A stretch of DNA of 64,000 bases from Pelomyxa schiedti. Lineage: Eukaryota > Protista > Evosea. Position 1 is the stretch's first letter, and each line of letters opens with the position of its first letter. The position numbers and the translations under genes were made by a program. The stretch is taken from assembly GCA_020536535.1 (NCBI GenBank), contig JAHLWZ010000331.1, positions 854-64,853 on the forward strand, given 5' to 3'. The notes beneath the pieces were generated by a model, which had not been told where the DNA came from, did no database searches, and saw only the letters and a list, made by a program, of their open reading frames with translations. Of this stretch, positions 1 to 64,000 are shown piece by piece.

Positions 1-794
1 ACTGGAGATTGCTCATGCTCCTCAGACTTCCCAGTTCTTCAGGTTGTACAGTACATATATGCCATTCTTTAATTACTTTACAGTTACTTCGAGTGGTGAA
101 AACATCTGGTTTCAGGCACGAGATGGGTCCGGTTTATGTATGCGAAAGAGGTACAGCTAACCCTATCATGGTCCATGCTGTTCCCCACACCCATGATGAC
201 CCTGGGTGGCTGGAAACGTAAAATGTGGTTCTGTAGGAGTCACCCTAACAACATATAAGTGTCGAGGGGTACTATGACTGTTGTGTGAAGAATATTCTTG
301 ATACTGTTACCCAGAGTTTGGCAGAAAATCCAAACCGACGCTTTACGTATGCCTCTTTAACTCATTGATTTTCTCATTCCAATCCAAAGGTATGTTGAAA
401 TGTCTTTTTTCACTATCTGGTGGAACCAACAAACTGATGACGTTAAGTCCCTTGTTAAAAAACTGGTTAGTACAGGGCAGCTCGATTTCACAATGTTGGT
501 TCAGGTTAATTCAATTTCCCAACCTTAAACTTCTTCAGAGGTGGCTGGGTTATGCCAGATGAGGCCTGCCCATCATACACTGATCTCATAGATCAAGTAT
601 GTTAATCACTGATCACAAAAACTTGGTGAATTAATTTTCTTTGTAACAGATGACTGCAGGGCATCTTTTCCTGAAAGACACATTTGGAGAAACCAGTGTA
701 CCTACTGTGGGATGGCAAATTGATCCTTTTGGGGTTTTTCCCCGCCAAGACCCTATCCCATCTTACACATGTTTTTCAGCATAGTAATGGCAAC
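1..794 (+). CDS. GH38 alpha-mannosidase, 5' part of a paralog (entered at window start, cut by N gap)
   Basis: Manual splicing gives TGDCSCSSDFPVLQ...VHAVPHTHDDPGWLET-VEGYYDCCVKNILDTVTQSLAENPNRRFT-YVEMSFF..GGWVMPDEACP..VGWQIDPFG, the GH38 N-domain motifs. Colinear with 48713-49506. Confidence 0.93.
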
Positions 795-894
795 NNNNNN
801 NNNNNNNNNNNNNNNNNNNNNNNNNNNNNNNNNNNNNNNNNNNNNNNNNNNNNNNNNNNNNNNNNNNNNNNNNNNNNNNNNNNNNNNNNNNNNN
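795..894. other. assembly gap (100 N)
   Basis: Run of exactly 100 N. Confidence 1.
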
Positions 895-1173
895 TGGTAT
901 GTGTTTCAAATCAGTGGGGAAAAAAAAAAAAAAAACCGATCAACCCACCAACCTACCAAGCCATCCCTGTCCTATGTAATTCACTCCCACTAACAATGTG
1001 AACAGCCTTCAGTGGACCACCTGTCATACTTGATGCGGCACATCTTCGCGCACCCACAAGAGGCCAAGGCAAGGGGCGCCCTCGCACGCCACAAAATCGT
1101 CACTCACTACTCCCAAGAGCGTGTGGCAGCTCTGGTACTCGACAGACTCACATCCCTCACAAGCAAGAGATAA
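895..1173 (+). CDS. 3' end of a GT4-like glycosyltransferase (partial, last exon about 1006-1173)
   Basis: After the acceptor aacag the exon reads PSVDHLSYLMRHIFAHPQEAKARGALARHKIVTHYSQERVAALVLDRLTSLTSKR*, resembling the C-terminal helices of GT-B/GT4 enzymes (P-x-x-x-HL-x-x-LMR...A-x-x-RG-x-x-AR...YS). Not in the supplied ORF track. Confidence 0.6.
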
Positions 1174-1220
1174 CAGATTCGTGTTGGAAACCGTTTCTTC
1201 CCAAAAAAAAAAAAAAACCC

Positions 1221-3050
1221 ATGTCATCAACACTCGCAGCAGACAAGGCAGCCACCAACCTGGTGTTGCCGCAACCCACATTGCCTCTGACAGGACAAAA
1301 CCAGCCAGATAACTCCATTGTGGGAGCAACAACGGCCGCTGCAAATGCACCTCAACCCCTACCTCTGCAACCCATAACTACGGGTGCAGTCCGGCAAAAC
1401 AAGCCGGGGTTTTGCAACCATTATTTTGAGGGCAAGCACAGATTTTGCGGGCTTCCTGTGCACAAGGGGATGATGTACTGCGTCACGCACGCACCCGCTT
1501 CTGTTTTGCACACGATGCCTTGTCCGATAGACCCCTCTCAGTACGTGTGCACGTTCAACTGTATTGTGGGAATGTGATGGCGTAGGATTTAGATTAGACA
1601 TTTTGGATTATACTGATGTACCTTTTTTTTTTCACCACTTTTTTTGTAGCACTATTTTTGTCAAGGATTTGGAGAAACACTCTAAGAGGTGCCCTGGTAA
1701 TAAGCTCAATATCAAACCACCATTTTTCGTTCAAGACATCAATATTGGTATGGTATCCTATGTGTTCCAGGAGCAACTTATAATGTAATACAGGGACGGA
1801 TTCAGAGGAGAGCACACTTCCATCAAATGAATCGGATTCATGCCTTCAAGCTGATACTGTGCTAATCTCCAAGGTAAATGCGGCCTGGTTAAAGTGGAAA
1901 CATATTCTCAATGTGCAAGTCAGTCACATATCTCATCCAAATTGTACTTGTCCTCCACTTGACACTAAAGTAGAGAAAACAGCGCAATTTAAAGGTTCAG
2001 TATTTCTTCATTTCTCTTGTTTGACCTAAATGGTTCCTAGCTTCACAGAAACATACACCCCAAATTTCTTCAATACTAGCTCATATGGCCAACAAGGGAT
2101 TGGCTAACTTAGATACCAGTAGACAAGAGGAATCTCAACAATCATCAACCTCGCCTCCCAGTGCTGAAGCAGCCTCTGCAACTACAACAACCATAAACAG
2201 TTCCCAACTTAATTCGCCATCGTTCTGCTATCTAGAGTTTGGCGCAGGAAAAGCCCATTTGACAAGAGCACTGATGGAAGTGGTTTCACTGAATCACACA
2301 TTTTGCTTAGTTGACAGAGGCAAGTTCAGGCATGGTGTGAGTATCCAACGTACAAAAAAAAATTTAAACCAACACAATCCACAGGCTGAGAAGGGCAGAT
2401 CAGCTCGAACAATCGAGAGGCTAAGAGTCGACATTAAAGACTTGGATATCTCTAAAGTTAGTGTTATTCACAACTCCACCACTCTAGTTGCTTATGGGAA
2501 GCATTTGTGTGGGGCAGCCACTGATCTGTCACTGAGGTTGTAAAATAATCCAGGTGGAAATATCACCGTTCTAATTATAACCAAAGGTGCATGAATGGGT
2601 GCCGACAACCATGTGCTATTTTCATTGCGTTGTGCTGCTACCATAAGTGCTCTTGGAGACCATACATAAGTAAATCACTTTCTCAACATTTACCCGTAAC
2701 AATCACCGAAGACAAACAATTTCTCGCTGAAAATGGATTCACTGTGGGTGATTTCCCGCGCCTGTGTGCACTCACCAGGTTTTGTGGATAGATATTGGGT
2801 AGAACTATCTAAAGATACTGACACTTACTCCCGCAGCTGGTATACGAGTGGAGTCAGAGAGGAACAAGCCACTCCAGAGCAAAGAGCAGACGCACAAGAG
2901 CGAGCACAAATCGGGCGACATGCAAGGGATGTTATGTTGATAGGCCGGCTGATGAAGTTGTCACAGTGGGGGTTCAATTGCGAAACCTTTGAGTATGTAC
3001 CAGATACAATTTCTTTGGAAAACTTGCTGCTATTCGCTTCCAGAAATTAA
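1221..3050 (+). CDS. TRM13: tRNA:m4X (2'-O) methyltransferase TRM13, multi-exon
   Basis: CCCH finger FCNHYFEGKHRFC..YCVTH; CHHC finger CPIDPS..DLEKHSKRCP; LEFGAGKAHLT, LVDRG, RLRVDIKDL, GKHLCGAATDLSLR, IALCCYHKC, ISLENLLL. Confidence 0.92.
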
Positions 3051-3167
3051 GAGTACTCTTACTCTGTTGTTTTGAAAGAAAAGCATTCTAGTCATAGAGA
3101 AGGATAAAAGAGTTTTTATTTGGAGAAAAAGCCACTGTTACAAGGCAATGCAGAGGTCTTAAGGATT

Positions 3168-3709
3168 TTATCTGCTGTGGAGCTCCCTGTGGTGCTGAGA
3201 TAGAGCACAGCAGCCGCAGCAGAATGACAGTATACAGTCACCAGCAACTCCTCCCTGAAGGGGGATTTAGTTGTGATTGACGTGGGTTGCTTGTGCTTTG
3301 TGCTAGGTTACATACATCAATGTTGTACTTGTTTCGTATGGATTGCCTTTGCTGGCATGTGGGGAAGAAAGACAACCCACAAATGGCCAAGAGACAAAAG
3401 ATAGCTGCATTTACCACCATACTGTTTTATATTTGGTTAAATCATAAGTCAATATAAGTGGCTATGTTAAGAGAAAAGACACCTGTTACCCATAATTCCC
3501 TCGCCGTGCTTCTCAGCATTCATACCATATTGAACGCAAGGAATGCACCAAGAAATCAAGCCTGGGGCGAGGGTCAAAAAAAACTCCGGGAAAAAAAAGA
3601 AAAAAATGAAAAACACACATGAAACTGGGTCGCTCAAGCAACCGCAGAATTTGCTGTTCCACTTGTCCTGTGGCTCAATGGCGTTGGCAATCTTCTCCAG
3701 CGAATCCAT
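3168..3709 (-). CDS. PLAC8-family Cys-rich protein
   Basis: WNSKFCGCLSDPVSC..ISWCIPCVQYGMNAE..RQSIRNKYNID|GGVAGDCILSFCCGCCALSQHHRELHSR*. Confidence 0.9.
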
Positions 3710-3995
3710 GTCGCTAAAAGGGTCGTGTATTGTTTTCTGTTTTTCTTTTTTCTTTTCGTGCCTCTTACAAATCTTAAAAGCACAAACACATATTTCGGCC
3801 TCCGCGAAAAGACAATCCCAGAAAATGAAAATAGAAAGCAGCGTTGCTTACAGTCCAGATGTGTCCAAGCGCTTGGGGGGTCAGGGGCTTGTGGGTTCAG
3901 GCCACTCCGTCACTTGCCAGATTGGAGTGGCCTGAGGGGCCTGGTCTGCTTCAGATTCACAGAAAACCCTCTTGAGATTGATTTAAAAATATTAG

Positions 3996-6900
3996 ATGTC
4001 CCTTGTGCAACCGGGCAACGATGTAGTGGTTCCAGACGCCACGCCGCCGTCACCATTAATAGCCCCCCTCCCTATATCATTTGACCCTCAGGCCATATTG
4101 AGCAACGACGATCTTGCCCCCTCGACTTCAACGACGACGCCCGGCGTGGCTCTGGAGCCGCCACTGCAACCCCCGCAAGCTGTAGACAGCGTTCCCATAA
4201 TTACGGCGCCGACGCCCACGCCGGGGACAAATGCAGCCACAACCACGACAGTGACGGCAGCGACTACGACGATGGCGTCACTACCCACTAGTGCAAATTG
4301 CGGGGACCCACCCGCGGGCGAGGCGGTGGGGCCAGGGGCGGAGGAAAAGGGACCCGCGAGGGACGACGCACCCACGGCGACCAGCGCGCACGAGCAGCGG
4401 GGCGAGGGCGAGGGCGAGATTGGGCCCCGCGGCAGGGAGCACGAGGCGGTGGGAGGGGAGCGGGGGCCAGCGGCTGGGAAAGGGGAGGAAGAAGGGGCGC
4501 GGGCCGAGGCCTGGGGAGCAGCGGGGCGGGTGGGGGACCAGCGGGGGGGCAGGGACCAAGGCAGAGAACGATTCGCGATGACGTTTGTTCTATTCTCCTT
4601 GTTACTTACTTACTTGCTTACTCCAAATCCACACATAACCAACAACTAAACAAACAAACAAACAAAAAACAAAAAAAAAACAAAACAGTGAAGTTGAAGA
4701 GTTGATCGATTTGTGTTGTGCTGTGGAGGAGCTTCTTACACCCCTCCAGGCATCAAGTGACTTGCCCAACACCCCCACCCCTCTGACCCCTCCCAATGTT
4801 TGCATGGACTTTGACGCTGAGCTGGAGCTACACCCTAATTCTGCTATGCAAGAGAAGGAGAAAGAAGTGGGCAGACCCGTAAACACAACTTGTCCGGGAA
4901 TCAAAGCTACAACGCCGGAAGAAACTGTAATTCAGTCCACCCAAACACATGCCCCGTGGCAACCTAGTGAGAATGGCACATTGGAACGCTCGCAAGTAAA
5001 TCAATCATCTGCTCAGGCAATGAAGTTTTTCAGTAAGGAATTATTTGGTTCACTAGGCAGCAATATGTCATCCCCCGTCCCTCCAGTGAAATCAGGAAAA
5101 CGCTTCCGTTGCTCTGCTGTTCTTGCAGCCGCCATTTCCAGTAATCCTCCTGTCACAACCCTCCGTAATAGTGTTCCAATCCCTGCCGTGTCAGGAAGGA
5201 ATGAAATTCCCCCCACCCTCAACAGCCAAGTATGTACCAACAACCCTGACGGCTCAAGTAATCTGAATTCAGATCAATCTGTCCTTATCCCCAAAAGAAC
5301 AAACACTGAAAAAGTGACACACCCCCAAAACCCTGGTGATACTTCACTCCAACCTGGAATAGTGCCTTCTTCAAAGCCCAAAAGACCTAAGTATGCCCCA
5401 GTTTCGGTCTCTGCCTCATGTGCAATGCCAGGAGCTGACACCAACTCACTCACTATGCGCAAACCAACAAAACCTGATAGCTTGTGCCCAAAGCCAAAAA
5501 GCAAACCCATAGACACCCCGAGATCCACCCCTGAGCACCAAAAGGCACTTACAAGTCCAGCTCAGGCTCAAATAACATCAACCAAACCAGAGACCCCCAA
5601 GATTGAAAGCACCCCAATTTGTGAGAGTGATAAGCAAAAGTCACACATGGAGATCTTGCACCCCCCCAAAGATACCGTACACAAAGAACTCTCCCCTGAA
5701 ATGCTTCCTTCTAACACTACTGTTGCCACTTCTCTTCCCTCGCACCCTCCAAGTATGACGGCCACCCCCATGCCAATAATTTCTCTTTCCTCAAAACCAT
5801 CAGAACCTCCGTTGCCAACCACAGTTCACCAGCACAAGCATCATAAAACTACTCACACACATCACCACCCATCTCAAGGGATAAAAGACACTGCGTCAAT
5901 TAATGAAGGCATTTCATTTTGTGTGCCTGAGGAACCTCCGCTGAGAATCATCCCAAACAAACAACCCCACGACCTTCCAATGTCACAGACCTTTAGTGAT
6001 CACCTTCCTCTTAATGACCAACCTTCTAATATTCCTGCAGCTGCTACCTCTCACACCCCTGGAGCCAATCCACCCTCCAACGACGGACCCAAATCTCAGA
6101 AACTGCCAAATAGAAGATCTCAGCAACGACTCTCTGCACCCCCATTGAAGACCAAACCACAAAAAGAAACACCTCCCAATGCTCCCTCCCTCACGAGGCA
6201 AGCACCTATTGTCACTCAACCCCCTGTGGCAGAACACACCGCAACCCCCAATCCTCAGGCGCCACATACAGTCAGATTACCCCTCTGCAGAAAATCCCGA
6301 CATTCCCCCACAATGCCTTCAGGCTCAGGTAACAATACAAAATCAGCATTGCAGGAGAATAATGGCATAGAAGTAATAAATCACGTCTCATCTCAAAACA
6401 TCAGTCTGCCTCTAAGTTCTGAAAATAATTCTGTGCTGCATTGTGCTCCTGCTCCCATTCCCATGCTTTCACAAGAAAATCAGGGGCTAGACCAGTCACT
6501 TAACCAAATTCCACAAACTCTACCAAGCAGTACAACAGTACTGCAATCACAAAAACCGCCACTTCCTTATGAAAATGGCCTAGCAAGTCAAAACTCTTTG
6601 AAATCTGAAGTTCAATCCAGTGATTTAGCACTCAAGACGGATTGCATTGAAAAGGAGGATTCGTTTGAAGAAACTGTGTGCCAACCAAACCCTGCTAAAA
6701 GAAGGAAGCAGTGTACACCTGCAATGCAAGTAAAATGGCATAAACTCACTATGCGGCATTCAGCTCTCTCTATTCAAGAGCACCGAAGATATTTATTTTT
6801 GGAAGAAAAGGTAACTCCTCATTGCATAATGCACTTTAATGTGGCTTTCAGGTAATTGAAGACAAAAAGCAGCAGGAAAATGGAGAGAAACCATATTTAG

Positions 6901-9550
6901 AGGAACAGGTGCACTAACTGAGATTATGTAGTTATCTCAATGACACACACACACAAAAAAAAAAAAAGGATCACATGGAGTTGAAAAATTTGCGAATGAG
7001 AGTTGAAAAGGAACGGCAAGAATACTTTGATCACAGTCTACAGTATCGTTAATCATATTGTTTAAAGTTAACTTCTTTACCTCAGTGAAGTTAAAGTGAA
7101 TAAGGAATATTTTTCGTATATTCATGTTGAGGTTCGAGCCCAAGTCGAGGTACATATTTCTCCAAGATAAACAGAGCCTAAAAAAAAAAAGGAGTACATT
7201 ACTGCACTGAAAGCAAAAGTAAAAGCATACTACCCAAGGTATTATATTGAATGTGGAAGGCTGGATATCAGGAATATCAACAGTAGTCCTACATCACCGG
7301 ACCACGTCCTGACACCAGTTGCAAGACTATTTGAGAATGTAGATTTTTCCTTTTTAAAAAACCGAGATTAACATATTAAGGGGGAAATATTAGAGTGCAA
7401 CCCCAAAATTGTTACTAAATATCTGTCACCTGCGAGCTCTGAAGAGTTACACATACCACCCCATACCAAGCTCTTCTTTAAAGAGTCCAAAGCGACAGAG
7501 CCCACAACTAAGTGGCGTAAGCAGGTACTCAAAAAAAAAAAACAACTTAAATTAAATTAAATTAAAATAAACGCTCGAAGGTTATGCCACTGGTAAGTGA
7601 GGATGCCACTGTCAAGGCTTTAATATCTTGTACCAAAGTTGATGTGGTACTTTCTTCGTCTGTCCTCAAGGCTCTTGCAGGCACTGCATATGCACAACCG
7701 TGGGAATTGCCTGGGCTAATTGTTTCCACAAGCCCACCTGGTTTCTGGAAATTCTTCTCTTTTCTTACTGTCTAACAAGTGAACTAGGTTGCACAACTCC
7801 CATAAGGACATTGCTTCTTGATAAGCCATTGGTTAAACAGCAACTGACACCACGTGAGGTTAATACATTATTCTATAAGGCTGCTTTCCAGACACGAGTG
7901 CTCTGGCATCTGAAAGGTGATGAGGCGGAGTCTCTGGAGTTGGAGTCTGAAAATGTAAGTGAAATTTGAGATTATCTTAACGTGAAGTGTTAGGTTCCAG
8001 AAAATGTGTCAAGTCATCTTGGAAAAGGTGGCGTTTCTCTCCTCGCCAAAATACCTTTACCTCATGGCTGGAACCAGACTTACTATCTCTGGTCACTTGG
8101 CGAATTGAATATTTTAATTAGGTGCAAGATTCACTCCATGATGACAACCCCCGACTCCCCATCCGTATGAATATTTTTTCTCCAATGTTGAATAACGTTT
8201 ATGAACAGGGCTTTTGGTTCACAAGTTTATTTCCGAAGCTGCATTATAGGCTTTCTGTTGGCTTGGAAGATGAAGTTTCCATTGATGTTGCACAATGGTG
8301 GATACATACATATATCCGACCAAGATCTTCACAGGACACACCCTGCAAGCTGCTGTTAGGTATTGCCTCCTATCAACTAGCTAAAAGAAAAATCCTGAAC
8401 TGTACCCAGGTAACATCGATGTTTTCAAGTCGTCCTTGCACTCCCTGGAGCTCCGAGATTTCAAAGAAATTCTTAAACCAGGGCACACTTTCAAGTAATT
8501 GCTCAATTCACAGACATTCACCTCTCAGTATTTACTTTGTAGACCTGAAGTTACATTTAAGTATATGCACTACATCCTCAGAGGCATAGCACAACAACCC
8601 ATTGGTCAATATATGATCCATTACAACGCACCTTACATAAAAATCATGAGAAGCACCCCAACACCAGCTCCCCCACCCCCTCCACAAGCATCATTTCAGC
8701 TTAACATTCCCCAAGGTATTTCTCCCCTCAATCTTTACAACACTAACATTTTATCCAGCTCCTCCAACATACGACTTGCACAAGTATTTCAATTTCTGTG
8801 ATGATAAATATTTTACACCTTTAGGTCCCAAGAAACAGCTGGTTCCATTGACCTCAGCAGTACATATCTGAGCTACCGCCGAATTTGGAAACACGTTGAA
8901 CACCGGATCCCTTATACCTTCCCCCCATTACCACCTCTTCCCGATAAACCAATCCCAATTCCTGAGGAGGAGCCTCATATTCCCCATTGCTTCATTTTCA
9001 CCAAAACAGGTGCTTGCAGCCAAGGGCTCGAGGTATGGACTAGTATATTTTATCTTCTACTAATTTGCCCTAGTGTCCATACCCTCACTGGAATTCTGAA
9101 CAGCTCAACCGAGAAATGCAATTCATCCTTGCTGGCTACGTACAAAACAACCACCAAAATGAGAGACAGCCGCCGGTGTCAAAGCAGAAATTTAAGCAGA
9201 AGCAGAAACAAAAGACAAAAGCATCCAAGAAGCGAAACAAAAGAAAGGCTCGGCACTCGGAATTGCCCCCAGATAAACCTCAATTCACCGGAAACGGAAA
9301 TCCCCAGCAAGTTCATACTACTACAACAACCACAACAACGATTCCTCAGCAACAGCAACAGCAGTCCACACCCATAATTCCACCACAGCAAGAACACCAC
9401 GCAGCAACCAATACCGCCCCCAACTCCAGCAATGCACTGCATTCATCCCAACAAGAACCAATAGCTTCTTCCACACACAACCCCTCACAACAACCACAAC
9501 TACAAACAACAAACCCCAGCACACTACCACCCAATCATAACTCTCTATAA
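3996..9550 (+). CDS. ICE2/NARG2-like protein: long P/S/T-rich N-terminus, NARG2_C-like domain, CCCH zinc finger, Q/T-rich tail
   Basis: SALSIQEHRRYL; DVVLSSSVLKAL..WELP..LLLDKPL..LTPREVNTLFYK; YYLWSLGELNILIRCKIH; KLHYRLSVGLE..WWIHTYIRP; spliced C-x8-C-x5-C-x3-H (CFIFTKTGACSQGLE|CPYPH). Confidence 0.68.
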
Positions 9551-9752
9551 CCACATGCACACAACAGAACCACTTGTACTTCCTCTTAGGCTGAGTCACA
9601 TTAGGGAAAAAAAAAAAAACCAACAACACCCGGCACTGACTGGGCTTCCTGGCAAACAATCAAAAAAAGAAAAAAAAAATCAGGGCAACTGTTTAGGCTA
9701 ACAAGTATCAAATCACAAAAAGAAAAACAAAGAAAAAGACGGAGATTTGGAG

Positions 9753-12093
9753 ATGGTAAGATTACGGGGGCGACGTGCCACGTGTCCACAAACAACGTAA
9801 CACACATCACAGGTAGTTCTCGCCGCAGCCGTGTGCACTAAATCTGGACGCGGTACAGCCTCCCACTCACTTCGTTTTTTGCCGCATGTTTTTGTGTTGT
9901 CATACGTTCGTGAAAACCGTAACACTTCGATAGTACTTTTTTCCCGGCAGTACGTGGAAATGACACGTGCTGGCATATCGGGGCTGTTGGCAGCCTTTAC
10001 GAAACGTTGCACCGACACCAGTGATCCAGACAGACAACACACATACATAGAAACAGAAAATGTCAGGTACTTTCCTCCTCCAATGACACAGCTTCTTTTT
10101 AATGGGGTTTATTCATCAAGGTACCTATATCAGCCAATGGAGGAGCTAGTGATGGTAATTGTAACTTCCAAAATGAGCAACATTGTGGACGACCTTGATA
10201 CACTTCACCTTTACACAAAACTGGTTTGTTTTCCTTCCTGCTTCTACTGTCACCCTCCCTCTTCAGTAGCCATAATAAACTATTGATACAAACATATAGG
10301 TCTCTACCTATGTACGGCAATTGAATGAAAGGTGCTTGATGGAATCGGTGTGGGATTTAATTTCCGCATTCGATGAGCCCATCACATTTATGGGGTGAGA
10401 TAGATTTGAATTATAACAACAGGCAACTAACACTTGATAGTTATAAGGAAAAAGTATCAATTGGGCAAATTAAAAATTTCGTTGAAATGGACAGTCACGA
10501 AGAGAAGATGAGAGTTGCGGACATGGAAGAAAAAATTCGTAATGTTCAACGAATAGCAAATGAAAAGGCAAACCAGTTCAAGGAACAGAGAGAGGCTGCA
10601 GAGCGTGCAGCAAAATTTGCGCGTGGCAGTGGTATCCCAATGAGTGGTGGGTCAGGGGGAATTCCAAGCCCGTCCGCCTTGGTGTCAGCTGCAACAGGGG
10701 CAAATCAGGCAACACCCATCCCTGCTGCTTATGTTGTGAAAGACACACCGTATGATGTCTTCTCTAAAATCCCTTTTTACGATAGAAAGTGTTGTAATTC
10801 CACTTAGGAAACCAGGATCAGCCGCAGCAGAAGCCCCCTCTTCAACAAAAGGAATGCAACTAGGGAAAAAACCTGCTACTGCCCAGTCCAATGAATTCCT
10901 TGATCAAGTTGCTAAAGAAGGTTGCGCTTTTCCTTTCAAGTTCTGAGTAACTGATTTTTTTTAAGACAGAGGATTTGTTGTAAATCCAATTGCAGAGCCA
11001 GCGCCTGAGGAACCCACCGTGAAGCCTCCAACTAGTGCAGTGGCACCCCCAGTTACCGCTGTAGTGGCAAAACCAGCAGTAAGAAGGGAGAGGTATTTTG
11101 AGTAGGTACAATTCCTGAAAATCTCACCCTGTCTTCAGTGTCCACATCAACATACAAGAAGCCCTTAGGGCCAAAGGTGTTGTGGAAGGAATTGTTGACA
11201 CTATGGAGGTTGCTGGGGACCTTGCCATTACCATAGCGGACCCTAAATATGCCAAACTTTATGTTAAAGCTACCACTAATCCTAAGTATCTTTACAATGT
11301 ATGTCACCTCTTTGTTTCCTCAGTTTTACAAAATTCAGACACACCCCCAAATTGATAAAGTGCGTTTCACCAAAGAGAGTGGTGTCATCGCAGCCAAGGA
11401 TCCTAATCGTCCTTTCCCAGTGGGAAATGCCATTACTGTCGCAAAGTGGCGATTACAATCTAAAGAATCTCTCCCTGTGATAAGTTTGTCCTTCATCATG
11501 TGACTGAATACTAACATATTCCCCAAACAGTTAACTGCTTCCCATCTATCTTCGAACAGGGCATCACCCTAAATTTGGAATGCACAGTAGGATCTGCCAC
11601 AGACCTCACAGATATAGAGATAGCCATTCCCTGCCCGTGAGTGTACTGTTCGTGGAGTGCTGAACTGTGTTACTAATGCCATTTCAGGGCTGCTCCGCAA
11701 GTAACACAGCTTGAAGGTGAACAACGGATGGAGGGAGGAATGCTTATTTGGCACATACCGCTTCTGGACGATGACCTCCCGTCTGGAACAATAGAGTTTA
11801 CTTGTGCAGGGACTTCACTCAATACCTCTCAATTTTTCCCTATGTCTATAACCTACCAGTCTCAGAGATCGCTAAGCGGTTTGGAAGTATGTTGCGCCTT
11901 TTTCTTCGCCGCCGTTTAAACGCTGTCTGTGGTCTAATCAACGCCAAACACACACACACACAAAAAAAAAAAAAAACAAGATCGAGGGTGTCTACAACGC
12001 AGACAACGAACCTATACCCTTCAGCAAGGAAACAACAATCAAAGTAGACTCCTTCACTATCTTCAACGCAGTAGCGGACGCACAAGCTTCATA
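9753..12093 (+). CDS. ARCN1: coatomer subunit delta
   Basis: M|VVLAAAVCTKSGR|VLFSRQYVEMTRAGISGLLAAF..QHTYIETENVRY|LYQPMEELVMVIVTSKMSNIVDDLDTLHL; MDSHEEK; C-terminal mu-homology domain (LPSGTIEFTCAG..FFPMSITY). Confidence 0.96.
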
Positions 12094-12223
12094 ACGATGT
12101 TGCAACAACCGCGAAATGTGAAAACACATGCCTTACACATTAGACCTTAGAACTTAGCACACCCTCACTTTTTTCACATAATCATCGGAAATTTTCAAAG
12201 ACGCCATCAAGTTGGTTTTTGTT

Positions 12224-13170
12224 TCAGAACCAGTGCTCGCCGTGCTGTATCCAACAAAGCTCGGTGCCGTCCAGTGTGCACCTTGTGCTCGTGCGGACAA
12301 CTACCTCCACCCTCTTCACGCCAGGCAAGATGAGCTCGTATCTGCCGCGCCCTGCGACGTTGTAGGTTCCCAGCCAGTGCCTGTCGCCCTTGTCGACGCG
12401 CACGGAGTGGGTGTCTGGGTCCATCCAAAGAGTGACGCAGCACGAAGGGGGGGAGGCGGAGCTGCTGGCCGCCGAGCAGCCTTTTTCGAGGCAGTGGGCC
12501 GGAGTGAGCTCGGTTGCCCAGCCTTGATATAACCTCCTGCGGCACGGGAAGGGCTCGTGCACCAGCAAGCGTGAATGAACTTCCTCTAGGTACAAGTAAG
12601 CGGCAGCGTGCCTGCACTGGGACCATGTTTCGTAGTCAATGGGCGGCAGAGCGGCGGGATCCTGTGAATGGCATATTTTGTAAGAGGGAAAGCTAGCTGG
12701 GTGGGAATTGCCATACCAAGAGAAGGTCAAAGACGAACTTTGCGGCCTCCACGCTGATTCCTTCAATGTATTGCACAGCTGTGTTATTTACGGTGCCGCT
12801 CCTTCCAAAGTACAACAGAGATGTCTTGGGAACTAGAGCAGCAGGAATCATCAGGTAACCACCAGATCCACCCATTTGTGCATCTTGCCCTGGAACTGAC
12901 GGGAAGTGATACCACAAAACAGTAGACACAGCACTTTGTGAGTAACCCACCACACTTTGCTCCATACTGTATATCTTATGATTTTATTATCTTCTGGATC
13001 TCCCATTCCTCGCTCACCCAAATACAGTCAGTCAGGGCACTACTGTCACAAAAAGGAAAGAAATAAACAAAATAAACGTTACATTTTGGCCTTGATCCCA
13101 GCAAACAGGTAGGAAGTTGTAATCTTCTCGGAAAACTCCACTTTGGCATTAATCCCCATACCTGAGGAAA
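12224..13170 (-). CDS. hypothetical multi-exon protein with a possible BTB/POZ-like fold; 5' end uncertain
   Basis: Spliced YLMIPAALVPKTSLLYF..YIEGISVEAAKFVFDLLL|DPAALPPIDYETWSQCRHAAAYLYLEEV resembles BTB/Skp1 helices (AA-x-YL). Confidence 0.4.
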
Positions 13171-13441
13171 GACTGAGAAACTGTTGGTTTGCTCATGGAG
13201 GGTTGCCTGCCCAGCCCAGTGATTTAAATTGGGTGAATAAGAAAGATAAACCGACTTGAACCCTGTCATTTTCGTGACCGTAGGCCAGGTCCACGGTCTG
13301 GCCAGGTTGTTTTATTCACTTTTCTTGACTGTCCTGCTGAATTCTGCCATCAGATCAGAGGTTTTTATTTTCCGTAATTTCGAAATCAAAGAAGAAACAA
13401 AAACCCCTTGTGCAAGGGGTCGCCGGTTTGGTTGGCGTGCG

Positions 13442-16035
13442 ATGTCTTCGACAGCAAAAAAGCCGAGTGTGAGTGATCTATGCTCGAAACTACGTAAACA
13501 GCAGTTCCAGCCACCGGCGCGTGACCGTAAATACCACACTGCGCCGCCTCGCTTCACGGGCCGCATCGAGATCGAAATAGATCTGGATGGAGGCGGCGGG
13601 GGGAGTTCTCGCTCCATCCCCAAGTCGAAAACAATGAAGCTCGCGTCGCCGTCGCACTCGCCCATGCATTCGCCGATGCACTCGCCGATTCACTCGCCTC
13701 CAATGGACGAGCTGTGTTCTGGTTCTGGAACTTCTGGTATTTCTGAAGAAATTGAGGCGGACTTGATGGGTGAATTTGATGAACTCAAAAGCCAAACTTT
13801 GCCCGGCACCACTTCGCACAGGGCATACTCAAAACCTGGTATTCCTATTCCACAGAGTTCTAGCTGGAAGGTTTGATTAACTTGTCACTTGCCGGCATTT
13901 TGCTAAGAGTTGCCATAGGTTATGTCCCCTGAGATGCAATCTGGATTAAAGGAAGGTATTTGGTCTTTCTTTTACTGTATTGTCTACTATTCCCAGATTT
14001 TTTAAAGTAACTCTTTTTTCTAAGGAACACCGCCATCTAGGCCTTTAATGGTGCCTTTGCAACTGATACCTAATCAGGTAACTTATCTTTTTCATTATTT
14101 TATTTCCCTTTAATTTCTTATGGCAGAGTGATAATACAAGGTTTCATTCACTTTCAATAAATTCCAATAACTTTCCCATGTAGCTGGAATGTTCCTAGTC
14201 GTGGTTCACATACTTCGTCGGCACCTCAATCCCCAGGCCCTCGAGCCCAACCTCTCTCTGTCAAGTATATCCTCCAGTACATGAACAAACAGACAAACAT
14301 AACAAAAACAACAGGTCTCCAATAATGTCTCCTATCCAAACAGCCGAAGTGAAGAGATTAAAGCAGAAATTGCAGGTGTCTGACCCAATTTAACTAGTGT
14401 TATGTCAAAACTTCTTCCAGGACCACTTCCGTCAGCATGCACAGAGCAGTAACTTACTTGAAGCGTTTGAGGAACTGGAACCGTCAAAACCCCGAAGCAT
14501 ACGAGATGCCGCCACGCAAGTAACACTACTTTCACCATTGGTTATCGTTACTTATAAACCTTTGTAGACCATGTCACACGCTTCCACACAAACTAACGAC
14601 TCAGAAGACAGCATTTCATACCAGTTTCCATTGGATTCTAGGCGCAACAGTGCCCCAGAACTGGTCTCACAGCCCTCAGTTCTTAAACTCACCGCCAATG
14701 GTCTAACTTGTGTCAATGCCTCTACGAACACATACCACTCAAATAGCAATACCGTAACACCATCTGTTACGAATTCTTCTCTAACTACCAGCCCTCCAAT
14801 ATCGAGTGCACCTACAACGGTCCTCTCACTGCCTCTGATAACAACAACCCCTGCTACACCCCCACTTGCACCTGAATCTTCCAACAGTTCATCTTCTCAA
14901 ACCGGCCAATCCAAATGGCCAACAGCATCCTCTTCCACTTTTGACAAACGTCATCAAAGATCTTTTTCAGATTCCCATGAATGGCCTCCCACCTCACAGG
15001 TGCAGGGAGGCTCTACACTAGCATTGCCGCCACCACAGGTAATTCCCGGAGGCTCTGCGTCTACTTATAGCCCCCATGCTTACCTCAAGCCATGTACATC
15101 TTTCCTTTCCCTATTTTATTCCCCTTACAATCAAGTAGCCACCTATGAAGCCCGGCACGGTATCCCTCTTCAAACAGTGTACTTGAACACTGATGGCAAA
15201 CATCAGCGCTCCAGATCAGATTCTCAGGCTTCAGACGACCCAATCATTAGGAAAGAAACTGAGAGGTTCAGTGGAAACATTACTACAAGGATAGTAACAA
15301 ATTCCAGAATATTAGAAAAAGGGATTGCACGGCGTAACTCCATGTCTCGTCGAATCCCTGCTTCGCCTCAAACTTGGCAGGTACTTGCAGAGAGGTATGT
15401 AAATCAGTTGTAAATCCTTGAAATAAGTGGCTTTGTAGTCTTGATGACATTCAAGAAGAAGTACGGAAAATTATCAAGCAAGCTAAAACCCTAGAGCGAC
15501 AAATCTCAGGCATTGAAATGCGCACCAGAGCACCAGGTATTCTTTCTCATTTCTTTATGGGTTTTCATCAACTGGCGAACACACAGCACCGCGGCCTTAT
15601 CAAATGATGTACGGCGGGGGAGGGTCGTCGGAGGATGACAACTATGTCACAGACGATGAGGAGGAGTACGACAGCAGCTTTGGCTTTGAGGAGGACAATG
15701 CCCTTGGACTAGCTGACAGTGGCGACAGCAGCACAACAATCGATGACGAACCCGACCTTGTGTTCCGCGGGCACAAGTTCGTTACTCAACCACCACACGC
15801 GGGATGCCGGCCTTATCTGCTACGCTCCTCCTCTGAGGAGTGCCTTGCGGCTCCTGTAAGGTTGTTTGTTGATGTGTTTCCTCTGTGGGTGCTTGCTTAC
15901 TTTTTTCATAGTAGTCCGGACAGACTGAAGTATGTGCCAATACAGTCCACCCCTACCTCCGCTTTTGGTACCTCTAAACACCTCTCCCTGTCTCGCTCTT
16001 GTGCTCTCCAGCAGAACTTGAATGGTACTTTGTAA
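13442..16035 (+). CDS. hypothetical Ser/Pro-rich protein (possibly two genes; second from 15604 is acidic)
   Basis: Long open frames 13442-13876, 14571-15413 and 15604-16035 joined by GT-AG introns; no family recognised. Confidence 0.5.
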
Positions 16036-16186
16036 AAAGCTTAACCAAAATAAAAGTTACATATGTACAAAATGAAACAGGCGTTTTTTTCACTTTTTAA
16101 TTTAAAAAAATCACGAGCTGCGATTCCAAACGAAGGAAATTGCGCTGCACATTTTCTATAAAAAAGAAAATGGTTTTTTTTATTAT

Positions 16187-18267
16187 TCATGTTCCTTTGT
16201 GGGTGTTGGTGTGTTGCTGGATCCACAATCTGGCCTCTGGGATGCGGGACCTGCGGAGGCAGTTCACGGTTGTGTCAATGTCCCACCCGAATTTCTTTAC
16301 GGTAAACTCGAGTGCAGCTGGACAACACCCTAAAATGTATATCAAATGCTCCTGAATGGTGAGTGTGTCAATGGCAGGGAACTTCTTGAGGATAAGCTTC
16401 CACGTTCGCAAATCAATGTTCTCAAAGGAGTGCCGCAGCCACTGGCTAAACATTCTTAAGACCTAGAAGAAGAATCAACAAATATCTGAGCATGCCATGT
16501 GAGGAAGCGAACCTCTGGAAAATCAATTACAAAGGAGTCAATGAGCCACTTGGAGCATCCTCTTTTCCCCAGAGCAAGCATTCTGAAAAGCAGATGATTG
16601 TTATTCAGCTTCACATGAATTGCGGTGAGAGAGAAGCGCAAAATTAAGAACTTGACAACTTTGCTCGAGAGCGAATCAGACTCAGACAAAACTGTAGAAA
16701 CGATCTCGGCTGAAAACGGCACTGATTGAACAAGTTGTGTTACTTTGGAGAGGTTTGCTCCATTGAGAGAAGCTTTTAGAACTATGTGTTTCTGGGAGTC
16801 CTTCAGAGGAGGAATTTCACGAAAGGCACCCTCAACCAATAATAGAACAGGCCCCGTCTGCCGAGAATTGCATGCCAACTCGACTGCTTCGCGGAGCACA
16901 GGCACTGTTGCCTCCGAAAATCGCAGTTGTTGCAGGAGCCACTGCAAGCTTGCCAATTCCTCATCTTTTCTTGCCCCTGACATGTGGCTGAAGATATTAG
17001 CGAGGCTGGAGTTTGCCAGCTGTTGCGTGGCACTGATAAACTTGAGCACATGGAAGGATTCTTCCAGCCAAACTGCAATGCACAGGTTTCCAGCAGAGAC
17101 TGCCATTTCAAGTGCCTTGATCATATCCAATTGGGCTTGCACAGGTCCCAGCTGTGTAAGCAACCACTTCACAAGTGAGAGGTCTCCCTTGGTATTGGCA
17201 CACGCTGAAACAAAATTCAGTGGTGTGACTGCAACCCTCTTGTCCAAAACAAACCACTTAATGACACTTAGGTCTCCCATCTGTTGACAGCACTTGGAGA
17301 CCAGCTCCTCAGACAATTCAACTTGAAATCGGTCAACAAACCACTTCAGTATTTCCCCACTGGCAATGTACGGCAACAACCTTTGCCTTTCTTCTGAGGA
17401 GAGTACCGTCCCAAAGTGGTCCACCATCCAGTCACAAACCTCCACGCAGCTGTTCTTGTTGCACAACAGAGAGTGAAAGACATCTTCAATGGAAGATTGT
17501 TTTCTGGAAATTGGAACGTTTCCATACCACCATTTGACATGGAGTGGTGCCTTTCCCAGTACACATAAGTCTGCAAAGTTTATCAAGCAGTTTTTTTCAA
17601 GCCATGGAACAGAGAGGAAAGAGTTTCCCAATACGAGAATCTCCTGCAGCATCCACTTGTACACTTCAAAGTTCCCAAAAATGATTGCATACTGCAGTGA
17701 TTTGATGAGTTGCCAAGGCTGATTCATTCCAAACTGTGCCACAACCCACTTGACCACCTCAACATCAGCACCTCTGCTTGTGCATGCTTCATACAGTACA
17801 CTCTCAGCCACGTCCTCTCTCAGCTCAGTGGCCTCCCTTTCATCCACAGGCCACTCGAGTATTCCCTCCCAACAACAGCAACAGCAACAGCCACAGCCAC
17901 AGTGGCCGCGGACCACCAGCTGACGAGCCATGTCGACGTAACCCCCTCCGCACAGCCCCTTGAGCACCGCGGCGCACTCTTTGGCATTGTTCCTTGTGGC
18001 CTTGTGCGCCAGGAGCCACCTCACGCAAGACCTGCAGCCGGCCATGGCCGCGCTTTGCAGTGCGAGGTAGGCCGAACTGCCGGCAAGGCAGTCCCTCTTG
18101 ACCTTGGCGCAGGCCAGCGCCACAAGCGGGAACAGCGCCTCCCCGACGCGGAACAGGTCGGCCACTTGCTTGCGGCCACCACTCCGCCTGGTGTTGCTGA
18201 GCCAGCCCGGGGACACCACGCAGTCCCACACCACCTTTGACACCCTCAGCAGCTCCTGCAGCTCCAT
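16187..18267 (-). CDS. degenerate ankyrin-repeat-like protein, nearly intronless
   Basis: 603-aa ORF with repeated A/C-x-x-G-x-x-x-V-x-x-W-L units (AAMAGCRSCVRWLL, LCGGGYVDMARQLV, AIIFGNFEVYKWML, CANTKGDLSLVKWLL, AVSAGNLCIAVWL); continues in the 16187-16453 exon. Confidence 0.75.
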
Positions 18268-18453
18268 TTTTTGTTGCAGTTCGAAATGAGGTGATTACCA
18301 GGATCTTCCGTAAGGAGTGAACGGTAGCATTCCCCGAGCGACCGCCCTTTTTCGTGAGGATCGGACTCTTGAAGTGAAGGCTAGCCGTTACTCGAAACGG
18401 CAGAGTCTTCGCAAAGAGAGCTGAAAAAAAAAAATCTGTTCTTTCGGGTTGTA

Positions 18454-20486
18454 ATGTTTCGTTCATTCCTGTCCCCCTCGAGTGGCTCAAGCAACAACAA
18501 CAACAGCAGCAGTAGTACTGCTACGGGCAGCAGTTGGGGTGCTTCCTCTTCTTCCACCACCGTGGTCGGTTCCAACCCCCCGTTGGCCAGTTTCCCCGAA
18601 CTGCCGTTTGGTGTCGTTGCGTCGCCTTATGCAGCGTCGGGCAGGCAGCCCTCCTCGTCCTCGTCCTCGTCGTCGTCGTCTCCGTCTGTTGCTGCCTCTG
18701 CCGCGCCCAAGTTGGTGTCCTTCACTGTGGGGGGCGTTACGTACGAGGGCGAGTGCAAGAGGCAACCTCTTGGTAGGACTGCGTTTTTTTTTTTGGCGAT
18801 ATTTAATTCTATTCTATGAATTAGTATTAACTATAAATAGGCACTCTAACTTTGTATGCCATTCTCCTTCTAAACAAATCCAAAAAACCCAGCGTCGAGA
18901 CTGTTAAATGGTCCTATTGTTTTTGCTCCTGAGACAAGGGCCAGTGGGGAAACTGAGTTTGAGGAAACATATTTACTTGCTGAGGGGAAAGGTGCACCAA
19001 GACTTCAAGAAAAAGGTCACTCCTTCCTTACCATTCTCAGGAACTCTGTACCAAGTAAACCCTACAACACACGAAAAGGGAGTACGTGTCTACACAGGCA
19101 CTTGGCATAGGGGGTATCCCATTTCTTTTCTCCTTTCTTGGATAAAAAGCCTTATTTCCCCCATAGTTTGAGGGATGGTGAGGGAGACGGCCTCATTGTT
19201 TGTGATCATTATCATGGGTAACGCGTTTGCAATATCCTTCTCTTACTTATCTTCCTTACAAGATATTGTGGTCAGTGGTACCAAAATATCAATACCACAA
19301 ATCCAGAACCACTTGGGAAGTACAAAGGGGGCTGGTGTGTTACTTTCTCTGTATCGTAAGTAACGTGTTCTTCAACGACAGGAAAAAAGGGTTACTTCAT
19401 GGTAGAGGCACACTTGAGGTGAAAGGAAACGTTGTTGAAGGAGAATTTCAGCACGATCAGCCTTTCAATGCTACCGGAGTTTGTGAATCCATTGCGGGTA
19501 CAAAATTCAGTGGAAGTTGGTTTTCTGGTTTCTTCCATGGTACTTGTTATCACCCCTCATTTCTTACTGACATTAAATTTAAGGCCAAATAACTAGGATT
19601 GATGATAACGGTGTCAGGTCACCCAAAAAGCCAAGTTACTTTCAACTCACCACAGGTGCAGGTACTGTGGTGATGTAAAAAATAACAAGAAAGCTGGAAA
19701 GGGAGTGGAAACTTTTACACACACGGGCGGACAATATGAGGGTTTTTGGAAGGATGATAAGAGACATTTTTGTGGCACGGTAAAGTTTCTAGCTTCACTG
19801 TTGATTAGAACTTATCTCGCAGTATTTAGTTCACGTGGCCCAGTGGGAAGATAGAAGAACGTGAATATGACTTGGGGACACTGGTTCAGGTGCAAAACGG
19901 TTTCAAGTGGAGAGTGTTTGTCTAACCGTATCAGACATCTTCTCTCTCCCCAACCGACGCTGAGAGAGAGCTTGTGAGAACAAGAGAGACTAACCATACT
20001 CTGACCACAACATGTGAAGAATTGACAAGACAAATTTCTTTACTTAAGGTATTGTACAACTTCCACCCACAGGAACAACAACATGAGTAATAACCGAAAT
20101 CCCAGTCCAAACTGGAGACTCTCGAATCCTTTGAAAACCAACTTGAAGAACTAAAGGCCTCAAGTACTGATCTAGAAAAGCGGGCAGTTTCCTTCAAGTA
20201 CCTTCCTTTCAGCAAGACCTGATTAACAAAAAAAAACCCCCAAAAAGGACCGACCTCGAAACCGAAAGAGATAGGAATCGCTGTCAAATATGTATGGACA
20301 AAAATCGCGATGCACTTCTTATGCCCTGCTGCCATTTTCTGTATTGTACTACATGTGTGAATGCCCATTTAGCCAGAAGCAGAACATGGTACACATTTCC
20401 TCAAGATACACCATTTTCACATTCAATCAAGTCCTGCATGCCGAACGTCTGTCAGTGGAATAATGAACTGCAAACTCACACTTTGA
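18454..20486 (+). CDS. MORN-repeat protein with C-terminal C3HC4 RING (probable E3 ligase)
   Basis: MORN units (YEGEC, YTGTW, LLHGRGTLEVKGNVVEGEF, FSGSWFSGFFHG, GGQYEGFWKDDKRH); RING CQICMDKNRDALLMPCCHFLYCTTCV..C. Confidence 0.85.
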
Positions 20487-20688
20487 CACGACCATTTGAT
20501 TGTAAGTTTAAGTCGCACCTATGGACGCTTTATGATTTTTGATAGCTCTTAAACAGCCACGAGGCCTAAAGCAACTGTGATGGATCTGTAAGAACCAAAC
20601 AACCAAAAGGGAAAAAAAAGAAGAAACCGAACAAGATCTTTGTGAAATCACCTTTCAAAACAAACAAACAAAAAAAAAGGGAACGGAG

Positions 20689-23143
20689 ATGAGCGCAGCG
20701 GGATTGCCGTTTCCCAAGTTGGATGATGCGTCAAAGGCCGAGATCCGAACACAAGTGCAAGACAAGTTGAAAGAAATGTCCGCCGACACAGACATTCTTC
20801 CAGTTGTGTGGTTTTTTTTTCGTTTTCCTTTTCTTTTTATTCCTCCCCAATTTTGCCTCGTTTGGGACCCGCGAGTGAAGTGGTGTTGAGTAAAAATCGA
20901 ACTCACGATCGATGTTTGGTTTGTGCACAGGAGTACGTTATGGTGATGGTTGGAAACCAGAAAAATAAGGCCAAGGTGGCGGAGGAGCTAAAAGTTTTCC
21001 TGCACGACGCTTCTGATGGATTTGCTGATTGGTGAGTGGATCAATATGTGCTCCACTTACAATTCGGCAGGCTGTGGGATAAAATTACACAGTATTTAGC
21101 AGCCAGGGGAGCACTGCCAAAGCAACCAGACACCCCAGCAAAGAGTTCTGGCTCTGTGTTCCTGAATCCACCACCCCCAGTTGATTCCACTACAACGATT
21201 TCCGTAGCACAGCCTGCAGACATTCAACTGCAACAACAACCAGCTGTTCAATCACAACTTGTAGATCCATCTCGAGAGTACCAAGGTACCAATTCACCTG
21301 GACCTTTGGCTTTTTTTTTTATTATAATATTAATATTTAAGTTAAAACTATCCCAGAAAGCAGACTTTCATCAGTAGTAACAGACTATTCACAGGCGCGG
21401 GAAAGTGCTGCTGCCCAGGAGTAAATGCACGTGTAACATGTGCCTTTCCTAACGTGTATATTAGGCAGGTTGTTGAGCGGCGGCACAGCGTTTTGCCACA
21501 TGACCCCTCCACTCCAAGACGGAACCCCAGACAAAGACTGATAGCAAAAAAAAGAATACAGCGTGAAGAGTATGATATCTTCTCATTCCCTCTGTCAGGT
21601 TTTATTTTTTTTTTAAATTCCTGTCTTAAAGAAATACTTTGGAAGACACAGAGGTTTGAAGCTAATCCACTTCATACATAATTGACATAAACAGGACCGT
21701 CCAATTGTCTCGCATTCTTCTGGTATCAGACTTTTAGCAGCGGCAGTTCAACAGTCAGTGGAATCAGTTGGGGCTCCAACCGAGGTGCCTGCTGTAGAGA
21801 ATGAGTTCGATCGAACTGTAGGTTACAAAAGAAAACGGGAGGAACAAATCCCAGTGGAGGGCGATGTGAAATTCACTATCACAATGGAAGAACCGGAAAC
21901 GTTAATCCCGGATCTTTTGAATGAAGAGGTTTGCCCTAAATCTGAATTGGGCATACACTCAACTACAAACACAGGCAATTGCACCCCCTCCAAAAAAAGC
22001 CACACCTGTCAAATGTCAATTCTGGCCCAACTGCAAGAAACCAAACTGTTCTTTCCACCATCCAACTGAAACTTGCAAGTACGACATTTCTAAATTATGT
22101 GTCCCTCCTAAACAAAAAAAAGATTATTCCCCCACTGCCCCTATGGTACCAAGTGCTTTTATATTCACCCAAGTACCCCTTGTAACTTTGGAAGCAATTG
22201 TACACGGCCAAATTGCCAATTCACTCACCCCACAGCTGTCAACATTGTATGTCTGGTCTGTTTAAGCTCAATGTCTTACTTACAGTTGCTAGGTACCAGT
22301 TCCTACACCAATTATCTCATCTCCGTATATGCAATCACCCACATCTACTGTGAAATGTGCGTATGGTCTCTCTTGCCATAAGCCTGGTTGCAAATATCTA
22401 CACCCAAATCAAGCAAGGTATCTTCCGAAAGTACCCAACTCATAACTTATGGTGAATTAATTTTCTGTGCAGTTTCCCCCAGATTCCGCTATCCCCGATG
22501 GCCATGCCGTCCATGCCAATGTCTTTTCCTGTCAGTTCACCTCCCTCTGCACCTCCATGCAGGAACGGGTATGCATGCTCTGGAAGGTCTACTGGAACAT
22601 GCTCCTTCTTCCATCCACCTGTATGTTATTTTTTCCTTGTCCTTCCACTTACTTGAGACCAAACCTAAATCACCACTAGGAACCATGCAAGTTTGGTTCC
22701 AAATGCACAAGGCAACCCAACTGTAATTTTGCACACGGGAAAATATGTCATCATGGTGTAGCTTGTACTACACCTGGCTGCACTTTTGTGCACACTTCAG
22801 CTCCCTCTTCCATCTCCACAACATTTGAAACTGGAAGTAGTGACGCTAACGGAACAAGCGATGTCCAAACTCCCACGATGCCGCTATGCAAGGTACCTCA
22901 CGCCAATCTCTTCTCCTTTCTAAACAACAATAAAGCATTACCCAAATTGCACCAAACTGAATTGCAAGTATTATCACCCGACTGGCTATGGAGGCAAAAG
23001 TAAACCCTCCCCGCTCTCCACCCTATATTTCTCACATATCCTTAACACGAACAGAATCCCTCACACCTGCAGAGAATGCCGACGTGGAGAGAGTTGTTGA
23101 TAGTATATCAGCCACATTGCCACCCACACCTCCTCGCTCATAG
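20689..23143 (+). CDS. Nab2/ZC3H14-like poly(A)-binding CCCH protein with N-terminal PWI-like domain
   Basis: IRTQVQDKLKEM..DILP|EYVMVMVGNQKNKAKVAEELKVFL..FADW|LWD; tandem CCCH fingers CQFWPNCKKPNCSFHHP, CPYGTKCFYIHP, CNFGSNCTRPNCQFTHP and several more. Confidence 0.82.
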
Positions 23144-23300
23144 TTGACCCCATTCACCCTAAGACACCAAACATAAATACAGTCTACATAGACCAACCAA
23201 GTACGCTTATTTTGAAAGGCAATAAACCATCACAATACGGTTAATTTTTTTTTCCCTTTCCTTCGTTTTTTTCCCTTTCAAAGAAAAGGAGTACGAGGTG

Positions 23301-24487
23301 ATGTGCGACCTAGAAGAGAGGGAGACGCGGGTGCTTGCCGAGTGCATTATGGGACGGGAGCAGAGTGTTGCATTTTGCAGTTGCACGTTGTTGAGGTGTG
23401 GACAACATTCACCAGCCCGAGTTATGACACACTCAATTTTGAAAGAGCTGTCACAATTGTATATTTTGGGTGTGGTCCATGTTTGACCGTAACCAAACCA
23501 ACCCAAAGAAAATAACACACTTAGGGAAAAAGTCCAGCTTTGCTGTGATCATTACCAAATTTGCACCACAAATTGGGTGGTGGTACTTCACTTTTTCAGT
23601 GTCACATACATTGGGTCTTTTGGAGCCAAATACACATTCATTTCTCGTGAGGTCATGTGACACCATTTCCACCACCATCACGGCACCACAAGAATTTGGA
23701 ATTCTCAACAACACAGTCTTGTACTCTGAGGATATCTCCACTACAGAAAGACCAATTTTATGTAATTCAAAGTGGATGGTGGAAATTGACAACGTTGCCG
23801 GAACTATACAAGTGCACAGAGATGTCTATGGCAGAGACCCGGCGACTCTGTGCCTTCCTAACAAACCCTGGTGGGTGTTGCAATCCCGCTATACAGCCAC
23901 AGATAGAAACATCGGTGAGTACAATGAACTCTCTTTGTGGGGCACTTCTCAGGGGAAATGTGTATACGCAAGGATTGATCTAAGTCAGTCTTATCGAACG
24001 AAATCACTTGTCACAACTTACACCCTATGTGAAAGATTACCCCCGGGATGCATGACACCCCCGACTTATTTCTTTGGGAGCCCCGATGGTGGTGCTTTGA
24101 TTGCCTGGCCACACCGCGAGCAAGTTACTTTCCTCAATGTTAGAACCGGAACGCAATCTGTAATACAACATGGAGGTTTGGCTGAATGATGAACAGAGCT
24201 TGAACTAACTCATTCATTCCACAGGACGCTTCTTTGCCGTTGATGGGTGCAATTTTGCTTTTTCTCCACCAGAGATGCCTGAAGGAACCAACTATGAATT
24301 ACACAATACACTCACTGGGGAGATAACACACAGGACTTTGTGTGGCCGCATTCTGGCCAGTGGTGGAGGCCTCTTGTTTGTGCTGGCAAAGCCTCAACTT
24401 ATTGCAATTGATGGTTCCAGTGGTGCCATTGCTATCACTTGGAGCAGTGGCATTCTGCAGCAGTTCATCACAGTGGGCACAATATAG
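23301..24487 (+). CDS. orphan expanded-family protein A (frame break or weak intron near 23470)
   Basis: N-terminal REQSVAFCSCTLLRCGQHSPAR; body FTFSVSHTLGLL and CNSKWMV, shared with the gene at 25698. Confidence 0.55.
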
Positions 24488-24609
24488 ACCAAAAACCGTA
24501 TTATCATTATTTTACATATACGCCTTCAAACTTTTTTCTTAGTCCTCGTTCTCAGCCGTAGGTGGTGGGCGCCCAGACATCCATGCGAACTCGATGTTCA
24601 TTCTTTACT

Positions 24610-25423
24610 CTATTTTTGTTGATAAGTGCCTCTCTTTTTGACAAGGGAAAAACCATACTTTGGGATGTCCAGTGTGAGGATGGTGCAGTTGACGTACCAG
24701 AGCTCACAGGAACACATACGGACGGAGCGCACGCAGAAAAGTGACTCATTTATCTGACACAAGTCACTTGCTGTGGTATTGAACCACTTGAAGCCTGAAG
24801 ATTGTGGCCAGTCACCGCCTTCTCCGATTTGAAATATGCCGTTCTCGGGCCATTCCCCACTTGCATTCCTCATTCTCAGCACGTTGTTAGGCATGCTATT
24901 ACCAACAGTAGTGTCAGTCATCTTGCTCTTCAGTGTCACTGGCACGGAATGGTCCGTGGCCTGTGGGGTCAGGGAAAAAACGTAATGTGCGTACTGGAAG
25001 GAAGCATTGTGCCGAGAAGCCGAGGTCTTCCCCACTTCTCCCACGCACACAAGCGGTTCCCCAAAGCTGAAATCCACCTTGATTACTCGGTTCCTTACGC
25101 CCTGCAGAGCAATGGGTGTTGCCGGTACACTGAAGTCTCCAAGAATATGCCAAACGGATCGCAGGTCCAATCCTCCACTCCGCCTTGTGTTGTCACACCC
25201 AATGTTAGTTCCGAGCAAAGAGGAAAGTCCTGAGTGGCGTGAACCACGCGCTTCGTCGGTCCCGACTTTCACTTCCAGGCAACGAGATCCTCAGTTCCTT
25301 TGATCCAGTCATCCCATAACTGCCTCAAAAGCTGTCCCTCCACACTGAGGGTGCGCACCCGAGGCCAGGCTCAATAACTGCCGATGCGCACATAGTTGTG
25401 GGACGATCCGTGAATACGGGCAT
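24610..25423 (-). pseudogene. orphan expanded-family member B, frameshifted
   Basis: ATG frame MPVFTDRPTTMCA, the motif HRQLLSLASGAHPQCGG, the motif LLRQLWDDWI and the 220-aa body require successive frame switches; two TGA stops lie in the body frame upstream of 25272. Confidence 0.5.
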
Positions 25424-25554
25424 TACTCGCTTGGAAGGTGACGCTGGAGCAAAGTTGCGGTTCCTTTTTCGGTAGTTTTAAGCGGAGGCGAAGAAAAAAA
25501 AATTTTTTCCCACCCGACTCAAAGAGAAATTCGAAGATGTCATTTTTACCAGAG

Positions 25555-25626
25555 GGGCGTTTAGCTCAGTGGAAGAGTATCTGACTCCGGATCAGAATGT
25601 CATGGGTTCAACCCCCATAACGCTCG
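25555..25626 (+). tRNA. tRNA-Arg(CCG), copy 1
   Basis: Cloverleaf: acceptor GGGCGTT/AACGCTC, D-stem GCTC/GAGT, anticodon stem TCTGA/TCAGA with loop CTCCGGA (CCG at 25587-25589), T-arm ATGGG-TTCAACC-CCCAT; T8 terminator downstream. Confidence 0.97.
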
Positions 25627-25697
25627 AACATTTTTTTTCTCCCAAATGTTCAACCAGGAAATACTGGCGATCTGATTGACACAAAAATACAGTAATA

Positions 25698-27173
25698 ATG
25701 GAGAAGCTCGAGTACGATACCCACACGGCCGAGATCACGTACATGTTGTACGCCCCAAGTCAGATTCTACAACTACTATTTGCCGCGGAGCAGGCAGCAG
25801 CCTCGTCCCGTGGCGCCGGGCCCCGGGGGCGTCGTTCCAAGTTACTGCACTCCCGAGCCCGCCCGTCTCCTCCTCCCCGTGCCCCGTCGGGCTCGTGCCT
25901 CGCTGGGTGGTGGTCGAGTGCATCGGGAAGCGGTGGGTGCTGCGGCCCGAGAGGCGCGTCCTCGTCGAGTTTGGCGGCAACCCGGCGGACCCGACGTGGG
26001 ACGGGCCCCGCGTGCGCCTCTTCTTCTCCGTCGGCGCGACGCTGGGGCTCGTGTGCCCGCCCGTGCCGGTGTCCGACCTCGCAGACTGCGTCGGGCGGCT
26101 TGGCGGCACCTCGGCCGTCCGCGGCTCAGGCTCCTGCGCTGCCCCGAAGCGATTCGAGGCGACGCAAACGGTCGTGGCGGACCTGACCACGCGCGGCCCA
26201 ACACTTGTGATCAAATCTATGCGCAATCTGGGCGAAGGCTACAAGGCATGCTGCAATACCAAATGGGTTGTCATCGCAAACCCTCCCAGTGATAATAGCA
26301 ATGTTCAGCAAGGAATGCACGTGTGGAGGGTGAAGAACTCACGAGTGGAGGAGGCTGGCCGCAGATTTATGAGGTGCACTTGGTCTGCTTCTGCTCTATC
26401 ACTGCGGTTCTTGGGTCAAAATGAGTTCGATTTTGAGGCTGATGTTGTGGAGGCAATTTTCACTGAAAAGAGAGAGGGTGAACACGAATATCTATGTGTG
26501 GCTCACATCGACCTGAGCACTGCTGAAATTCACTCTAGAGTGGTGTGTGCTTGCAATCTTTCAGAGAAGGGCATATCAACCAGAGCAATAACCAGGCCGC
26601 TTGTCAACCGGTCCGATTGGACCTACTGCTTTGTTCTCTTGTCTTCTTTTCGTGGATACTACTCTGCTGCACTCAAGATTCTGGTGGTAAACACGGGTAA
26701 AATCATAACATTGCTTGAAGAGTACCCATGCCGGGATATCACAGTGGCCACAACCGATGAATCACACCTATGCATAACAAGCAAGAGTTGCTCAAGGGCA
26801 GACGTGTATTCTCTCTCAAGTTTCCTCCTCTTCCTCTTCATCATCTTGTTTGCCAAATGTGACTCCCTGTCTTGTTCATTTGTTTCCACCTGGATCGAAA
26901 GTGGCCTCTGGCTGCGGACTTATTGCCATCAGTTCCCTCTCAATGGATACTGATCCATTCTACTCTGTACTGATCCCAACGCTTTCTGAAACCTCAAATC
27001 CATCCGGCGAACAATCGTTCCACACACCCAAGGTTACCATGACCCATCAGATTATTGACTCGACCACAGGTACCCTTATTTTCTCACAGAAACAGACCGG
27101 CACTCGGAGGTCTCTCCTCCCACTGGACATAAAGGCCGTTCCTTTCCGCTGCCCTTTCACAGCACAACACTGA
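25698..27173 (+). CDS. orphan expanded-family protein C (ATG frame and 425-aa body out of frame; possible pseudogene)
   Basis: MEKLEY..YAPSQILQLLF in one frame; CRGAGSS..CIGKRWVL..LFFSVGATLGLV..CNTKWVV in another. The only ATG-less start for the long ORF is TTG at 25676. Confidence 0.55.
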
Positions 27174-27256
27174 CAAAAAAAACGTATCCCGAAACACATT
27201 CGGGTTCCTTCTCAACCGACTCCAAGTAAAATGTGAAGATATAATTTTTACCAGAG

Positions 27257-27328
27257 GGGCGTTTAGCTCAGTGGAAGAGTATCTGACTCCGGATCAGAAT
27301 GTCATGGGTTCAACCCCCATAACGCTCG
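27257..27328 (+). tRNA. tRNA-Arg(CCG), copy 2
   Basis: 72 nt identical to copy 1; followed by TAC and T8. Confidence 0.97.
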
Positions 27329-27442
27329 TACTTTTTTTTCCTTCTCTTGCACAAGGAGTGGATAGCATGTCCCACAAAAGTGAGCTTGAACGCAAGGGAC
27401 AAGGGCTTACAAGAAATGGGTATGTTATTAGGTACAAGGTCG

Positions 27443-28526
27443 TTACTCCTTGGTGGAGGGTGTTGAAGCAGCATCAGTGGGGGACTTGCTTTTGGTGCTC
27501 TCAGTAGTTGCTGTGGTTGTGGTTGTGGTTGTGGTAGTGTCGGCGCTGGTCTTGTCTTTCCTATGTGCATGTTTATCCTTTTTGTGCTTGTTTTTGTGTT
27601 TGTCTTTTTTCTTGTGCTTGTCCTTTTTCTTTTTGGGGCTTTCTTCAGCTGTTGTTGCCGTAGTTGGTGAAGAACCTGTGGGAGTTGTAGAAGCGGAGGT
27701 ATCTTCACTGTGCTTGTGATGGTGTTTGTGGTGGTGGTGGTGTCGGTGTTTCTTGCGTGTAGGACCACCCTCTGGTTCATTTTCATCATGCTTTCTCTTT
27801 CTGGGTTCTGATTCTTCTTCTCCTTTTTCACCATGTTAAAAGATTTCAAAAACAAAGCGAGCATACGCTCAGAAGCCTCAGACTCTTCACTGTCGTCACT
27901 ATCACTATCACTTGATTCTTCAAGCAAAGTGTTCTCACTGCCACCCTTCAGAGCATTGTAGCATTGAAAAGTAAGATGCCCAACTTTATGGATCCAATCC
28001 AACAATGTCTCACATCACACACGCACAGAACCACACCAAAAAAAAGAGCAAAATACAAAAGCGATTAAGAGGAAGAACATAGAAGAAAGAAGAGGGTCAG
28101 TGAAGGGAAAATATTGCAGTAACAGCCTTACCTCCACCACATCTCTTGCATGACCCCTTCACAGCGGTCTGGTTGCCGCCGGTCAACCGGGCAAGTGCCA
28201 TAAGGCCCTACTTCGTTTGTTAGAGGGAAACCCATAAAATATAGTTGAATGTAATAACACTGCATCTACCTTGTAGCTCTCAAATGCATTTGGGTTCGGG
28301 CCAGTCCCCTCATCGTCCTTTTTGGTCGGAGCGTACGGATCATATCCAATAGTTTCCGACTGTGCAGTGGAAGAAAAAAAATCAGAAAAAAACCAACCAC
28401 AAAGAAAAGAAGCACCAACATGCATGCATAAACCATAAATCTTCATACCCAGACGTCACTCATTTGAAGTGCGGAACTACTGTGCATGCGGTTGTTGGCC
28501 GGCATCTTGGGCATCTTGAAAGACAT
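27443..28526 (-). CDS. CXIP4-like zinc-knuckle protein
   Basis: Spliced MSFKMPKMPANNRMHSSSALQMSDVW|SETIGYDPYAP..FESYK|GLMALARLTGGNQTAVKGSCKRCGG|VGHLTFQCYN, matching the plant CAX-interacting protein 4 N-terminus; K/H-rich tail. Confidence 0.88.
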
Positions 28527-28681
28527 TTTCTTTTGGTTTTGGTTTCGCGAACAAGTTTTCCGGAAAGTTCTGTGTAGCTGAGGACTTTCGGGCAACCATT
28601 CTCCAGTGGCGAGAGTACGTGGTACCCACGTTATTCACAAGTGGGTACCAAGACTCCTCAACTGGCTGGCTGGGGAGATTG

Positions 28682-31600
28682 ATGAACCAAGTCGAAGGAA
28701 AACCCTTTCGACAAATGGGGCACTACATTGCCTGTATGTACCTTCCTTCTTCTGGCTCTCCCCTCCCACAATTGCAACCCCCCAACGTCCTTTTATTCAT
28801 CGCGCCGCAGACTGGGAACCCTGCACTGGCGGAGATCTGTGGCGCCTGCTGTGGCCCCACATCGCGCCTCGTCTGCCCCTCAGGGACGTGACGTTTCGCT
28901 CCACGAGGCCCGGCGCCGGCCCCGCCGCAAAGTCGTCGACGGGCCCGACGCGCAATGTCAACGTGCAGTTCGTGAAGAACGACGACCCCAAGTTGTGCCC
29001 TGTGGCTGGTAGGCTCCAGGACTGCCACAGGGAACCTTTTTTGTGCCTATTGGTCGTCCCGAGCGACGTATGTTGTTGAGCAGTCACTGATTAGGATTGT
29101 GGGAGTTTCTGACTTTACCTTGGTATGCAGGATTCAAAGAAAGTGAGGACTACTATCAAAGATTGGGTGTCCCAGATGAATGATTCTAAGAGGCAGTTCA
29201 TAGTTATGGTTGTGTCACAGAGTGCTCCTGTGGCGTCAAGATCAGCCCGAATTTCTCGAGTCTTTGACAAATTGCGTTCAGACATGCCGAAGCGTGAAAA
29301 GTATGTTCCCAAAGCCACACGAATTTCCTTGTTTGATTGCTATATCTTACGGAAGTACTGCCAAGAGTATGTGAAATTCGACTGGATGACAAAGGAGATG
29401 AACAGTGGGAAGATTTTCTCACCAAGGCATAGAACTCTATTGATGAGTGCATATGGTTCACAATTCTTCCTCATGTTAGGCTAAGGATGCTATTGCCACT
29501 TCTTTTGAATATTATGTTTCTCTCAGCACAGCTGAGATCAAGAACCTTGATGCTGCACGCATTCGTCCTAATTGGAATTATTGCTCATTTTTCTTGTTGA
29601 AGGTGGACACTCGTTTAAGCACTCACCCCTAATTCTAGATAGGAAAGTTTGGCATTCATATATGAGCAAGCCCAACTTTTAGAAACTGCTGATGTTCTAT
29701 ATGCCGAGCTCAGTGCATTGATGCCAGAGACATGTCCTCACTCAGATATGTGGACCAACATCACTGGTAGCAGCACTGCGTCTTTACTTGCCAGTGAGGA
29801 TAAAGAATATAGAGATCTCATTGCCTCCAACAAAATCTCCAAATTTGAACTATCACAGTATCTCTTTGCGAGGCAAGCCTCTGTGTGTAAATGAAATCCT
29901 TTCTTTTTCTCCTCATAAAACCTAGATTAGTTTTAATCTCTATGGTTCGGCTACTGTTGCGAGCAAAGCTCAAGATTTCATTAAAAAAACTTCCCAAATT
30001 CTACTAGGCCAAAAAGTACCCTTCTATTTGCAGTTTCCTTCACCTGACTTTGTATTGAAAAAACACAGGAATCCCTCCCTTCATTATTTGTAGAATCTTG
30101 GATTTTCACGGCATGTCTCTTTGTGGCAGATGAGTGTCTTAGACACAGCCCAACCAACCCTGCCCCTTCCGGTTCTGTTTCTGCTGCACTTGGTATCACT
30201 CCAGCACTTCCTATTCTTCCTCCTTCTTCCTCAATTACCACTACACCAACAACATCTACCTATACTACATCCTCTTCATTATCTACCTCCACAACCTGCA
30301 CTTCAACCTCTGCTCCCATTTCAACTGCTAACACTACAACGGAGGACAAATTGTATCAAAGTCAACTTTCCGCGAAACGGGACAGTCCGTTTCACGACTA
30401 CCACTTTACTCTCGGGAACTTGTATTTTAATGCCAGAACCCAAGTTGCAATATTCTATTTCGGATTTTACTAATTTTCCCATGTCAGCTGGGAAGAATGG
30501 CGCATGTATGCGGACTTTATAGTACCTATGGGATCGAAGAATTGTTTTGTGAAGCAAGTGATACACAAACTGGTACGCTCTTCTTATCTACAGTTTCTCC
30601 TAAGTCTGGATAGAGATTCAAACAAGTAATGCACAAAGTGTATGCCAAAGGGGAGATGACATGAAACACACAGAAATGCATGGCGAATGCTCCGCATGTT
30701 GTCTTTCCTTGCAATCCAAAGACGCGAGCACTTCCAAAAGTGAAGCTACTGCAAGTTCCCAATCGAGTGGTGAACATGTTAGCAAGACGGAGGATACTGA
30801 AACAGTTCCGTCTCCAACTGTAACCACTGTAACAAATCCTTCAACATCAATTGACACACCAGAGTCCGCATCTGAACTAAACAAGGAAACTCCTGGTTCC
30901 AGTACCATCAGCAATGAGCTTGTTGTTAAGCCGGCACCCTCCTCTCCAACCAACGAAGCCCCTTTACAGCCGCTTCCCAAAACAGATGGAAATCAAACCA
31001 CTCCAATGGACTTGCGCACGAAAATACCACTGACTTCTTCATATGAGCATAGATCCCTCAAAAAAAGAAAAACCAAATCTGCCCCACCACAATCTCCAGA
31101 GCAACTTATGGCTGGAGTTTCTTACCCTCAACTTACTGAGGTCTTACAATCTCAAGACGCATTTGACAAACTTTTTTTGGTATGTATCTCCTAACTGATT
31201 TTCTTAACTCGATCCCTGTAGGATCTTACAGTAAAAGCCCTGAAAGAATATGAAACAAGTGAGAGAACGCGAAGTGTTGATCGGCTTAATAGGGAAATAG
31301 CTCTCTTTTACTTGTAAGGCAATTAAGCAATTGGAACATAAAATTCATCTCTTGAAGCAAGAGAAGGCAATGGGCTGATGCAGAACCAAGACTGAAGCAA
31401 GTCGTAACCTCATACATGAGTGAAGGGTGGCATGAACTGGCATACCACGTACTTTCAATGCTTGCTCATTGTCAACATTTACTCCACCATCATCACGAGT
31501 AATACACCTTTTTTCCAAAACACACTGATTCTCATCCTCACCCAATACAGATTTGTGGATACGTGCCTCTGGCTCTTATCTCCCATGATGCCCGTGGATG

Positions 31601-34291
31601 AACAAAAGAGGCTTCTGTATACAACACAGCTATTTCACATTGCCTCTCAATGTTTAGATACACCTGTAGACCGCGAAATGCAGCCACTATTGATTGGTTC
31701 CATTGCACTAAACCAGAAGAAATTGGCATTGGGATCAACTGTAGTGGTACAATGCACAGTTTTTAGTAATCTTCCCAGGGTATAGCACTACAGTAAAATT
31801 ATCTTACTTATGTTAACCAGCCCGTGAAAGTTGATCAAATAGCGGCTTCGTTTAGAAAAGAGGGAGAAGGTGATGAACCTATTACAGTCTCCTTGCCGTA
31901 CACTCCCAAATATTCACTAGAAGACTCCCCCAGTATGAAAATTTTAAGAGGGGTTGTATTTGATGACTTCAAATAGAGGAGGAATCCAGCAAACCTTCCG
32001 TCGAAATCAACCCAGGCAACAATACCTATGATCTTTGCACAGATCCATTTGTAACTGGTGTCTTTTTATGCCATTCTCTATGGCTCACGGTTGGCAACCT
32101 GCGCCTCATTGATGACCATCTCCCCCTTCCTGTGGATTCCCAGTTGGTCCTTATGCGCAGCGAAACAACACTTACAATTGACATAAAATTACCAAGTTAG
32201 TTTGGAGTTCTCCCAACTGCACTAATCACACAAATCAGGGTGGCTTCCTGTTGGTAGCAGTATTGCACTGGAAAACGTTTTTGTGACTATCATATCCCAC
32301 CAAGACAAGGTGGTTGATGCCACTCTAACTCTTTCTTCCACAACAGACTTTGCGCTTCCTCCTGTAGAATTGCCACCAGCTATAGTAATATCTCCTGATG
32401 GTATTTTTAGCTTTACGTTCCCATATAATCATATCCCAGGATCTCGTAGGCAGCCAACCCTTACTCAGAGGAAGGACACTATTTCACTGTTTCCAATAAA
32501 CCCCCATGAGAGAGCGGAAATAATTCTCCCTATGCCATATCAAGAGACTTCTTGTGTTCACCAAGTAACACTTCTTTACGACTTACTTCGTTTTAATTTT
32601 CTCTCTAGTTGAGTATAAACCTGGAATACATTAAAAACACAAGGGAAACATTTCAACTTTCTAAGGAAGTGCAGCTAGCCTTCACACATCCATTCTCCCT
32701 CTTGGTTAACCATGTCGTCCAACAAGATAAAAAGTACCTTATGAAAGTTTATTGTCTATTCACCTCGTATACAGTGCCGTTGTGAGTATAAAGTTGCAAT
32801 GCACTGCTGGCGTACCTCTGCAAATTGTATCAACTACCTTGACTACCGCTGATACAAATATACCCGTAGAGAAATGGGGTCTTACTCCCGCACAACTGGA
32901 TCCAATGGTTCCCCCAGGAATTAAATGTACCTTATTGACATTTAGGTAATCCTTCCACAACAAGAACTTTGTCTTGCCGTTACTATCCCGCCCGACATGT
33001 GGGGTAGGGTCCTTCTTTTTTTGAAGTGATTTTTATACAATTACTAGATGTAAATAGATACCAGTTTAGTGTGAATTATACCCTCGTCGAATGCACAGGT
33101 TTATCCCTAACAATAACACTCTCATTCACGAATATTAGCAAGCAGTGATATGCACAAATTCTCAGCACCACTGAAAATCGAAATTCCCAAAGTATCTTTG
33201 TGAACCAATAACTCAGCAATCAAACTTCCAAATTAGATTTTGTACCACATCTCATGTTCGTTTCCTACACAAGCAACTGTTGGAGATTACGTACCATTTA
33301 CTTTTAAAATCTCGAAACTTCCACTTCCCACAAGTGGGGACACCTCCTGCCAAATGGTAGACAGAACAGCAGTAAGGAAATCTGTTGCCGAGAGACGAAC
33401 GGCAGTTTCATTTGAAAGTGATCTTGCACAAAATGTTCCATTACTTCTGCTTGGAGAGGCTCTTCTTGAACTGAGCAAACTTGAAAATACTGAAGGCAAC
33501 TTATATGAGGCACTAGCTTGCTTTCACGAGTGTGCGTCACGCATTCCACCGCCTGTTGTGGAGGAGAAACCTGAGGACAGTTCCCCCCAACCTGATGCCG
33601 CACCAGTTGATGAGGTAGGGAAGGAACAACCCACAGCCCCACAAACATCTAGTTCTCCGCCGAGTTCTTCCCCTTCCGATTATGCGCGGGCAGTTTGCGG
33701 CTTGGCAAACACATATCTTGCACTTGCCCATATAGGGGTGACTCCACCAGCGAACTTACAGTTGGCCACCACAACATTGCAGCGAGCCCTTGCACATACT
33801 AAAGAAGATTGTATCTCTTCTACACTTGAGAAGGTGACCAACTCCCAGCAAATACCAAGTTCTACTGCGACTTCCACAGAACCGTCGTCATCAGCATCCC
33901 AATCATCAGAGGCGATCGTTGGTGAGCCAATGACAAGGCACAGATATGATATTCGGGAAGACCCCAGCATGTGGCTCGTGTGTGGGAACAAACGCTATTC
34001 GTTCTTCTTACAGGTTGGTGAGCAAGACCATGCTTTCACAATCTCATAACATTTTAGCCTGGAGAAGTTGCAGAATTCACAGTATTCATAATTCCCTTGC
34101 AGCCTGGGTATTTACCAGTGCCCACTGTGGCACTTGAACGAGTTCCTCCCGGCAGCATACGTTGTGAACAGCTTGTCTCACAAGTAACTTTCCACGATTA
34201 AATTTTCCTAGCACTTAGTTTTACCTAGATATGGACCTTTCCTGAAAGAAACATGTTGTATTCTTGTCAACCGGGCAGTGATGCCCTTTAA
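28682..34291 (+). CDS. TRAPPC10: TRAPP II subunit TRAPPC10/Trs130, multi-exon
   Basis: LWPHIAPRLPLRDVTF; VRTTIKDWVSQM..VFDKLRSD; NWNYCSFFLLK|..LAFIYEQAQLLETADVLYAEL; FELSQYLFARQ; C-terminal IIPLQPGYLPVPTV. Confidence 0.85.
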
Positions 34292-34625
34292 GAACCTCAA
34301 CTTATTTTGGTATGAGGGAAAAAAACTGTTGTGAAAATGAATGGTGTTTTTGTCCTTTAGGACAACACACACAAAATTTCACTTTCCTGTTTTACGCAAA
34401 AAAACAAGGCAGAGGTACATAAAAGAAAACAAATACCCACCACACAAAAAGCAATTCAGCCAACTTCCGTGTTTTTCCTGATTTGAGAACCATTGTTAAT
34501 CAACATCACACGAAGACTGTTTCTGTTGGCACCTCTTTGATTTGAACAGTTGGGTTGAGCTTGCAGAAAGTTTATTTTATTTGGCCAGTTTGGCCAAGAG
34601 GGTTTGCACTCACAAATACCACGGC

Positions 34626-36335
34626 TCAGGACCATGTAAGCTTTGCATAGGCCATTGTCCTGTTACCATAGTCATATGTGTAACAAACGTGTGCCGCTCT
34701 GAAGTGTAGGTGGTCATTAATGAATTATTAATTGAGGGAGTGTACTTTGGGTTTGTTCTGCTCTGTACAATGGCTGGGTACTGGTAGCTACCTGCACAAT
34801 GTTAAACGGAGGAAAGGAAATCGGGGGTCGAAAACCGTTGCAATCGGTCTCGATGTCTGCCACATATTCCCAGGTCTTACCCCAATCTCCACTGTGGGCC
34901 AAAGTCAACGGGCACCTTGTATTTGGGTTGGATTTATTTCTCAAGGGACTAAAGAAACCTCGACTCGGTGCTATTGTTCATCATCAGAAGGAATCCAAGG
35001 GATGCACCATCACCGTACATCCGGACACCATCGATTCCTAATGATTGCATGGGTTATTACACAAAGCGAGTCAGGCGGACCTGCTCCTGGGTTCATTAAA
35101 TCGGTGTCATCCGCTATCTTTTGCCATGAGAGGCCATAGTCAGAACTATAACTCTGTGCTAGGTAGTTGCAGCCCGTTCTCAGCAAAGATGTAAGCTTAG
35201 AAATGGTTTGATGTTGAAGAAGGTCAATTATGACAGTCACCTGTCCGGGGGTTTCTAATTCAAACAAGGTTGGTTGAATGGGTCCCTGACACCATGTTTC
35301 ATGTTCGTGAAATATATCTATATCGTTACTTTTCTCCCAGTGCTCTTCATTCAGTAAGAAAATAAAAGTAACAAACTCGAACAAACGGTAGTCTTGGTCA
35401 GTTGTTTCCATGTGTGATTGCCAGACACCTAGAAGAGGTTAAAAAGAGAAAAACATTGAGTGTGTCATAAATACCAATCAGATTGTCAATGTGACCAGAT
35501 TCCGTGGACGAGGGACACAGTACATTCCCGTTGCTGAGTGTGATGCACTTATTCTTAATACCAGCAAGGAACCTTTGTGCATTGGAATACAACGAAATTA
35601 TAGAAGAATTACCCTTTGGGCAAATAAGTTACTGAAGACCAGGTAACACCACCATCAGAGGAACTAACATAAGCTCCCTCCCAAGAGTGTGTGGAACAAG
35701 AATCTGTTATGTTCCTTAATCTAACCCCAAATTGTAGTTGCAACTCACTTGGGTCTATGTGAGAATCACTTCCAAAGTGGAAGTCAAGATAGAGAACGCC
35801 ATTGTCATTCATATAGAGTGAAGGATTCCTTGCAAAGAGTTAGCTTGTAAAATATGTTATGAAGAAATTTTTGTATACACTCACATGTCACACACGCCAG
35901 GGGTCTTGGCAGCAACTGCAACAGGAGACCATGTGCCTGTTGCTGGGTCCCTTCTCGATGTCCATATTGACAAATCTTCGTTGCCCTCCCCCGTCTATAG
36001 CATATGATATACCCATATTTAGCATACTGGTAAGAAAATACCCCCCTCAAATTGGGGCACTCACTCCAGCATGGAAGACAGCCACTATAGTCCCATCGTA
36101 AAGCTCCTGAATCGAACACGCGTGGCTGCAATGAAACTCAGCAAACACACGAAGGGGAGAGGATAACAAAAAAAAAAAAGATGTCAAGTATGATGAACCA
36201 TTACCAGTATGGGAAGGTGCCGCCAGGCATGATCTTCTCATACGTCACTTTTGGGACAGCGATGCTAGCACCTCCCACGAAAACCAAGCCAAACCCAACC
36301 AACACCAGAGTCGCAACGGCACGAAGGATACCCAT
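34626..36335 (-). CDS. secreted BNR/Asp-box beta-propeller (sialidase-like, BNR_2 type)
   Basis: Signal peptide MGILRAVATLVLVGFGLVFVGG; C|HACSIQELYDGTIVAVFHAG; Asp-boxes SSDGGVTW, SSDYGLSW, SGDWGKTW; IKNKCITLSNGNVLCPSSTE; IQPTLFEL; YPAIVQ. Confidence 0.85.
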
Positions 36336-36503
36336 CAATCAAAGTAATTCGGTCTTTCAGGGAACTCGTTCTTATCTTGATACTTGTGGTGCTAGTTACC
36401 TGATGGGAATCTTTGCTCTTGGAACATAGTGAACTCTCCAGAGTGGCACTTCGCGAAGGATCTCCCGGAGTTTTGTGGATCTCCCGAATTAAAAAAAAAG
36501 GTA

Positions 36504-36575
36504 CGAGCGTTATGGGGGTTGAACCCATGACATTCTGATCCGGAGTCAGATACTCTTCCACTGAGCTAAACGCCC
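36504..36575 (-). tRNA. tRNA-Arg(CCG), copy 3
   Basis: Reverse complement identical to copies 1 and 2; T9 terminator. Confidence 0.97.
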
Positions 36576-36720
36576 CTCTGGTAAAAATAACAACTTCGAG
36601 TTTCTCTTGGAGTCGTGTGAGAGAGAATCTCTCCTCGGTAGAATTTCCTTCGCTTTTGTCTCCCTATTCAGTTGTATGATAGGTTTTTTTTTATTTGGAG
36701 CACTGTTTCTATCCATCGAG

Positions 36721-37179
36721 TTAGGGTTTGTTTGTGTACTCAAGGCAATTGAAGCGTACTCCCTCACGTGGCTTGGCCATCCATGGTGCCACTGTCTCAC
36801 GCCACTGTGTTTGTGTGGGCATCGAACACCACTATTCAAAAAAAAAATCTAAAATACCTTAAGGTAGTGGGGTGTCTGCTGGTGCCTGGTAAAGTCCTCT
36901 TTGGTTTTGTAAACCTTGGGATTGCGTCATTGTCATGCCCACAGCACCAAAGGGGAAAAAAAACAAAAAAAAACCCCCACAAAGTATGTACCTCAATAAA
37001 CAAGAACCTAGTTTTGTCCTCCTCGTGCTGAGCGACGTCGAACCTTACACACCCAGGCTCATGGTGCGTAGATCTTGCGTTTACCAACGAGGCCTCGAGA
37101 AACTCCCCCACGTTCTCGGGCTTGACGAAAATGCTGACGTTGACCAAGTAATACGGTGCTGTCGCTTCGGTGGCCGACA
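36721..37179 (-). CDS. lsrG: ABM-domain protein of the LsrG type (putative phospho-AI-2 isomerase), 109 aa, 2 introns
   Basis: MSATEATAPYYLVNVSIFVKPENVGEFLEASLVNARSTHHEPGCVRFDVAQHEEDKTRFLFIE|VYKTKEDFTRHQQTPHYLK|WRETVAPWMAKPREG..; the EPGCxRFDV, FxxxEVY, HxxTPHYxxW and MxxPR pattern is typical of LsrG. Confidence 0.75.
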
Positions 37180-37769
37180 TCAAAATTTGGTTATCCTCTC
37201 GCAACACGATCAAATTCGCGAAAATAACTTTCCAATTTGGAGTGGAAGCATTGCTGGGACACAGAAGCGTGGCCAGACGAAACGGGACTCGCAAGAAAGG
37301 AGCGGATTTACTAGCACAATTAGTTGGCCCTTCTTCTTCAGAGGGGACACCACCTCGATCTAGCTGAGGGGCCTGAAGTTGGGAGCCATTTCCCACAGGC
37401 ACTGCAGCAGGTCTACTAGCCCTTTCCTGGCTCTGGGAGGAGTACGTGGAAGTGCTTCTATCACATCAAGTAATGGTGATCATGCTTTGTGTCTAGCATC
37501 TAGGTGCTCCCATTACTCCGTTTTGGAATCAAAAAGGAAACAAAAAAGCCATTCAAATCTCTCTGGTATCTTCTCAACTGTAGTATTATTAATGAAGTAA
37601 GTGCAAGTGTTGAACAAGGTGGGTCTTGCATGCACGAAGTTTCACAACAAGAGATATTTTAAAATCAACACATCAACGTTAATTCAACGTTGAAGTCAGA
37701 AGACACACCCAGAGTGATGTGCTTGTGGTGGTATACAGGAGAATGCTGGTGTTTGCGGGAGAGTGATTT

Positions 37770-40700
37770 TTAAACCTTGCTGAAATGGTGAACGATTGTC
37801 CAACCAGAGGGAGTTCCTTCAGCAAGGAATTGTGATGCGAGTGAAAGGAGGTGCTTGTACCACAGGTCTTCACCTTCAACAATGTGGAAATAGTCCGCAC
37901 ACTCTCCGGACCTGTCATGGTATTCCTTGAGTGCTTCAACACACTTGGAGAACTCGGAAGACTCATAGAATTGCACCGCTGCTGTGAATGTTTCACAAAG
38001 CTGTGAAACTTCGTTGGAACAGCTGTGTAAATCCCCAACCAACTGGTAAACGACACTGCTGTTGGATTTCCCTTTGACCTGAACGGGAATAAGAAGATGA
38101 AAGCAAGCCGGCAAGCCTCACCTGAACAGTTCCGAGCTTCCTGGTGACAAATGAATTCTTCACATGGGAATGTAGCACCCCATCAATGAGAACTGTTGTG
38201 CCAAAGACTTTGTTCAGTCCCTCCAAGCGTGACCTGTGTGAGTTTCAGTAAAGAAGAAACTAACAGTGGGTGGTGGAGATCATCACTCACGCAAGGTTGA
38301 CAGAGTCACCCAAAACAGTGTACTGAAAAAATAGATCTGAGATGGAGAAAAGGTACGGATACTGATATTCATAAATTTTAATTTATTTTCTAACTTGAAA
38401 TCTGTCACTGCTTCCAGAATTTCCAGCCAATACAGTACCAGAACACAATGCATATCTAGCACGAAAAACTGGAAGTTTCCTGCTGGCCCAGTTGATTTGC
38501 ATCTCCTTCAGAGCTCTCTGTGATTCCAACACTGTTTGACACGCCTAATTTCACTTTCATACAAACGTGGGCCATAAAAACAGATAAAACCTCCAATTCT
38601 TGATTTGGGACAGGTTCGGGACTTCCCCAAAACGCCATGATACCTGAATGATAGTGTTATGTTAAGGAGAGACACCAAAGACACGTACAATCTCCGATCT
38701 GCATCACAGTGTTAATACAAATGGACAACTCCAGGAACACACGATTTTATCAACAGTTCCGTTGTGTTTCTTGATGTGCGTGCACATGAGATCCATGAAG
38801 TCTGTGAACACTTCCATCAGTGCTCCTGGTGTGACTTCTTCAGTGATTGCTGTGAAGTCCTGGTGTGAGAGATTTTAGTTTACCGAGCACAATCAGAGGA
38901 TTTCGCTCACCACAATGTCACAGAACATGGTTGTGCAATAAGTCCGATGAACTCCAAGCTTTGCAACCTTGCCTCGCTTCACCAACCACGAAACAACTTG
39001 CATTGGAACATAATGCTTGAGCGATTGAAGCATTCTCTTCATCCTGTGATTTTGAGTTGATACAGTGGGTAACCGAAATGATGGAGAAAAACCTGTGCAT
39101 GCTCCCTGCAATCGAGCTGATTTCACTGAATGGAGATTTGTAAAGAGACATCTCCGCTGAGCTGGTGCCGGTAAACTCTCCTTCCAACAGAGCAGCTTGT
39201 TCCATTTGCATACGGAGTGTTTTCAGTGGCCACGTCAGAAGCAACGTCACTGTGGAAAAAAAGGGTGAGTGTTTCTTCAACTATGATGGAGAGTTTCTCA
39301 CGGAGGAAGACAATCAGTGAAAACAGCACCACAAGTGCAACAGAAACTCCAATTGTCTTCCCCATCATCAGCTTGACACTTCCGAAGTAATCCTTCTGAG
39401 GAATACCCAACACAACAATGAAGTCAGTGATCCCAGTCCCAGGTCGTGGATTGAAGACATCCATGCGGAGTTGATATCGGGAATCGTCGATTTCAGTTGT
39501 GCCAGAATACAGATTCCCTGTGGTTGTTGTGTTCTTGAGCTGCGATTGCAGAATCAATCCAATTTGCCCTGTGAGGCTGTCGGTTGATTCCCACATCTGC
39601 AGCAAAAGTGAGATTGTCTCTATTGTTGTTATAAACCTTCACACGTGTGGGCTCACCATCAGGAACGTCTACACTCACCAGAACATCATTCCTGTTTGTT
39701 GTGAGGATATCTCCATTGAACTCCACAAGCCAGAAGTTTCCGGTTTTCCCCACCTTGATTTATCATCAGGATTAGGTTTAGAAATTGAAATGACAAGCCT
39801 CTGTGTTCTCTGATAACACGTGGAGAGATGTTTGCAAATAGAAATCGACCGCAACAACTCCACAAGGTGGACTGTCACCGCATTTCAATGGTGCAGACAC
39901 AGTGATACCTGGTTTAAACTTCATGAATAATTTTGTTTGGAATGAACACTGGGTTACCAAGGCATTTTTCGGGAAGGAATGTGTAGACAGGAGACCATTG
40001 AAGAGTCGATGAATTGATTGTGGCTGGATACCTTGATTGAAGTAAGGGGCTGATAAACCATTTGCGTTCGTTGTTAACAACCATGGGCGTTCTCTACAAT
40101 CGTACCATGTGCCATCATCACCGACCGTTGCACCCAAGGTAACAGGTTCCAGTGAATTGAGGTCGATAGCTGCAATGCGAGTAAGTGTAATAATTTGCAA
40201 AGGGAAAGGAGGAACTGAACATAGGAAGGACCAGTTCGTGCTTGGGCACTGTTGTGTGATAATAGTTCTATTCCAGGGATTCTGGTATCCCGCCCCAGTA
40301 AACAGTCCTGTCTCAGAACCAGCGTAAAGAAACAACTGAAGAAAACTCACTTCAATAGAGAGGAAGTGAGCTAAACAAACATATTTATGGTCTGGAATGA
40401 ATGTTTGTGTCAAGAAGTGTCTCCACAGCTGTAGAAGAAGGGGTTTTGTACGCCAACCAGAACGTGATATGGACAAACCTGTTCAAAATTCGCCTCGTCA
40501 CAAACGTTGGCGTAAAAGCAAGGTAGTTTTGCATTTTCTTCAATTAAACGCTCTCCAAGCTTAAGTATTTCAGTCAAAGACTCCTCCGTGCTGGTAGCAA
40601 CCTAAACAAACGAAAATAACAATTAGAATCTCTAAGTGCACAAGGGCTTTGTGTAGGTTTTGTTATAATTCTAAAACGCGCCGAGTTTTTTGTGGTGACG

Positions 40701-41218
40701 CCTACAAAGTTCAATCAAATTTGGTAGTGCGTACAAAGTTCATGTACGAGGACACAACGTGATCCACCGAATCGTTTGCGGAGGTGTACCACATGAGCCA
40801 AAGCGGGACGAGGGAACAAACGAGTGCCACCTCGAGCAGTATCATTATCGCAGTCCTTATCGACACTTTCGGCATCCATCTCCTGTGCCGTAACGTTAAT
40901 GTTGTCGTTAGTATTCTCGGCGCGCGTGCGCGGCATTGTCACAAACAACGGCTGAAGAAACACTCCCGAAAGAAAGAGGCAAAGAAGAAAATTTTGCACC
41001 CACCTCCTCTTGGTGGGGTCGTGGTGGTTGTTGTTGTTGTCCAAGTCATAAAGAAACATCAACGATGAGGCTGAACCACCAGCAGCACCGAATGAAGTGG
41101 CTGTGGAATCATATGACGCTGACGGCGGTAGTGGCGGTGTCGACGACGTCGAACACGATGATGGGTGCACCTTGTTATGATGAGGTGGTAGTATTGTCAC
41201 ACCAAGTTGCTGTGACAT
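37770..41218 (-). CDS. receptor adenylate cyclase: TM-dCache_1-TM-HAMP-class III cyclase (bacterial-type architecture)
   Basis: TM1 IRTAIMILLEVALVCSLVPLWLMW; dCache YDCRERPW..SAPY..GITVSAPL..GVVAVDF; TM2 IGVSVALVVLFSLIVFL; HAMP LTWPLKTLRMQM; catalytic MFCDIV, VDKI|IGDC|IMAFWG, YTVLGDSVNLA|SRLEGLNK, VKGK. Confidence 0.9.
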
Positions 41219-41388
41219 GGTGGTTTTTTGGCATCAAGTATCAAGGTTTTTTCTTTTAGTGTTGGTGATCAAAACAAGATCAAAGATCCAACACTACCAC
41301 TTACACTAAGCTTGCAGTTAGTGTAGCTTGAAATTCAACTGGAACAGTATTCCGCTCGATTCCGTCATCTTGGGTCAGGACCTGGCTT

Positions 41389-43227
41389 TTACGGCACATG
41401 TGGAGGTTCGGCTTGGGCAGCATTTACAGAGTCGCTCCTTGTTTCGACTTCTCCTTTCATATCACATGGATTGGTATTGCCGTGCTTACTTTCCAAATAC
41501 TTCCTCTGTGCGCTTCTGAAGGCTTGTATTTGTGTTGTCAGTGCTGCATCTCGCAATCAGTAAGAATTAACTTGGAAAGAAAAGAAGTTTTCCAGAAATT
41601 ACTGGGCTGTTAGAGATATTCTTGTTGGGTTGTGTAGAAGCACCCAAAAAGGCACTTCAGCATGGACAATCTTACATTTGAAATACTTGGAGAGCCTATG
41701 TGGTACTCGGGTTGCGTGTCCAGTAGCACGTTAGACTCTATACTGCTAATTCTAAGTAGTTCACTCACCAGCTCTGCAACCCTAGTACCACATAGGCTCT
41801 TTTGGTGGCTGCAAGTAAGCCACCGGCAATGAATAACAATAGCATGAATATATGAAATTCGTTGAGAAAGCAGGAAAGTGAGGAGAGGAAAATAAAACCG
41901 AAACTTAACTTTGGGGAGATGTGGTTCCCAGTTTCCAAAAGAGTTTCTGCGGCACAGTACTAAGTCAACAAAGTCTCAATTACTTTGGTTGTGCATGCTG
42001 CAGACAGTTTCGCAGTTTCTCCTTTGATCCTTTTTACACAAGACTTCTTATCCAATTCAAAGAGCATACATATGGTAGTGGGTGTAGAACAAGATATTTG
42101 TGCCCAAGGTGAAGCTTATGCACAACGCTGCAGAGTGCTTCCAGCAGCACAGTTCACTCTCGCACACTACGTGGAGTAAATCCACCTGGTTCCAATCGAC
42201 CCCCCACCTGTGTCCTCCGCCATACGGGTGAGGCAAGATTGAGGGTGTAAAAGAACCTGAGAAAGCGGAGCAAAGCCGCACGTATTCTCCTGAACCTGCC
42301 TGTCAGTCCGGGTTACCTATTATGTTTGAGTGGGGTGATGATGAATATGGAGTGGGGTGATGATGAATATGGAGAGGGGGATTTACCTTGGCGACGTTAC
42401 ACTGTAAGTGGAAAATCCACCACCTATTCTCAGGTGAAACGAGAAAAAGAAGAAAGAAGAAGCCACACACTAGTGGCCAAACTGCTGGAGATCAGAAGGC
42501 CGGCGATGCTTCCATGATACCCACAACACCACCTGGTTTTTGGGGTGAGAAATCGAAAAATAAAAACAGAGAAGACAAAACATACACACAGGTTCCGGCT
42601 TGAGGCATCCATTGAAGTGCGACAACCATGGACAGCCCTAGTGGGAGAGAGTAAGACTTAAAACACAAACGGAAACACACCACTGTGTCCATTGCATTGT
42701 ATAACAATACAACTAAAAACAAAAGAATAAGTAAATAAAATAAAAAAAAAAACAAAATAAATAAATATAATTAAACTAAAATTAAAATACGGTATAAAAT
42801 TAATTAAATGTATTTAATTTTATTTAAATAAAATAGATAGATAACCAAATAAATATACCGTTGGCAGAAGCCGCCCTGCACCACACGGCCCACGGCCCAC
42901 GGCCCACGGCCCACGGCCCACGGCCCACGGCCCACGGCCCACGGCCCACGCCCCACGCCCCACGCCCCACGCCCCACGCCCCACGCCCCACGCCCAGCAC
43001 TCTGCACCCCGTAGTGCCGCCGGCACACCACCTCGTGGACGGAGACCCATACGTCATCCACAGCCCCGACGCACCAGCACAACTCCACCCCACAGCCGAG
43101 ATACCAGTCGGCTGCACGGCATGTCCACCTTACGTTGTCCTGCACAACGCTGGCTAGCCGGCACTACGATTTCTCTCGGAGTTTTTTCCTGAGAACTGAT
43201 GACCGATGGGTCTGAGAGCCTTGTCAT
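41389..43227 (-). CDS. hypothetical multi-exon, probably membrane protein; exon model uncertain
   Basis: Several GT-AG-bounded open segments with hydrophobic stretches (LFIAGGLLAA, SAALCISFTLGTNILF) and a final exon AFRSAQRKYLESKHG..PPHVP*; family not recognised. Confidence 0.35.
42328..42371. repeat. 22-bp perfect tandem duplication
   Basis: GAGTGGGGTGATGATGAATATG x2. Confidence 0.9.
42884..42995. repeat. 7-bp minisatellite (CACGGCC)9(CACGCCC)7
   Basis: Units counted directly; 112 bp. Confidence 0.97.
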
Positions 43228-43323
43228 GGGCACCGACGGCTGGAAAATGGGGGGAAACACTTTTTTAACCTGTTCAACACTCTGTGGGACCTCTGGTTGG
43301 AGTTTTTGACTGCAGGATACAAA

Positions 43324-43426
43324 GTGTAAAATGACCGCCCCGGGGCGGTCATTTTACACAGGAAATGATAGGTGACCGCCCTAAATTACATCATGTGGTT
43401 TTTCCTCTATGTAAAATGACCGCCCC
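43324..43426. mobile_element. perfect 36-bp palindrome overlapping an 85-bp MITE-like element with 17-bp TIRs
   Basis: GTGTAAAATGACCGCCCC|GGGGCGGTCATTTTACAC (43324-43359); the right arm also pairs with TGTAAAATGACCGCCCC at 43410-43426; internal partial copy TGACCGCCC at 43373. No TSD seen. Confidence 0.5.
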
Positions 43427-43640
43427 TGGGCTCCAGATATGTTTCAATTGTGAGCAAAGTTGGGGGGAAAAGTACGACCTGTCACCCCAACTTCGTTCAA
43501 ACGAAACCCCTTTTTCGTCGAACAAGGCAACGTCGGCGCTGTGGTGAGACTCCCATCATCAAAAAAAAAACCACAGAAAAAAACAAAGTCAAAAAAAAAC
43601 AAAACAAAGAGAGGACAGACACGCCACTCCAAACACAAAA

Positions 43641-47010
<3,370 letters not shown>

Positions 47011-47287
47011 AATGGCCCTGACCCCCAATTAAAAAAAAAACAAGTTTCAGTAGTACTTTGTATCACACTAAGACCTAAGTCCCTAGATTATCTGTTCTTA
47101 TTTGGCTGCACGCCGAAACGCAACAACCTCATCACCAGTTAGAATTTCAACATAATTCCAAAACCGCTCTATCCGCAGTTGCAGGTGCTGGAACTCACTT
47201 ATGGTGTTAGTTTGGCAGCATTTCCCGGCCTGTGATTTGCTTTTAACCGAGATGACATGGGGGCAAATCTTGCATAATAGACAATAA

Positions 47288-47674
47288 ATGGAAAAGAACT
47301 CTGTTCATAAAGAAGACCTCAAGACAACAACAGGGCCGTCACTCTATGAAGACTTCTCGAAGATCTTCACTGGTATACAACAAACTTTGTATAGATCTCA
47401 CCTGTGTGAAACAGACTTACTTACAAATCTCACAACCGAGACAACGGCGATTGCTGGGGAGGCTCAGAAAGCTGTGTCCGACTTGAGAGAATTGCACCAG
47501 AACTTGAGCGACGATCTACTGTCCAGAATTAAATCGGCCGAGACAATGGAGGTAGCTGGGCTCCACAAACTCACTTCTTTGCACCAACACATACAGACCG
47601 AACTCCAGCTGTATCAGAGCAAGATCTCCGAGTACCTCAAAACGGTTGACGCTCTGAAGAACAAGGACTCCTAA
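47288..47674 (+). CDS. hypothetical 128-aa intronless coiled-coil protein
   Basis: ATG-initiated ORF with heptad pattern (LRELHQNLSDDLL, LHQHIQTELQLYQSKI). Confidence 0.6.
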   Translation: MEKNSVHKEDLKTTTGPSLYEDFSKIFTGIQQTLYRSHLCETDLLTNLTTETTAIAGEAQKAVSDLRELHQNLSDDLLSRIKSAETMEVAGLHKLTSLHQHIQTELQLYQSKISEYLKTVDALKNKDS

Positions 47675-47778
47675 CAAGCCATCATCTTCTTCACAAATTT
47701 TCCGATCTCTGCACCTCTCTGATTTCCAATGGGCGTTCTCCTAACAGCCTCAACAACACAAAAAAAACCGGTTTTCGG

Positions 47779-50700
47779 ATGGTGCTTCCCGGTCGCATTG
47801 GGTTCGTTTTTGCTGCGACCACGGCACTGTTGCTGTGTGAGATCGGGTGTGTTTGTAGCGCTGCGGGGGCGGACGCGCAACCGCATTATGGGGGTGTGTT
47901 TGGGTCGTACTTGTACTCGCTTGAGCTGAGGCCGTTTATTGAGTGTGAGGACCCTAACAGATTCACTGGGAGGTGCTCGTGTCCTCAGGTATTCATTCCA
48001 TGTCTATTAATTGAGGATTTCTATGGGAAATTCAATTTAATGTGAAATACATATTTCTGTGTTTGGGTGGAATGTGGTGGAGTGATGTTTGATGTGTTTG
48101 TTGGTGCCTGTTGATATGGAATCACTTACTATTTGCAATAGGGTTACACAGGGGAGGTCACTGGCAGGATTATAAATGATGGAGATGGAACTGGTGACTT
48201 TGGTGGGTACTTGTGGTATTGTGCTGATGGCACTCTCTATCCCTCTTCTGGGTGGGGTGGTTCCTACCAGGTTTTTGATTTTTGTTACAATTATGTATTG
48301 ACAAATGGTTTTCCATACCAGGAGGATGCAAATGTGACAGATGGACAAGGGGTATTCCTTATCCTTCCCTGTCTAAATGAGTTCTGACGGTTTTTTTCAG
48401 TGCCGATTCCCGAACAAATACACTGGTACCTGCACTTGCCCTAGTGGATTCCAGCCGATCACCGCTCAAGTCCTCACCGACTTGGTTCGCAATACAGTAT
48501 TGTAATGTTCTTGTATTCACAGAGTCTCAGGATGGAAGTGGTGCAAAACTTATTGAATCTTATGTTTCTTTCTGTTGGGCGAATTCGAGCCTCTCGGAGG
48601 CCTATGCTTTTGGTGGTGCCTATCAGGTATCCACTGTTTGTACTTTTTTCCATTTCTGAGCTTAAAAAAAGACTAATGAAGATGGGACGGGGTGCCTCAC
48701 TGCAAATCCGGCAACTGGAGATTGTTCATGCTCCTCAGACTTCCCAGTTCTTCAGGTAGTACAGTACATATACGGCATTCTTTAATTACTTTGCAGTTAC
48801 TTCGAGTGGTGAAAACATCTGGTTTCAGACATGAGATGGCTCCGGTTTATGTATGTGAAAGAGGTACAGCTAACCCTATCATGGTCCATGCTGTTCCCCA
48901 CACCCATGATGACCCTGGGTGGTTGGAAACGTAAAATTTGGTTCTGTAAGAGTCACCCTAACAACATATAAGTGTCGAGGGGTACTATGACTGTTGCGTG
49001 AAGAATATTCTTGATACTGTTACCCAGAGTTTGGCAGAAAATCCAAACCGACGCTTTACGTATGCCTCTTTAACTCATTGATTTTCTCATTCCAATCCAA
49101 AGGTATGTGGAAATGTCTTTTTTCACTATCTGGTGGAACCAACAAACTGATGACGTTAAGTCACTTGTTAAAAAACTGGTTAGTACAGGGCAGCTCGATT
49201 TCACAATGTTGGTTCAGGTGAATTCAATTTCCCAGCATTAAACTTCTTCAGAGGTGGCTGGGTTATGCCAGATGAGGCCTGCCCATCATACACTGATCTC
49301 ATAGATCAAGTATGTTAATCTGATCACAAATAACTTGGTGAATTAATTGTCTTTGTAACAGATGACTGCAGGGCATCTTTTCCTTAAAGACACATTTGGA
49401 GAAACCAGTGTACCTACTGTGGGATGGCAAATTGATCCTTTTGGGGTTTTTCCCCGCCAAGACCCTATCCCATCTTACACATGTTTTTCAGCATAGTAAT
49501 GGCAACACCTGGACTTACTCTCAGTTCGATTTTGATTTTCTGGTATCTCTTTCTTTTTCCTATCTATTTCCTTAACATGCTTTTCAGGTGGAAGTCCGAA
49601 TAGATTACAAGGCAACTTACCCACCAGAATCTCGTTGAAACCGCGCACTTAACTACACATTTTAGGATATTGACTGGAGGCGCGCCAATGTAGAGATGGA
49701 GTGGATTTGGAGGCCATTCCGAAGTTTTGATGAGTATCCTGAAAAGCAGGACATCTTTTCATTTGAACTCTATAATCGTACGTGTTGTGTTCCTTAAGCC
49801 TGCGTTAATTACACACCAAGATTACGGCTGGCCACCTGGAAGAACTGTCACTGATTCGGTGGGTAACGATCTTACTTTGTCCGAGACTACAAAGGAGAGC
49901 CTCCATAAGCGAAGGCTTACCGCCTCCACTGTTACTTGGGACCCAGTAGCTTTCTCACACTGGACCTATAACACAGTTAATTCCTATAAAACTCTCAACA
50001 TTCTGGCACCGATGGGTTTGTAGAGTCATCTTGTACTATCTTCTTCTCACTCCTCTTTTTGTTTTTTTTTATGAAGGAAACGATTTTGAGTGGCAGGTAT
50101 GTTACATTTCCACTTAGCTATTGTCCTCACATCCTTAAGAACGCAGAGCCTGACTTCGTTGGGCTTGATGAACTTATTTCTTTCTTTGACGAACACCCTG
50201 AGTATGGCATCAATCTTTTCTACAGGTATAGAAACCAACACTCAATAAAGACTAAAAATACTCTGCCAGTACTCCTGCTACTGTTGGAAACACATTATTG
50301 AGTGCGAGTGAATCTCTGTCTCTCAAAACAGATGACTTCTTCCCTTATTCAGGTATAAAAGAACTACGTGGAATCAAATTTACTAATACCTCGCAGAAGC
50401 TTTCAACGACTACTGGACTGGTTTTTCTATTTTATTCATATCTAATAATAACGGACCTTCTGCAGGCTACTTTACCAGCCACCCAGCATTCAAAAGATAT
50501 GTCCGAACCTCATCAGCTTTATTTCACAGTGCGCGGCAAATACATACACTAGCCTCGAGTGATGGGAAACTTCTTGATAGTCTTGATGCCCCATGGCACG
50601 CAGTTTCTGTGACACAGGTACCTAGCATTGCATAAAATTTACATTCACTCGTTTTTAGCATCATGACGCAATTACTGGAACCTCCAAGTCATTTGTCTAC

Positions 50701-52801
50701 GACGATTATCTCTCAGTGCGTACCTCACCAATTACTTCTTATTATTCACCGAAAAAGCAATTGGATGACGGCAATAATGCCTCGGCAGCGGTAATTCTGT
50801 CATCATTGAGTGCTCTCGATAGCTCTATCTCATCTTCTTGGGAACTCTGCCCTCCAATTAAGGAAGATCCATCTTACTGTTCTGAACTAGGTGCCGGCCG
50901 CATGGTTCGACGAATTCAAATTACCAGTAGAGTCTCATTACACAACCACAGGTTATGGTTCTCAATTCAATTGGTAGCAGTCAGGATATTCCAATCAACT
51001 TACAAGTTTCTTCTGACTCACTGTGTGTATTTGATTCCGATGGTACTGAGACTGCTTCTCAAATTAGGTTCTATTTTTTTCTTTTCCATCTTTTGGTTAA
51101 TAACCATACCAAGAGAGGCACCGTGGGTAAGCGGTCTGAATTTATTTGAGCTTTCCTTTATGGCAGAGGACATGCCATCACTTGGGGCTCGCACTTACTC
51201 ACTTGAAGCTTGTAGTAATGCTGAGAAGATCGCAAATAAAGTTTCCAGTCTACAAGCAACTGTATCCATCGAAAATAACTTCTACAAACTGTCATTTGAC
51301 ACGGCTACCAACACTCTGTCATCCATTCTTGAAAAGACAAATGGAAACACAGCATCTGTCAAGTTACTATTCTCCATATTTCCATGCTTACAACCAATGC
51401 CTTGCAAAGTATTGATGTGTTGTATTATGTTCCTGAAGGTTCACCGCTTATACCACAAGATGGTGCCTATGTCTTTAACACCAGGAAATCTCCGCTAGCA
51501 TTCCCCGGGCCGAGGTATAAACTGAGCATCAGAAGCAAAATGTAACCAAGTTAGAGGTGCCTTGACTACCTTTTATGGAGATGTTTATCAGGAGGTCGAG
51601 GTAATTGTAGATCAAGCTAGTAACGTTATCCAAAGGTGGTCTTTCCTTTTCCTCTTTTAATTTCCAACTCATAACCTCAGGTTCCGTTTAAACAAAAATG
51701 ATCCCTTCATTGAAATGTACACAACTGTCGGTCCAATCAGTACGACAGATAAAAATGGAAAGGTGTCTTAACATTTTTGCTAGCAACTAGTTTAATTAAT
51801 CCATGTTTCAAGGAAGTCATTGTCAAAATCCAGAGTCCCATATCATCTGCAGGCTTCCTCTACACTGATACGCACAATCTTGAATTCCAGAAACGAGAGT
51901 AAATTCCCATTTTTACTCATCCTAACTAACTCACAAAGATACAACGTTCTTTATGGAAAGTATATAATGGATAACGATATAAGGTGAGCTACACAAATCC
52001 AAACATCTCTAATTCTTAAAAAGTGGGAATTATTACCCAATATCATCAGCAGCCTATATCAAGTGAGTCACTCAGTGTGTTTCCACTTTTAAACCCATTC
52101 AACCTTCTCAAAGGGATGACAACCTGATGCTGGCAATTCTTCCGGACCGGGCACAAGGAGCCGCAAGCCTTACAAACGGATCCCTGGAAGTGATGATTCA
52201 CAGAAGGCTTCTTAAAGACGGCGACCACAAAGGAGTCGGAGAACCTCTTGATGATTCCACAACAATATGCACCAAACAACTCCTCATTCTATCCTCCGCC
52301 GACTCTGGAATTTCTACGCTCCGCTCCGCGGCTCTGCGCCACGAGCACAGCCCCGCAATTCTATCAAGTATTTCCGGCACAACTCCGGCACCATTCTCCT
52401 GGTCTCCAATGAGCGTTTCCCTTCCCGCAAATGTTCATTTGACCACCCTTCAGGTTGCGAATGTCCCTCCTAATAATACTAAATCCCACACAAATAAGTT
52501 ATATCTCACACACATCACACCTCTAACCAACCAAAATGTAATGCAGGTGACCCGGTATGATATCTTTGGAGCCTCAACACTGGTGAGGCTGCACCACAAC
52601 TTTGCGGTGGATGAGGACCCTGTTCTGTCACAGCCAGCCACAGTCGACCTCTCTTCGCTGTTCGCTGATTGGACAGTAACATCGGCAGTGGAGGTGTCAC
52701 TGTCAGCAGCACACAAGGTCCAATCACTGTCCTCAATGACCATCACCCTCAACCCAATGGAGTTCAAGACTTTCGCGGTCTCCCTCACAAAGAAACAATA
52801 A
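47779..52801 (+). CDS. lysosomal-type GH38 alpha-mannosidase with signal peptide and N-terminal triple Cys-rich (MPEG1-P2/MABP-like) module
   Basis: Signal MVLPGRIGFVFAATTALLL; three GGxY..C..N..TGxC[ST]C repeats; HTHDDPGW, GGWVMPDE, GWQIDPFG, YWTG, HHDAITGT, DRAQG..SL..GSLEVMIHRR..DD..GVGEPL, LNPMEFKTF. Confidence 0.95.
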
Positions 52802-52952
52802 GATGGAACTCCTATGTTTGTGGCCAGGTCTTTTTTTATTAAAGTGTGTAATTATGCAAGGTCTGTGACCAACTTGGAGCGCTCCAAGGAACACGGCAGA
52901 TCTACGAAAAGCTTACCATGATTTTTTTTATTGTTGTGAAAAACCCTGAAAC

Positions 52953-55900
52953 TCAATCATTGGCATCAAAGTAGTCCCACACTTTCAGAAGGGTGGCGAT
53001 TGCCGGCCTTGCTCTGGGGTTGGGTTCCAGGCACACCCTCACAATCTCATTTCCCAGTCGCCACAGCCGATTATGACGATTACTACCACCATCAGTTTTG
53101 GACGTTGGTACTGCAGGATGATGTAATAAGGGGAATGGAGTGATGAGACCCCTGAGGAGGTCCCGGCCAATCGCACTGGGGTACAAGTGGGGTTGGCGCT
53201 CGTTGTTGCTGCTGTTGTCATAGTCTGTGAACATGTACTTGCTGTTGGATGTGATGTGTGAGTATGGTTGCGTCAGTGGGTACAAGAGGGCACTTGTTAT
53301 CATTCCTTTATGTCAATCAGTTAGTCTTGGAAATGTACACCTTTGGTACATCCACTTACCAAAACTCCAGACATCAGCCTTGGGGTTAAATTTCAAGCCA
53401 GAAAGAACCTCTGGGGCACAGAATTTCAGTTCAGAATGACACTGTGACGTTTGCACTGTCCCCAGCATTCGGTAATAACCCCCAGAGAGGAAAGTCACTG
53501 GTACAAGAGGATCCTTGATCTGACTCATTTGAGATGAAGAGACGAGACAGAGTTTGAACAAAACCTGTGCCCAAGGCCCAGTCTGCGATTCATCCATTGA
53601 CAGCACAATGATACTATCTGTGGTTCACAGAGTAAAAATGCAATTGAAAAGGGGTGCAGCCACATACCATGAGAAATCTTTGCGTGCACATTTGGTGGCT
53701 TTGTACTCTTGTGAAACTGGTTTAATGCACAGGCCACATCCTTGAGCATCTTCAACCTGAGGCTGATTGGGAGAACCTGATCAAGGATTGATGTTGTCCC
53801 ATTCCCTTTTTCAATGAGCAAACTCAGCAGCTCACCCAAGTTGATGCCTTTTTTGATGTCGATGTTGTAACAACTCAGTGCACCCATAGAGGTTGATGGT
53901 GGTGTTTTTGTTTTCTTGTTGGATCCAGAGTGAGCCTGGAGCATCATCTCCTTGAGCAACGTAACCAGCTCGCTCAAACCCCTTCCTTCGTCCTCGTCCT
54001 GGTGAAGTGCCACAAGGTTTGGCGCCACTGCTGCCAGGTCAGATTTACCATTTCCGCTTCCACAGGTCAGCTGGCTCTCTCCATTTTTCACTGCTCTGAG
54101 GATGTCATCTTTGGTGAAATAGAACGGGCTGGGTCGCAGTGCCGATAGCTTTCCATTGTGGGCCCACTTTTCTGGTGAAGAATCACCAGCCAACAAGCAA
54201 TGGGGACAAGGGAACAGCTCAACAACGGGGAGTAGTGGTGTTTCACTTTCTTCAAACCTAGATGACGACGACGGATGGAGGTTATAAATTGTGTGCATCA
54301 GGGATCCCCATAAGCTCTGCTGTTGTGGTTGTGTCCAGTGTTCGTTGCATTCTGATCGTATGCAAATTGAAAGGGTGTCACCACTGAATGTAATGAGTAA
54401 TAACACTTGGCGGTCTGGCTGTGGTGTTCCTGGATGTGAGCAAGCATTGAATACCGCGAATGCATCGCCCCATAAAAACTTGGGAGACCATGGAAGATGC
54501 CTTGAGATTCCAGAAATTAGTTTGAAGAACAGATCCTGAGTAAAAGCTGGAAACTTGATTGATCTCCCATTCAGTTGTCTTGGGATAGGAAGGGAAGTTT
54601 CAGCCCTCAGGTCTTCCAGAGTACTGGAGGGGGCACCTTTGGCAACAATGGGGAGAAGTGAAAGGTGTTCCTTTATGGATGGATGAGAATACGATAGAAG
54701 GTTGTGAATGTCACCAAACTCCACCAAAATTGATTGCACTGCAGCTTCATTTGGGTGGGTTGGAACCCCAATCAACCCATCAAATGTATGCTGTTTGTGC
54801 CAAAACCTTCGGATTTCCTGAATGAGCTGAGCCAAAAAGGAACGAGGCTCCACAATGACCAAGGAAGAGAGACCAGTATCTGGTGCAGCACCAGGGTGTC
54901 CTTGTGACAAGAGCCAAAAAGGATACCTGAAGTGAATAATGGTCCCAATGTCAGCCAAGAACTCAGCACACTTCTCAATTTCCACCATTGTTGACACACC
55001 GTGCCTCTTTGCTGTCTCAACAAACTGTGTCCACGTCATTGAATTAGTTCTCACTTTGTCCCTGCTTTGGGTGATTTGCTTGTTCAGCATCATCCAACTT
55101 TCAGGGATTGACTGGGGAATTCCATCATCACATACCTGGTCTCGAATAGATTCAAGGAGTGCGGGTACAATGGGATAGGTTTCCATCATTCCTTGAGACT
55201 TATTATTGTAGTGCCAGCCATTTGCACTACCCATGTGCAGAAAGAAAGCAGTGATGTCCTCGAACACCAACAAGTTCCTCATGAGCTCAGATAACTTTGG
55301 ATTGTTTGGCTCAATTCCCTCCATGTGGGTTCCAACAGCAATGACTCCCCTCCTTGTCCTGGCACCCCTGCTCCTGGAAACTGAGATTTCATTCAACCAC
55401 CTTGTAACTGCCATGTGTGGTTCATTCATCATCAGTGCCTTGGATACATCAAAAACGACAATGAGCACAGACCTGCTGAGGAGGAACCATTGGTGGAATG
55501 GTGTCAGTGATTCCCCTCCTGTTCACATGTTAACAGATTTGTGAGCGTGATGTTTGAAGTGAATTTCTGGAAAAGTAAGTACTCACACACCGAGATCGCA
55601 GATGGTCCAACTGATTGTGTTTGTCCCTTTGAACCTCACATCCTGATGCATTGCAGCAATTCCTGTGTGAACATGCTTTGTGCTGGTAAGCTTTATCTTT
55701 CCCTCCATCATGCACTTCAACAGTGTTGTCTTCCCAACACATGTGTCTCCAACAATCACAAGTTTGTGTGTGTCTATCTTAACTCTGCCTCTCTTTTCCT
55801 GTCCAATGCTCCTGTGGTCACCATCACCAAATCTCACATTGGGCCTTTCAGCCAACCATTTCGGAATCACTGGAATGTTGTTACTGGAGAGGTCCAGCGT

Positions 55901-57052
55901 CCTGCATGTCAATGTCCTCAATGATTCAGGAACAGAGTCCAATCTCAAGTCTGACAGGTTGATGTTCTCAGAGTCAGTGAGAGTCCGAGCAAGGCACACA
56001 ACACCAACAGCAGTGTGGTTCTTTGCTAACAACCAAGTCCTGAGTGCCATTGACACTGTGAAGAATGGAAACTGTAAACAGTGATCATGCACAAGTTGCA
56101 TGACCATGTGGGCTGTTGTGAGATCAGCACATGAGATGTTGAGGATGGTGGGGATGTTTGGCAATGGAACCATTTGAGATTCAGATGGTAAGTCTGTGAA
56201 GCGAGGGGAACCGAGATTATCTTGGTGGAATGGGGGTACATCATGTGAGGAATCTGATATGAGTGATAGCAGGGTGTCCAAAGTTCCTGGTTTCGGAGTC
56301 CACTTCAGCATTTTGTAAGCACAAAACTGGTGTCAGTGTGAGTGGTGTTAAGGTTAACCGTGAGACACACAGAAAAAGCCATGTGAATGGAGAACAATCT
56401 GTAACTCACTGCATTCTGCTTTGGAACATGGTCATTTGGTTCACTGCAGTCAACAAGGTACAGATTTGCACTATGTGGCAAAACAGCGCCGCCGTTTCTG
56501 TCAGCCATGTCCAGGAATCGTTTAAGTACAAAAGATATTGCTGTGCAGAAACTCCTGAACTCAAAAGAATACAGAACGAGCAACACTCTTTCAGCAGGTT
56601 TCCTGTAAACGAGCAACGACAATTACAAAATCGAGAATGACAACAAGAACGGCAACAAAACATACATACACAGTGTAAAACTTTCGGGCATCATCTTTGA
56701 GCCTTTCGTTGTCGTCACAGCGGCGGAACGTATAGCGCATTTCGTGCTCTTCGCCTTTGGTTGTCGTTGGTGTTTGTTGTTTTAAAACCAACTTGTTACA
56801 CATGTGGATGGTGCTTTTGTCGAAAAAGGAGGCGGTGCCGTTGTTGTGTGTGTCGTCGCTGTCGCTGACGGTGGGGGTGGTGGCCGGTCGGGCCACTGTG
56901 ATTAATAATAATCCGAGGGTGTCTGTTGCGACCCGCACAGGTCCCAAGGTCGCAAGGGACTCGAACAGGGAGTCCACGCACGCCGGGGGACCAACAACGA
57001 AGCAGTGCAGGGAGCGCATTTTAAGTCTGTGTTGTCCTTTTTGTTTTTTCAT
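52953..57052 (-). CDS. ROCO protein: degenerate N-terminal GTPase-like domain, LRR, Roc, COR, pseudokinase
   Basis: LRR (INLSDLRLDSVPESL, LDLSSNNIPVIP); Roc KLVIVGDTCVGKTTLL..ICDLG|G..FHQWFL; COR IPESWMML..CAEFLADIGTIIHF; kinase C-lobe APEVL..KADVWSFG..CLEPNPRARP. Confidence 0.88.
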
Positions 57053-57468
57053 CAAAGTTACCTACCACGAAATTAGCTTCTCTTAAAATTATCATGATAA
57101 TTTCATCTTTGGAAGTCTGTTTTTTTTGGTGTGGAAGAGTGTGTTATTCAGTAGAATACACAAGCAAACTCTCTGCGAGCACGAGCACGAACACCGAGAC
57201 TGAGAGATCTGCTGACTCAGCACTCGGACATCTTAGGAAATCAAGTTCGCGGAAATCTACCACCAACCGGGAAACAACCGTCAAGAAGAAGAAGCCCCGC
57301 AAGTGCGGCGCCGTGGGGTACGTACCGAACCCCTTCTCCACAAACTTCGACGGAGCCCGCATCCGGCACTGTCACGTCTACTACAACCACCGATAGTACA
57401 AGCACACGACCCCAACAAATAGCGTCGCTGCCGCAACGCCCAAGACTGGCAACTTGGTGTGTGACCAG

Positions 57469-58827
57469 ATGTTTGGGAGAGTGGACACAACCATGTCCGC
57501 GCTTCAAGATGTACTGTCCAAGACGGCCGCCCTGCTGCAGCAACAGAGGGAGGAGCTGGAGAGGGACAAGGCCAATTACGAAGTGTGTAGAAAAATAAAC
57601 TAAATTAAATTAAACTAGAATATGTTAAGTTTGTTTCGTTTTTCGAATTTCCCTTGCCAGGGTCGTCTAAGTGTTTTTTTGTCCTTCTTAAATCATTTGT
57701 TTGGTTGACATTTGGGCCTCAGGAAATGAAAAACAAGATTGCCACAGTGCACTTTCCGTCTACAATCAAACTGGATGTTGGAGGGTATGCAACATAGGCA
57801 ATGTCTAAAAATGTATATAAAAACGGCTTTGTTTCTCACATTATTTACAGTAAAGTTTTCAAAACAAGTCAAAGCACACTAACAAAGGAGCCGAGTATGC
57901 TGGCAACAATGTTCTCTGGGAGCGGTGTTCCTGTTCAAAAGGATGAAGATGGTGCTTATTTCATTGACAGGAGCGGCGCTCATTTGTACTTTCTCCAACT
58001 CAGTTCCGGCTTGTGTAACTAATATTTCTCTTTGTCATTGCTACTTCATTGAACTTGCAAACCAGTGATACAATTCTGAACTACTTGAGAACTGGATGTT
58101 TATTCGTCCGTCTGATCCTGCTGCGGTTGAGGAGCTCAAGATGGAAGTGGACTTCTATGGGGTCTGTGGCTTTGTGAATCATTCCCAGCTGACAAAAACA
58201 AACAGGTTCAATCTCTCATGCATATTCTCACACAGAAGGTGTTCACGTGGTCATCCCCATCAGATAAAGATGGCCTGTTTTACTGGATTGGTTCATCCCA
58301 CGGAAAAACAAACTATCTTGACCCTATAAAAAGAGATACTGTATGTGTTAACGAGTTTAAGACCTCAACTTATTGACAATACCCACAAGATAATCCTTGA
58401 AACTACATTTGGTTCTGCATCAGGCCTTGTTGCACACCCAGAATACGGAAACCACAACAGTCAATGTGGGGATGCCCGAAACAAACACTTCACCATCAAG
58501 TTCACCAACAAGAAGTGGCTGTTTTGCCCAAACTACTGCACTCTTTCCTGGACCGGCCAGTGTCAGGTTCCATCCAACTGGGCATTGTCAGGATCCCACA
58601 ACGGAACCACCTGGGTGACTCTATCACAACACACCGATGACAACAGCTTGTCAAACGACCAGCGTGCCTCGTGGCCAATATCTACAACTCAGCTGTTCAA
58701 CCAATTCAGGGTGACTTGCACAGGGAAATCCACTGGCCAAGCCCAAGAAATGCAGATGTACTACCCCAACAGTAACTGTTTCCATGTGACTGGCTTGGAA
58801 CTGTATGGAACCCTGGATACAAGGTGA
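57469..58827 (+). CDS. KCTD-type BTB/POZ protein with C-terminal F5/8-type (HECTD1/BTBD9-like) beta-sandwich
   Basis: IKLDVGG|KVFKTSQSTL..SMLATMFSG..DEDGAYFIDRSG..ILNYLRTG..VDFYG; NWALSGSHNGTTWVTLSQHTDDNSL..FNQFRV..GLELYG. Confidence 0.88.
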
Positions 58828-59072
58828 TTGTTTTGACGAACATGAATACAGACCGGAACACCATTATTTTCATTTAAATGAAAAGAACAAAGAAGAAGCC
58901 ACACTACCAGTGAGGCCACTCAACAATGGCAATGGAAGCATCCAGAAGAAAAGAACGCTTCAGTAGGCTGTGGGTTGTACCAGTTCATCAAAAATGTTTT
59001 CGCCTGAATTCCGGGGAAATTCTTAAGTAAGAGTCTCCAACAAAAGTACCATCTATCGCTCTCTCGAGAGAC

Positions 59073-59611
59073 ATGTCGACCAACACCACCACCCACCAAC
59101 AACAACTCACCATCGACGACGCATCTCTGGCATGTTTCGGGGCCACCGGGAGCCTCCCGCCATCGGTTGCCTACGACTCCCACGACCAGTGGCCGATGAT
59201 CTACGCCCGGCGCGCGCACATCACCTCGGTGTTCGGGGACACCGGCGGCGAGAGGTGGAGGCTCCTGCCAAACTGCTGCAACGCCTGCAGGTTCGCGCAG
59301 CTCGAGGCCTACGCGACGCTGCCACAGGACGTCGTCACGAGTGTGCTGTACGGCAAGTACGCCGAGCCGTACACCAGCAATTGGGGCAGGCCGCCCGCGG
59401 CGGCGGGCGCCGTGGAATTGGGGGACGAGGAGGAGTTTTTGAAGCAGATTGGCGTGGCTTTGCCCGAAGGGGATCGGTCGCCACTTAATGTTCGTTTGTT
59501 TCGTTTGTTTCGTTTGTTTCGTTTGTTTCGTTTGTTTTCCACTGTGATATTGATTGGAAATGTATTGTACTACTTTTGTTGTGAGTGGTGATTTAGTGTT
59601 GTTATTTTTGG
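59073..59611 (+). CDS. hypothetical protein, 5' part cut by gap
   Basis: ATG-initiated GC-rich open frame MSTNTTTH..WPMIYARRAHITSVFGD..CCNACRF; no family recognised. Confidence 0.55.
59493..59537. repeat. 9-bp tandem repeat (CGTTTGTTT)5, probably intronic
   Basis: Units counted directly. Confidence 0.9.
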
Positions 59612-59711
59612 NNNNNNNNNNNNNNNNNNNNNNNNNNNNNNNNNNNNNNNNNNNNNNNNNNNNNNNNNNNNNNNNNNNNNNNNNNNNNNNNNNNNNNNNN
59701 NNNNNNNNNNN
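59612..59711. other. assembly gap (100 N)
   Basis: Run of exactly 100 N. Confidence 1.
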
Positions 59712-62700
59712 TCCTGAAAAGCAGGACATCTTTTCATTTGAACTCTATAATCGTACGTGTTGTGTTCCTTAAGCCTGCGTTAATTACACACCAAGATTAC
59801 GGCTGGCCACCTGGAAGAACTGTCACTGATTCAGTGGGTAACGATCTTACTTTGTCCGAGACTACAAAGGAGAGCCTCCATAAGCGAAGGCTTACCGCCT
59901 CCACCGTTACTTGGGACCCAGTAGCTTTCTCACACTGGACCTATAACACAGTCAATTCCTATAAAACTCTCAACATTCTGGCACCGATGGGTTTGTAGAG
60001 TCATCCTGTACTATCTTCTTCTCACTCCCCTTTTTGTTTTTTTTTTTTTTCTGAAGGAAACGATTTTGAGTGGCAGGTATGTTACATTTTCACTCAGCTA
60101 TTGTCCTCACATCCTTAAGAACGCAGAACCTGACTTCGTTGGGCTTGATGAACTTATTTCTTTCTTTGAAGATCACTCTGAGTATGGCATCAATCTTTTC
60201 TACAGGTATTGAAACCAACACTCAATAAAGACTAAAAATACTCTGCCAGTACTCCTGCGACTGTTGGAAACACATTATTGAGTGCGAGCGAATCTCTGTC
60301 TCTCAAAACAGATGACTTCTTCCCTTACTCGGGTATGAAAGAGCCACGGGTGACCAGATTTACTAACACTTCGCAGACACTTTCAATGACTACTGGACTG
60401 GTTTCTCTATTTCGCTTATATCTAATAATGAACCATTCTGCAGGCTACTTCACCAGTCACCCGGCATTCAAAAGATATGTCCGAACCTCATCAGCTTTAT
60501 TTCACAGTGCACGGCAAATCCATACTCTAGCCTCGAGTGATGTCAAACTTCTCGATAGTCTTGATGCCCCATGGCATGCGATTTCTGTTACGCAGGTACC
60601 TAGTATTGCAGAAGATAGATAGACATTTACTCTCTTTTTTCAGCATCATGACGCAATTACTGGAACCTCGAAGTCATTTGTCTATGACGACTATCTTTCA
60701 GTGTGTACCTCATCAATTACTTCTTGTTATTCACACGAAAAGCAACTGGACGACGGAAACAATGCCTCCGCGGCAGTCATCCTATCATCGTTGAGTGCTC
60801 TCGATAGCTCGATTCCATCTTCTTGGGAGCTCTGTCCTCCAATTAAGGAAGATCCATCTTATTGTTCTGAACTGGGTGCCGGCCGCATGGTTCGAACAAT
60901 CTTTATTACCATTAGATTCTCACCTCACAACAGGTTATGGTTCTTAACTCAATTGGTAGCAGTCAGGATATACCAATCAACTTACAAGTTTCTTCTGACG
61001 CACTCTGTGTATTTGATTCTGATGGTACTGAGACAACTTCTCAAATCAGGTTCTATTTTTTTTCTTTTCTATTCTTTTTTTTTTTTTTTTTTTTGTTAAT
61101 AACTATACCAAGAGAGGCACCGTGGGTAAGCGGCCTGAATTTATTTGAGCTTTCCTTTATGGCAGAGGACATGCCGTCACTTGGGGCTCGCACTTACTCA
61201 CTTGAATCTTGTAGTAAGGCTGAGAAGATCACAAATAAAGTGTCCAGTCCACAAGCAACTGTCTCCATCGAAAATAACTTCTACAAACTATCATTTGACA
61301 CGGCCACCAATACTCTGTCATCTATTCTTGAAAAGACAAATGGAAACACAGTTTCAATCAAGTTCTATTCCCCATATCTCCATGGCGTACAACTAATACC
61401 TTGCAAGTATTGATGTATTGTATTACGTTCCTGAAGGTTCACCTCTTATACCACGAGATGGTGCCTATGTCTTCAACACCAGGAAATCTCCGCTATCATT
61501 CCCCGGACCAAGGTATAAACTGAGCGCCAGAAGGAGAAATATAACCAACCTATAGAGGCGCCTTGACTACCTTTTATGGAGATGTTTATCAGGAGGTTGA
61601 GATAATTGTAGACCAAGCTAGTAACGTTATCCAAAGGTTGTGCTTTCTTTTTACTCTTTACCAACTCATTACCTCAGGTTCCGTTTGAACAAGAACGATC
61701 CTTTCATTGAAATGTACACAACAGTTGGGCCAATCAGTACTACAGATAAAAATGGAAAGGTGCCTTCTCAGTTTCTAGCAACAAGTTTTATTAACACTTG
61801 TTTCAGGAAGTGATTGTCAAAATCCAGAGTCCTATATCATCTGCAGGCTTCCTCTACACCGACACACACAACCTTGAATTCCAGAAGCGAGAGTAAATTC
61901 CAATTTATTCTTCTCGAAACTAACCCAAAAAAGGTACAATGTCCTCTATGGCAAGTATATAATGGACAACGATATAAGGTGATTTATGCAACCCCAAACA
62001 TATCTAATTCTGAACAGCGGGAATTACTACCCAATATCATCAGCAGCCTATATCCAGTGAGTCACTGCTCCCACATTCTAACCCATTCAACCTTCTCAAA
62101 GGGATGACAACCTGATGCTGGCAATTCTTCCGGACCGGGCACAAGGAGCCGCAAGCCTTACAAATGGATCCCTGGAAGTGATGATCCACAGAAGGCTTCT
62201 TGAAGACGGGGACCACAAAGGAGTCGGAGAACCTCTTGATGATTCCACAGCAATATGCACTAAACAACTCCTCATTCTATCCTCCACTGACTCCGGAATT
62301 TCTACCCTCCGCTCCGCCGCTCTGCGCCACGAGCACAGCCCAGCGGTTCTATCAAGTATTTCCGGCACAACTCCGGCACCGTTCTCCTGGTCTCCAATGA
62401 GCGTTTCCCTTCCCGCAAATGTTCATTTGACCACCCTTCAGGTTGCGAATATCTCCACACTCCCCAAATCCCACACAAATAGTTATATCTTGCACTTTCA
62501 CATCATACCTCCAAATGCCCTGATTTCTCACACCACCCATTCATACAGGTGACCCGGTATGATATCTTTGGAGCCTCGACACTGGTGAGGCTGCACCACA
62601 ACTTTGCGGTGGATGAGGACCCTGTTCTGTCACAGCCAGCCACAGTCGACCTCTCTTCGCTGTTCGCTGATTGGACAGTAACATCGGCAGTGGAGGTGTC

Positions 62701-62803
62701 ACTGTCAGCAGCACACAAGGTCCAATCACTGTCCTCAATGACCATCACCCTCAACCCAATGGAGTTCAAGACTTTTGCGGTCTCCCTCACAAAGAAACAA
62801 TAA
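59712..62803 (+). CDS. GH38 alpha-mannosidase paralog, 3' part
   Basis: Colinear with 49737-52801, same introns; HHDAITGT, DRAQG, LNPMEFKTFAVSLTKKQ*. Confidence 0.93.
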
Positions 62804-63762
62804 GATGGAACTCCTATGTTTGTGGCCAGGTCTTTTTTTAAAGTGTACCAACTTGGCCCTCAAGTCACCCGGACCCATCACTCTTCACAGTAGCAAGTTC
62901 TTCATTCGCATGTTACTACTGAGACACCAAGGACTGGAAAGAACTGCAATCCACACCAACGGCGGAGAGGAGATTGGCCTTCAATCAAAACTGTTTTAAA
63001 TTTGTAAACAATAGTGTAAATGGTTGTTTCAGCAGGTGCAACAGTAGGGACGCCGTAATTCCTGAGACGAGTGCGGGGGAAAATTTTCCAAACATCGGCT
63101 TTTGCGCCGAATGTGAAGCCGGCAAGAACTTACGGGGCATAAGTGAAAATCCACCGGCGAAATCGGAGATGAAGCCAGCATGTGGAAACGTTCATCAGAA
63201 ATAATAGACTGACCGGTGTGTGATGAGCCTTGATCTGAATTCCCTTTTAAGAGACAGAAAAGAATCCGGCAGAAGGCGGTAAAGATCATTTGCGGAAATA
63301 GATTGAACCAGGTGGCAAAGCAGCTGGCTTTCCATTGTGGATCCCCTTCCCCGGTGAAGGAACACTTTTTTTTCCCCTTCTGAATTAATATTAAGTTAAC
63401 GGTTTGGTGATATTTGTTTGGTTAGGTGGGGAAAGAGCATCTGACTGTATGATGTGAAGACAGGGAGCCACGCTTGTGAAAACTTCATTCCTGTTGCATT
63501 GTAGAATGTATACCTCAGTTTTGGAGGTCTTTTCTCGGTCTACGGTGACCCCTCCTCAGCAGGGATTGTGGTGTTAGTTGTGTCCCAAGGAGTAAAAAGC
63601 GGCTTTTGGTACCTCAAAATCATCCTCCGACACCCGACCAACGGTGTGGGTCGCCTTCATCTTTCCATTCAAACGATCTTGTTGATTTTTGAAGAAAAAG
63701 CTTCTTACTTCAAGAGGGGGTAAACCCGTTCTTTTTTTTATTGTTGTGGAAAACCCTGAAAC

Positions 63763-64000
63763 TCAATCTTTGGCATCAAAGTAGTCCCACACTGTCAGAA
63801 GGGTGGCGATTGCCGGCCTTGCTCTGGGGTTGGGTTCCAGGCACACCCTCACAATCTCATTTCCCAGTCGCCACAGCCTATTATGACGATTACTACCACC
63901 ATCAGTTTTGGACGTTGGTACTGCAGGATGATGTAATAAGGGGAATGGAGTGATGAGACCCCTGAGGAGGTCCCGGCCAATCGCACTGGGGTACAAGTGG
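63763..64000 (-). CDS. 3' end of a second ROCO pseudokinase copy (runs off window)
   Basis: LYPSAIGRDLLRG..CLEPNPRARPAIATLLTVWDYFDAKD*, nearly identical to 52953-53190. Confidence 0.88.
   Translation of the reverse strand, partial: HLYPSAIGRDLLRGLITPFPLLHHPAVPTSKTDGGSNRHNRLWRLGNEIVRVCLEPNPRARPAIATLLTVWDYFDAKD

Follow-up and report, generated by a model that had tools for sequence, protein, structure and literature searches.

The gene at positions 47779-52801 (+) of the analysed window, a stretch of 64,000 nucleotides from the anaerobic amoeba Pelomyxa schiedti, encodes a GH38 alpha-mannosidase joined at its N-terminus to a module of three cysteine-containing repeats. The fusion of this module to an intact GH38 enzyme is confirmed. 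Sequence profiles and predicted structure show homology between the module and the P2 (MABP-like) domain of MPEG1 (perforin-2), and we put the probability that the protein is an active GH38 enzyme carrying a P2-homologous targeting module at roughly 70%. The finding places a known domain in a new context and in a wider family, without adding a system of a new kind.

The locus was tied to a GenBank protein, KAH3763970.1 (P0154; “lysosomal alpha-mannosidase”, 1149 aa, Pelomyxa schiedti), by means of an exhaustive protein search with the C-terminal ORF of the gene and a cluster look-up. The sequence of the window is eukaryotic and its introns are very short; P0154 mapped back to the window as 32 exons from 47779 to 52798, separated by 31 introns. 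Hand-splicing of 47779-48933 (+) at GT..AG borders in phase 0 yielded a signal-peptide-like N-terminus and three cysteine-containing repeats, followed immediately after repeat 3 by VHAVPHTHDDPGWLET, the start of the GH38 catalytic domain. The product differs from P0154 only by two residues, at the acceptor of exon 5 (48525 versus 48531), an agreement that upholds the claim of an earlier note on this DNA that phase-0 splicing produces three repeats behind a signal peptide. The start codon and the putative signal peptide (approximately residues 1-30, early in exon 1; 47779-47868, +) were assigned by eye from the translation, in which a hydrophobic N-terminus is followed by a small-residue cleavage region.

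The seven exons that reach from the signal peptide through the triple-repeat module to the first residues of GH38 lie on the forward (+) strand at 47779-47988 (exon 1), 48142-48270 (exon 2), 48322-48351 (exon 3), 48401-48484 (exon 4), 48531-48626 (exon 5, with an alternative start at 48525), 48672-48755 (exon 6) and 48797-48933 (exon 7). Exon 3 is a microexon of 30 nt, which we regard as real because the decapeptide that it contributes to repeat 2 is conserved both in an ortholog and in a Polyangiales protein discussed below. In repeats 2 and 3 alike, a phase-0 intron falls right after GGxYQ. Intron 4 (48484-48531) offers several in-frame options, with the donor at 48485 or 48497 and the acceptor end at 48524 or 48530, and these alter the protein by two to six residues within the repeat 2 hairpin.

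The repeats were delimited by repeat alignment and a repeat HMM (i-E 4e-30 for repeat 1). Repeat 1 (residues 34-100; 47878-48231, +) is split by intron 1, repeat 2 (residues 105-169; 48244-48584, +) by introns 2, 3 and 4, and repeat 3 (residues 175-234; 48600-48865, +) by introns 5 and 6. Each is 60-67 aa long and contains four cysteines. In the alignment, the three are mutually 32% identical, with GG, C, N, T, CxC and the last C invariant, and tblastn searches between the repeats gave E values down to 4e-8. The whole module of approximately 200 aa has 12 cysteines at regular spacing, which probably form six disulfides. Neither Pfam nor NCBIfam has a model for the module or its relatives, the only matches being sub-threshold, EGF-like and placed on the motif CxCxxG[FY].

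The GH38 body (residues 235-1149; 48866-52801, +) comprises exons 7-32 together with the stop codon, as delimited by phmmer, the exon map and RNA joints. Residues 237-1129 matched jack bean alpha-mannosidase (6b9p) in phmmer with an E value of 3e-120, and the same residues align with the bovine lysosomal (1o7d) and Golgi class II enzymes. HTHDD, QIDPFGHS and QHHDA (metal-binding, nucleophile Asp and HHD) aligned with the identical motifs of 6b9p. Pfam recognised Glyco_hydro_38N (6e-61), Alpha-mann_mid and Glyco_hydro_38C in the ortholog P0002. Judged by its sequence, the body is an intact catalytic enzyme. Bacterial contamination was ruled out by the 31 introns and by a GH38 body that is nearest to a plant lysosomal-type enzyme.

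In a set of 150 representatives drawn from the GH38 proteins nearest to this one, the module was shared by the P0002 cluster only. P0004, the nearest further relative whose N-terminus is complete, passes from the signal peptide straight into GH38. Two further protist GH38 proteins carry lectin domains in this region: P0006 has a Ricin-B lectin (E 2e-17) between signal peptide and catalytic domain, and P0069 has, at the same N-terminal position, a match to the bulb-type mannose-binding B_lectin (E 1.9e-5, below Pfam’s cutoff).

The junction between the module and the enzyme falls within exon 7 (48797-48933), a single open frame that holds the last strand of repeat 3 as well as VHAVPHTHDD, with the HTHDD metal-binding motif. 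The repeats hence run directly into the enzyme, as had been claimed earlier, and since one exon encodes both parts, their fusion is independent of splicing elsewhere. RNA from P. schiedti was present in one single-cell run, in which spliced contigs extended over 49048-52848 and none lay on the module exons; that the run stops at 49048 fits a 3′ bias. These contigs bear out at least eight GT..AG introns from 50615 to 52544, and their joints agree with the gene model (e.g., 50715/50758, 51362/51410 and 52450/52544). The remaining three runs contain the locus with its introns kept, i.e., genomic DNA.

Continuity of module and enzyme was found in a relative. The ortholog P0152 (1131 aa) has the same module and GH38 body, its module being 50% identical to that of Pelomyxa, and its ORF (31-3426) is single and free of introns within a JGI contig of 3482 nt, which has untranslated ends of 30 nt and 56 nt and a terminal A-run. 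With 31 introns in the Pelomyxa gene for comparison, these features make the contig look like an mRNA, on which the two parts would be continuous. An artefact of two separate genes was ruled out, as exon 7 crosses the junction and the mRNA-like contig of the relative bears both parts.

Further GH38 sequence is present in the window. The first 794 positions (1-794, +) contain the final part of repeat 3 together with the beginning of a GH38 domain, 97% identical to 48714-49506 with introns included. This copy is cut on one side by the window edge and ends on the other in a 100-N assembly gap (795-894), beyond which the sequence is unrelated to it. The scaffold probably took in an orphan contig here, from a paralog or haplotype. 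The earlier statement that a paralog at position 1 keeps the third repeat stands for the end of that repeat, the part left between the window edge and the gap. A tandem GH38 paralog, KAH3763973.1 (P0001; 59712-62846, +), has 89.6% DNA identity to 49737-52847, introns included, and begins exactly where another assembly gap (59612-59711) ends, its 5′ part being lost there. The GenBank model of this paralog has 868 aa with an unrelated N-terminus of 130 aa and no GH38 N-domain match, and was thus probably mis-joined across the gap.

Two other observations concern the surrounding sequence. At 48769-48883, short genomic contigs of runs X2 and X3 match 48820-48883 only and then continue into unlike sequence, and an ‘opposite strands’ joint connects 48820 to 51576; these may stem from yet another, diverged copy or from an artefact of the assembly graph. 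On the minus strand, 53525-56311 contains large ORFs in which a Roc-type GTPase P-loop and leucine-rich-repeat-like sequence were seen by eye, which suggests a Roco/LRRK-like kinase gene.

Profile searches of the PDB linked the module to MPEG1 and to no other protein. A 25-column profile of three exon pieces, compared with 177,635 PDB sequences, matched MPEG1 chains only (E 0.002), with N-x-x-T-G-x-C-x-C-P-x-x-F aligned with NPLTGDFSCPSGY of the P2 domain. A six-repeat profile drawn from two amoebozoan proteins reached the isolated P2 crystal chain 6sb1_A with an E value of 4.6e-5 and detected all three P2 repeats. The 15-member family profile likewise matched MPEG1 only, at an E value of 4.1e-9 and in three stretches; within these its cysteine columns coincide with MPEG1 cysteines, the disulfides of the module being predicted. 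According to Ni et al. (PMC6989145), the P2 domain is built of three repeats related by pseudo-threefold symmetry, and each of them has one conserved disulfide. As the MACPF-EGF region of MPEG1 spans residues 31-371 (PMC6989145) and so ends at 371, the profile-matched region lies within P2.

Structure prediction depended on the alignment supplied: AlphaFold gave a pLDDT of 31.5 with two sequences and, with 15 sequences, a pLDDT of 80.6, a pTM of 0.81 and a four-strand pattern repeated three times. In a Foldseek comparison with the PDB, the best 13 matches were all MPEG1 P2 (E 1e-5 to 1e-3), although the TM scores were only 0.21-0.25, and VIA-align paired only 89-120 of 206 residues with solved P2 at 3-5 Å. 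The global superposition of the AlphaFold model on solved P2 is therefore poor; the module is P2-like by sequence and predicted local structure, and a whole compact prism is at best putative for this protein. The resemblance to the P2 domain proposed in the earlier note is therefore sustained by the profile matches and by the top of the Foldseek list, but not as a superposition of the whole domain. An ESM Atlas structural search also ranked MPEG1 first, while a feature search of the same resource with the module reached a top score of 0.58 and gave no lead. Among the AlphaFold DB clusters, MPEG1/MACPF proteins make up much of the match list, alongside a lipoprotein and bacterial members that include A0A7Y5KRY8 (TM 0.77), L7UDI5 and A0A0Q9EYL1, a GH5 protein with the module at residues 32-208.

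The module belongs to an uncatalogued family, and the members that turned up here outside the P0002 cluster and MPEG1 are bacterial and archaeal extracellular proteins. Iterated searches led to P0156, P0159 and P0161, which come from a prokaryotic genome and are membrane-anchored with three compact repeats, and to P0157, P0162 and P0163, which are GC-rich bacterial proteins. The nearest relative of the Pelomyxa module is at the C-terminus of L003, a protein of 1025 aa with MXAN_6577-like cysteine-rich repeats from a Polyangiales MAG. The two modules are collinear repeat for repeat (36% identity, E 5e-30), and the triple arrangement is therefore older than their split. Two metagenomic members, L005 and L006, carry Ig, TIG or InlB B-repeat domains. 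Single-repeat forms, some of them from metagenomes, occur at the C-terminus of small prokaryotic proteins (L004, positions 506-721, from Micavibrio sp.; P0160, from a Nanoarchaeota MAG; L007; L008) and might assemble as trimers if the fold needs three repeats. A scan of metagenomes with ortholog-specific patterns found nothing, and a word-indexed search of proteins of 632-2010 aa returned the ortholog cluster only. In a maximum-likelihood tree of 11 modules (MPEG1 not among them), branches were long and the branching order was not settled; for this reason we claim neither a direction of transfer nor a donor.

Pelomyxa is a phagotroph that also houses prokaryotic symbionts. We propose that the protein would be a secreted or lysosomal-type GH38 enzyme in which the P2-homologous domain of approximately 200 aa, placed directly behind the signal peptide, acts as a non-catalytic targeting unit. 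Through the module, the enzyme would stay attached to a surface that is most probably rich in glycans, for instance the wall or envelope of prey taken up by the amoeba, and there it may act on mannosides at high local concentration. For Pelomyxa, the fusion thus points to a digestive enzyme aimed at a surface rather than one free in solution. That the ligand is a glycan or cell surface has, in our estimation, a little under an even chance. This ligand is made more likely by the lectins that sister GH38 enzymes have at the same position, and is further favoured by the GH5 fusion and by the surface or adhesin-like character of bacterial members. We know of no CBM family with this fold.

The only characterised relative of the module, MPEG1 P2, binds lipids and not sugars (PMC6989145, PMC6753088). 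If the Pelomyxa module acted in the same manner, binding of anionic lipids would tether the mannosidase to phagosomal or bacterial membranes, as the earlier note had it. The homology to P2 argues for such a tether, as do the range of ligands bound by MPEG1 P2, namely phosphatidylserine, cardiolipin, E. coli lipids and LPS (PMC6989145, PMC6753088), and the longest hairpin of the model, which is in repeat 1 (strands 43-55 and 60-70). However, lipid binding by MPEG1 P2 needs its extended repeat 1 hairpin, which is basic with a hydrophobic tip, and deletion of Y427-V452 abolishes it (PMC6989145). The corresponding tip in Pelomyxa is NDGDGTGD, and the module has 23 acidic versus 11 basic residues and a pI of 4.35 (4.72 for the ortholog module), so the lipid-binding element of MPEG1 is not conserved. 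Compact members such as P0156, moreover, have very short hairpins only. The proposal of membrane targeting through anionic lipids is not supported by these features, and we consider a membrane lipid an unlikely ligand, although it is the chief alternative to a glycan. The phagolysosomal location in the same proposal is putative.

It is improbable that the module has another role altogether. It could serve as a pro-domain, help the enzyme to fold or make it oligomerise, and might be cleaved off in maturation; this we rate as distinctly improbable. No sequence feature proves a ligand, and the lysosomal alpha-mannosidase of Dictyostelium is processed from a large precursor, which counts towards a pro-domain. 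However, the same module is also found by itself on membrane anchors, and bacterial adhesin-like proteins carry it at their C-terminus; both occurrences fit an autonomous binding unit, and the position that it takes up in Pelomyxa is held by lectins in sister enzymes. We also rejected, as scarcely credible, the reading that the repeats are ordinary EGF-like domains with nothing but the CxCxxG[FY] motif in common with MPEG1: weak Pfam matches (cEGF and EGF_2 at module residues 31-50, other EGF models in other members) and the AlphaFold DB label ‘EGF-like domain-containing protein’ on one bacterial relative speak for it, but the Pfam matches on the Pelomyxa module itself score under their cutoffs (18.8 bits versus 26.6; 18.4 versus 22.1) and cover some 15 residues, each repeat has four cysteines in 60-67 residues and not six in approximately 40, EGF chains were absent from PDB profile searches to an E value of 10 and from the structural matches, and the MPEG1 matches run for about 50 residues with the GGxYQ strand included.

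The earlier note did not recognise this architecture as described. The protein itself was already in GenBank; the module is in no Pfam or NCBIfam model, and no paper describing the architecture was found. Nor, in the literature searched, did any paper connect P2/MABP with glycosidases, Amoebozoa or myxobacteria, and the reviews consulted treat the P2 domain in MPEG1 only. The P2 fold was described as a topological arrangement not previously observed (Ni et al., PMC6989145). With homologues both in a glycosidase of an amoebozoan and in extracellular proteins of bacteria, P2 gains a history outside animals and outside pore-formers, and appears as an ancient and mobile module rather than as an innovation of animals. 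These homologues also suggest a candidate new family of accessory modules for glycoside hydrolases. They also comprise compact natural variants for structure-function work.

Taken together, the results allow a broader and tentative reading, to which we give a good deal less than even odds: that the module represents a new CBM-like family for glycans or microbial surfaces, that it has passed between myxobacteria-like bacteria and Archamoebae and become joined to hydrolases on two or more occasions (GH38 and GH5), and that the animal P2 domain descends from the same family. If this were true, the animal immune effector perforin-2 would have recruited a pre-existing binding module of prokaryotic type rather than inventing one.

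Compared with known systems, the Pelomyxa protein shares its whole catalytic body and the catalytic motifs with the lysosomal/vacuolar class II GH38 enzymes (jack bean 6b9p, bovine 1o7d). The solved lysosomal-type enzymes are alignable only from residue 231-238 onwards and have nothing equivalent to residues 1-230, in keeping with the earlier statement that canonical lysosomal mannosidases lack such a module. With P0006 and P0069 it has in common the enzyme family and an accessory domain between signal peptide and catalytic domain, although the accessory folds of these proteins are unlike and unrelated to the Pelomyxa module. The bacterial triple-repeat proteins share the four-cysteine pattern, and one of them is likewise joined to a glycoside hydrolase; they differ in their partners, which are MXAN_6577-like repeats, Ig/TIG domains or a membrane anchor, and in having no introns.

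The likeness to MPEG1 P2 (6sb1, 6u23) consists of three tandem repeats that each contain the strand [FWY]GGxYQ, a turn of the form N-x-x-T-G, the motif C-P-x-G-[FY] and a cysteine that closes the repeat, and of an extracellular or luminal, disulfide-bonded nature, the bonds being predicted for the Pelomyxa module. In contrast to MPEG1, the Pelomyxa repeats have four cysteines each, with CxC where MPEG1 has xSC, and the module is acidic and lacks the long basic hairpin with a hydrophobic tip. The one module is amoebozoan and the other animal, with a sequence identity of only 16-26%. Their partners also differ: in the MPEG1/perforin-2 family, P2 is preceded by the pore-forming MACPF domain, whereas the Pelomyxa protein has no MACPF match and bears its module at the N-terminus of a GH38 glycosidase.
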